DNA of 64,000 nucleotides, from the NCBI RefSeq assembly GCF_000143415.4, contig NW_003314266.1, positions 2,300,827-2,364,826 of the forward strand. Direction: 5' to 3'. The notes beneath the pieces are model-generated. The model ran no database searches, was not told the origin of the DNA, and saw only the letters and a list, made by a program, of their open reading frames with translations. Position numbers and translations under genes: made by a program. This DNA is from Selaginella moellendorffii. Taxonomy: Eukaryota > Plantae > Lycopodiophyta. Positions 1 through 64,000 of this stretch are shown here, in pieces (position 1 is the first letter of the stretch; every line of letters starts with the position of its first letter).

Positions 1-770
1 CGCAAAGCCTCCGTTTGGAAGGAAGAGAGCGTATGGAAGCGAGATGTCGGACGGATTGTTCCTGTAGGCGAAGTAAGGATACGCGTTGATCATGAGCGGC
101 GCTTTGGTGAGCGACAGGAACTGAAGCACGGACTTGAGCGCGGTGTCGACGATCTTGGACTTGAAAATTCCGCTGGATGGAGGAAACGAGACCGAGAGGA
201 TGCCGAGCGACTGTGGCGACGTGACTTTCACCTGGTCGTCAGCTTTGAAACCCACGAGCGCGTTGTGGAGGTTTTGCATTGCCGGGAGGAGCACGGACGC
301 TAGCTGCTGCTCGCTCGTGGTGAGAACCTCGTTGCCGACGCTGATATACTTGATCTTCGTCTTTGGGAGGTGCTGGACGACGTTCTTGGACACCCAGGCG
401 TTTGCGAAGCTCGGGCTTCCCAGCCTCGGGATCTCCTCGTTGGTCACACCGATCACCACCTCGACGCCGGTGTCCGAGAGCGCAGAGAGCATGGCCGAGT
501 CTGCGTCGTAGAGCTTGAGTTTCCCAATGGACGACGACTTAAGAAGCTTGACAACTTCCCCTGGAGGAGAAAGGTTGTCAGCCAGGCTTCCATAGTTGAC
601 GCCTATGGCTGCCTCCGCTGATAGAACGAACAAGAACGAACGGTCTCAGACTCGGCCAAGAGAAAGGAAAAAACCAACATACCTGACGATATGCTACTCG
701 CAAACACCAGCCACAGAGCAACGAAGAGCATAGCCACCTTGTTCTTCTTCCCGATGGTTCCAATCACCAT
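1..770 (-). CDS. Glycoside hydrolase family 17 beta-1,3-glucanase, 3' end runs off the window (exon 1 770-683, intron 682-618, exon 2 617-<1)
   Basis: Manual minus-strand translation: signal peptide MVIGTIGKKNKVAMLFVALWLVFASSISS, a GT-AG intron, then IGVNYGSLADNLSPP..KLKLYDAD..IKYISVGNEV..SFPPSSGIF..INAYPYFAY. These are GH17 signature motifs. Confidence 0.93.
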
Positions 771-1359
771 CTTCTTCTTCTTCCTCCTCCTCCTCGCCTT
801 CTCGTTCTTCGCATTCACCTCGCAATGCCCCCCGAGGAGAAAAAAAATGCCACCTTTGCAAAAGTAGTAGCAAAGGCTCACAACGTACGACACTGCCGCT
901 GCCAACATCCCAGAGCCTCTTTTCTCGTCATTCTTTCTTTCCAGTAACCGGTATTAAAGTTCCAAGCTCCTCGTCTCTTGCAGCGCACAAATCTATGCTC
1001 CTTTTCGTCCAAATTTGATAGCGACATGTCGCTAAAGCTTCTCCCTCCTTTAAACCCAGAAGCTTTTCTTCCTCTTCCGCTTCGCTTTGGCAGAAAAAAG
1101 AGGAAGAAAGGCGACCGCGAAGTCGACCCGACAGCGGCAGGCAGAGATCTGGCGCTTGTTCGCTGAGACACGCACCAAATTTCTGGGAAATCCGGTGACC
1201 TATCCATCGCCGAATTTATCTGTACCTGCGTTGCCGCTCACTCCATCGTCCCAGGGCATGAAAATCGTCGCCTACCAAATCGCCCAAGAGCTCGAGCCCT
1301 AAACTCAAAGGCGGGTAATTTAAACATATTTTTGGAGGGAAATTTAAAATCCACCCAAC

Positions 1360-3423
1360 CTAAGTGGCGGGAATTTGAATGCTGTGGAGAAGCACGTAAG
1401 GCGCGGAGTTCTTGGCATCGAAGCTAAACGCTTGCCTGGCGGCGTGCTTGGCGAGATCCGGGTTTCCATGGATCTTGCAGGATCCCACCAACGTCGTCCA
1501 TGAAATCCCATCTCCGGATTGCTGCTGGATCATCTCCCGGGCCCTGTGGAGCTGCCCAGATCGCCCCAGGATATCGACTAGGGCTCGTCGATGTTCCAGG
1601 GTCTCCTCGATGCCGTAGTCCGATCGCATCGATTCCAGGCAGCTGGAGCAGCGATCAACCATCCCGGCGTGGGCGCAGGCCGTGAGGACGCTGCTGAAGG
1701 TCACATCGCTGGGTTCCAATCCCTCCATCGCCATCGCCAGGAAGAGCTCCAGGCTCGAAGCATGGTGCCCATTTAGCGCGTAGACGGCGATCATCGCGTT
1801 CCACGATATGAGATCCCGCCACGGCATTTGATCAAAGAGAGCTCTCGCCGATTCGATCCGGCTGTTCTGCCCCAATCCAGCGATGAGCGCGTTCCAGGAG
1901 ACGAGATCGCGGCACGGCATGGCGGCGAAGAGCGCGATCGCGGCATCGAAGTGGGCGAAATGGGCGTAGCCAGCAATCAGCGACGTCCACGACACCACAT
2001 CCCAGTGTGGCATTCGATCGAAGAGCTCTTGCGCTTCGTGGAGCCTCCCTGCTTGTGCCAGCGCGGCCACCATCGCAGTGGAGAGGATCACGTCTCGGCT
2101 AGGAGAAGGGAATCCCTGATAGAGCTCGATCGATTCTTCCAAGAGTCCGATCTGGGCGTACGCCGCCAGGAGCGCCGTGGTCGCCATCGCGTCGCGCTCG
2201 GGCATTCGATCCAGCAGGCTCCTCGATTCCTCCAGCTCCCCGTGCTGGGCATAGCCCGCGACGATGGTGTTCCAGGAGATTTGATCCCGCCGCGGCATCC
2301 TCTCGAACAGATCCCTCGCGCTCGCGAGATCCTGGCGCCGCGCGTAGCCGGAGATCATCGCGTTCCAACTGACGAGATTGCGCTGCTCCATTGCATCGAA
2401 GAGAGCCCTGGCGCCAGAAAGATCGCCACTCTCGCACAGCCCAGTGATCACTGCATTGCACGACACGATGCAGTGTCGTGGCATTCGATCAAACATCGCC
2501 ATCGCCTCGCCGATTCGATCGTTCTGCGCACACGCCGACAGCATCGCCGTCCAGGAGATCAAATCGCCATAGGGCATCTCGAAGAACACGCGCTTCGCAT
2601 CTTCCAGATGCCCATTCTGGGCATATGCCGCAAGCATGGTGTTCCAGGAAACTATATTCCTCTCCGGCATCCACTCAAACACGTATCGCGCTTTCAGGAT
2701 ATTCCCGTAATGCCCGTGTGCCGCGATCATAGCCGTCCACGAAACGACGTCGCGAAAAACCATACGCTTGAATATGCCTAACACGGTTTCCAGATGCCCG
2801 GCATCGGCATTTGCTGCAAGGAGGGCATTCCACGCTACTAAGCTGTGCTCCGGCATCTTTTCCAAAAGAGAATCTCCCACTGCAAGATGCTTGTTCTCTA
2901 CGCACCCGCAAATCATCGCGTTCCACGTGGCAACGTTCCACGCCGGCATGCCATCGAAGATTCTTCTAGCCTCGTCAAGATACCCGGCCTGGGCATATGC
3001 TCCGAGCATCGTGTTCCACGTCACCACGTCCCTCTCCTCCATCTGATCAAAGAGATCCCGGGCGTCCGCGAGCCGTCCATTTTGGATATACGCTGCCATG
3101 AGAGTGTTCCAGGAGACGAGGTTTCTCACTGGAGGAGGAATCTCTCTAAAGACACGCTCTGCGTTGCGGAGATCTCCATTTTGCGCGTAGCCGGACATCA
3201 TGATGTTCCACGAGAAGGCATTGCGAGCTTGGATGCTGGAGAAGACCTCGAATGCTTGCTCCAAGCTCCCACACTTTGCGTACATTTCCACCAGGAGGTT
3301 CTTGAGCAAGAGATTGTTCGCGAGATCGCTGCGCTCCACCTGAGCGTGAACCTCTCTTCCGCCGGACAAATCCTTGCAATCCCGGCAGCGAGTTATGCGC
3401 TGCGCAAATTCCTGGAGCGCCAT
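1360..3423 (-). CDS. PLS-class pentatricopeptide repeat (PPR) protein with E-type C-terminus, single exon
   Basis: ORF 1360..3435 has many repeats of (D/N)xVSWNAMIxxYAQxG and ends in an E-like motif (WTTLVGSCKIHG...SAPYVLL). First ATG is at 3423. Confidence 0.92.
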   Translation of the reverse strand: MALQEFAQRITRCRDCKDLSGGREVHAQVERSDLANNLLLKNLLVEMYAKCGSLEQAFEVFSSIQARNAFSWNIMMSGYAQNGDLRNAERVFREIPPPVRNLVSWNTLMAAYIQNGRLADARDLFDQMEERDVVTWNTMLGAYAQAGYLDEARRIFDGMPAWNVATWNAMICGCVENKHLAVGDSLLEKMPEHSLVAWNALLAANADAGHLETVLGIFKRMVFRDVVSWTAMIAAHGHYGNILKARYVFEWMPERNIVSWNTMLAAYAQNGHLEDAKRVFFEMPYGDLISWTAMLSACAQNDRIGEAMAMFDRMPRHCIVSCNAVITGLCESGDLSGARALFDAMEQRNLVSWNAMISGYARRQDLASARDLFERMPRRDQISWNTIVAGYAQHGELEESRSLLDRMPERDAMATTALLAAYAQIGLLEESIELYQGFPSPSRDVILSTAMVAALAQAGRLHEAQELFDRMPHWDVVSWTSLIAGYAHFAHFDAAIALFAAMPCRDLVSWNALIAGLGQNSRIESARALFDQMPWRDLISWNAMIAVYALNGHHASSLELFLAMAMEGLEPSDVTFSSVLTACAHAGMVDRCSSCLESMRSDYGIEETLEHRRALVDILGRSGQLHRAREMIQQQSGDGISWTTLVGSCKIHGNPDLAKHAARQAFSFDAKNSAPYVLLHSIQIPAT

Positions 3424-3606
3424 TGCTTTGATCACTTGGAACCAACTTTGGATCCATGACCCCTGTAACTTTCACAGGAAAAATCGTTAAGAAGCTCGCA
3501 AGTTTTAACTAACTCCTACTTCAAATAAAACTTAGAAAAAACGCTACAAACGAAGACTTAGAAGAGATAGAAACTTATCTATGAGAGTACGTAGTAAGAG
3601 ATCATA

Positions 3607-4855
3607 CTACTCGGCGTGAAAGACTGGCCCCTGTTTGATCAAGCAAAGTGAGCTGCGAAGAAAACGTAACGGAGGCAATACGTACCGAGAGGGTATATCG
3701 TTCGTATGTGTGAACTAGCTTGTCATACTTGAGCGTCCAAGCTTCCGTGAGCTTCTTCTCCTTCATCTCCGCGTCTCTCTCGAGATTGGACACCAGCTCG
3801 CTATAGTCCTGCTCCACCTTCTGTAAAAACTGCTTTTTCTCCTCCTTGAGAGCTTTCACTCTGGCGTCCACCTCCTGGATCTTCTGGCGCTGCTTCTCGG
3901 CCTTCTCACACTCCAGCTGCTGCTTGAGTTCCTTGAGCTTCGAGCTGATCCCCTTCTTCTGCTGAATCCAGTTCTCTCGCTGCTCTCTCAGCTCCTTGAA
4001 AAGCTCAAACATTGACAGATTCGAGCCTTCGTTGTTGTCGCTTGATTCGGAAGCTGGATCCAGGCAGTCGAGCCCCTCGTCGGCTGTCCGCGAAGAGGAC
4101 AGAGACAGCGACGATTCAGTGAGCGTCGAGGCGATCTGGATCTCCAGCTTTTTCGGGATCCACTTTGGCATAGTCATGCCAGAAGTCGCCACCACCTCCA
4201 TTGGGAACTGCTTCTGAAAGGTCGTAGACGGCCCCAGAGTGAGCAGCGTTTCATCCCCGGACAAAGCCTCGGTGGTGGTAACTCCAGACGCATTGTTTCC
4301 AAAGTGATCCTGGCATACTGTCGGCGGCCCGCATATGTCATTCGCATCTGGTGTCGACGTAGAAAACGCAGGAGCCCCGTTGACGCAGAGATCAGGCGTG
4401 CTCGAAAGGAAAGGCCTCGAGAAACCCGGACCTAGAGCTTGAAGATGCATCGTTTCCGTGACCATGCTGTCACAGTTTCCCGTCGCTGCATGGGTGCTCA
4501 GCAACTTCTTCTTGTCCTTGATCAAGCGTTCCTTGTAAACCTCCCACCACTTGCCTAGGCGTTTAGCTGTTCGTCCCGGAACTTCGGCCGCAATGCGCTT
4601 CCATTTGTTGCCGTACTTGGTCTGGAGCTTGATGACAAGCTGCTGTTCTTCGTCTGTGAGAGGCCCCTTCTTGATCCCAGGTTTGAGATAGTTCTTCCAC
4701 CTTTCGTGGCACGACTTGGGATCTCGGTCGAGCGGTTCACCCATCCGCTCGGAGATGAGGTTCCAGTCGTCTGCCCCATACTGTGTCACGTAAGCGCATA
4801 GAATAGCGTCTTCCTCGGGCTGCCAGCGTTGTCTATCTTTCGTTGCGATTGACAT
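3607..4855 (-). CDS. ARP: ARP-family (ASYMMETRIC LEAVES1/ROUGH SHEATH2/PHANTASTICA) R2R3-MYB transcription factor
   Basis: KDRQRWQPEED..KSCHERWKNYLKPGIKKGPLTDEEQ..KYGNKWKRIAAEVPGRTAKRLGKWWEVYK is the ARP-specific MYB domain, followed by a C-terminal coiled coil. A probable 55-nt terminal intron 3685-3631 gives ...GPVFHAE* (unspliced stop at 3602). Start is at 4855 or 4861, after a probable 5' intron at ~4921-4867. Confidence 0.93.
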
Positions 4856-5050
4856 TTTCATAAATCCTGAAAGAGTAAACAAATGCCACCATTTGTTTAG
4901 AAAAAAACATTGAGGCGTTACCTTCTCGTGCTGTCTTTTTGCAAAGGTTGACTACATCTTCAATAGAGAAAAGAAAGAACAGGAAAAAAAAAGAGAGAAA
5001 AAAAACCTGGCCAGCAGAAAAAAGAAAAGAGGAAAAAAGAAACAAGGAGA

Positions 5051-5970
5051 CTAACGTGAACTCCAGGACACTAAGGAACAAGAACAATCAAAGTCTACAG
5101 CCATTTTACCGCGATCTTTGATACTAAGAAGAAGATGACGAAGAAACGCCATAAACGAGAAAATACTGGCCAGGTGAACTTCGATGCGGATCACATACTA
5201 CTATGCTCACCACTCAACGAGGAGAAAACGCAAAAAAACCACGACGAGTTTAGCTACCCGAGGACAAGACTATCGCACTTACTTCTACATCCATGGCTGG
5301 TCACGAACTTAGCGGACTGCCATAGCTCCAACTCAAGCCAAGTTCTAAGTATATACACCAACAACGCGACGCAACATTGTTACACAAAAAACGCGAGCGA
5401 TTTAGCGCATAGCCGCCATGACTGAGCAAGCAAGCACAACAGAATTTAACGACAGGCCATGGTAAAAAAAACCCGAGGAAATTAGCGACTGAGAGACGCC
5501 ATACTTTCGATTGTTTAAGGCAGGAAAAAAACCATGGAAAGAAACATCAACTTTAACGAAAGGCAAGCATCTTTTCTGTTCTTTCTTCTCGACTTTAGCG
5601 AGTGAAACGAGCCATGAGAATTGAGCTCAAGAACTTAGCGACAAGCTGCCATGGATGGAGCGAAGACGCTGTGACTTAACGAAACCCAGCCATGGAACAC
5701 GCCGACTTAACGAATGGAAATGTCAAATCCAGCCATGGAACGCACCGACTTAACGCGTGATAGACATGATCGGGGGGCAGGGTTAAGCAATTCTAGCGCA
5801 GCATGGCGAGATTTCACACACAGAGAGCTCTAGCGGCCGAGAGACGCCATAAGGAAATCCTTCCTCTAGCGGATTGCCACAGCCATAGAATGCAATGCAG
5901 ATCCGGGGTTAGCGACACACAGACATGGCGAGCGGCGGATAATTGGAGAGATTTAGCGCAGTGGAGCCAT
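5051..5970 (-). promoter_or_regulatory. Array of 17 short upstream ORFs (M-A-x(n)-R-stop) in the putative ARP 5' leader
   Basis: Repeated plus-strand TTAGCG/TTAACG/CTAGCG...(GC)CAT units read ATG(GC)...CGY-TAA/TAG on the minus strand. All are in frame; see findings. Confidence 0.85.
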
Positions 5971-6080
5971 CTCGCTACACAGATTCAGGAAGAAGAGCTT
6001 ATCTGCGAAGAAGATGAATCGCCGCACCAAAAGAAGCGCCACAGCCTCCAAACGCGCACAAGAACACGGTGAGTGAGGGG

Positions 6081-6140
6081 TAGGGTTCTCTATTTCTTTT
6101 CAGTGCGGGCAATTACCGTGGAAAATGTGGCGAATGGGCC
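6081..6140 (-). promoter_or_regulatory. Putative core promoter/TSS region of the ARP leader (telo-box-like AACCCTA and site II TGGGCC)
   Basis: TAGGGTT at 6081-6087 and TGGGCC at 6135-6140 lie just upstream of the first micro-ORF. Sequence turns AT-rich beyond ~6300. Confidence 0.45.
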
Positions 6141-9100
6141 AAGATTGTACGCGTTCGTACACTGACCACTGCTCTTGTATATTGGTGTATTCTGACCGGA
6201 CGCGTGGCGGTGGCATCTAAAGCAAAGACAAGATCCCTACGGAAAATCTGGTTACTTTTAAAATTTGAACTCGGTTTCCTTTGGTTAAGAACAAAGGCAT
6301 TTGTTAACAGTCTCAAAATCTTAATTTAATTTGTTTAGTTTGATTTAATATTTAAACACAAAGTATAAAAAGAAATAAATGAATGATAATAGAATCACAC
6401 AAATAAATAACAATATGGATTGAAAATTGAAATATATAGTTATTAAAAATCATAGTAAAAGAGTTGCAAGCTATGGCAGTGAATATGGGGTGCATTTTTT
6501 ATTTACACATGTGCAGATATTTGTTTGTGGTTTTCAATTTCACACAGTCCTATTTTGATTGTTATATATCATTTCACTACAATTATGATTATGTGCATTA
6601 CAACATTTATATGCAAAATAGTATACCACACTTTAGTAAAGAGATTGAATACCCTGTTGCAATATGTATAGCATCTGCAATTCTTTTTTGTTTTAAAGTA
6701 AATTGACACTTTTGCAAATGCATCTTTAATGTATTAGAAGCTCCAAATGGTGGCATTGCCAAATTAGTGCAATTGGCAGTTGATAATAGCCAGTGCATGG
6801 AGGCTCATGGCCAACATTTGATGGGTAGTATCTTTAATGCCTAGTTAGCTTTGCTTCTAATTCAGCTGAATTTAGCCACACATTCTTGCCAACTTAAAAG
6901 ACAAAGAAGAAGATGCTAACATGGCAATAAACTAAAAAGGATTCATACTTTGACCATGCATGCCAATATATATATATATAGATAGATAGATGCATTGATT
7001 TGTGAGAAAAAATTTAAGCACACATGTAGTTGCTTTCAAAACCTGCAAGAAATTACTTGCTATAATTATCCTTATCAAATATTAAATCTTTAATTTTTAT
7101 TGTTTTGGTTGGTTCTTGTGGTTCTAAACAAGAGAGAGAGAACTGTTAAAATTAAAATTGAGATTCTTTGGGATGAACAATTTTAAAATTAAATACCTAA
7201 TAACAGTTTAATATTTATAGTTATATTGACTTATGATTACTCTATAAACGGAAAAAGAAATCCATAAAGATCTTGTCTCCATTGGATCTTGTTGGAGATA
7301 CCCCCCACGCATCCAGTCCCAATACACAATAGCAGTGGTCAGTGTATGAATGTGTACAATATTGGCCCATTCACCACATTTTCCATGCCTGCTGACAAAA
7401 GAAAAAGAGAACCCCCTGCTCTTGTGCACGTTTGGGATTCTTAAGCTTTTTCTGGTATTTTCCTGAATTGGTAGTAAATGAACAGAACATAAAAGCAAAA
7501 AGTATACCATCTGATTTTTGCCCCTCTAATTTCTTCTTGCTTGTTGGATTATTTCCCCTTCTTTGTTTCCATCTTGTCTCTTGGATCCCTTGGAGAGGAT
7601 GTAGTTGGCTTTATAATTTCTGTGTGCAACCGGGTGCTTGCTTGATTTCGTCATCCCAGGACACTTTCATGGGCACAGCTTCTATGTGATTAAGCACTGG
7701 TTTGATGGTGCTTTCCTTCCTTTTTCAACTTCAAATATAAATTCTATAATATTTATCCTTCTGTTTAAGAACAAAGTGGGCCATGAAAGAAAACCTCGCA
7801 GCACATACTTTCGTATGCAACCATGACAGAATTCTCATATCAATTGATTGCACCAATTTCTAGAGAGAGAGATCACGCACTCACCTTCTACACATTCTTA
7901 TGAATTCATTCATTCATACTGTTTATACGGTCTTGTAGCACCCACCATGAAGCGAAGATTGTTGTTGCATTGCTCCACGAATGAGAATTCGAGAACTTCT
8001 GGTGGCTAGAAGAAATTAACCACAATTTGTAATATGATAAGAAAACTAAGAGCTTAAAATCTCAGCCGTTAGATTGCCAAATATCTTAGGTGCCTTTAAA
8101 AACTATAAACAGAGTTTAAAGTAATCCAAATGCGAATCAACCTTTTTACAAGTTATAATATTCTACAAAATATTTGGAGGTGCTGGCATATGTAACTTAT
8201 ACAGCAAGCGAAGTTGACGGACAATGCCTTCTCTCACTCTCTTGTTCTTTTCTTCACTATGTGCTCACAGCTCCCAGTGTTCTTAACTGTGCCGGGGGGC
8301 CTCATGTCAGTGGATGGCATCGGTGTGGTGAAGCTACCTTCTTCTTTCCAGAGGCTGACCCCGGACGAAAGCATCCGCAGAGCAACACTCTGGAAATGGT
8401 GTCCAAATCCTCAGACTTTTGATCGTTCCTGCTCCGGGATGCCGGCGTAGAATTTCATTGCGTTGGCTTTGCCGAAGGCTTGGATCTGTGACCAGATTCC
8501 GGCCGCGATGGGCAGGCAGCTCGTGACGTTCACAGTGTCTTGTCGTTGAAAGGACCGGGCAGCAAAAACACACCATCCTGGAAAACAATTTCTAGAGTTC
8601 TTTACCCAAGCTATATAGTTGTGTGCAAGAGCGTGCCAAGGTTCCCAGGATCCTGTAGACAAACTCACCATTTGACAACTTTTAGACAAGGGAATTAGAC
8701 AAGTTCTACCCGGAATCTGCGCCTGGTCCCGGGCAGCGAAGGCCAGGGCCTCTGACTCAGCGCGTCGGGGCTCCCAACATTTCACGGTTCCAATGACACA
8801 AAAGAGCGATCATAAGTTTCTTCACCAGGATTGGCACGAAACAAGTTTTGTCATCTCCTGCTCCCGGAAGCGGCAATGGCTCATGCGGCCGTTTGATCCG
8901 TGCCGATCATCGCCCTCCAAGGGAAGGAATTGGGGGGCGATTCCGATCGAAAAACCATCCTCGCGCGATCCAGGCTCCAAGCTGGCACGATGTGGGCATT
9001 GGCATTCCTGCCATGGCCGTCGTGGCCGTGGCCGTATCCACCTGCCGACAGTGCTATGCAAGTTGTGTGTACCAGTTCGGTACCGAGCAAGCAAGTGCCT

Positions 9101-9792
9101 TGCGTGCAGCCCCAGAGAGTTGTAGACCTACCTTGTCGTGTTGACATTCTCCAGGTAGAAACTGAATTTCTGCCGGAGCTCACTTGGAATATGCTGGGCA
9201 GAGTGCCCTACAACTAGAGTGCCCTATCCCACATGCCCAAGCTCAAGTGCTTTCCTTCGATATATAACGGCTCGCGAAGATGATTATCTTAAGAGCGCGC
9301 CCGCTTCAAGGTGGGAGTCAGCACGGTGTTATCCTCGGAGGGGGATGATGACGTGGTTGATAATGTGGGGCACATCGCGTCAGGCGGGTAACCGAGCATC
9401 GCCATAGCTCCAGCTCTGGCCAGTGAAGGGATCACGCGCTTTTTTTTTTTTTCTTTTCAACGCGCGATCCCGTTCATACTGAGGACTAGAGTTTATGAGC
9501 AGGAGTAGGCTAGTCAAGGATCCAACAAAGGTAGCACAACTTTAGACATCCTAAATTTCTTCTTCTTCAGGAAAATAGTCCACACTTTCACCGGCAAAGA
9601 CCTCTGGACTGACTCCAACTTCTGCCCCGAATGGCTCCAAGAGAAACTCGCGAGCTTGGATCGGAGTGAGAACTCGCTTCAAACAAGTCCATCCCCGCAA
9701 GTAAGTTTTATTGATCGAGTTTCGAGTTTGATACTAGCTCTACGATATCGAACAGGCTCTTAAACTCTACGATGAGACGCGCAGCAAAGTGA

Positions 9793-12703
9793 TATTGAGG
9801 GAATATTCGTGATTTCCTCTTAGGTGTCGTGTCTGTTCGGTTTTTATTAGTCAATAAGAGAGACGCCCGGGCGTAGCACCAACAGCGGATGGCATTCCAG
9901 AGTACATTCGCGATTTCCTATCCCGAATATGGTATCGGAGCGATCACGTCCCACTGTGAAAAAGAAAGATGGCACCCCATCTTCCTTAACCTTGGAAGTG
10001 TACGATGGCAAAGATTTCCAGTCATGGAAACCTCAGATACTATTTTACTGAATGAAAAAGGATCTCTGTAGCGTGATCTAGAGCAGCCTCAAGCCAGAGG
10101 ACGATGCGGATGAGAAAAAGGAGTGGGACGCCAAGAACAACAAAGCTTTAGGGGTCCTGGGACGAGGCCTCGGAAAGAAATATCAGAGCTACCTTGACAT
10201 GACAAGATGGTGAAGGAAAACTGGGATGCTGTGTGTGTGATCCTTGGTACAACAACCAGAGCAAGATTGTTGGAACTCAAACTACAGCTGAACAGCCGTA
10301 AATAGGGGGAGACAAAATCCATAAGTGATTTTGCCAGTGCTCTTGTAGACATCGCCAAGCAGATCGATGCAGTTCAAATAAGGAGTTTGATGAAGATGAG
10401 CTGATCACAGCTTTCTTCAAGGGGCTTAGCGGACTAATGCAACTCGCAGGGTCGCATCATTTAAGTTCCAGTAACACTTTCAGCCAGATCGTAGCCAATC
10501 TCACAGCGTTGGAGGGTTTTCTCAAGTCAGGGCAAGCGAGCTTGAATGAGAAAGAATTGGCATTCTTCGCAGGAAAGGGGAAACGATCTGTCACAGTATG
10601 GGACAAACTAGGACCAACAAACGATCAGGGCGAGAGTAGCAAACCAGAAAAGTTCAAGAAGAAAAAGAAGAATGATCACTGTAACATTTGCAAGAAACCA
10701 GGGCACTAGGCACGAGATTGCACAGATGAAGAGGCAAAGAAAGCTAAGGAGGCGTGAAAAGCTGAGGCAAAGAGTGGCAGCAAGAAGGAACGAGTCGGCC
10801 AACTTTGCCAGGACAGCAGAAAGTAGTGAGGATGACAACTAGGAGGACGTGGACAACCATGGCAGCTTGTTCATGGCCACTAGTATCCAGCAGTTGCAAA
10901 GAACACTCTTGGCATAGAAGCAGAAGTGGTGTACCTTGATTCTGGGGCAAACAAACACATGACACACCTTAGGAAATTTTTCATCACGTTGAAGAAGGTT
11001 CCAGGAAATAAGTGAATTTTTCTTGGCGACTGACTACTCATACAAGGTGGAGGGTGTTGGGACGATCGACATCAAGCTGCCAACAAGACAGATTGCCAGC
11101 ATGAAGAATGTTTACTATGTTCATGGAGTGAACAAGACACTCTTCTCAATGAGAAAAATTGCTGATCGGTGATCTGGAGATCACATTCACAAAGAGGATG
11201 TGTGCAATCACAGATGTGAATGGAAAGAAAACAAGCCAGTCTCTATCAACTTAATGCCGAGGTGGTGCAGCCAGTAAAAGCTCTTTTTGCTAAATCGCCA
11301 CAGTTTTCTCTCACGGAACTAGCTGCGGGATGACTCGGAAGAAAGTGACAACGAATTTGCACGCGCAATCACACGAGGCAGAGCTGAAGGAGCCGGCGAG
11401 GAGAATGGAAACGGCGACCAGGATGATCCAGGAGGCAACGAGGACGGTGCAGAGAGCGTGGATGGTGCTGGAGGCGATCCAAATGGAGGTGAGGGCTTGC
11501 TCCCTGAAGCTGAAGGCTTGCCACTCGACACAGCAGGCGTTGGAACCAGTGGGAGTGCTAGGACAGCAAACCCAGTCGGCGGAGAGGAAGACCACGGTGG
11601 TGAGCACACTGTTGGCAGGACCAGGGCTAAAAATAGTGAGGGCAGTTTGAGACGTTCTGGCCGCGAGCGCGCAGTCACAGAGGCTGGGCGTCAATACAGG
11701 GAGCAGCTGGACATACAAGCAGCTAAGCGGGCTTCTTGGCAAGAAACCAAGGCTGCTAGAGACCGATCAGTGACAGTGCCAATTCCTGAGACCTCTTATG
11801 ATCGAGTCTTTTATTTTGCCAACTCTAGCATAGGGGAGCAAGGCGAGAACCAGCTTCTCCTCCTCTTCAGCCATGGCCGAGATGCACTTGTTCCGAAGAC
11901 CATGGAAGAAGCTCTTGCCAGACCTGATGCGGATCAGTGGCGCACTGCTCGTCAAGCTGAGTACAGCTCATTGATGGAGAACAAGACCTGGGATCTTGTG
12001 GAGCTGCCACCTGGGAGGAAGGTGATCAAGACCAAGTCCCTCTTGCGGCTCAAGACAGGACCTGATGGAGACAAGCGCTACAAAGTCAGATTTGTTGCGA
12101 GAGGATTCTCACAAGTCAAAGGAGTCGACTTCTATGAGACCTTTTCACCAGTGGTGAAGCTCGCATCAATTCGACTTCTCTACAACTTAGCAGCTCACGA
12201 AGACATGCCCGTTGAGTACATGGATGTGACGACGGCGTTCCTGAATGGCGACTTGGAGGAGGAAGTCTACATTGAGCAACCAGCCGGATTTATTGCCAAA
12301 GGACGAGAGCACTTGGTGTGCAAGCTCAAGAAGGCCCTCTATGGCCTGAAGCAATCGCCTCGTGCCTGGTACGCAAAGATGAACTCGTTTCTTCTTGCCC
12401 TTTGGCTTCGAGAGTCTCTCTGCAGACACTAATGTGTACATTAAGCAAGTGGGAGCTCTCCTGGTGCTGTTGACTTTGTACGTGGACGACTGCTTGCTCC
12501 TCAGCAAAAGCAAGAAGCTAATTCGAGAAAGATCTCAACTCGGAGTATTGAGGGAATATTCGTGATTCCCTCTTAGGTCAAGTTGACCCGTCGTGTCTGT
12601 TCAGTTCTTATTAGTCAATAAGAGAGACGCCCGGCAGGCCCCGGGTGTAGCGCCAGCAGCGGCTGGCATTCCAGAGTACATTTGTGATTTCCTATCCCGA
12701 ATA
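9793..12703 (+). mobile_element. Internally deleted, decayed Ty1/copia LTR retrotransposon
   Basis: LTRs at 9793-9929 and 12546-12703. PBS TGGTATCGGAGC at 9930-9941. Near-TSD AGTGA/GGTGA. Gag Zn knuckle CNICKKPGH, protease WYLDSGA, RT motifs (ENKTWDLVELP, DVTTAFLNG, LYGLKQSPRAW, LYVDD). Integrase and RNase H are missing; stops and frameshifts present. Confidence 0.92.
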
Positions 12704-12849
12704 GGTGAGACACCCAACCTCTCCATCACCTCCCTTTGCTGAGGTTTTGCGCCAGCTCCAGAGAGCTCCAGGCACGGACCTTGTCTCCTCCGGCAGTGAC
12801 TGATTCCAAAAACTTGCTGGTTTCCACCACACTCACTCGGTAGTGTCAG

Positions 12850-13850
12850 ATATATGGGAACTATTAGATGACCTGGCGCTTCCTAAAGGTAAGAAGTTTT
12901 CCAAGTGGCATTTTTTAGCTTTTGCCTTTCTTATATAAGGTCGGTTGGGGCTAGCGAAAGACAGGAGAGGGTGTTACCATGGGAGATAGAGCCATTTATT
13001 GCTCCCAATGTCCCCGGTTTCAACGAAGAGATTCAGGCCAACAATGCTCACAGACATAAGTACGTTTCGATACTCTCTACATGCACTTTTAATTCACGGT
13101 TGGTCTAGTCAGTCGAAAGTCATACAACAATCATCTTCGTCAGATCCTACAGGCCAACCGTAATTTCCAGACATCTCACAAGTACGAGGCTGACAAGAGG
13201 GAAAACTTTCTCCTGAAGTCTCCTACAGCTCTCTATTCTGGGGCTGAAGTAACTCCAAGATTGCCAAGCCCCGGAAAGGAGGGGCTACCATCTCATCATA
13301 AAGGCGATATGCACCAGCAGCAGCTTAGGCTTCACTTATCAGCAGGCAGCATTAAGTTGCCCAGTCTACTTGCAGCCTCAACATATAACAGACAACTCTT
13401 TTCTTAAGCTTCTCATGTGTCCTCTCTCAGTAAGTGAAATCCCGCGAGTGCAAACTATTTGGTTTCTCGTTGAAACCAAAGACAGCTTTGGCCAGCACCG
13501 CCAAAGACAACGTCGACAAGGATCTCGAGTTGGAAGCTTCCGGCTTCAGGAAGTGTTTTCCTGGCCAGAACTGGAACCAGCAGCAGCAACAACAGCAACC
13601 AAGCAGGACGTGCACCAAAGTAAGATCTCATTCTCTATTTGAAGCGCCCGACTTTGAATCTCTTCTACTTTTCAAAGGTTCACAAACACGGTGCAGTGGG
13701 ACGAGCTTTGGACTTGTCCAAGTTTCAGGGATACACGCAACTCCTGGAAGACCTGCAGCATCTGTTCGGCACTGACGAGAACCTGAACGTCCGAGTGGCA
13801 AGCCGTGTACGTAGATAAAGATCTCGTCATCTCGTCTATGCATTTCATGG
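12850..13850 (+). pseudogene. Truncated auxin response factor (ARF) fragment: end of dimerisation domain, middle region and PB1 (III/IV) domain
   Basis: YMGTI..[deletion]..WRFLK|VGW..ERQERVLPWEIEP, then CKLFGFSL, then RTCTK|VHKHGAVGRALDLSKFQGYTQLLEDLQHLFG..VYVDKD. No B3 DNA-binding domain is visible upstream, and the frame is disrupted. Confidence 0.8.
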
Positions 13851-14221
13851 TGTGTTTCTTTAAAGAGTTTTTACTAATGTCCTGCCTTTATAAAGTAGAA
13901 ATAGTTAGCTCAAGTTTAGGGTTCATGGATGCCTGGGGTCGCGACCCTTCCACTCTGCCCATTGATGAGCTCCAGGTCGCTTCGCCTCTCTCCACCCTCG
14001 CAAGATAAGTTCGTTTAGATAGGGCTTTTCCTTGCGTCGAGTAAGACACAGATTTTCTGGGGACAAGAAAGCGAAGCTGCTTGCAACGATATGATCAACG
14101 ATAAAAGAAAGGCTAGAGGCGATCGAGACTTCGTGTTGAAACTCTCACGTTTGAAGACGCCAGGTGTGCTATTTCTTTTCGATTGCAATGCAAAAGGGAG
14201 ACAGTGACACAGTCAAGCTAA

Positions 14222-14720
14222 GATGATATGTTGAAACAACTCAAACAAGCAAGTGCAAAACAACAGGCCAGGAACTCTCAAGAGGGAAAGTCGCCAATGT
14301 GGACAACGCTGTGTGAATACTAACGATCAACGATACCGTTGCCAGGTTCGCGTCTGTTCTAATTTCTTGTCATTAAGAAGCCAAGTGACATGTTGGTGCT
14401 GCTCAATGATGATAAGAACTGAAAACGCCATGTCACAGCATGCCCCAAGAAGAAGAGTGCTAAAATGATATGCTCGATCAAACAACTCAAACAGGCTAAG
14501 TGCAAAACAACGGTCTAAGGAACTCTCAATGTGAAGGGAAACTTGTGAATAACAAAACTAACGATCTTTGAAAGTTGATGATACTTACCTTCATGTTGTC
14601 AGGTTTGTGTGTCTTTCAATTTGTTCTAATTTCTTGTCATTTTTTTGAAAAACACAAGTGACGTGTTGGTGCTGCTCAACCACGATAAGAACGCTGTGTC
14701 CAAGAAGAAAAATGCTACGA
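14222..14720. repeat. Diverged tandem duplication, ~245-bp unit x2
   Basis: Blocks aaacaactcaaaca..aagtgcaaaacaac..ggaactctcaa..ttctaatttcttgtcatt..caagtgac(a/g)tgttggtgctgctcaa..gataagaac..ccaagaagaa recur at ~14230 and ~14480. Confidence 0.75.
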
Positions 14721-16224
14721 GATTGGAGAGATTTTGTGTCAACGTTTTGGAGAGATTATCAGCACTTTGAGTTATGTTGTTGCTGGGCTCAATGCAAGAC
14801 CTGCCAGCTGGGAAACAACGTTTGGCACCTGCAATCTTCAGAACTTCAATCCAGCTGAAGGCAACCTCAATGAAATCAACGATCATGAAAACTCCGAAGG
14901 CAAAGGAATGTGCATAGCGTGAATTTACAAAAAAAGACGCCTGAGAGTCAACTCATATCCTGTTTGTCTAACTAGGATGTTTGATGTTCAACGAAATGGA
15001 AGTTGAAGTTTAACAATGAGCTGTTTGTTCAACGAACTGGACAACACGCTTCAACCTTCCAGGTTTATGTTCTCTTTAGTGTTTCTCTAACTTTTTTTCG
15101 TTTTTGCAACGGTGCCATAGAACAACGTTCCAGGGCCAGCTTAGATGGAAGTTTACGCTTTGGCAGTGGCAAAACGAGATGATCTACACAAAGCCCTGTG
15201 GTTTCCTTGAAAAGAAATGAATACATTTACAAAGTTGCAAGCATATCGAGTAGTTATTACAAACAACACCAAAGTAGCTTGTGAGCTTCCCAGAGACGAG
15301 CGTCTGGGCGCTGTGGCACCTACCTCTTGTAGCTGGAAGACCTCGGGCTCGTCACTTCCAAAACTTCCAAGCCGATCCCCTCTCGCGTGAGCACGAGCAG
15401 CTTCGTGTCCTCCGTCCACGGCCGAGGAATTTCTTCCAGTCCAGTCGCTGCTGTTTTCATCCAGTCTTTGGTCCAGCCTTGCCACTAGCGTGCCTCTGGC
15501 TCCCTGGCCTTCGGGAGTAGACTCAAAAGCTCGAGCTCATCTCCGCTTTTCAGGTACTCGAGCTCGTGCCTTCAGGAGCATAACGTTTTCTGTTCGAAGT
15601 TGCAGTATCACGGGCAGTCTCGGTCTCCTTGGTGTACTGCTGGTTGGTTGTATCTCTCCACAAAACTCACAACCTTTTCCTGGATCGACTCAGGGACGCC
15701 GCCACCTTTGAGCCGAGACGCAAACGCGAGACTCTTTTCGTAGTCCCTAGAAAATGCTCCAGAACACCCGACGCCAGTTCGCCAGGATCCGGGACCGGAC
15801 TGCACACGGTTAGTTCTTCGTAGCCGAGCTTGCTCAGGTACACTTCCAGCGGAGCCAGTAGAGACTTGTATTGAGCTCTCACGCAGTCGAGGATTGCCTC
15901 AGCCGACAATGGTGAGAGAGCTAGAGCAAACGCGGTTCAAGACGAGGAAAGGGAGAGCTCCAGCACGTAGAAAACTGGCTGCAAAGTCGCAAAGCTGTTC
16001 CAGCCTGCGCGAGGAGTGTCTTGATCCTTATACCAAGCTTCCGGCGAAGTCGCAAGGTCGGAAGAAGGCCACTCGTACTGGCAGCGTTTGTCACCTCCGC
16101 TGTAGCGTCGTGGAGTGCTTTGTTAAAGACTGCTACGTAGTCTCCGGGCCTGGCTTTGGTTTCGTCCTGTGTTTAACGTAGACTAGAGCTTTTCTGCCAC
16201 CAGTGAAAAGCTCCTGCTCAATCC

Positions 16225-18650
16225 ATCTTTGACAAGAGACTCCATCTCCTGGAACGCGATCATCTCGGGGTATGTCCAGTGCGGCCATGGCGAGGAACCT
16301 CTGGAGCTCTTCGAGAGAATGCAGCGAGACGAGACGGTGGCACCGGTGGCTCAGACCTTCGTCATGAAGATCAAGGCTTGCCGGGCCTTCGGCTGGCTCG
16401 AAAAGGGACAAGAGAACCACAAACAGGCTTCCAGGAGCAAGGTCGAGCTGGATCTCTTTGTGGCAAACAGCCTTTTGGACATCTACGCTAGCTTTGAACT
16501 CGAGATTGATACAAAAGGCAGCGACTAGCAACTGCTGGCAACGACTGCTCATATTGTATATATGAAGCTATATATACACGGGCTGTGGCAACTGCCTAAT
16601 GCCACATCATCCTAACTGCCTAGCTAAGCATCTACCTGAGCATCTAATCTCAACACTCCCACTCAGGCGTGTCTACAAACTGAGACAAAGCCTGGACATA
16701 AGATGCTCAGCATGCATATAACTGACACTGACTCCCACTCAAAGTAACTATCTTGTTGTTGCTCTAGGGCTTGGTGCCTCTGCCACTCTTGGCTGCTTTG
16801 CCATCGCTGCTTTGGCTGTTGCTGCTCCTCTCTTGGAGCTCTTTTGCCGCTGCTGGGCTTCTCAGCCAACTCTGCCGCTGCTATCTGCCGCTGCTCACTT
16901 GGCTGCTGCTGCTCATCTCTTCGAGCATCTTGGCCGTTCTGCTTCTCGGCCTGCTGAGTCACTGCTCTGCTGCTCCTGGGCTTCTTGGCTGCTCTGCTGC
17001 TCCTCTCTTGGAGCATATCAGCATCTTCTGCCGCTCCAGGGCTTCTGAGTCACTATCTGCCACTCCTCGCTGCTGGTATGGCTCTGCCATTGCTTTGTTG
17101 CTGCGCTCTAAGCTACTCTGCTTCCGCCGTTGGCATCTGGAAGCATCCTTCACAGGTCCTCAAGATCTGTGCTCCGATACCATGATACAAAAGGCAGCGA
17201 CTAGCAACTGCTGGCAACGACTGCTCATATTGTATATATGAAGCTATATATACACGGGCTGTGGCAACTGCCTAATGCCACATCATCCTAACTGCCTAGC
17301 TAAGCATCTACCTGAGCATCTAATCTCAACAGAGATGTGGTCTCCTGGACGTGTGTGATCTCCGGCTACGCGCAGCTCGGCAATGGCGGGCCTGCGCTGC
17401 TTCTTCCGGATGTGTGACGAGAAGTTCTCGAGCCTACGTTGCCGTTTTCAAAGCTTGCATCGCTCTCGCGATCCAGGAGAAGGGCCGGCTCGTCAAAGGC
17501 AAGGTGGCGAGGAGCGTCGCACTCGAGCGAGCGAAAGCAGCCCGGACATCACCAGCTGGACGTGATCGCTTCTAACACCTTGATCGACTTGTACATCAAA
17601 TGTGGGAGCATGGCCGACGCTCACCAGTGGGATCGGCATTCTAAGCTAGGTGTCTGTGTAACTTCGTGCGAGCAGCTGTGGCGAAGCTAGGGCAAAAAAA
17701 CTACAAAGCGGCACTATAAAAAGAGAGAGGGAGAGCTATGTGGGAAGAAGAATAGAAAATTTCCTTCTAAGGCTTACTGTTTCCAATCAGTCAATCGTTC
17801 ACAATTTGAAGACAACCTATGGTGTGAACAGCGATCTTAATCGAGGGAGCCTACATTGTTCCAGGGAGCTTACAATTTCACGGCAGAGCAGGCTACAGGG
17901 ATGATTTGATCCAGGGTTTCAGGTTTTCGACAGAATGTGGTGTCTTGGACCGCGCTGATCCTCGGATACGCCGGAGGTGGCGATGGCGAGACAGCCCTCC
18001 AGCTCTTTCAAGTCATGAAGAACAGTGGCATCGCTCCAAACGCTCTGATCACGTACAGCTCCGTGCTGAGAGCTTGTGGGAGCGTTGCGGCAGTGGATAT
18101 CGGCAGGGCGATCATCCGAAAGGCGGGGCTGGAGCTTGAGCCGGCCTTCTCATCAGCCAGTCAAGTCCGGAAGCATGGGCGAGAGTGGTGTTTGATACAG
18201 CTCCGGTGAAAGATCTGGTAACTTGGCCGGGGGCGGTCGGTCGAGTGCTGGAAACCTTCCACGCCATGCGCAAGGCTCGAGTTCCTCCACACCTTCCTCT
18301 TCATTCTCACGGCTTGCAGCCATGCGGGGCTCGCCGAGAAAGGAAGAACTTACTTTCAGCTCATGGAGTCTCCGGAGTCTCCGGACGATGCGGTGGCGTG
18401 CGTTCTCATGGCGGGGATTTACTCCGCGGCAGGAATGCTGGCCGAGAGTTTGAAGGTGGAATCCATGAGAAGGCAGGCGAAAGCGTGCAAGAAACCCGGG
18501 CAGAGCTGCGAGGAGCAGCAAGAAGTTCGTGGCCGTGGACTGAGCCACGATATCTGGGACGAGGAAAAGGTGGCGGCGATTGGATGCGCACGCCAGTTTG
18601 CAAGGACTATCACAGCGCCACGGTCGTGCTGGAAGAGGGTGGTGACGTGA
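16225..18650 (+). pseudogene. Fragmented PPR (E/DYW-type) pseudogene interrupted by a TRIM
   Basis: RDSISWNAIISGYVQCG, NTLIDLYIKCGSMADA, VVSWTALILGYA, KACKKPGQS and VCKDYHSAT fragments occur in shifting frames. Confidence 0.8.
16507..17331 (-). mobile_element. TRIM-like non-autonomous LTR element (825 bp)
   Basis: Identical 149-bp TG..CA LTRs at 16507-16655 and 17183-17331. Perfect 5-bp TSD GAGAT. PBS TGGTATCGGAGC at 17182-17171 and PPT TGAGTGGGAG at 16665-16656, both on the minus strand. No gag/pol coding. Confidence 0.95.
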
Positions 18651-19003
18651 GCCGGTCTCATGTCTTTGGGAATGGCCGGTGTTCCTGTGGTGATTTCTGA
18701 AGCTTTTGTATCTAGAATTCATGGAGTTCACGGATGGATACACGCGTGGAAAACAGACTCGACCACTGCCAAACTTCCAAGAGCCAAGCGCTGCTTTGCC
18801 TCGATCCGCGTACCAAAACTCTCGAAAGATCCACGCCATCTCCAATAAAAATGGTGCATGAGAAGAGATTGAGCTAGAAGAAGCTCTGTGCAACCAAATC
18901 CCTCGTTAGATTGATAACCCTAAAACAAAGAACCCTAAAAACAGAGCAACTGCAAAAACCATCTTTGATCCATGACACGATTAGGTTTATAGAAAGGTGC
19001 GTC

Positions 19004-20242
19004 ATGATCTCCTTCCGCTTCAACGGCATCTACTACCTTCTCTACCGTGGCCAGCTTGAGGACGTTGGCGAGCGTCTCGTAGCGCTGCTCGCGGATCATC
19101 CAGATCCGGAAGAGTGGAGGCGGCTGCTCGACAAAGCCGTCTTCGTCCACGTGATCACACGTCTCCCTCACGCTCTCTCTTGCCCAGAAGACTTGTGGCG
19201 CCTGCTCAACAAGGACGTCTTCATCCAGGTAATCTGTGTGTGTCTTGGCCGTCGAGTCTAACTCTTCAAGTGTGTGGTAGACAGTGCCAAGGAAAAGAGA
19301 GAAGCGAGCATCAACCTTCGGACGAGATCATCGACGCAGCCCGCGACTACGTGCTTGCTGATGACCGGCGCAAACGATCATACCTGGAAGATATGGGGCG
19401 AGGGCAGTATGCCTACAATAGCGTGGATGCTGCTGTGATGGCGAGGATGGCTGCCATCCTCGAGGACCCCGTCCAGTTCCGGGACTTCATCCGGAACGAG
19501 GAGGGGAAAATAGGAGGAGGAAAAGGGTGGGCATTTCTGTGCCGGGACATCAAGTGCTACGAGCGACTTTGGTTTCGCTTGCTCGAGCTGGGCGTGTTTG
19601 TGTCGAATCAATATCCGGTGATGGAGCCGCCGCAGCACGATCTCTTCACGGAGTACATCTACATGGTCGACTTGGATTCCGGGACTTTCTCGGTCAGCGC
19701 CTGCCATGTTGTAAATTCGGGTACCTCCTGGAAGGTAAGCGTTTCTGGATTTCATGTCGGGAGCTTGTTCTTGTGTCTTTGTGTAGATGGGGAAGATCCC
19801 CAAGAACTGGTTTCGGCACCTCCTAGTTCCAGTGCCCTGGATCGAGCTAGCCATTGCGTACTCGCCCGCTGTTAAGAGGATCGTCCTGGAGAGGCTCAAC
19901 CGCAGTGAGAACTTTCTGTTTCGCATGGTGGTCGACAAGCTCAGCGCTCCATACCAGAGCTTCGACGAGTGTCTCAACATCCTGCAGCTCATCCAGAAGT
20001 TTTTGTTTGCCAAGGATAGTAATAATCTTTATGCCAAGGTTACTGTGAACCAGGTGCGTTCACTGTCAGCAGTTGATCAGTCTCAGGCGGTAAGAAACTC
20101 TCCTCTTGAAAGTGTTTTACACAGACTCTTTATTTTCTTACAGGTGCCACAAGAGGACAAGGATATTGAGGAAAATGATTTGGAGGAAGAGGGAAACCTT
20201 GCATTGCGCACGGTCTTAGAGGTCTTGCTTTTTAGGTCGTGA
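19004..20242 (+). CDS. Multi-exon protein of unknown function (boundaries approximate)
   Basis: GC-rich coding-like exons joined by short GT-AG introns (~19229, ~19735, ~20054): MISFRFNGIYYLLYRG..., DLFTEYIYMVDLDSGTFSVS, MGKIPKNWFRHLL. Confidence 0.55.
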
Positions 20243-21769
20243 AAAGTGTAATTTGATTCGTAAAATATTCTGTGATTTCTCTAATTTAGAGTTTTACACT
20301 TGTGTCCAGGCGAGCATATATTCTAAAATAATTTGTTGCAGGTTGCATGCAATAGCGCTTGGTTTGTTTAATTGTAGTGTCATTGAATAATCTAATTGAT
20401 CAATAATTATAAACATATTTAAATAAAAATTAATATTATTGCCATTAGATGGTAGAATAAATAATTTGCTGTGCATCTCTTGGTTTCTTTAATAGTAGTG
20501 TTATTTCTATTTACTACTCTAGTTGATCAAATAGAAGTTTATAATTATAGACATGTTTATAATTTATAAACATAAAATTAATCTTATTTAATATTAACCA
20601 TTAGATGGCAGAATAAAGTAGAATATACTAGGAAGTGTTTTAAATATTTTATAAATTATAAACATATTTATAAATTGTATATATAGGATTAATCTAAATG
20701 AATAACAACCGTTTAGAATATCCAAGCATATTTTAAGTATATTCACTACCACCCCCATAAGTTTGCTTAAAAAAATAAAAAATATTATACTAGAAAGTGT
20801 TTAGGAATGAAGATAAGATTAATCTAAATGAATAACAACAGTTAAATGGTAAAATATCCTAGAATATCCAAATATATTCTAGGTATATCCACTACCATCC
20901 CTAGAGAATAATATTTTCCAACTTCTAAATTATTGAGCCTCTCAATCACACACTCTCTTTTATTTCTCTTTCTTTGCAAAATTCTCACTCCATATAGAAA
21001 GGAATTCAAATTAGAATTTTTCTCAATCATAGAATATAGCTTCTAGTCAAGTTCTTGCATTTCCTTTTTCCATGGGGATTGTTATGATGTTTTCTAAAGT
21101 CTTAAGTATAACAAATTCAAAGATAAGCATCATAAGATTTTTAATTGATTGGAAAAGGGCTGCATTATTATTTATGACCCTTTCTTTCTATAATTAAACC
21201 TTCATAAATCATCTTTTGAATCATTCTCTTTAATTGTGAGTAAAACCATTAACAGATATGTGGAATAGTGTTATTTCAATATGAGAGCTGCTAACTAGGT
21301 TTTCCAGAATTTAGCAATTATCAACCATATTCTCATAGTCAATTTAATAGTTGCCAATGGCCAAAGTGGGCAAGCCACAACTCATTAAGAGGTGGTCAAT
21401 ATAGCTACATTGTGGGCAAAAGCTAGTCTTCCTCCATGTCTAGTCTCTACCCATGCAAAAAGCTGTTGCTTGGCATACATCTTGGAAAATATGCTATTCA
21501 CCATAATACATTTGTAGTTGGTTGGCAGCTAAGGATCACCAACTTTATGGAGCATCACAACATGGTTGAGTGTTAGGTGCTAGCTTTGACCACGTGGTTA
21601 ATGTCAGTCAAAAAGAGGCTCAAGGGTATAGAGTCAAGAATTTAACCTACCTATTGTAATAGAGCTTTTGAGGTAGCTCGGGGGTGGTTGGGTGGTGAGG
21701 AACTTTAGAGAAGGCATAGTATAATTTAGGAAGACTAAATCTTTGTCTTTTTGTGCCAGATCATAACAT

Positions 21770-23400
21770 TAGTATTAGAGAGGTTGGTTGCAATAGCTAA
21801 CCAAGTTGAACACTAGAATTCTATTGCTAATGATAGTGCCGATGGAGGTACGAAGGTTTGAACCATTCAAAATATTGTTCATAAGCTGTAAACCCTTAAT
21901 CAAAATTAGTAAAAGATGTAAAATGAGATGTATGACATGATGGATACCATGCATGAGCGTGTTAAGACACTCAAGGCTAAACGTGGTGGTGCTCTAAATA
22001 AGCTTTCCTTGGTAGATCGACTCAATATATTAACCTTTTCCGGTGATGGTGGTGTGGATGAGTGGTTTGCTTGGCTAGCAAATGTGAAGAAGTTCTTGGC
22101 TATTAAAGGAACTTAAGATGCAAAGGCTTTAGTGGCTATTTTAATGGTTTTGTGGGTCTTTGGTGGTGGAATTAGCTTAAGGAGTCTCGTGTTGTGGATA
22201 AAAAACCATTAGTGTCTACCATGGATGGGTTTGAAGTTGCTTTTTCGTTTACGTTTTGCCCCTCACTATGATGTGGAGAATGCTTATACAGAACTTTTAC
22301 ATTTTCAACAAAGGAAAATGATGCTCGGGGACTATATTGAGAAGTTTACTCCCTTGATTAAAAGTGTTTTAACGAAGGATTTAGATAAGAACAAATCCTA
22401 CTTCATTGATGGCCTTCATAGTGAGAGTATGCGGCAACACTTGTGTCATTCTCAGCCTACAAAGAGTTTGGAAGAGCTCTTTGATGTGGCTCGTCAACTT
22501 AACAATGAATCTCGCAAGTGTTTGAGAAGTCCTTTTGTCGAGAGTCATCGCGATGATCACTGTGGACACAAGGATGGGAACAAGCATCACAAGTTAAAGT
22601 CAGTGATGGCTACTTTAGATGCAAAGGGGTCAAAGAAGCAGAAGTTTTTTGTGAAGAATTAGAAATAAAGTTGTCATCATTGTAGCAAGTTCAAACATTA
22701 TAAAGCTGATTATCCACAGTTGAAGAACAAGCAGTAAGGCACAGTTGAGTTAATGAGCAATAATCGAAAACTTCTTCCTCCGACCGAAATGGTTTCTCAC
22801 ACTGAAAAGTTTGCAACTTTTTAGCTTCTAACTTACTATCAGTAAAAGATTGACTATTCTTTTTGTGTGGAACAAAATGAAGCTCGAGAATCAGTTTTAA
22901 TGCTGAAGGGCGTGTTTTGTGGTGGTCCAATGTAAATTTTATTAGATAGTGGGAGCAATGACAACTTTACTTTTGCAAAATTTGTTGCGAAGTATAGTTT
23001 GGTGACACGAGGAGTTCTTTTATATATGGTGGAAGGTGCAACTACCTTTACTCAGCATTTAGATACTTGTGTAGAGGGGTTGGAAGTGTTGGTTGGCAAA
23101 ACCACAATTGTGAAGACTTTTTATTTCGTAAATATTTATCGTGTGGATCTCATTCTTGGGATGCCATGGTTAGTGAAAGTGGATCCGGAGATAAAGTGAA
23201 ATATTAAGTGTATCTTGTTAGAGTATAGTGGCATTAAAAATGTATGGTTTAAAGAGGAAATTCAACCTTTAGTTGTTATGCTCTCCACTACATCTTTAAA
23301 GTAGATTTATTGTAATGGAAAAACACTTTCGAGTTATTTATTGTTTGTTCATGACTTAGGAGAAGTAGTAATACAAGATGTACTTGACGAGTTTACAAGT
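21770..23400 (+). mobile_element. Highly decayed Ty3/gypsy gag-protease remnant
   Basis: Retrotransposon gag-like ORF 22225-22662, Zn knuckle remnant CHHCSKFKHYKAD, protease LLDSGSNDNF...DLILGMPWL. Many stop codons. Confidence 0.7.
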
Positions 23401-23891
23401 AGATCTTTGAGAAATTATGCATATGTAATGGTTGAAATGCTTCGTACAAATGGATTAAGAACAATTAACACCATCTACAATCCACTGATGCTTCCTCTTG
23501 TTGTTTTTCCAGATCAAATCCTGGCTCATTCATGCAAAAATCTTAATTATTTTCTATAATACTAATGTAATGGGATTTTAGTAGCATTAGATTGGTTTTA
23601 ATATAAACTATTTGCTTCTATATATAAATTAAAATTATTGAGCTAATTAATACACACATTTCTATATTCTATTTCCATATTCAATGCACTCACAATATGT
23701 TATTAAATATCTTAATTATTTAATTTGTTTGATGTTGTAATTTAGTTTATCTGGTTGTAGTTCATCCATTCCCTTTCAGTATGGGTGGCTTGTGAAGACA
23801 GGTATATGTTAAACAGTTTAAAGCTAAAGAAATTACCAGAAGCATTTTATGATTCATAGGCTCAAATCCTATTCTATTTAAGAAGCTTGCT

Positions 23892-26800
23892 CTAAACTTC
23901 CATCATTTGCACCAACCTCGGCAAACTTTGCCTGGCATTTTCCAGAAGCTTGACAACTTGCGCCATTGCAGGTCTCTCGGCCGGCGATGGCTTTGTGCAG
24001 CACAGCGCGATCTTCACCACACGCATCATCTCCGCATCCACCAGAGGAGAGTGTCCCGCCGTGCTCACGTCCAGAATCTGGTCTCCAGCCTGCCAACCTT
24101 TCTCGACAATGCAGCGTTCGATCCAATCCGCGATTCTGCCGCCACTTTTGTTCTTGCTGGCTTGCTTCCCAGTGAGGAGCTCTAGAACAGTGATCCCAAA
24201 TGCGTAGACGTCCGTCTTCTCGGTCAAGATCTTACTATGGCTCAGTTCTGCAAGTGACGAAATAAACATTTTAGTCCGAGAACGAAAAGAACTCTGGCAG
24301 TTCTTTGTTACCTGGAGCTAAGTAGCAGCAGTGGCCTTCCAAGGTTGCAAATTCCACAAGAAGCTTTGGCCTTGAGCTGACGTCGAGGAACACCGAGTGA
24401 GGCGAGAGGCTCCCGTGGAGGATCCGCTCCGGCCTGCTGTGAAGAAATGCGAGCCCCCTCGCTGTTCCAAGGCAAATGTCATACCTCTCGTTCCATCCCA
24501 GAGCGCCAGCGTCTGGTTTCTCCCCGGGGAAGAGAACCGAAGCAAGGCTACCTTGCGGCAAATGCTGGAAGAGAACCATAGCCGACTCCTTCCCCGTGCA
24601 AATCCCCAGAACCTTTGCCACATTCTCGTGCCGGAGCCTCGACACCGCTTCCATCCGCCGCATCAGCTCGGAGTCCGAGCCCAGACCACTGCTCCTGAGA
24701 AACCTCTTCACGCTGAAAACGTTGCCACCTTGATCGCTGGCCGCGAAGACGTCAGACGATGAAGAACTGGAGCTCGAAACTATCTCTTCGCCGTTCAATC
24801 GCAGCTTGTGGAACAGAACCAGATGCCAAGCCTTGAGATCTTCCTCGAGCTGGGGACGTACGTGACGCCTCCGGCGATTGAGAAAGAGGAGGACGAGGTA
24901 TGCCAGCGCGGCCGCCACGCACAGGCACAGACCAACACCAAGGATCCAGCTCAGCGCGTACGTGGCACTCGTTAGCGACCGACAAGTCGGCAAGCCGAGC
25001 TGACGTGTCGTACTGCATAGCTCGTTTCCCGCCAGGCTGCTCGAGTTGACGATGGCCGAGAGAGCTCCGGAGGAAGGAAACGCTCCAGAGAGCCTGTTCT
25101 CGGAGATGTTGAGGAACTCCAGCGATTGCATCGATGCCAGCGTCGCAGGGATCCCGCCCTCCAAGAGATTTCTCGAGAGATCCAGCGTGCTCAGCGTGGA
25201 GATATGTCCGAGCGAAGCCGGGATGAATCCAGTGAACATGTTTTCGCTGAGATCGATGGACACAAGCCTGGAGCAATGCCCGATCTGCGATGGGATCCCG
25301 CCGGAGAGATGGTTGCCGCTGAGATCCAGCTCGGTGAGGAGCTGGGCTTCGCCGATCGTGGCCGGGATCTCTCCACGGAACTCGTTGGCGCCGAGCTGGA
25401 GCTCCACCAGCGCTGGAAGCTGGAAGATCGAGGCGGGGATCTCTCCCTCGATCGAGTTCTGCTGGAGCGAGAGGATTTGCAGCGATGGGCAGCTCCAATT
25501 CAGCCCGGCAATGCTCCCGGACAAGCGATTGTTGGACATGTCGAGGAAGTAGAGCTCCTCTAGCAGCGCTAGCGATCCGGGAACGTTCCCAGTGAGGCGG
25601 TTGTTCTGGATCCTGACCCTCTTGAGGCTGGCACAGCGCGCGATACCGTCGGGGATCGGCCCCTCAAACGCATTGTCGAAGAGGATGAGCTTGAAGAGGC
25701 CGCCATTGGCACAGAGCGCCGGAGGGATCAAGCCCGAGAGCGCATTGGTGGACAGGTCCACAGCCGTTAGATTCGAGGCGGTGCCCAGCCGCGGATCAAC
25801 AGTCCCGGATAGCCCATTCCTCCACAGCGCTAGGGTGCGCAGCCTGGGCATGGCGGAGAAACTCACCGGCACTGGCCCCGAGAGGTTGTTCTGGAAGAGA
25901 TTGACGATCTCCAGCGTTGGAATGTCGGCCAGCGATCCCGGGATGGCGCCGGAGAGCGTGTTGTTGCTGAGATCCAGCGAGATGAGGCGGCGGAGGCGGC
26001 CGAGCGACGCCGGGATCTCGCCCGAGAGGCGATTCGTGTAGAGGAAGAGGTACTCGAGCCTGGAGAGATTGGCGATGGAATCCCCTGGAATCGGCCCCGA
26101 GAGATCGTTGAAGACGAGATCGAGGTGGAGCAGCGAGTCGCGCAGCGATCCAATGCCGCGCGGGATGGATCCATTGAGCTGATTGTAGCCGAGATAGATC
26201 CATTCCAGGCGCTGGAGCTTGGAGATCTCCTCCGGGATGGAGCCGACGAGGGAATTGCCCGCTAGGGTAAGGTAGCGCAGCGAGGAGAGATTAAAGAGCT
26301 CCGCGGGAATCGAACCCTCGAGGTAGTTCCCGCCAAGATCAAGATGCTCTAGCCGCGGGGAATATCCCACCTCCCGGGGGATCGTTCCCGTGAGGGAATT
26401 TATCCAGAAATCGACGGTCTCCAGCTGCGTGAGCCCCGTGAAGAGGACGGCTGGGATCTTCTCCGAGAGCGCATTGTCACTGAGGTTGAGGTGCTTGAGC
26501 GACGAGCATTGCGCGAGCGATGGCGGGATTGGGCCCGTGAAATTGTTGTGGGCGAGATTGAGGCTCTGGAGAGCGCCCAGCGATCCAATCTCCGGGGAGA
26601 TTGTGCCCGAGAGATTGCTGCTGCTGAGGTCGATGGCGATGATCACGCTGGTGCCGGGCGACGTCGAGGAAGAGTTGCTGCGATCTTGGGCTTTTCTCCG
26701 CGGGTCGCAAGTGATCCCCAGCCAAGAGCAGGGCGCTGCGGATGCCTGGGAGGACTCGATCTTCCAGCTCTCGAGCTTGTTGAGCGGGTCGAGGATGTAG

Positions 26801-26922
26801 CTCTTGATCCGGAGCAGCGTATCCACGTCTGGATTCGCCGCCGCCGCCGCCGCGGAGAATTGGACGAGAATCACGAGAGCAATGCCGGCAAGAACCATCG
26901 CTCTACTCTTTCGAAACTCCAT
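23892..26922 (-). CDS. LRR receptor-like kinase (subfamily XI, CLV1/BAM/PXY-like ectodomain) with degenerate kinase domain; exon 1 26922-24312, exon 2 24247-23892
   Basis: Signal peptide, LRR N-cap (CSWLGITC), ~21 LxLxxNxLsGxIP repeats, TM helix, WHLVLFHKL juxtamembrane motif, and an intron at the canonical LAP|E position followed by EKTDVYAFG..LELLTGK..ERPAMAQVV. Confidence 0.92.
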
Positions 26923-29273
26923 CCTTTCCTCGAGAATGCAGGGAAGAAGAACCAACTGTAGAAGAGAAGCTTGTCAATCCATGAGAAAAAAACGCTTTTT
27001 TTCCCTTTTTTTTCTACGTACTCCTTTTTCTTTGCGATTGTACGAGGAACACGAGATCTCGCGCTGCTTCTCCTGGCCAAGACAGAGGAAGATACGCTCC
27101 CTTCGTAGCGAGCGTATAAAAGAAAAGCTCCAAACCCCTGGCTCTTCGTAGTTCTTTGCGAAGTTCTCTCTCTTTTTGTGGGTGGTCTGTCTGCGTGGAG
27201 CTCGATCCAGGCTGTTGCACGAAGGGCAAGAGAGATGGAGGAAAAAAATGAGGGAAAAAGACCCGAAAAAAGAAGAAGAAATCGATGAGAGCAATAGCAA
27301 AAGGACGAGCGATTCCAGGACGAGATGTTGGTTCAATTCAAGAGGAAGCAAACGATAGCGAAAACGAAAGGAAACTGGGTGTTTTGATGCTGGCTGGCGC
27401 TCTCCAAATTATTTCCGAGATGGAGGAGGGGAATTGACAAGTGCCCAACTCGACGCGTTTCCGGGCATTTGTTTTGCGCTGTGCTGTGCTGGGATGGATG
27501 GGATGGATGCCTCAAAACCTGCAACACAAGAACACAATCGAGAAAGTCCTACACGGGACAAGGCTATAAATCGCGCTTGGATTTGGCAGAGGATCGAGCA
27601 AAAAGCCCGGCAGCGGAGATCGAATCGGATCTCGCGGTTCCCGCTGCCGATGCAGGAAACGAGGACGTGAGATTGCTCAGAGAGCGCAGCGGAGAAATGG
27701 GTTGCAGAAGTTTCCAGCAAATTATCGAGCCCACAAGGAGGAAATCGCTGGATCTTGTGGCTTGCAGCAGATGCCGCAGAGGGGCAAATGCTTTATAGCG
27801 TTGGACCTTTGTGGGCGTGGTGCTGGTCGGCGTGGCCCACGAAACATGAATGCGTTGGATTTGAAAACACCGATTCCTGTTTGTATGAGCTCAGCGAAAA
27901 AGAGGAAAGCGAGAAAAGGAAAAGCTTTGGACGCAAATGGAATTGATTGCTCTCTGCAAGGCTAGCTCGACCGCTCTCACTCTCACTATTGCGCAGGGAC
28001 CCCCTTGCTCTGATCATCACAATTTTGACCTGCTAGAGCGATGGAGATCAAGAGAGAAGCCAGACAATGGAAGCGATAAAGCAATGATGGGGATGACTCT
28101 CTTCTGCGATGCGCTCACAGAGCTCGAAAAAGAGCCAAGCGAGAGAGAGTGGAAAAAGCTATGATTCTTTTGAGACACGAAGATGCGGTGGAGGGGATGG
28201 ATTTCTCAAAGGCTGCGCCGCTTGCTGCCGCTACGCAGTCGCACTCGCCGCTGCAGAGATTTTTGGAAAGAAAAAAAAAAAAAAAAGAAGAGGAGACCAA
28301 AACTATTGCCCGCATTCCGGAGAAATGCTCCGCTCCACTCATCTGGGTGATCCTGTGTGACCAATCATGATGATCCGGTCCAGTGGAACTTTCGCAGCCC
28401 AGAGAACTCGATCGAGAGAAAGAGATCGATCCAAAAACTCCGTTTGAAAGGCACACCACACTTGACAAAACCGATGGGAAACGATTCGCAGGAATATTCG
28501 CACGTCGGGTGGGCAAATCTGGGCCGCTGGAATTCGAACCAGGCGCGCCGTAGATAACGGTCCCAGCTGTCACGGCGGCGGGGCCGTACTGACCACACAC
28601 TTGGGCGATAGGGCTCGCATCCGACGGTGGGCGTTGTCCCGGGGTGGAAAAAAGTCACCTCGGTAAAGAATCTACACTGACAGTACTGTGGTAAAAACTT
28701 CACATCGGTCATGTTATTTCGATGGCGACTAGTGGCGCGTTAAAACAAAATGCGTGCTGATAATGATAATAATGGTCGCCGCTACTTGTGGTTTTTTTTT
28801 TGGCCTGGCAGGAATCGAGCGTGCGACACCTGGCAGGCGGCTACAGAGCACAGGGTTCGAACATGGGACCGGATTATAAAGCGGCGACTTTCCGCCATTT
28901 TGACCTCGAGACCAAAAATCTAGAAATGCCGTCAAGCAACGGAAGAAGAGGCAAATTATCTTTTCTTGTCATACATATCGCGACGAAAGTCACGGGCATC
29001 TAGAAGGTCAATCCAAGAGATCTTTTCTCTTTTGGAGTGGCATAGCGATAAGAACAAACCAACGAACAACGCTCGGAGCGAAAATGTATTAAAGTGACCA
29101 GTCAACGCAATTGACGAACCCTAGTAAACGAAATTGACTGGACTAAATCCTAGTCAGCGTCGTTGACTAGAACCAAAATCCACTCCCTCCTACTTATAGT
29201 GAGCTTATTACAGGTGGTGCGAAATAAAAGGACCGAGTCTACATACAAGCTTGGCTTGGATGGATTGATTTGT

Positions 29274-29997
29274 TTACAGTCGCCACTCTCGGTTTTGGAA
29301 GATATCGCTCATCGGGGACATCCATCTCTTGGTGTGATAGACGCTCTCTCCGACCACCCAGCCGGGAACGTTGGCCATGATCCGGGCTTCCTCTTCCAGC
29401 TGCTTCTTACGAGCATTCACATAGCTGCAAGAACCGAAGCTTGGAATTAGAATCGAAGCATAATTGTAGCTCGGCAAATCTTACCTTATGTCCTGCTCGG
29501 CGAGAATGTAGGGTGTGATTGCGAAGCGGCAGGCTTTCTTCTCGAGTTTGCAAAGACTGCGTAGCGAGACAGGAATTTGAGATCAAAACCAGAGAAGAAA
29601 CGAAAAACTAAAGAGGAGAAAACAAGCTAGATTGCAAAGACTGCGTAGCAAGAGAGCAATTTCAGGTCAAAACCAGAGAAGAAACGAGAAACTAAGAGGA
29701 GAAAATTGCAAAAACTGCGTAGCGAGAGATCAAACCCAAGAGGAGAAAAGGAGCTAGAGGAAAGAATGCGGGTAAGGATGCATACCTGCGATATCTGTTG
29801 AATTGCCCGACCTTGTACAGTCCCCAAAACGTCATGAATCCCACCACGGCCATCACGGTGAGGCCGCTGGGGCCTGTGTTAGGGATTCTAGCGCCATACC
29901 TCACGGGCGGGAGCTTGTGTGGGAGCCTGTCCTGGAGAACGGGCAGCTCCTTCACGGAGCTCATGCCCTTCTGGCCGCGCACCACCGTCTCCGCCAT
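29274..29997 (-). CDS. NDUFA13: NADH:ubiquinone oxidoreductase subunit B16.6/NDUFA13 (GRIM-19); exons 29997-29786, 29556-29485, 29424-29274
   Basis: [35 protein letters not shown] and [27 protein letters not shown] match the plant GRIM-19 pattern. Confidence 0.92.
29548..29750. repeat. Three tandem ~75-85-bp copies spanning the intron 1 acceptor of NDUFA13
   Basis: ttgcaaa(g/a)actgcgtagc(g/a)aga...caaa(a/c)cca..gaggagaaaa occurs three times. Confidence 0.85.
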
Positions 29998-30038
29998 CGC
30001 GCTTGAACCTCGCCAAGAACCCTAAACGAAGAAGAACC

Positions 30039-31766
30039 CTAAATTGGGGCATGGCATTTGGGCGAGATATCAAAGAGATTTCTGGCCGCTCGCGCGCTGG
30101 CCGGGGAATCGCTCTGCACAGCTCCCGCGCCGAGGATCGTCGCCCACGCCACTGGATCGGGGCGGAATGGCATTCCCCTGAGGAGATTCTCGGCCTCCTG
30201 GAGCTGCCCGGATCGGCCCAGGATGTCGATCGCGCAGCTGAAGTGCTCGCGCGTCGGGGCGAGGTTGTGATCGCTGGTGAGGGACGCGAAGGAGCGGCAG
30301 CTCTGCTCGATCTTCCCCGTGTGGGCGAGCACGCTGAGCAATGGGATGAAGGAGAGTTCGTCCGGATTGGAACCCTCGAGTAGCATCGCGTGGAATGTGG
30401 CCAGGTCGCCGACGAGATTCCCAGACTGGGAATATGCCGCGAGCATGGAGTTCCATGTCACTGCTTGGACGAAGCACGAGCGTGGCATCTTCTCGAAGAA
30501 ATTCCTTGCCTCCCGAAGATTCCCTCCCCGTGACAATGCCGCGAGGACCGCATTCCATGATACCTCGTTGCGGTCTGGCATATTCCCAAACAGGGCCATG
30601 GAATCCCATAGATGCCCTGCCTGGGCATATGCGACGCACAGTGATGTCCACGTCACCACGTCTTTGTGAGGCATTGAATCAAAGATATTCCTGGCATCTT
30701 GTAGATTCCCGTTGCTTGCAAACGCCGCTAGCATTGCGTTGTAGGCAGTGGTGTCCCACTCTGGCATGGAGTCGAATATGCATTTCGCATCTTCCAGATG
30801 CCCATTCTGGGCGTGGGCAACCAGAAGGCTTGTCCAAGTGATCACATCTCGCTCCATGGCGTTGTCGAATAGGCTTTTTGACTGGTGGATATCCCCCTGG
30901 TTTCCATAGCCAGCAATGAGGACATTAGACGATACTACGTTCCACTCAGCCATCGAGTTGTAAAAGATTCCTTGGGCATTCTGGAGATTCCCAGCCTCTA
31001 TATGTAAGTGGATCATGGCCGTGCATGCGACCACATTCCACTCCGGCATGCTGAGAAAGATTCTCTTCGATTCCTCAAGATGCCCAAGAGTAGCATTTGC
31101 CTGCATCATGACCGTCCAGCTCACAGTATTTCTTTCGGGCATTTCTTGAAAGATCCTCCAAGCACCTAGAATATCCCCAGCGCTTGTGAATGCTGCCAGC
31201 ATCACAGTCCACGATACCACAGTCGTTTCCGGCATATTCTCAAAAAGCTTTATAGCTTTGGAATGATTCCCGTCATCGGCATATGCTTGGAGCAGAGCAG
31301 TCCAGGTGAGAACGTTTCTGCAAGGAATGAAATCAAACAATTTCTTAGATTCCCCAAGATCTTTAGCACTGACATAGGCTGCAAGGATAGTGTTCCACGA
31401 CACGAGGTCTTTTTCCTCAGTGGAATCGAACACCCCTCGAGCGAGCTCCAAATGCCCATTCTCGGCATATGTCTTGATCATCATGTTGGCTGAGAAGACA
31501 TTGGGTTTATGGATCCCTTGGAAGATCGCTACCGCCTCTTTCACTCTGCCACACTTCCCATACATCTCGATCAAGAGATTCGAAAGGAATGTGGAGCAGC
31601 AGTCGGCGACTTGTGCGTGAATAGCCCGCCCTCTCGACAAATCTCTAAGCCTCCCGCATTCTTTGATCAAAGTTGCGATCTCAATCTCTTCTTTGATTCG
31701 CGTGTTGGAAGAACAAGATGTTGCCCTAGAAAAACTCTCGGAAGAATTTGTGGAGGGAGCAGCCAT
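30039..31766 (-). CDS. PLS-class PPR protein with truncated E motif
   Basis: 575-aa ORF of tandem PPR motifs ending REHFSCAIDILGRSG..MPFRPDPVAWATILG. Confidence 0.9.
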   Translation of the reverse strand: MAAPSTNSSESFSRATSCSSNTRIKEEIEIATLIKECGRLRDLSRGRAIHAQVADCCSTFLSNLLIEMYGKCGRVKEAVAIFQGIHKPNVFSANMMIKTYAENGHLELARGVFDSTEEKDLVSWNTILAAYVSAKDLGESKKLFDFIPCRNVLTWTALLQAYADDGNHSKAIKLFENMPETTVVSWTVMLAAFTSAGDILGAWRIFQEMPERNTVSWTVMMQANATLGHLEESKRIFLSMPEWNVVACTAMIHLHIEAGNLQNAQGIFYNSMAEWNVVSSNVLIAGYGNQGDIHQSKSLFDNAMERDVITWTSLLVAHAQNGHLEDAKCIFDSMPEWDTTAYNAMLAAFASNGNLQDARNIFDSMPHKDVVTWTSLCVAYAQAGHLWDSMALFGNMPDRNEVSWNAVLAALSRGGNLREARNFFEKMPRSCFVQAVTWNSMLAAYSQSGNLVGDLATFHAMLLEGSNPDELSFIPLLSVLAHTGKIEQSCRSFASLTSDHNLAPTREHFSCAIDILGRSGQLQEAENLLRGMPFRPDPVAWATILGAGAVQSDSPASARAARNLFDISPKCHAPI

Positions 31767-32132
31767 TGGCCGTTCGATTGACCATACGTCTATAATCGTG
31801 CCAAGTCACTTGGAAAAAGCCGCCGGCCGACCACGTGTCATGTGCCAACAGGCGAGATGAAAGCGACACTCGGCGCAAAGGCCGGATAGGGTTTTTGAAA
31901 TTCTCGTTTTAGGGCAATGCGCGATGATCGTCACGATTTCGTGATATTCGCAGGGATCCAGGTGTGCTTCGCGATCTTCGCGATGGATTTCTAGGTGCAT
32001 GTAGCCGGGCAGCGGGCATTTCGATCGATTCGTGTCGGGATCGAGCGGAGGACAGGATCGAGGGATTGTTGGCTCCTGAGATGCGAAATTCATGAGTTCT
32101 TCCGCTGGCCGCTGGGTTTTGGATCGGGCGCC

Positions 32133-34228
32133 ATGGCATCGCATCATCACGGGGATTTCCTGGAGAAGCCCTTGGCGCCGATTGTGGTCACGGCATTGAA
32201 CTCCAAGGAGCGAGCTGCGAGGGCTTCGATCGAGAAGGCCGAGGCCGAGAGGCGGTTGCGCGAGGCGGAGGCCCGGCTAAGAGAGGCGATCAAGGCGCTG
32301 AACAGGAGCCATGGGAAAGATCCGGAGGGGTCACTGTATGATGGGAGGCATGCTCTTTGTCACCATGGAGACTCTTGCATCGCGAATGCGATTGGGAGCC
32401 TTTGCCAGAGCTTTCTTCTGGCGTATGGTGTGAGAGTTGGGATTGGCGTGCTGCTCAGGGCTTTCAAGCTTGCGAAGAGGAGACCCCATTACACATTTCT
32501 CGATTTACAAGTAAGTGACGTCTTCGTTTTCTTCCGTGTTGATGGAAATACGCAGTTGCTATTGTCGGAGAAAAATCTTATTGTGAGGGAGGAAGCATGC
32601 CGGACTGGTTTGCTCTTCGGTGGCTTCGCTGGAGCTTTCCATGGCATTCGATGCCTTCTACGGAGATTTCGAAACAAGGATACTCCGCTGAACGTGTAAG
32701 CGTCCGCCTTTTCTCTCTTGTGTTATCTAGCCTTACGTTCCCCACAGTTTTATAGCTGGAGCTTTTGCTGGGCTGTCTGTGCTCTCGCTGGATGATCCTG
32801 CAAAAAGGCGGACTTTTGCTCTGTATTTGCTCGCAAGAGTTGCACAGGTACTAGCAGGTTTCATGATTTGGTTCCTTCGAAGTTTTCCTGAGATAAGACG
32901 CTTGCAGTGCACATACAACTCGGCAAAGGCGAAGGACAAGTTCCATTTTTGGGGAAGCCACTGGAAGCATGGCGATACTCTGCTGTTCTCCCTGGCTACC
33001 GCGCAGGTATAAGTTCCAATCTCACGCTAGTTTCCAGTCTCATTTTGAAATCTTTCAGATCATGTACGCGTACGTGATGAGGCCAGAAACTTTACCGGAA
33101 TCCTACCTCGAGTTTATCATAAAGACTGGCCCCATTGCTAGGCCAGTTCTAAAAGCGGTGCGCGAGAGTTGCCGAGGTGGTCCAATCGACATAGCGGCTC
33201 TTTCAGCCTTTGTGGAAAGACGCACAGGTCAAGCTCTCACGGGTTTGCAGCGTAATGCTCCCATCATACCTTGCTCGTGCGTCCACCCGGAATCTCCTTT
33301 TTGCTTCCAGCACAACATGAGAGCAATGCGCGCGACATTCAAGAAGACTTTCCCGCTGTATCTCTCTCTCACGTTCGTGCCGTTCGTGGTCTTGAACGTC
33401 CAAAAGGTAACTTTTTTCTTTGCTTCTCTTTCCATCTCGTTTGTTCATTCCACTTGCTCTTGCAGTTCATGCAGGCACCGATGCACACATTCTGGAACGC
33501 GCTCAAGAGCGCAGTGCGATCTACTTACTTCTTGTCCGCATTTGTTGGCATCTACCAGGTATGCTGTCTCTGGCATCACAGGTGATAGTAACTTAGCTCT
33601 GGCTTTTGGTCCCAGGGAATCATTTGTCTACAGCGAAAAGCCGTGACCAAAGACTTTAGATTCATCTACTGGTTCGCGGGAGCCATCGCGTCTCTGTCGG
33701 CAATGCTGGAGAAGAAAGGCCGGCGCTCTGAGCTAGCGCTTTATGTTCTTCCCCGAGCGGCGGATTCGCTGTGGTATATTTTGATAAACAGGCACTTGCT
33801 ACCTAACATCAAACACGCCGAAGTAAGCCTCTCTCTCTCTTCTAGTGTTTCCTTGGATTCTCACAAACTTGACTTGTATTTCTCTCTACTTGAAACAGGT
33901 AGCACTGTTTTGTTTGTGCATGGGCGGGCTCATGTACTACCATGAACACGAGCCGGACACCATGGCTCCATTTTTGCGGGGCTTGATACGGCGCTTCTTG
34001 AACAGGACTGGGGGGATGGACCAGCCCCCCGTGTTAAGCACCGCTTATCCTTATTTTCTTCCACTGGACGTCCCTTCCTCCGCCACCGCCATCGAGGACG
34101 GGCGCAACCATTTGCGTTTACATCTCAACCATCAGCATCAGCATCAGCAGCCGCCGTTGCGGGACGGGGTCGTCAACGGCGAAGATCCGCTCGAAAGGCT
34201 GCAAGCCGAGGCCTTCAAGGGACTGTAA
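32133..34228 (+). CDS. TMEM135-like membrane protein (Tim17/Tim22/Tim23/PMP24 superfamily), multi-exon
   Basis: CHHGDSCIANAIGSLCQSFLLAYGVRVGIG, REEACRTGLLFGGF, HGDTLLFSLATAQ|IMYAYVMRPETLPESY, EKKGRRSELALYVLPRA, with short GT-AG introns. Confidence 0.85.
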
Positions 34229-35669
34229 GAGAGCTCTACTTTCTTCTTTTTTGTTCCTTCTCCTTGTCAAGCAAGGATCGTCGTTCCGAGCATTAGACAA
34301 CTTCCCAAAAACTTAGGAGAGCGTCCCTGAGGCATTTTGGAATCTCAAGCTTGCGATTTCTTAAGTATTTTGGGTTGAGGACAAAGTATAGGATATAGTA
34401 TTTCTCTCTGCATGTTGCGTCCTACATCAACGGAGACGTTCCCAGAAACGCCCACATCTCAAGATAGTTTTTGCCGGAGCAGTGCCAGGACTCAAACGTC
34501 AAAGAGTAGCTTTAGTGACAAAGTCAACTTAAGTCAATACGATGTTTACCAATATGAAAATCGAAGAGCTCAAAGGTTAGGCGAATGAGCAGGCGTACAG
34601 CGCAAGTACTTCGGAGAGGGTATGGCGCTCGCGTGAGAGAAGAAGAGAAGGAAGGAAAGCTTGCCTCGATGCAATAACGATGCAAGACATGGCACAAGCA
34701 AGGCGAAGGGAGGGAAGAACTACCGCTGTGGTGTTCCAAGGCTCCACAAGCCTATTGATCCAGCGGCAAGTAATGTGATTGTCAAGCCCAAGCGCCAAGG
34801 CTCAAACGTCTGCCGAATCATGAGCAGGTTCCACGACTCGGAGTCCTTTGAAAAACACTTCGCTTTCGCTTCTCTTTCCCAGAGTTCTCCTTCACAACTT
34901 TTGTTTCTTTCTGCGGTTGCAGCAGGCCTCCAATGTGGTACCGATACGTACGACTACAACTCATCGTCCAGTGAGGAAGACGATTGTTAGCTCTTTGTTG
35001 TGACTTTAAATTTCCTACTCAACTGGAGCTCCGCGGGTAAAGCAGAGATTTGGAACTAAGACTTTCTTTTGGACGAATGGACCCCCAAGAGGAAACATTG
35101 TTGCCACCATGGAATGAGAGAAACGATGAAGAACTGTCCTTGATATGAGACACTGCCGAAGAGGGTTTATAAAGAGGGATCTAGCACCTGTAGACTTTGC
35201 ATGGCCTTTCTCATCCATCAATACATTTGAAACTATCAATATTAACTTGGAAAAAGCAATTCCACCAAGAAGATTAGGAAGTGATTCTTCTTAGTTGTTG
35301 GCATTGGCAGTGAAGATCCAACATTGGCAGTGAAGATGGAGCTCAACTCTATGGCGATCAGGCACTAAATGGAATAAAAAGCTTGGATTTGCTTGGGTGA
35401 TAAAGATATGTATGCACTTCGCCTTCGAGAAAAATGACACACCTCTCGGAACATTTGCCTCTAAAGGGCATTTTGTGTTTTGGTACGATGTGGGGTACGG
35501 ATGTTTCTTTCAGTCTTAACAATTAGGAGATGACCAAGGAATCTGGCTTCGAAGTTCCGAAATAGCAGCATTTACCACAGAAGGTTTTTATTTTTGTTTT
35601 TGTTTTTTTTTTTTTTTCGTTTTTCCTGGAAAGTGGTTCTTGTCTGGAAAATAAAGAGGACGAAGTCAA

Positions 35670-38600
35670 TCAGCAGCATCGCTTCTCGACAAAAACCGCG
35701 GTTGTTCGTTTGGGAATAGCGAAGGTTCCATCATCGCAACTGGAGGCCTTGACGAGCTCGTCTTGGGAAGCGGCCTGTTTGGAGGATGCCAGAGTTAGTT
35801 CCTTTCTTTCCACGAAGAATATAGGCAGTGCGATACCTGGACGGGGTGGAGTTCTAGTTTGAAGCCTCTCAAGAGGCCAACTTTGAGGATTCCCTCGTCT
35901 GGACGAGCATTGATTACCACGACGATGATCCGAAAGCTGCCAGAGAATAAGTTAGAGAGATCCCAAAGCTCCTCAGAGAGAAAGAGAGAGAGTATACTTG
36001 GAGTCGATCTGGAGGAGTCCAGGCTCTCCTTCATCGCCATCATGAATGCTCATGACTATAATCCCGGGAATTGCCGCAGGGCCGGTGTTGTGGAACTGCA
36101 GTCTAGCCTGAAAGAACCCCGATAGTAATTGAGTGTTTGGAAACTGCAGCGTGCTTACCTGGATGGCGTTGACGGTTTTCAGTCGAAAGAGTGGGGACGA
36201 GAATCTGATCTTCAGCAGATCTTGGAAGTTTGCTACGGCCGCGAGAATGTGATCCTTGCTCGGTCTCAATGACTCGTTACCTAGAAGCTTTCTCATGCTG
36301 AGAAAGAAAGCTTGTGTCAGCCTATGAGACGAGTAAAGCAGCGAGGGCGAGCTTACATTAGCCATTTTTCTCCGTTTTTGCTTTTCGGTGGCAATCCGAC
36401 TCCCCAGTTGTTTGTTTCATACGAAAAATCAAGCCTGGAAATGCCAAATGAGAGCTGAACTTTGCTTCACTGCGTCAGACCTATTGAACCAGTCTCCCGA
36501 ATTGTAAGAATCGCGATCAAGTGACTTCGAGCGAAGCATATCCTCTCCAGCATGGAAGAAAGGAATTGCCTGATTTACATGGTTAAGCGAAATAACATAA
36601 ATCAAAAGCTATCTACCTGTGACAATGCAACTATGCTCGAAGCGAGATGATTGACACGACAGCGATCCTCCAAGCTCACACTTTCCGCCACCTATGAAAA
36701 AGACGATAAGTACAAAAGGAAGCCTTTACACAAACACAAACCTTCATCATGATGATGTCAAAGAGAGTTTCATTGTCATGAGCAGAGACATAGTTAATCT
36801 ACAAAATGCAAAATCAGTAGGCAGACAGAAATACATTTATCAAGCATACTATTTCAGTTGGAGATGCAGCGTAGGCAACGGGTTTACCATCGTGCGTCAA
36901 AACCTCACACCCTTTAACCTGTGAAAGAGATCTTGGTTTCTTTTCCACGAGACAAAAACAGTTACCTCTCTACCCTCAAAATCCACGAAAACGTAGTCTC
37001 TTAAATTTCCGGCCAATCCAAGCTGTAAGAAAACATGAGCTCTTTGAAGTCCATTTTGAGCAAGCTTACGATTATCCTATCTTTGCCGCGAGCCAAATTC
37101 TTGGCCATGTTCTCTTCATCGCCTTGAGGTAAACTGTTTGGCTAGAAAATGCAAATTCAGGTCAGAAAGAAACCAAAAAAAAAAAAAAAACACAAAGAGG
37201 CACCTGCAAAGAAAGGCCTGTGAATATTCCTTGCTCGAGAGGATCACCGAAAGGAGATCCACCAATAGCCGAATCTCGCATTCGATCGTTAAAACTGCAA
37301 CTCTGATATTGTAAGAACACACTTCAAACAAAAAGACATTGCGTCACCTGCCGATTTGACTTCCTGGCAGGTTAAGTTGCGTTGCATTAACACCTCGTCC
37401 ATTTCCGTAAACCTCTCCAAAATCCCAGCCTTCTCCGTATCTGAAAACGAACAAGACTTACAATTATGCCAAAAGCAAAGGCACGAAACCGCACAAGTAA
37501 ATTTTAGATCCATCCACACCGTCTTTCTCTTCAGTTAAACTCTGAAGTGCAGTTTTGGCTCGCATCTGAAACGAGGTCTTAGGCCAACTTACAAACTGGC
37601 ACGAGATGCAAACCATAGTTCTTTTCATGATATGTCCCATAAGGTCGAACCTGAACCCGTCCACCTAACATCGATCAAGGCGACGGTAAGAATAAACGAA
37701 AGACAGATTCCAGACCTTATACTGTGTCGCCCACATCAGCAGGTCATCAACTATCAACCGGTCGACCATGTAAAACTCGCTCGCAGTATTGTTCATGCAT
37801 GTACTGTTTTCAATGACTCCGTCTTTGTTTCGACGAAGATAATATCCGGGAACAACCTACATTTGATTCAAAGAGTGAAAATTAGTGCCAGCAGATTTAA
37901 AAGCTCACTTACTTTATCCAGAACAGAGAGATGATCCGAAGGACCATTTCCGTGCAAATGGTTGTACACAACGTCCAGGACAACTCGCAGGCCCAGGCGA
38001 TTTATCGACTGATAGAAATATCCGTTACTTCAGAAAAGTCACGAGCATTAACAATTACCTGGACCATTGACCGAAATTCAAATGTTCTGCGGGGTCCGTT
38101 TGGATCCGTGGAGTAGCTTCCATCGGGAACACCCCAATTGACGGGGTCGTATCTGCACCATTTAAAAAGCAAACATTTACTTTCTAGTTTCTGGGAAAAG
38201 GTACCCCCAATTAAATCCATCTTCGTTTTGTATAGCTACAACAGCCTCCTGTTGTTCTTCGGAATCTGGTGGAAGGCCCTCCAGTCTGTCGTAATCTAGC
38301 AGTAATGAAGTGGCTGTGCTTAGACCCCAAGGTAATTTTGATATGAAGCGTTTACCAAGCGTCTTCCATTTTTCCTTGACTTCATTAACACTTCCGAAGT
38401 CAAAACTAGGAAGAAGGTGTACATGAGTGAGACCTGCCTCAGCTAAACTCCTCAGGTGCCTCACTCCAGCAGATTCCTGCGACACGCCAGCCACATGAAC
38501 AAAAGCAATACTTTGAATCTGTACAAACCATTTCAGAAAATGCTAGAAACGTTCCTCGTAAATTTTCAGGTACTGTTTGGTCTCTTGCACTGAAACGACA

Positions 38601-40369
38601 GAGAAAATAAATATAATGCCCACCTCTAAAAGGTACAGACAAAAAATTACCTGAAGTCCCGTATGTGAAGCTCGTAAATGGCCATGTCATTGAAACAATG
38701 AAGCATGGGCTTCTCAGATGAGAGACGATCCCAGTTTTCAGGATTATGGTCAGAAAGATCGATAACAAGAGATCGTTCTCCATTAGCAGACAAGCTGAGC
38801 AAACATCAGAGAAAAAAAGTCTCTACGAGGACAGACTTACCCTCTCGAGTAGGGATCGTTTGCGAGGCAAATTTCAACTTGTAATGTGGACGGATGAAAG
38901 ACAGTCACCTCATACAAATAATATTTTCCAACCCAGTCTTTCGGTCCCGATGCAGTCCAAACGTTATGTTTCTCGTCAAGCTGAATAACGGCCTCAGGTT
39001 CTCCTCCTGAGGGTTCTGTGTACAGAAAAAGACGGACATTCTGAAGGCAAAACTTCGTAAACTTGAACTTGAGAGAAACAAACCTGAGCAGTGGGAGCCC
39101 AAATACTGAAAGTACACTCTGTTTCGGAGAATGTCACTCCCAGTGGACCATCATAACGCAAGACATCATCGAGTACACCAGGAAGCTGTACTCCAGATGC
39201 ATCAATAGGTGCTCCATAAGCTGTACTCATATATTGAACAAAGATATGATTCTTCATGTGCGCTTACCATTACTTGCTCCTACTGCCAATTGACATTTTA
39301 TAAGTTTCTTGCAGTCCGCGTCACGAGGTAGCCGTAGAGCATGATAGCCAGAAATATGTGGGAGCCTTTCCAGTACCTGCAAAGGTCGAATTGGTAATTT
39401 CGCGCCACAAGCAATACGAGTTTACCTCGGCCGGAAGATCATGCGTGTCAACTTCCAGCTGAATTATAGTGTCGGCACCTAGAGCCAGCAAGCAATTCAG
39501 AACCGAATATCGGGACAATTACATTCCACCTTCTATGCCTCGCCCAGTAAGTTGTAGTTGTGCGTGTTGGCTTGCATGTAAGAAGAAGCTTCCATCTTGT
39601 GCATCCACATTCCAGGCCAGCAAGTCCTTATTTACCCAGAAAACTCTTGCAAGATTCAAATTCCCCTGGAAGAACACAAAAAACAGTAGCATCGAGCTCG
39701 AATAAAATCACTACTAATCGGACCTGAGGTAAGTTATCAAGGTCCGGTTCATCGTAAAACACTGTGGGCCGCTCCGACACAATCCACGCAGCCTTGTGTT
39801 GAGAATTCATCGAGCCAGTACCATCCTAATGGCAGCAGAAGAATGCCTGCATATCAGTATTAGGCAAAATGCCAGAAAAACTTCTACCACAGCCATCTAC
39901 CTGTCTATCTCCACGATGAATGATGAAGTTGATGTTTTCGACTCCTTGGCCGATCAAATCCCAGTAGACTCCAAACTTGTCCGATCCCGATGGAGATAAA
40001 GGCTTCTCCCATTTTGTGGCAATCTCTGGACTTCCCCAGACATGAAGTCCCCATTCGTCATACTTTCCATCGTTCCTACACAACAGAGTAAAGATTAGCA
40101 CGAAAGTTTTAAGACAATGCTACAGAGATGTGCCTGTGATAGTGAATCCTCCGCGATTGCGGCCCTGAATCCGCCACAGCTCTCACCCGCCACAGCCTTG
40201 TTCTCCTCGCGGTGGCGAGGCAATGCATCCTCGTGGCGAAATATTGCGCGCGCAGCGATTTTCGCAGCGCCGATCCACGGCATTGCACAGGCGCCAGGGC
40301 GCGCGAGTCGCGAATCTCATCGGCGCAGCGTACCTGGAGAATGCCGCTGCTGCCCGCCGCCAGCGCCAT
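35670..40369 (-). CDS. PU1: Plastid pullulanase/limit dextrinase (GH13), many short introns
   Basis: Transit-peptide-like N-terminus, [36 protein letters not shown]|[47 protein letters not shown]-terminal [11 protein letters not shown]. Confidence 0.93.
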
Positions 40370-40502
40370 GGATCGATCGATCGAAAGATGGGATGAAATG
40401 ATAGGCGCTAGCCCTTGCCCGTGACAAGAAGAAAAAAGAGCGCCACTTGGCAAGCTCACAGTGGGCCACGAAACAATATACTACCAACCGATACCTTTGC
40501 CT

Positions 40503-42650
40503 TTACAACAATCTTACAAGTATGATAAAACTTTGGCTAGAGCTTTCCAGTTCCTCCCTGTACACTCCTCCCGAAACAAAAAATCTTTCCTCCATAGCTC
40601 GATCATATCGTTGCGTTTGGAAGCAAAAACGAGTCTCTTCTTTTCTCCTGGAATCGCATCCAAAAAATCGTTCTTTTAGCGAGTTTGTAGCTTCAAGCAA
40701 CGTAAATCTTACCTCGATTCCACACAGTGGAACAATTCCCAGGTGCATTTTCTTGAAGTCCAGAGTGGAAGCATCGTCTGCCGCTCTCAAGGGACCGCGT
40801 CTCTTTAGCAATTCCACCTCGGCCACAAACATGGCGGTCACCGGCCTGTGGTCCGAGAAAGTGTATTCTGTCCGATAGTAATTGATTTGTCGAAGTCCTT
40901 TTCCCTTCCACAGTACTCGGTCGCACCTATTCGTTGGAGAATTCTTAGCAAGCGTGTTGACTCACAGAACTTATATGCGTACCAGGCTGGTGTTCTTTGT
41001 TTCTCTCCGCCGTTCGAATACTCGGTGGAGTTTGCTTTGTACTTGTAAGTCGGAGCAAACTCGATTGCTCCTTCCTGCCATCCATGAAAAACTCCACCCA
41101 CGCTTTGGGCAAGCTTGAGCTGGAGGGAAAAAATCAGTCTTTGATTGGAAGCATGTCTACTTCAGAGTAAAGTACCTGATCTTTTTGTAGAAGCGCACTC
41201 CAGTTTTCGCTTTCCAAAAGAGTTTTGGTCTCTCCGTTAGACAATGACAGCCGGTAGTTTAAGTCGCCCAGCCATAGAACTCGACTGCAGGATTACAAAG
41301 ATCTTTGAGAAACGAGTGAAGGCAAGAATGCGAACGTACTCGTGAGCGAGAATGCTTGCTGGAGAGCCGTCATCTGACTTCGAGAAAGTAGTTCGTCTTA
41401 AGATTTCAATGACATCTGAATGCCTGCGGAGTTCATCGCCTTCTCTCTCGCCAGATGTCAAGTGCGTGCATACAAAGCAAAAGCTTGTCTGATCAAAGTT
41501 CATGCTCACAGCAACAGACCCCTGTAAGAGACTTTAGTGCGACCAAAGAAAACATGCTGGAGACGCTACCTTGTTGCCGTAGTAGCCCATTAGGCCGCAT
41601 CCAACACAGGAAACTTTAACATTGTGGATATACTGCCGCAAGTCTTTCCGAACCCAAACGGTGATGAAGATCCCGACCATTTGCTTGCTTATCATACGGA
41701 CGTAGGATGTTTTAGTCTGTGTCGAGCTTCCAAATTCCAGCTCTGAACTGCTGTATGCCTTCTTGTGCTTGTTGAAGTTCTCAGGCTGTGATGTTTCCGT
41801 GTGATCAGGACTGGCTTCGGAGTTATCGTCAACACCTTCCCTCCAGGGCGACGAAGGAGCGCTTTTTGTTTGTCTCCGGTCTCCATTAAGTGTCCGCCGG
41901 ATGATAGCTTCCCACTTGGTAGCGGGTCCTTCGTCTTCGGCGCCTAGGACATTTCCAGGATTCAGAGGGACGATCTCTTGAAACCTGCGAGCCAACTCCG
42001 TAAGAAAGCTCTTCATCGATAAGCAAAACACATACCCGACCACATAGATGTCAACTGCATCCTTAACAAGGAGCCATTCGCTTAAATCAATGTCGTCGGC
42101 AGGAGGCTTCCCAGCAACGTTCCAAGTTCCGGCAAAAACACTTTTGAAGCTTAAGAATGCAAGCAAGCACATAGAATCAATCAAAGGACTACCTAAAGTT
42201 CTGGTTGTAGGTGAAGTGCGTGTGAGATATCCCCGACTCAGAGTATCTTCGAAAGACCTTTCTGTTCCTCACTGCAATAACAGAGGAGCGTCAGAAAGAT
42301 CTCGGCACAAAACCATCGCACCTGAATTGTCCTCGTCCTCGTCTGCACTGAACACGTTGGCGTCAGCTCCCAAGTTGAAGAGCTTCTTCACTGCCGATGT
42401 TGGCCAGAACGACTGCACAAAAACTAGCACCGTGTCACACACGAAAGATCACGGCTTTGATAAGCACCTCAGACCGCCTGCTGCTACTCCTTTCCATTGC
42501 CGTCGGCATAGATGCCTGCAAAAAAAGCTCCACTCGCTTAGAAACGCATCAGAGAAGTAGCGAGAGAGCCAGGACAAAAGCGTTTTAAGAACTCAAGAGG
42601 CACCAAACATACCAATTGATTCAATTGCCGGTGGAAGGATGATTCCTGTG
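40503..42650 (-). CDS. Type I inositol polyphosphate 5-phosphatase (CVP2/5PTase family); 5' end uncertain
   Basis: [69 protein letters not shown]|CDRILW, SDHRPV. Confidence 0.93.
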
Positions 42651-43357
42651 AGATCTCACCAGAAGCAATCGAGGGACAGACTCAAAATGACGAGAATGTA
42701 ACGTTCAACAGTTGGAGTTTGAAGGCAAGCATTTGATTCTATAGCCAATGGAAGAAGCAGGAATGATGCTGGTTGGTTGGCCTGCTACACGAGAGAGAGG
42801 AAAGAAAAATGAGAATCTCGGCACCGGCCCGAGTAGCTTGCCTTGAAAGATGAAAAAAAAGGAAACGCGTATGGAGGAGAACTAGCCGCGCCAAAAAATT
42901 ATATTTTATCCCCAGGAGTACCTTAAGCAAATCTAAAGGAGCTCTCTGGAGACGGGGATCCCTTACCAGTGAAGCAAAAAAGCCAAAACTCGCCAAAAGA
43001 AACACACGCCAAAGAGACCACCACCGCCTTCTAACGACAACATTTCCAAAAAGACTTGGAACAGTTCCAAGCTCCAGTCATAATGCTGTCTTAGAAAAAA
43101 AGATTTGTCGCGGCTGACCGACGCACACTAATCCAGCGAGGACATCTCAACTTAAACACACCACAATCCCAGCGGAAAAAACAATCCCCAAAGGGAAAGG
43201 AACGATCTAGAAACCACAGCGCAATCGATCGATGGATCTCTAGGAGAAGACCTACCCGCTGACGATCCGCGCTGTGCCACGGCTCCTCGCAGCGCCACAC
43301 GCCCTCGCCTTCGTGGGGTCCTCCATGGGCCCCCTGTTCGAATGCCGCAAGAGCCCT

Positions 43358-43450
43358 AGATCGGACGGCCCCGCAACGTCAGCGCTCCATAGCCGTTGGG
43401 GGCCCATCCAACGGTCGGATTCATCACAAACACAATCTCTGGCCGTCCAT
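43358..43450. promoter_or_regulatory. Cluster of MSA-like (YCYAACGGYY) elements between the 5PTase and methyltransferase genes
   Basis: AGATCGGACGGCC (43358), AGCCGTTGGG (43391, reverse = CCCAACGGCT), ATCCAACGGTC (43406), GGCCGTCCAT (43441). Confidence 0.5.
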
Positions 43451-43957
43451 GGGCGCCACGTCCTCCACTCACCAAAGCCATTTAAACATATATATCCAAA
43501 TGGAACATCGCTGTCCCAGGCTTGATTGTCTGCCTTTTAGCGGCTCGCCAAGGTTCGATTCCTGTGGCTGGATTGGACTCCATTGTCTTTACCTTTTGCG
43601 TCGCTATTGTGCTCCTCGCCAGCGTCATTGCGAATGTACGTAACGCGAGAGAAAATTCCAGCGAACTTCCGGGGTCATCCGTACGCCAGCATTAGCGCTA
43701 ACAATTCTTGCCCCTCCACTGTTTAATCTTACTTTATCAAACTAAGCAAATCCTCGTTGTCCTTGGTGTGTACTAGAGCTGGCTACGTTCCACATTGAGA
43801 GTGGGTAACAGGATGGCAAAGCGCCTGTCCTTGTGGATAGGGCTAAACACTGGAATCATTGAATTTTTTGTTTCGGCTGGCATGTCATATCGTACGGCTC
43901 GTGGACTGGCTGTGATGACATGGCCAGCGGAAAAGCGCGGGAAACGGGTGCCCTAGA

Positions 43958-45306
<1,349 letters not shown>

Positions 45307-45399
45307 TGGAATGAGAATGACATCATGGAAGCTAATGTTTAGATAAAATGGAGGTGATCTTAGAATCATACAGACTTACAAGCTGGCCTGGTTCGATGG

Positions 45400-45620
45400 T
45401 GGTGTGGATTTGTGATGAACAGGAACGCCCGCACGAGCTTGTCAAATCGTGCACAAGCAAAGGAAGTCTACAATCAGATCCATCACTTAGTTTCCTATGC
45501 CTGGTCCGGTGAGCTGGGTGATGCCGCGTGATTGTTTGATGCAATGCCGGAGGTGGACCTGGCATCCTGGACACCGATGCTGGGAGCATTTGCCCAGGTT
45601 GGTGATCTGGAGAAATTTAG
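45400..45620 (+). pseudogene. Short PPR remnant
   Basis: LFDAMPEVDLASWTPMLGAFAQVGDLEK motif, isolated and preceded by a stop. Confidence 0.55.
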
Positions 45621-45663
45621 CTAGAGAAATCACACACACACACACATATACATATACATATAT

Positions 45664-50278
<4,615 letters not shown>

Positions 50279-50466
50279 CAGAATATATATGTATACTATA
50301 GTTGTATATATATATTTTTCACATATATGTATAGATGTGTGTCTCATAATCCACATATGTGTATATGTGAGCTGCCGCCCCGAGAGTCGCTCCCACACAA
50401 GCATAAATTTATGTGGCACAGCATCCCAGTATATATCATTCAAACGCGCCCTCACACTCTCAAAAA

Positions 50467-50566
50467 NNNNNNNNNNNNNNNNNNNNNNNNNNNNNNNNNN
50501 NNNNNNNNNNNNNNNNNNNNNNNNNNNNNNNNNNNNNNNNNNNNNNNNNNNNNNNNNNNNNNNNNN
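50467..50566. other. Assembly gap (100 N)
   Basis: Run of N bases. Confidence 1.
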
Positions 50567-53500
50567 TGAACGACAGCAGGAAGTTGGTACTGCTGGTCCC
50601 TTTTATGGTCTCCACTCAAGTTAGTTGAGAAATTGGTCATTGCGTGTGCACTTGACCAGATGAGCATAAGGACGGAATTCCTACATACTATTTGTCAAAC
50701 ATACTTGACATGGTTAGAGAAACTCATTCGTTGACTTGCACTTGCTAGTGTCCGAAACCCCCATGATATTGAGACTAGTCCCTCAATATTCGCTAAATGA
50801 TAGCTTATCGTGTCTACTAAACACCTTCGTTATCATGCCTTTTGTGTTAGTCTCATTTCGGTCCCAAGTGCTATTTATGGAAAGTGTCTAGATTAGCTCA
50901 TTTGGCATATCTTCGGAATGTAGAGATCGGCCTGAACACAATGGTGTTCATCCCGTGTCTAAATTCGCAATCTAATGCCATTCCATATTTAGTAAATTTC
51001 AGACTTGTCCTAGAGACTAACTCTTGGTACTAAGGGAGGCTTGGGGTGAAAGCCCAAAGCGTGTGTCCCTCGGGGGGGGGGGGGGGGGGGTTATGGGGGG
51101 TTCCAAATGTATAATAGGGATAATGGTTGGAATGCATATCCGACCACCTGGTACCCTCCTCCTCACGTTAGGCCATTAGCATGCCAAAATTGTGCCAGAA
51201 TCCGTCTGACACCATTTTGCGTGCAGGTGCTAGATATGGGGAGCTAGTGCTCGTGGGATTGTACCAGACCCTCGTTCATAGCACAATGGGCTTGGACTTC
51301 GGCTCCAAATTCATGTGCGCTACATTTGGTATCAGAGAAATTGTCTCAGCAATTTCTATCCAACTTTTATCGGATTTTCTAACTCAAGTTGCATATGTAG
51401 AGACTTTTCTAGTAGATCCGAAGCGACCTGTGTAGAATTAGTTAGATTGCACCATTTGGTAAGAACGTTATATGCATGTTCAGTTATTGATAGAGGCATG
51501 CATGCAGCTAGTAGGATGGTGAAGAGGAACCGTGTTGATGACGCTGAAACTTCTAGATGGGCGAATCGAGAGGAGGAAACTCCTGCTAGAGATGCTGCAA
51601 AAGAGGCTGAGGCTGAGTCAGAAGAGGAAGAGCCAGATGCTGCAGCGTTGCAGCATACGGCTCAGGAAGTCGAGATCGAGAACTTGCGAAGGGAGATTCG
51701 CAAATTAAAGAAGGAAAACAAGAAGAGGAAGAAAGAAGTTGAGGCAACTAAACCAGCTAAGCTTAAGCAACTGGACTCCTCTTCAAGTTCTGAGGACGAT
51801 GAAGTTCTGCAACCGCCCTTGGTTGCATGAGTTTCAAAGTTCAAGCCTCCGAAACCACCCAACTTCAGAGGCATGCAAGACTATCAAGTTTTGGAAGACT
51901 GGGTCTACGATATGGAAAACTATTTCATAGCGGTAGACGTAGATGATCGTACGAAAGTTGCGTGCGCGCAGTCCTTTCTCACCGATCATGCCAAAACTTG
52001 GTGGCACCAAGTGTGTGCTGAAAAAGGGTAGACCAGAAGTTGGACCAAAATGCGGTCTTATATCTGTAAGGAATACTTGCCAGATGATCTTGGTCTAAGA
52101 CTTCGTGCGGAGCTGTGGCGGTTAAAGCAGCAAGGGGACCTTATGCATTACGTTAATGCGTTTGCTTAGAAGTGCATTATGATTGCAAATATGAGTGACG
52201 AAGATGCTCAGAGTTATTTTCTGGAGGGTTTAAGTTCATTTTCTCACAATGAGATTTTAAAGTTTAAGCCGAAGACGTACCTGGAGTGTAAAGAGGAAGC
52301 GCAACAAGTTGCCTTTAGTCACTCGCTCATGGAACAATATCAGCAACCGTATGCTGGTAACTTGGATAAGAATAAAAATTCCGGGAATAAACAAGGTGAT
52401 TGGAAACAGAGGGTGGAAAGCAGGTTCTGTCCTGGAGGCTCACAAGCAACGGTTAACAAAGGTGGTGGTGGTTGGAGACCACTAGCAGCTTCTTTTGGTC
52501 CTAGGCCCTCTGTTCCTCCTCCTGGTGGGTACAAGCAGCAGCAACCTACAAAACCTACTCCTAGCGAATCAGGTAGTGTGGGTTATTGCTTCCATTGTGG
52601 AGAGTCAGGACATAGGTCCTTGGAATGCCCCAACAAGCATAAGACAAGGTCTCGGGTTAAAGTCATGAGGGAAGACGGTGGTGGTGAAGCTGAAGGGGTT
52701 GACGAGTTGGTCAATGCAGACTATGAGGAAGAGGAGGTGAGTTACTTTCGTTTCTTTCCTCAAGCTTTTCTCGCAGTCAATGCAAATACTGATCCGTTGA
52801 TGTATCTGGTAGGCTTTGTCTGCAGACACCGAATCCGAGTGATGATTAATATGGGAGCTATGCACAGCGTGATATTTGAAGACTTAGTTAAGTTGTTAGG
52901 ATTGAATGCTGAGCAAATGTCGCCTCTACACTTCCGGTTTGCGGAAGGTGGGCAAGTAGCCAAAAAGTTTGTGAGTGATGTTCCAATAAAAATATCCAAG
53001 TGGAAAGAAAGAGTGGACTTGGTAGTGTTGAAGATACCAGATTTTCAGATGGTGTTTAGTATGGATTTCTTCAACAAGTATATAAAAGGGATTTATAGTG
53101 TTGGATAAAGTCGTATCACATTGAAGTCCGAAGGACATTCTGATGTGTTCTTCCAATTGCAAAAGCGTTTCTCAAAGGATTGGGATGCAAAGTTCCTGAC
53201 TGCGAGAGCCGCTCAAAAAGTAGCTAAGAGGGGATGTCAGACCTTTTGGGTTCAAATGATGGAAGCTGAGGGTGTTGGTGACTCAGTTTGAATTGGCGAT
53301 GGGGTTGATCCTATACCAAAGAAGTTATTGGATTGTTGACAAGGAATCAGGATATCTTCCCAAAGGATTTGCCGCCAGAGCTACCTCCTAGCTGTGAGGT
53401 TGATCATTGGATTGAGGTTATTCTGGGTTCTAAACCACCTACGAAAGCTCCGTATCGATTGAACATCAAGGAGATGGCTGAACTCAAGAAGCAACTCACA

Positions 53501-56500
53501 GAGCTTCTTGACAAAGGTCATATCTAACTAAACAAGTCACCTTATGGAGCGCTGGTCCTTTTTGTTATGAAAAAAGATGGAACTATGAGGATGTGTATTG
53601 ACTATCCGGCAATCAACAAGATCATGGTCAAAAACAGTTATCCTTTGCCTCGCATTGATGACTTGTTTGACCAACTCTTAAAGGCTAAGTATTTTACGCA
53701 ACTTGATTTGCGGTCCAGGTATCATCAGATACGGGTGGCAGATCAGGATGTGGAGAAGACAGCCTATAAGACTCGGTACAGATCTTATGAGTTCCATGTC
53801 ATGCCATTCGGGTTATACAATGCTCCAGCAACATTCAGCACTATGATGGATAGAATATTTGAAGATTATTTAGATGCATTTGTTGTCTTGTATATCGACG
53901 ATGTTCTAGTCTTTAGTGAAATGTTGGAGGATCATTTGAAACACTTGGAGCTAGTGTTTCAAAAGTTGCGCGAACACAAACTGTATGCTAAGGAAAGTAA
54001 ATGCGCTTTTGGTCAATTGTGCGTAAACTTTCTTAGACATATAGTTAGTGGTGGCGTGATTGAAGTTGATCCAAAGAAGGTGGAAGTGGTGAAGTCTTGG
54101 GAAGTCCTGACCACTGTATCAAATGTTCATTCCTTTCTCAGTTTGGCGGGATAATATCGTAAGTTTGTCCGCAATTTTGCAAGAATTGCTCTTCCGTTGA
54201 CTGAGTTGACGAAAAGTAGTATTCCGTTTCATTGGACACTAGCTTGTCAGTGTGCTTTTGTATGGTTGAAGGAGATCTTGACTACAGTTCTTGTTCTTAG
54301 GATCCTAGATCTTGATAAACCCTTCGAAGTGAATTGTGATACATCTGGCTATGCTATTGGTGCCGTGTTGCAGCAAGATTATGACAAAGTGGTTGGTGTT
54401 ACGCTAAGGCGACATGATTGTCCCATTGCGTTTTATTCCAAGAAATTGGATGGAACTCAACGAAGATGGCCAACGCATGAGAAAGAGATGTTTGCTATAG
54501 TGTCAGCCCTGGAACACTGGAGACACTACTTGGGTACACCAAGGTTTATACAGATAGTAACACACTAAGCTACTTTTCTACACGGCCTAAGTTTATGCCG
54601 AAGCAGGCTCATTAGCAAGAGAATCTTGCTAGATATGATATTGAAATCATATATAAACCTGGTAAAGATAATACTGTTCCAGATGCGTTGAGACGTCAGA
54701 CTCAATTTTGGGCAATATCGGCAATCAGTTCGGACTGGTTAGAGGACGTTCGGGCTTCATATGGAAGTGACCCATTAGCGAAGGCAATCTTATGCCATGC
54801 AGGGTTGTTGAAGCAGAGCCCTGGTAGCGAGGCAGTGAAAGTTGCTAGTCACACTAATGCGAAGCTTCACTTCTCAGTTTGGAATGGGCTTATATTCTAT
54901 AAGCAAGAAAGATTGTATCTTCCCACTAAAAATCTGCAGTAGTTGTTTCTGCGGGAACATCATGATGTTCCAGCAGCAGGACATGGTGGAAAGTGAAAGA
55001 CTCTGTCTTTATTGAAAAAAGGATTTTTCTAGTCTGGTATGGAAGGTGATGTAGCGGATTATGTCCGTTCCTACCCTATATGCCAGCAATGTAAGCGCAG
55101 AATTGAGAAGCAGGCTGGAAAGTTGCAGTGCATTCCAATACCGGCATGGCCATTTAGAGTGTGACACTTGATTTCATCACTTGCTTGCCGAAGTCTAAGG
55201 GTTATGATACTTTGATGGTGGTTGTGGATCGGTTATTGAAGATTGCACATTTCATTCCAACTATGGGAACAGTAAATGCGAAACAAGCAACAAAGCTCTT
55301 TTTCCATGAAGTAGTGCGGGTTCGTGGTCTTCCCGAAGAGATGATCTCGAATAGAGATTCGAGGTTTATGGGGAAGTTTTGGGGCACATTGTTTCAGTTG
55401 TTTGGTACCATGTTGAAGTTTAGTACAACTTATCATCCTCAAACCAATGGGCAGACTGAACGCATGAATGCTCAAGTTGAGGATTATCTGTGGTACTATG
55501 TTGTGGCAGACCAACGCAACTGGGTTGAGCATTTGGATACAGCAGAAATTTGTTATAACAACACATTTCACAGCACTATTGGCTATTCTCCATGGGAGAT
55601 GCTGCAAGGAAATGCTCACAGAGTGCCTCAACAGATTTTTGTACTGAAACCAATGTCCAAAGTGTTGGTCCCGGCCGTTGAGACTTATGCAGAGCAACTA
55701 TGCCAAGGTTGGCCTAGAGCTACTGAGGCGATGGGCAAAGCTCAAGATAGGTATCGATGTGATAAGGATCAGCATCGTCGGAATATATCCTATCAAGTGG
55801 GAGATCAGGTGTGGTTATCTTCCCGGAACTTGAATACTAAGGGATCTTTATCTCAGAAGCTATTACCGAGATATGTTGGACCCTATCAGGTGTTAAAACA
55901 AATTGGTGATGTATCCTATTGGTTGGATCTTCTTGTGGAAATGTCCAATATTCATACTGTATTTCATGCTAATCTATTGGCTCCTTACACTATGGATGTT
56001 GAGTGCCATGGGGAAATTCGACCACCGCCAGAAGTTGTGGATGGTGAACCTGAATACAAAGTTGAAAACATTCTGTCATGTCACCGGAAACGTGATGGTC
56101 GTGCAAAGGAATATCTAATTAAGTGGAAAAGTTACCCGACTTGTGAATCAACTTGGGAACCTCTTAGTAATCTTACCCATGCTCGTGAGCTTGTCACGGA
56201 GTATGAGAATAGTAATAAAGCCTAGTTTTTGTAATATATTTCTATAAATTAAAATGTTGTTTCTCTCATTCGTTAGTACTTGGGTTAGTTTTGGCAGATT
56301 GACTTCGGCACTTCGGTGCATGGGTCCAATCCATAACCATGGGGATAACTATTATAGATTGATCACAAGTCCCTGCCTCTCTTTCGATGACTTACTTTTG
56401 AAAAGGGGTGTGGTTGTGTAAACAATTTAATCTACTAGTTTATAATAGTTGTCTAAATCTTCCTGACGGGGTTGATTTCTTGCTCAGGGGAAGTTGGGCC

Positions 56501-57471
56501 TCTAGCCTTCTCCCTATGTCCCTGCGGGCAGAGATGTATCATTCCTTTGTAAGCTGAGTGGTATTTGGAGCAGCAAGGGGGGTTAACTCTGTTAGTCATT
56601 TCCTTGTCGGTGACTACTACCATGATGGCAGGAGGTCAGTACTGCTGGTTCCCTTCAATAGCCCCTCTTGTCCAAGTGTTAGTTTACTAGGCTTAGCATC
56701 TGTACTTAGCCAGATGGACATAAGGTAGGAACTCTTATGTGTTTCTAGCTAAGCATTCTCGGCCTGGCTCTTAGTTCTCTTTTGTTCTGTCTTGCACTGG
56801 CTTAGCAAGAACCCTCACGTGTTGAGACTAGTCCCTCAATATTGCTAGATGATAGCTTACCGTGTCTGCCAAACACCCTCACTATCACGCCCTTTGTGTT
56901 GGTCTCATTTCGGTCCCAAATGTTATTTATGGAAAATGTCTAGATTAGCTCATTTGGCATATCTATGGAATGTAGAGATCGGCCTGAACACAATGGTATT
57001 CATCCCGTGTCCAAATTCGCAATCTAAGGATATTCCATATTTAATAAGTTTCGAGTTTGTCCCAGAGACTAACTCCTGGTACTAAGTGAGGCTTTGGGTG
57101 AAAGCCCAAAGCATGTGTCCCTCAAGGGGGGGGGGGGGGGGGGATGTGGGGGGTTCCAAATGTATAGTAGGGATAGTGGTTGGAATGCATATCCGACCAC
57201 CTGAGACATTAGTTTGGCTCCCGCTAGACTGTGTCGCTCCTTGTTCTGCGTCTGGCTTGGGTCTAAGCCCAAGCTTCATGCTGTTCTAATCGATGGAGTA
57301 CCTTCCTCCTCGTGTTAGGCCACCGGTATGCCAAAATTGTGCCAGACTTTGTCTGACACCATTTTGCGTGCAAGTGCTGGATACGGGGAGTTGGTGCTCG
57401 TGGGATTGTATTGGACCCTCATTTGTAGCGCAATGGGCTTGGAGTTCGGCTCCAAATTCAGGTGCACTACA
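50567..57471 (+). mobile_element. Ty3/gypsy chromovirus LTR retrotransposon, inactivated by stops; 5' LTR truncated by the gap
   Basis: 5' LTR ends at 51324 (..CTACA), PBS TGGTATCAGAG at 51327. Gag with CFHCGESGHRSLEC, RT (RMCIDY, YIDDVL), RNase H, integrase (YHPQTNGQTER), GPY motif, chromodomain (EYLIKWKSYP..STWEP). PPT at ~56400-56414, 3' LTR at ~56415-57471. Confidence 0.94.
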
Positions 57472-58439
57472 GATATTCAAACTTACGACTTACCTTGATC
57501 TAAAAACAAAGCTAAACCAAGCGATGCCCACGGTGGCACCTTCTACTTCTTCTCTTTCAAGAGAACCCAGACATTAGTGTTGTGTCAGATTTCCAAAACT
57601 TCAGGAGCAGTGTTGGCTGGCACAGCCACTCAACAACCCTATGTCAACTCGAAACACCTGGTTCCTACAAACAGAGTTGATCCCAAGCATGTGCTGAAAC
57701 AAAAATCCCTCACCAGGCCCAGCAGCAAGGGATTCCTCGAGAGAATCCGGGGATGAAGCGGGAGTGTCCTTGATAATTGCTTTCCTATAGGCTAAAGAGC
57801 TTGTGAGGCAGTGGCAAACAGGGATCAAAGCTTTGCTGAGTTGGAGATGAGCCAATTTGCCTCTCACAATCCTGAGTTGATCCCGAGAGGAGCCTGGATT
57901 GTGTGCCCGACTACCATTCTACTCACCCCTGTTACTTACCACGCACAAGCTTTCACAAGAATGCCCACACAACCATGTCTGAGCAAAGCAGCCATGGAGC
58001 CCTAGGAGTGCATGGCATAACACTTGTCACCATGCCCTCTTCCCTTCCCGGCCACGCGTGCATCCCGCCCATTGGCTGCCACAATATTGAGCCGATATTC
58101 CAACTAACCATGGCCACCGGCCCTGGCCCGAGCCTGGGCTGGCCTCCCCTTCCCAAGAACCATGGCTTACAAGAGGCTGCCCCAGGCCCGGGATCAGACA
58201 GCTGCAGGGTCTGGGCTCTTTGTTCTTATTATTATAGATTGTGACTCATGCAAGAACATCTGCTCCAAGACCTAGCCTAATGAAGTGGTTAACAGGCCAA
58301 GGCAGCCAATTACCTAGTGAACCCTCAAGGTTTGAATCAATTTTATGTTCATACCATTGGTACTCTTTTTCTGGACTTCACTTTATAAAATCTTTTTTTA
58401 AAATTATTTTTCCTATGTTATGTTATGTTACAAAATACT

Positions 58440-58760
58440 AAAACTGTACTTAAATACACCCATAGTCTCGTGGACCACAATGAGTTCCTCCATCTCCTGG
58501 CATGGCAACAGGCATGAGGCAAATGAGATCCCATCTGGGCTCCCAATCATGCCAAAAGATCTGGAAAGCATCACTGAACTCTATGCTATAGGCAAATGCT
58601 GGCCAACAAGAGCAAAGATCCTGCTCTGGGATTCAATCAAAGACGAGCTTTGCTTGGTCCAAATGCCTATGTTGGGCAAGCACTGTGATGAGGCTTGTCC
58701 AGAAGATGAGATCACGTTCTGGCATAGCAAAAAAAGCGCAAAGGAATTCCTCTATATCAA
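58440..58760 (-). pseudogene. Decayed PPR fragment
   Basis: Minus strand reads FAMPERDLIFWTSLITVLAQHRHLDQAKLVFD*IPEQD. Confidence 0.6.
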
Positions 58761-60463
58761 GTTCCACATCACTATAAATTTACTCACAACATTTTCAATT
58801 TGCCTGTATAGTGCAAGAAGAGAGTTTTATAACACTATTCTTATGTTTACAGATCTAAGACTAAGGAAACAACCATTCCTAGAAGAGCCTCCAGGGGAAA
58901 AATAAATAAATCAAAGACTAAATAGTGCCACCCTCACAGAATCTAAGTAAAATATTGAGCTTTAGCAAAGAAGAAAACAAAAACAACATAAAAAACAAAA
59001 AATCCTTCACACAAGCAAAGGCAAAAGAGTCCACAAGCAGGGGTTCAGTCTTAGAATTTATTTCCATGACATTGAAAATGCTCCAAAACGGAGCCACCAG
59101 CACCAAAAGGCATTGAATAAACAAGTTCCAAATCCCAGCTCTTCCCAACAAACTGATTAGGCAGCTATAGTAGCTTGGATGGAAAATCTGTTAAGGGTGG
59201 CAAGCCTTCAATGCCATGTGATCTCTCTCGCTCACATCTTGCTTGCTAACACTACAAAGGAGAGAAGGTGAAATGTGGAACTTTTGATCGTTTAATTAGA
59301 TCTAGATATGCATACAAAAAGTCTCTGAAATCTTTCTTTCTAGGCCAAGTCTCAGATCTGTGTGGAAAAAGTCAGTTCAGTCATTGTTCATAGAGAGCCA
59401 TTTCCACTCAAATAAATAGATTAACTAATGCCATTGCAGGCTACTCATAGTAGTATATATGGCATATCCAATTGTGAACTTTTGTACCCTGATCTTTTGA
59501 AGGGAGTCCAAATGCAAACTATATGTCCTTGGGAATATGATGTTAAAAGTTACTTAATGTAATGTGATGAGCATGGCATAGTGGCATGTGCATTTTCCCT
59601 CTTCAATTTTAAATTTTAAGACATTATGTTTATGCTAGTAATTTGCCCAGTTAATGTTGGTAGTTACCAAACCCTCTCAAACTTGCCAACAACCTAGTCC
59701 ATGACTTCATAATACAAGTCCATGACATCACAGTTCACAATTGTCACTGATATTGTATCTTGTTGATAACTGCCTGAAGTAAAACAATTTAGATTTTGTA
59801 TAATCCAAACAAATTTCTCCAGTGTGGAACACATGAAAACACTTCACTCTTAAGTCACGACTTTTCTGATAGAGGATACTTCCAAGTTACAACTTGAGAC
59901 CACATCTTGTGCAAAGATGTAAATCCCACCTTTCTGCAGGGAAAGGAGAAACAACTTCTTAACCAGCTCTTGAACATATGTTCAAAGACAACCTTTATGT
60001 GCATGAATAAAATAAGGAAAACATATGTGTTTTTAGTTGTCAAACTCAAGAGGGCTGAGAGTTGAAATTTTTTCCCAATCCTCCTGATTAGAATAAATAT
60101 CTGAAGTGTTGGTAAGGCATGACATCTACAATGGTCTTTTCTCTTTGTGAGGATTGGGCATAGGGAACATTTGATGCCCTGGAGCTGTGATGCTTGGCAT
60201 GATGCCAAGCTGTGGTCTAAGATGATCTGCCCAAAAGAGAAGTGAAAGAGGGCAAAATAAATTTATGGTGTTCTCACAATGCAATTCCTAATTAGCCATT
60301 GACACTTTGATTATTTTGGATCAGAATTCTGATCTTTGGCTCTTTAGGTGGGCGGGTTGGGTGGATATAATTATTGGAAAACTTTTGTGGATGGCCAATG
60401 GGAGGCTAGCACATCTTGGCTGAGTGAGAGATAAGACAAGACTTTGACACATGTCTTGTGTTT

Positions 60464-60497
<34 letters not shown>

Positions 60498-60924
60498 AAT
60501 TGTTCATCTCTCATCAACTAGAATTTCAGATGTTATATAACACAGATCTAATTCCACATTTCCTAGAGTTCTTGCTAAGGTAAATTGCTCTAGAGAGACT
60601 GCATTGCATATGTTGTACTATATTAATCTATGAATAGAATATTCCTCATCCATAAATTTATTTTGTGTTATGTAAGAACCTAAGCTGTAGATATGTACTC
60701 TAAATGTTAATGAGTGGTGTTCACACTTATGGGTAAAACTTGACTTGTACTGAGAATCAAATCTACATCATTGAAAAATTATCATTTCTGATATTACATA
60801 ACATTAAAGATTTATACATTCAATTCATAATTCAATTCATAAGAAGCACGCCATACTTCATAGAATATAACAAACCAGATCCTCTTAATTTACGTATATG
60901 AATCCATGTCAGAGGAACATAAGC

Positions 60925-61195
60925 TTACATGATTCCATAGCTAGACATTGGGTTGAAGCCCACAGGCACAACAGCAGCACTGAAGATCTGAACCTCCTTG
61001 AGTTCACCATGAAAGTAGCGTTTGTTGTCACGGGGGTCATAACCAATGAAGACAGGTAGGCTGGAATTGAGGTTGACTATCTTGGAGCCGTTCTGTGACT
61101 TATCAAGTTTAGAATCAACGTAGATAGATCCAACAGTGCCATTTCGGACTGCAGCAACATGGTGCCAAGTTCCATCAGTGACTGGCACTGTTCCC
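60925..61195 (-). CDS. Terminal exon or fragment encoding a LamG-like (concanavalin A lectin/glucanase) domain
   Basis: VTDGTWHHVAAVRNG..SIYVD..PVFIG..YFHGELKEVQIF is the typical C-terminal half of a Laminin_G_3 domain. An AG acceptor sits at ~61197; no upstream exon was identified. Confidence 0.7.
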
Positions 61196-62988
61196 TTAAT
61201 ACAATATAATGATACTCACACATGCTGATAGTTAGATTGGATACTTTAGATCTACACACCATAGCAAAATACTATTATTGACATTATCACTAACAATCAG
61301 ACTTCACATGCTGAGAACCCTTCTTAAAATCTATGTGCATGCATGCATTAGACATCATAACATATGAAAATAACATTATAACTATATGTTAGTATTTATA
61401 TTCATTTTATACGTTATTGATATTTTTTTAATTGTTTTTCTTAAAATTTTAATTTATGTTTCACTATAATTTTTTACAAGTAGCATAAAGAGAGAGATAA
61501 AGAACTCCAAATCTAAAAGATGAGAGGTTTCTTTTAAATTTTTTAGATCATCCACCATTTTAATTCTCTCAAAGGCTTGTTTTTAAAAGCCTTTTTATAT
61601 CAGTGTTTTGATCTTTGTCTTTGCTCTATTTCATTGCAAGCTATAATTCACAAAGATACCAGTGCATGGTCAGAATTGTTTTTTCTAATGTGTAATAATA
61701 AGATTTTCAAAATCCCAAATCTAAAAAGATTCAAGTTTCTAAATTTCAAGTCAAAGATCAAGATGTGTCAAGTGGAAAAGTCATGCTAATGCTGGCCTTA
61801 AATTTTGCTGCTTCATCTTCATCAATATTCAATGCTATTAGCAATACTTTTTAATTTTTCCACCTCTTAATTGACATCTATTTATTTTTGTATAGGGGAA
61901 AAACTCTTAATTGGCATGTGTTTATTTATATATAGGCCTATGAGTGAGCTTCCATCCTCTTAATAAAACATCTTTTTTGAGCTTTTACCTTTTATCAACA
62001 ACTATGGTTTTAAATAAAAGGGAATGGAAATCAAATAAGATGTCTATAATTGATGCAAGATTAAGGCTATATATTTCTAGCATTTCAAAGGTATAGTGCC
62101 TATAATTCACTATGATAAACATTTAGATTACATGGATGAAGCATATAATGAAAATTGCTATAGAAATTCCATAATTTTTAAGGGTTTATAATCAATCCTT
62201 ATACCCTTGACACCATTGTTATTGGATTTAAGTGTTGATTCTGCAAGGATGCTCATGTGTCATGCCATATGTGAAGTTAAAATGTATTACTTTCTTCCTT
62301 AAGATAGAGTAGTTAAAAGAGGTATAGTGCGTATTAACACACATATACATCCAATGTAGGAAAAGATACAAAGGAGTTCTATCAACTATTTCGAAGATGT
62401 TATGTAATAAAAGACTATGAGAAATTTATTTACATATCTAAAGTATGTTTAGAAAACTTTGCTTAAGAATTCTATCACAAGCACCCTACTCAATCTGGCA
62501 TGCTAAAAGACTCAAGTGGATGAGGTTAACTTATAGAACTTACTACGAAGTGTACAATCTGCTATTAGCATAAGGAAGTATATATATGTTACAATAATAT
62601 ATTTTTCTTACATTATATTTTTCAAAATAAAATCTTAGATGTGTTAGTTTTAAGAGTGGAAGTTGCAATTAAAATTAACATCATTGTTGAACTGAAATAG
62701 ATTTATCTATATAAGTTCATCCATAAAAGTTTATTTCTCAATTAAGTGGTCAATAAGCACAAGCACCCTTTTGTCTTCAAAATACTTACAATAGGCCTTG
62801 CCTTTAGTTTAGACCTTATTTTTTGAATGGATATGTTTGGATCTAGTGACTGCGTAAATACATGGGTACATTTTAACTATAGAAGCAAGGTAAAATAAGC
62901 CAGCTCAAATGCTTAAGTGTGAAATTCTTTCTATGAAGTATATCATTGCACATGCAAAGGAGTATATTGTCAAAGTAGAGTATACAAC

Positions 62989-64000
62989 TGTCGCGAATGT
63001 GACTTCAGGTATCGAAAGTTACCTGTCGGCTAGTCCTTTCGGATACTCTTACCTTACTGCCACGATGGCAGGAGGTCAGCATTGCTGGGCCCGTTATCAG
63101 TCTCCGCCTAAGCTAGTTGAGAAACTGGTCTTCGCGTGTGCACTTGACCAGATGGGCATAAGGACGGAATTCCTACGTGCTATTTGTCAAGCATACTTGA
63201 CCTGGTTAGAGAAACTCATTTGTTGACTTGCACTTGCTAGTGTTGGGAACCCCCGCGATATTGAGATTGGTCCCTCAATATCGCTAGATGATAGCTTACC
63301 GTGTCTGCCAAACACCCTCGCTATCATGCCCTTTGTGTTAGTCTCATTTCGGTTCCAAATGCTATTTATGGAAAGTGTCAGGATTTGCTCAATTGGCATA
63401 TCTACGGAATGTAGAGATCGGTCTGAACACAATGGTGTTCGTCCCATGTCCAAATTCGCAATTTAAGGACATTCCATATTTAGTAAGTTTCGAGCTTGTC
63501 CCAGAGACTAACTCCTGATACTAAGGGAGGCTTGGGGTGAAAGCCCAAAGCGTGTGTTCCTCAAGGGGGGGGGGGGGGGGGGGCTGTGGGGGGTTCCAAA
63601 TGTATAGTAGGGATAGTGGGTAGGTCGGGCATGGCCGACCAACCTGAGGCATAGTCTAGCTCCCGCTTGCGTGCCTGTCCTTGTTCTGCGTCCGGCTTGG
63701 GTCTAAGCCCAAGTTCCATTCCATGCTAGCTGGTGGAGTACCCATATTCTCACGTTAGGCCACCGGTATGCCGAAATAGCGCCAGACTCTGTTTGGCTCC
63801 GTTTTGCGTGCTGGTCCTGGCATTGGGATGCTGGTTGCTCTAGGACTGTTCCAAGTCGCTCCGGGCCCCTGTTCCTTCGCTCCTTGGGCTATATGCTCGG
63901 GAGTTGCTCCGTGGTCCGGTTCCATCACTCCTTGGCATCACGCTTGGGAGTTTGGCACCGTTCCTTCGTTTAGTGGCCCAAGGCCCTGAACCTCGGGTTC
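62989..64000 (+). mobile_element. Further LTR of the same gypsy family (may continue beyond the window)
   Basis: Extensive similarity of 63060-63790 to 50567-51200 and 56620-57360, including the poly-G tract. Confidence 0.88.

Follow-up and report, generated by a model that had tools for sequence, protein, structure and literature searches.

An array of arginine-ending micro-uORFs in the leader of the Selaginella moellendorffii ARP gene as a putative gate on its translation

Control by upstream open reading frames (uORFs) is already known for AS1-type genes, and dicot AS1/PHAN orthologues reportedly share a conserved uORF cluster, which Vaughn et al. are said to have described in 2012. In Arabidopsis, AS1 carries three uORFs that inhibit translation, and eIF3h, a reinitiation factor, lifts part of this inhibition (Zhou et al. 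2014, PMC3988188). It is also known that the last sense codon of a uORF influences the recycling of the 40S subunit. This codon determines whether 40S recycling and reinitiation depend on DENR/MCTS1 or Tma factors, the dependent last codons being ATG, GCG and CTG in human and AAN and TTG in yeast (PMC7494916, PMC8137927). The effect has so far been described mainly from engineered reporters and transcriptome averages. Serial short uORFs are further found in the delayed-reinitiation leaders of GCN4 and ATF4, whose output depends on reinitiation kinetics, and tandem tiny ORFs on one RNA in the polycistronic micropeptide RNAs of tarsal-less/pri.

Here we describe an array of 15 ATG...CGY-TAR micro-ORFs of 3-9 codons each (positions 5309-5970, minus strand), which sits in the ~1.15-kb 5' leader of the Selaginella moellendorffii ARP (AS1/RS2/PHAN) R2R3-MYB mRNA. 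A 33-codon ORF ending CGT-TAG at 5051 brings the Arg-ending units to 16. With the AS1/PHAN uORF cluster this leader has in common the ARP MYB family, the presence of several short uORFs and the lack of conserved peptides. It differs in that Arabidopsis AS1 has 3 uORFs with no uniform last codon reported, whereas the Selaginella leader holds 15-16 regular Arg-ending units and about 6 other uORFs. In the GCN4 and ATF4 leaders, 2-4 uORFs are separated by long spacers and differ in their roles, in contrast to the 15 near-equivalent units seen here with spacers of 12-26 nt. The tarsal-less/pri ORFs encode a conserved peptide motif, while the Selaginella units share only a Met(-Ala) start and an Arg end, and are followed by an ORF of 397 residues. 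The likeness to DENR-MCTS1/eIF2D (Tma22/20/64) control is that there the P-site tRNA after termination on a short uORF decides the fate of the 40S subunit, a step that would become uniform if the last codon never varied. Our literature search found no description of a natural array with one fixed last codon. The Selaginella array can be regarded as what seems an unusually uniform form of a brake already known to act on protein synthesis, and as a probable new variant of uORF control. It suggests that ARP, a regulator of leaf development, may be under strong translational control in a lycophyte.

The identity of the gene was established with coding exon 1 alone, the exons not being joined for the protein searches. 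This exon matches the Pfam Myb family (3.7e-24) with two N-terminal MYB repeats, is 99% identical to SELMODRAFT_140962 'Asymmetric leaves 1', and groups in the tree with the S. kraussiana PHANTASTICA-like protein at 100/100 support. After splicing, the C-terminus of the main ORF matches the database protein. The features of the transcript outside the uORFs are, in transcript order:

6034 to 6068, minus strand: 5' end of the ARP transcript (outermost contig base at 6034 in three runs and at 6068 in run X1)
4965 to 5048, minus strand: CT-rich polypyrimidine tract of the leader, with allelic indels
4867 to 4921, minus strand: 55-nt GT..AG intron in the 5' UTR, which removes the ATGs at 4910 and 4892 (three runs)
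3685 to 4861, minus strand: coding exon 1 of the ARP/AS1 R2R3-MYB, with ATGs at 4861 and 4855
3630 to 3684, minus strand: 55-nt GT..AG intron in the coding region (four runs)
3607 to 3629, minus strand: last coding exon of ARP, ending ..GPVFHAE and stop

The main start is likely the ATG at 4855, since 4861 reads GTG in the other haplotype (L001); the database entry also starts at 4855 (MSIATK..). Each of the two introns measures exactly 55 nt, in keeping with how short introns are in this genome.

The extent of the leader was read from contigs of four runs from four studies, analysed over the region 2600-8000. The runs are flagged only as 'RNA?', and their RNA nature was inferred from spliced joints and a sharp end of coverage. 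The contigs are unstranded and the strand was called from intron orientation and contig continuity. Because both 55-nt GT..AG introns lie on the minus strand, the runs behave as RNA and the transcript is assigned to that strand. The contigs cover 4921 to 6034 or 6068, are unbroken over 5103-6034 without any joint in the array, and connect through the spliced 4867-4921 intron to the ARP coding sequence. The whole array is therefore retained without splicing in a leader some 1,150 nt long. Contig depths, a weak measure, are similar over leader and coding sequence in all four runs. We had considered a gene on the plus strand (ATG at 6014, GT at 6069), which was rejected since RNA coverage stops at 6068, where the run X1 contig continues directly into Illumina adapter; contig depth over 6069-8000 is zero.

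Some further features of the neighbourhood can be mentioned here. The CT-rich tract of about 85 nt lies shortly upstream of the 5' UTR intron, and at this tract the RNA contigs divide into versions of the two alleles. It could be a pyrimidine-rich element, acting either in translation or in the core promoter. Directly downstream of ARP lies a PPR gene of 691 residues (1360-3435, minus strand), and RNA contigs extend into it from the 3' end of ARP. Contigs in the PPR region show many loose ends and joints elsewhere, as expected for a large paralogous family. An Rfam match to mir-2774 at 4711-4770 on the plus strand, inside the MYB coding sequence, scores 24.7 bits against a gathering threshold of 51 and was taken as chance.

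The units share a common design: an AUG, mostly followed by GC, a few free codons, CGC or CGU as last codon, UAA or UAG, and then a purine. Their period in the array is 39 +/- 5 nt. The uORFs of the leader are, from 5' to 3' on the transcript, with the ATG at the second coordinate of each line:

5953 to 5970, minus strand: uORF MAPLR, ending CGC-TAA-A
5909 to 5926, minus strand: uORF MSVCR, ending CGC-TAA-C
5866 to 5886, minus strand: uORF MAVAIR, ending CGC-TAG-A
5830 to 5850, minus strand: uORF MASLGR, ending CGC-TAG-A
5793 to 5804, minus strand: uORF MLR, ending CGC-TAG-A
5750 to 5767, minus strand: uORF MSITR, ending CGT-TAA-G
5707 to 5736, minus strand: uORF MAGFDISIR, ending CGT-TAA-G, a recent duplicate of the MAGFR unit
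5676 to 5693, minus strand: uORF MAGFR, ending CGT-TAA-G, with a synonymous allelic SNP at 5685
5635 to 5652, minus strand: uORF MAACR, ending CGC-TAA-G
5595 to 5615, minus strand: uORF MARFTR, ending CGC-TAA-A
5553 to 5570, minus strand: uORF MLAFR, ending CGT-TAA-A
5515 to 5547, minus strand: exception unit M(FLSM)VFFLP, ending CCT-TAA-A, with in-frame ATGs at 5547 and 5535
5482 to 5502, minus strand: uORF MASLSR, ending CGC-TAA-T
5446 to 5460, minus strand: uORF MACR, ending CGT-TAA-A, whose ATG is AGG in the other haplotype (GL377566.1)
5402 to 5419, minus strand: uORF MAAMR, ending CGC-TAA-A, with a second ATG nested in frame at 5410
5345 to 5377, minus strand: non-Arg uORF MLRRVVGVYT, ending ACT-TAG, which breaks the array
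5309 to 5323, minus strand: uORF MAVR, ending CGC-TAA-G, the final unit of the array
5250 to 5294, minus strand: 14-codon non-Arg uORF ending AGC-TAA, with a nested AUG-UAG at 5285-5290
5191 to 5196, minus strand: minimal uORF AUG-UGA
5051 to 5152, minus strand: 33-codon uORF ending CGT-TAG
4952 to 4957, minus strand: minimal uORF AUG-UAG

A recount on the minus strand agreed exactly with the sequence-only reading that had drawn attention to this region: among the 16 Arg-ending units in 5051-5970, 10 end in CGC and 6 in CGT, the stops are TAA in 12 and TAG in 4, and none uses AGR, CGR or TGA. The total of 16 was right, although its last member (5152-5051) has 33 codons, unlike the units of 3-9 codons. 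That reading had also taken the unit at 5535-5515 as the sole exception. This unit does end in CCT-TAA, one base from CGT, but it is joined by the non-Arg uORFs at 5377-5345 and 5294-5250 and by the AUG-stops at 5290-5285 and 5196-5191. The uORF at 5377-5345 may be a decayed unit. Three minimal AUG-stop uORFs (5285-5290, 5191-5196 and 4952-4957) lie in the leader 3' of the array.

Each of the 16 CGY-TAR hexamers found in 5051-5970 shares its frame with the closest ATG upstream of it, the distances being 3, 6, 9, 12, 15, 24 and 48 nt, and the plus strand of the same interval holds none. In the array itself this is true for 15 of 15 at five spacings (6, 9, 12, 15 and 24 nt), which would occur by chance with a probability of about 1e-5 to 1e-7. 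On the entire minus strand of the window (the whole 64-kb stretch of DNA that was analysed) there are only 34 such hexamers. Compared with 2000 dinucleotide-preserving shuffles of 5300-5975, 16 tiny CGY-TAR ORFs are observed against a shuffle mean of 0.09 and a maximum of 3, and ATG is enriched in the array (19 versus 11.3 +/- 2.6). When the units are aligned on the ATG or on the stop, the information content is limited to ATG with the following GC and to CGY-TAR with the next base, being about 0 bits elsewhere. The variable parts and flanks score like shuffled sequence, except in one recent duplicate pair (5736/5693).

These observations bear on whether the array is a DNA-level element, with transcription factor sites TTAGCG/TTAACG and CCATGG on the plus strand, or a decayed tandem duplication without function. 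The regular spacing and the one recently duplicated pair would agree with such an origin, and TAACG resembles half of a MYB core site. But most units read TAGCG and not TAACG, Tandem Repeats Finder detects no array in 5051-5970, and the region is transcribed as a leader. A tandem DNA repeat or satellite was rejected on the Tandem Repeats Finder result and the shuffled-like flanks. The possibility, raised earlier, that a DNA-binding protein recognises the motif independently of translation runs against the same two facts as the neutral repeat does, namely the in-frame rule at five spacings and the retention of only ATG and CGY-TAR. We therefore consider a DNA-level or neutral origin very improbable. 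The units are more plausibly old and diverged than a recent repeat, with the start and end of the frame held, because flanks and interiors have been randomised while ATG and CGY-TAR were kept. This supports the view that they behave as reading frames, presumably kept by selection, and not as a DNA motif, because the frame is maintained at all five spacings and nothing but ATG and CGY-TAR is conserved.

Two further kinds of leader were tried. A conserved-peptide uORF (CPuORF) was set aside as the interiors hold about 0 bits and 3 of 3 allelic SNPs in the 33-codon uORF are non-synonymous, one of them also removing the internal ATG at 5104. A shunt-type leader like those of caulimoviruses would have a stable hairpin behind a short ORF, and the RNA fold of 5300-5975 shows no unusual structure (z = -0.32 versus shuffles). 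The search against Rfam families gave no match above threshold.

We then have to ask at which level the end of the units is constrained. The sequence-only reading had placed the constraint at the terminal codon, so that the signal might be a tRNA rather than a peptide. Locally, CGY makes up only 0.36 of Arg codons in the long ORFs of the window (CGC, the commonest, 0.28; CGT, the rarest, 0.08), and only 3 of 693 tiny ORFs elsewhere in the window end in CGY-TAR. Given these local frequencies, 16 CGY out of 16 is improbable (p 8e-8 for independent units, 5e-6 for 12 effective units). Under a conservative null, taken from the composition of the unconstrained positions within the array, the Arg wobble base is a pyrimidine in 15 of 15 units versus 0.61 expected (p = 7e-4, or 3e-3 for 12 effective units). 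An internal control is offered by the second codon, which is Ala in 11 units and uses T, G, A and C at its wobble position; 5 of 11 are purines there, against 0 of 15 at the Arg wobble (Fisher p = 0.007).

A signal in the peptide would mean that the C-terminal Arg of the nascent micro-peptide matters, for example for fast release by eRF1, and that CGC and CGU are merely well decoded. The invariance of the codon bases CG in 15 of 16 units would fit this, as would CGC being the commonest local Arg codon. Yet CGT, the rarest, closes 6 of the 16 Arg-ending units (5 of 15 in the array), and AGG, CGA, CGG and AGA, together 0.64 of local Arg codons, are never used as last codon; moreover the wobble base is constrained at Arg and free at Ala. 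We regard the peptide signal as rather unlikely, although a C-terminal Arg combined with a preference for fast codons fits equally well as an agent acting through the P-site tRNA.

The restriction extends beyond the last codon. TGA accounts for 0.38 of background tiny-ORF stops and for none in the Arg-ending units (p = 5e-4), and 14 of 16 units have a purine directly behind the stop (p = 8e-5 versus local composition). A purine after the stop favours efficient termination. Because the Arg wobble, the type of stop and the post-stop base are all restricted while the Ala wobble is free, the data support a constraint that appears to act on codon or nucleotides below the amino-acid level and to span CGY-UAR-purine. 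The first part of the earlier claim, a constraint finer than the amino acid, is thereby upheld. Its attribution to the tRNA has to be shared with an RNA-level CGYUAR-purine signal, either an extended termination context in which A is avoided in front of the stop and C behind it, or a binding site for an RNA-binding protein or for pairing with rRNA, in which the identity of the tRNA would be irrelevant. Conservation crosses the codon boundary into the post-stop base, with TGA and post-stop C avoided, as such a signal would predict. A pure termination context, however, would not need CG at the first two codon positions, and a protein site would not need an ATG in frame at five spacings. Taken as the whole explanation this signal seems unlikely to us, but selection on P-site tRNA-Arg(ICG) and an extended termination signal would account for the conserved ends equally well, and sequence alone cannot separate the two.

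The best explanation of the array, to which we give slightly better than an even chance, is that very short uORFs with efficient termination follow one another as a chain and gate ARP translation via repeated termination and reinitiation. Translation of the units, reinitiation, a role of the tRNA and a repressive, tunable effect are all what we infer. Scanning ribosomes would initiate at the AUGs of the array, translate a few codons and reach a strong stop, where termination would be efficient and would find tRNA-Arg(ICG) in the P site. The 40S subunit would stay on the mRNA, because the uORFs are so short, and scan on. The period of the units and their spacers would set the next AUG just beyond the terminating ribosome, and the main ARP AUG would be reached only after several cycles of termination and reinitiation together with some leaky scanning. 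A given 40S subunit probably uses only a subset of the units and may skip many AUGs, because the spacers are short for re-acquiring initiator tRNA. As every unit has the same end, each cycle would pass through the same post-termination step, and ARP output would for this reason scale as a power of a single per-step efficiency. For 15 steps, an efficiency of 0.9 per step gives 0.21 and one of 0.8 gives 0.035.

A more specific version is that after each of about 15 terminations the 40S subunit would be left with one and the same tRNA, deacylated tRNA-Arg(ICG), so that one property sets ARP output by a power law. This property could be the eviction of tRNA-Arg(ICG) by a DENR/MCTS1/eIF2D-like activity, or the inosine modification or charging state of the tRNA. 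Such a codon-specific multi-step gate is possible but doubtful. The precedent that had been invoked for a role of the last codon is real (PMC7494916, PMC8137927), but the published classes do not single out CGY, which lies outside them; they are drawn from human and yeast, and the host here is a plant. CGC is only 'Tma-average' in yeast (PMC11375166), and our literature search found no precedent for Arg CGY as a special last codon. If the codon-specific gate is true, nature would already have supplied, in this leader, a plant reporter of how the last codon controls reinitiation.

It had further been proposed that the supply of arginine or tRNA-Arg(ICG) is sensed. The array would then be a metabolic sensor, which reads charged or inosine-modified tRNA-Arg(ICG) or the supply of arginine and couples ARP synthesis to it. 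All units do use codons of one tRNA species, and an array of many steps would amplify small changes. But if the last codon of so small a uORF were slow, blockage of the leader would be a likelier outcome than tuning, and in the literature on ARP function that we searched no link to arginine or nitrogen was found. We consider a sensor of this kind improbable.

Whichever agent reads the ends, about 15 diverged micro-uORFs keep the type of last codon, the type of stop and the post-stop base while the rest has drifted. The sequence thereby gives direct evidence that selection can fall on the end of a tiny uORF at which termination occurs, and the leader offers a compact natural substrate for separating the effects of tRNA, peptide and nucleotide context.

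In the other haplotype (GL377566.1, locus L001) the leader is 99% identical. Of 8 allelic differences in the array, 1 changes an ATG to AGG, so that the MACR unit is lost, 2 are synonymous within units and 5 lie in spacers; motif bases are hit in 1 of 8 versus 1.7 expected, numbers too small to show constraint. Because the other haplotype is without the MACR AUG, it shows that single units appear to be dispensable.

The comparison with other plants is narrow on the lycophyte side, where the exon 1 protein word search and the tree gave a clade of S. moellendorffii and S. kraussiana only; Lycopodiales may lack ARP altogether (PMC5622374). A search with the N-terminal fragment returned only seed-plant-like contigs with short leaders. 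The seed-plant ARP leaders (L002-L010) contain several uORFs and no CGY-TAR array. Several of these seed-plant transcripts, of angiosperm-like and conifer-like type, have a short uORF whose TGA overlaps the main ATG (..ATGA..), an overlap that the Selaginella leader lacks after splicing. It is seen at L002:1232-1270, L004:2076-2108, L005:1945-1977, L006:1423-1437 and L007:423-446, the last codon of the short uORF being mostly AGA. This overlap may be a conserved AS1/PHAN arrangement with possible coupling of termination and reinitiation.
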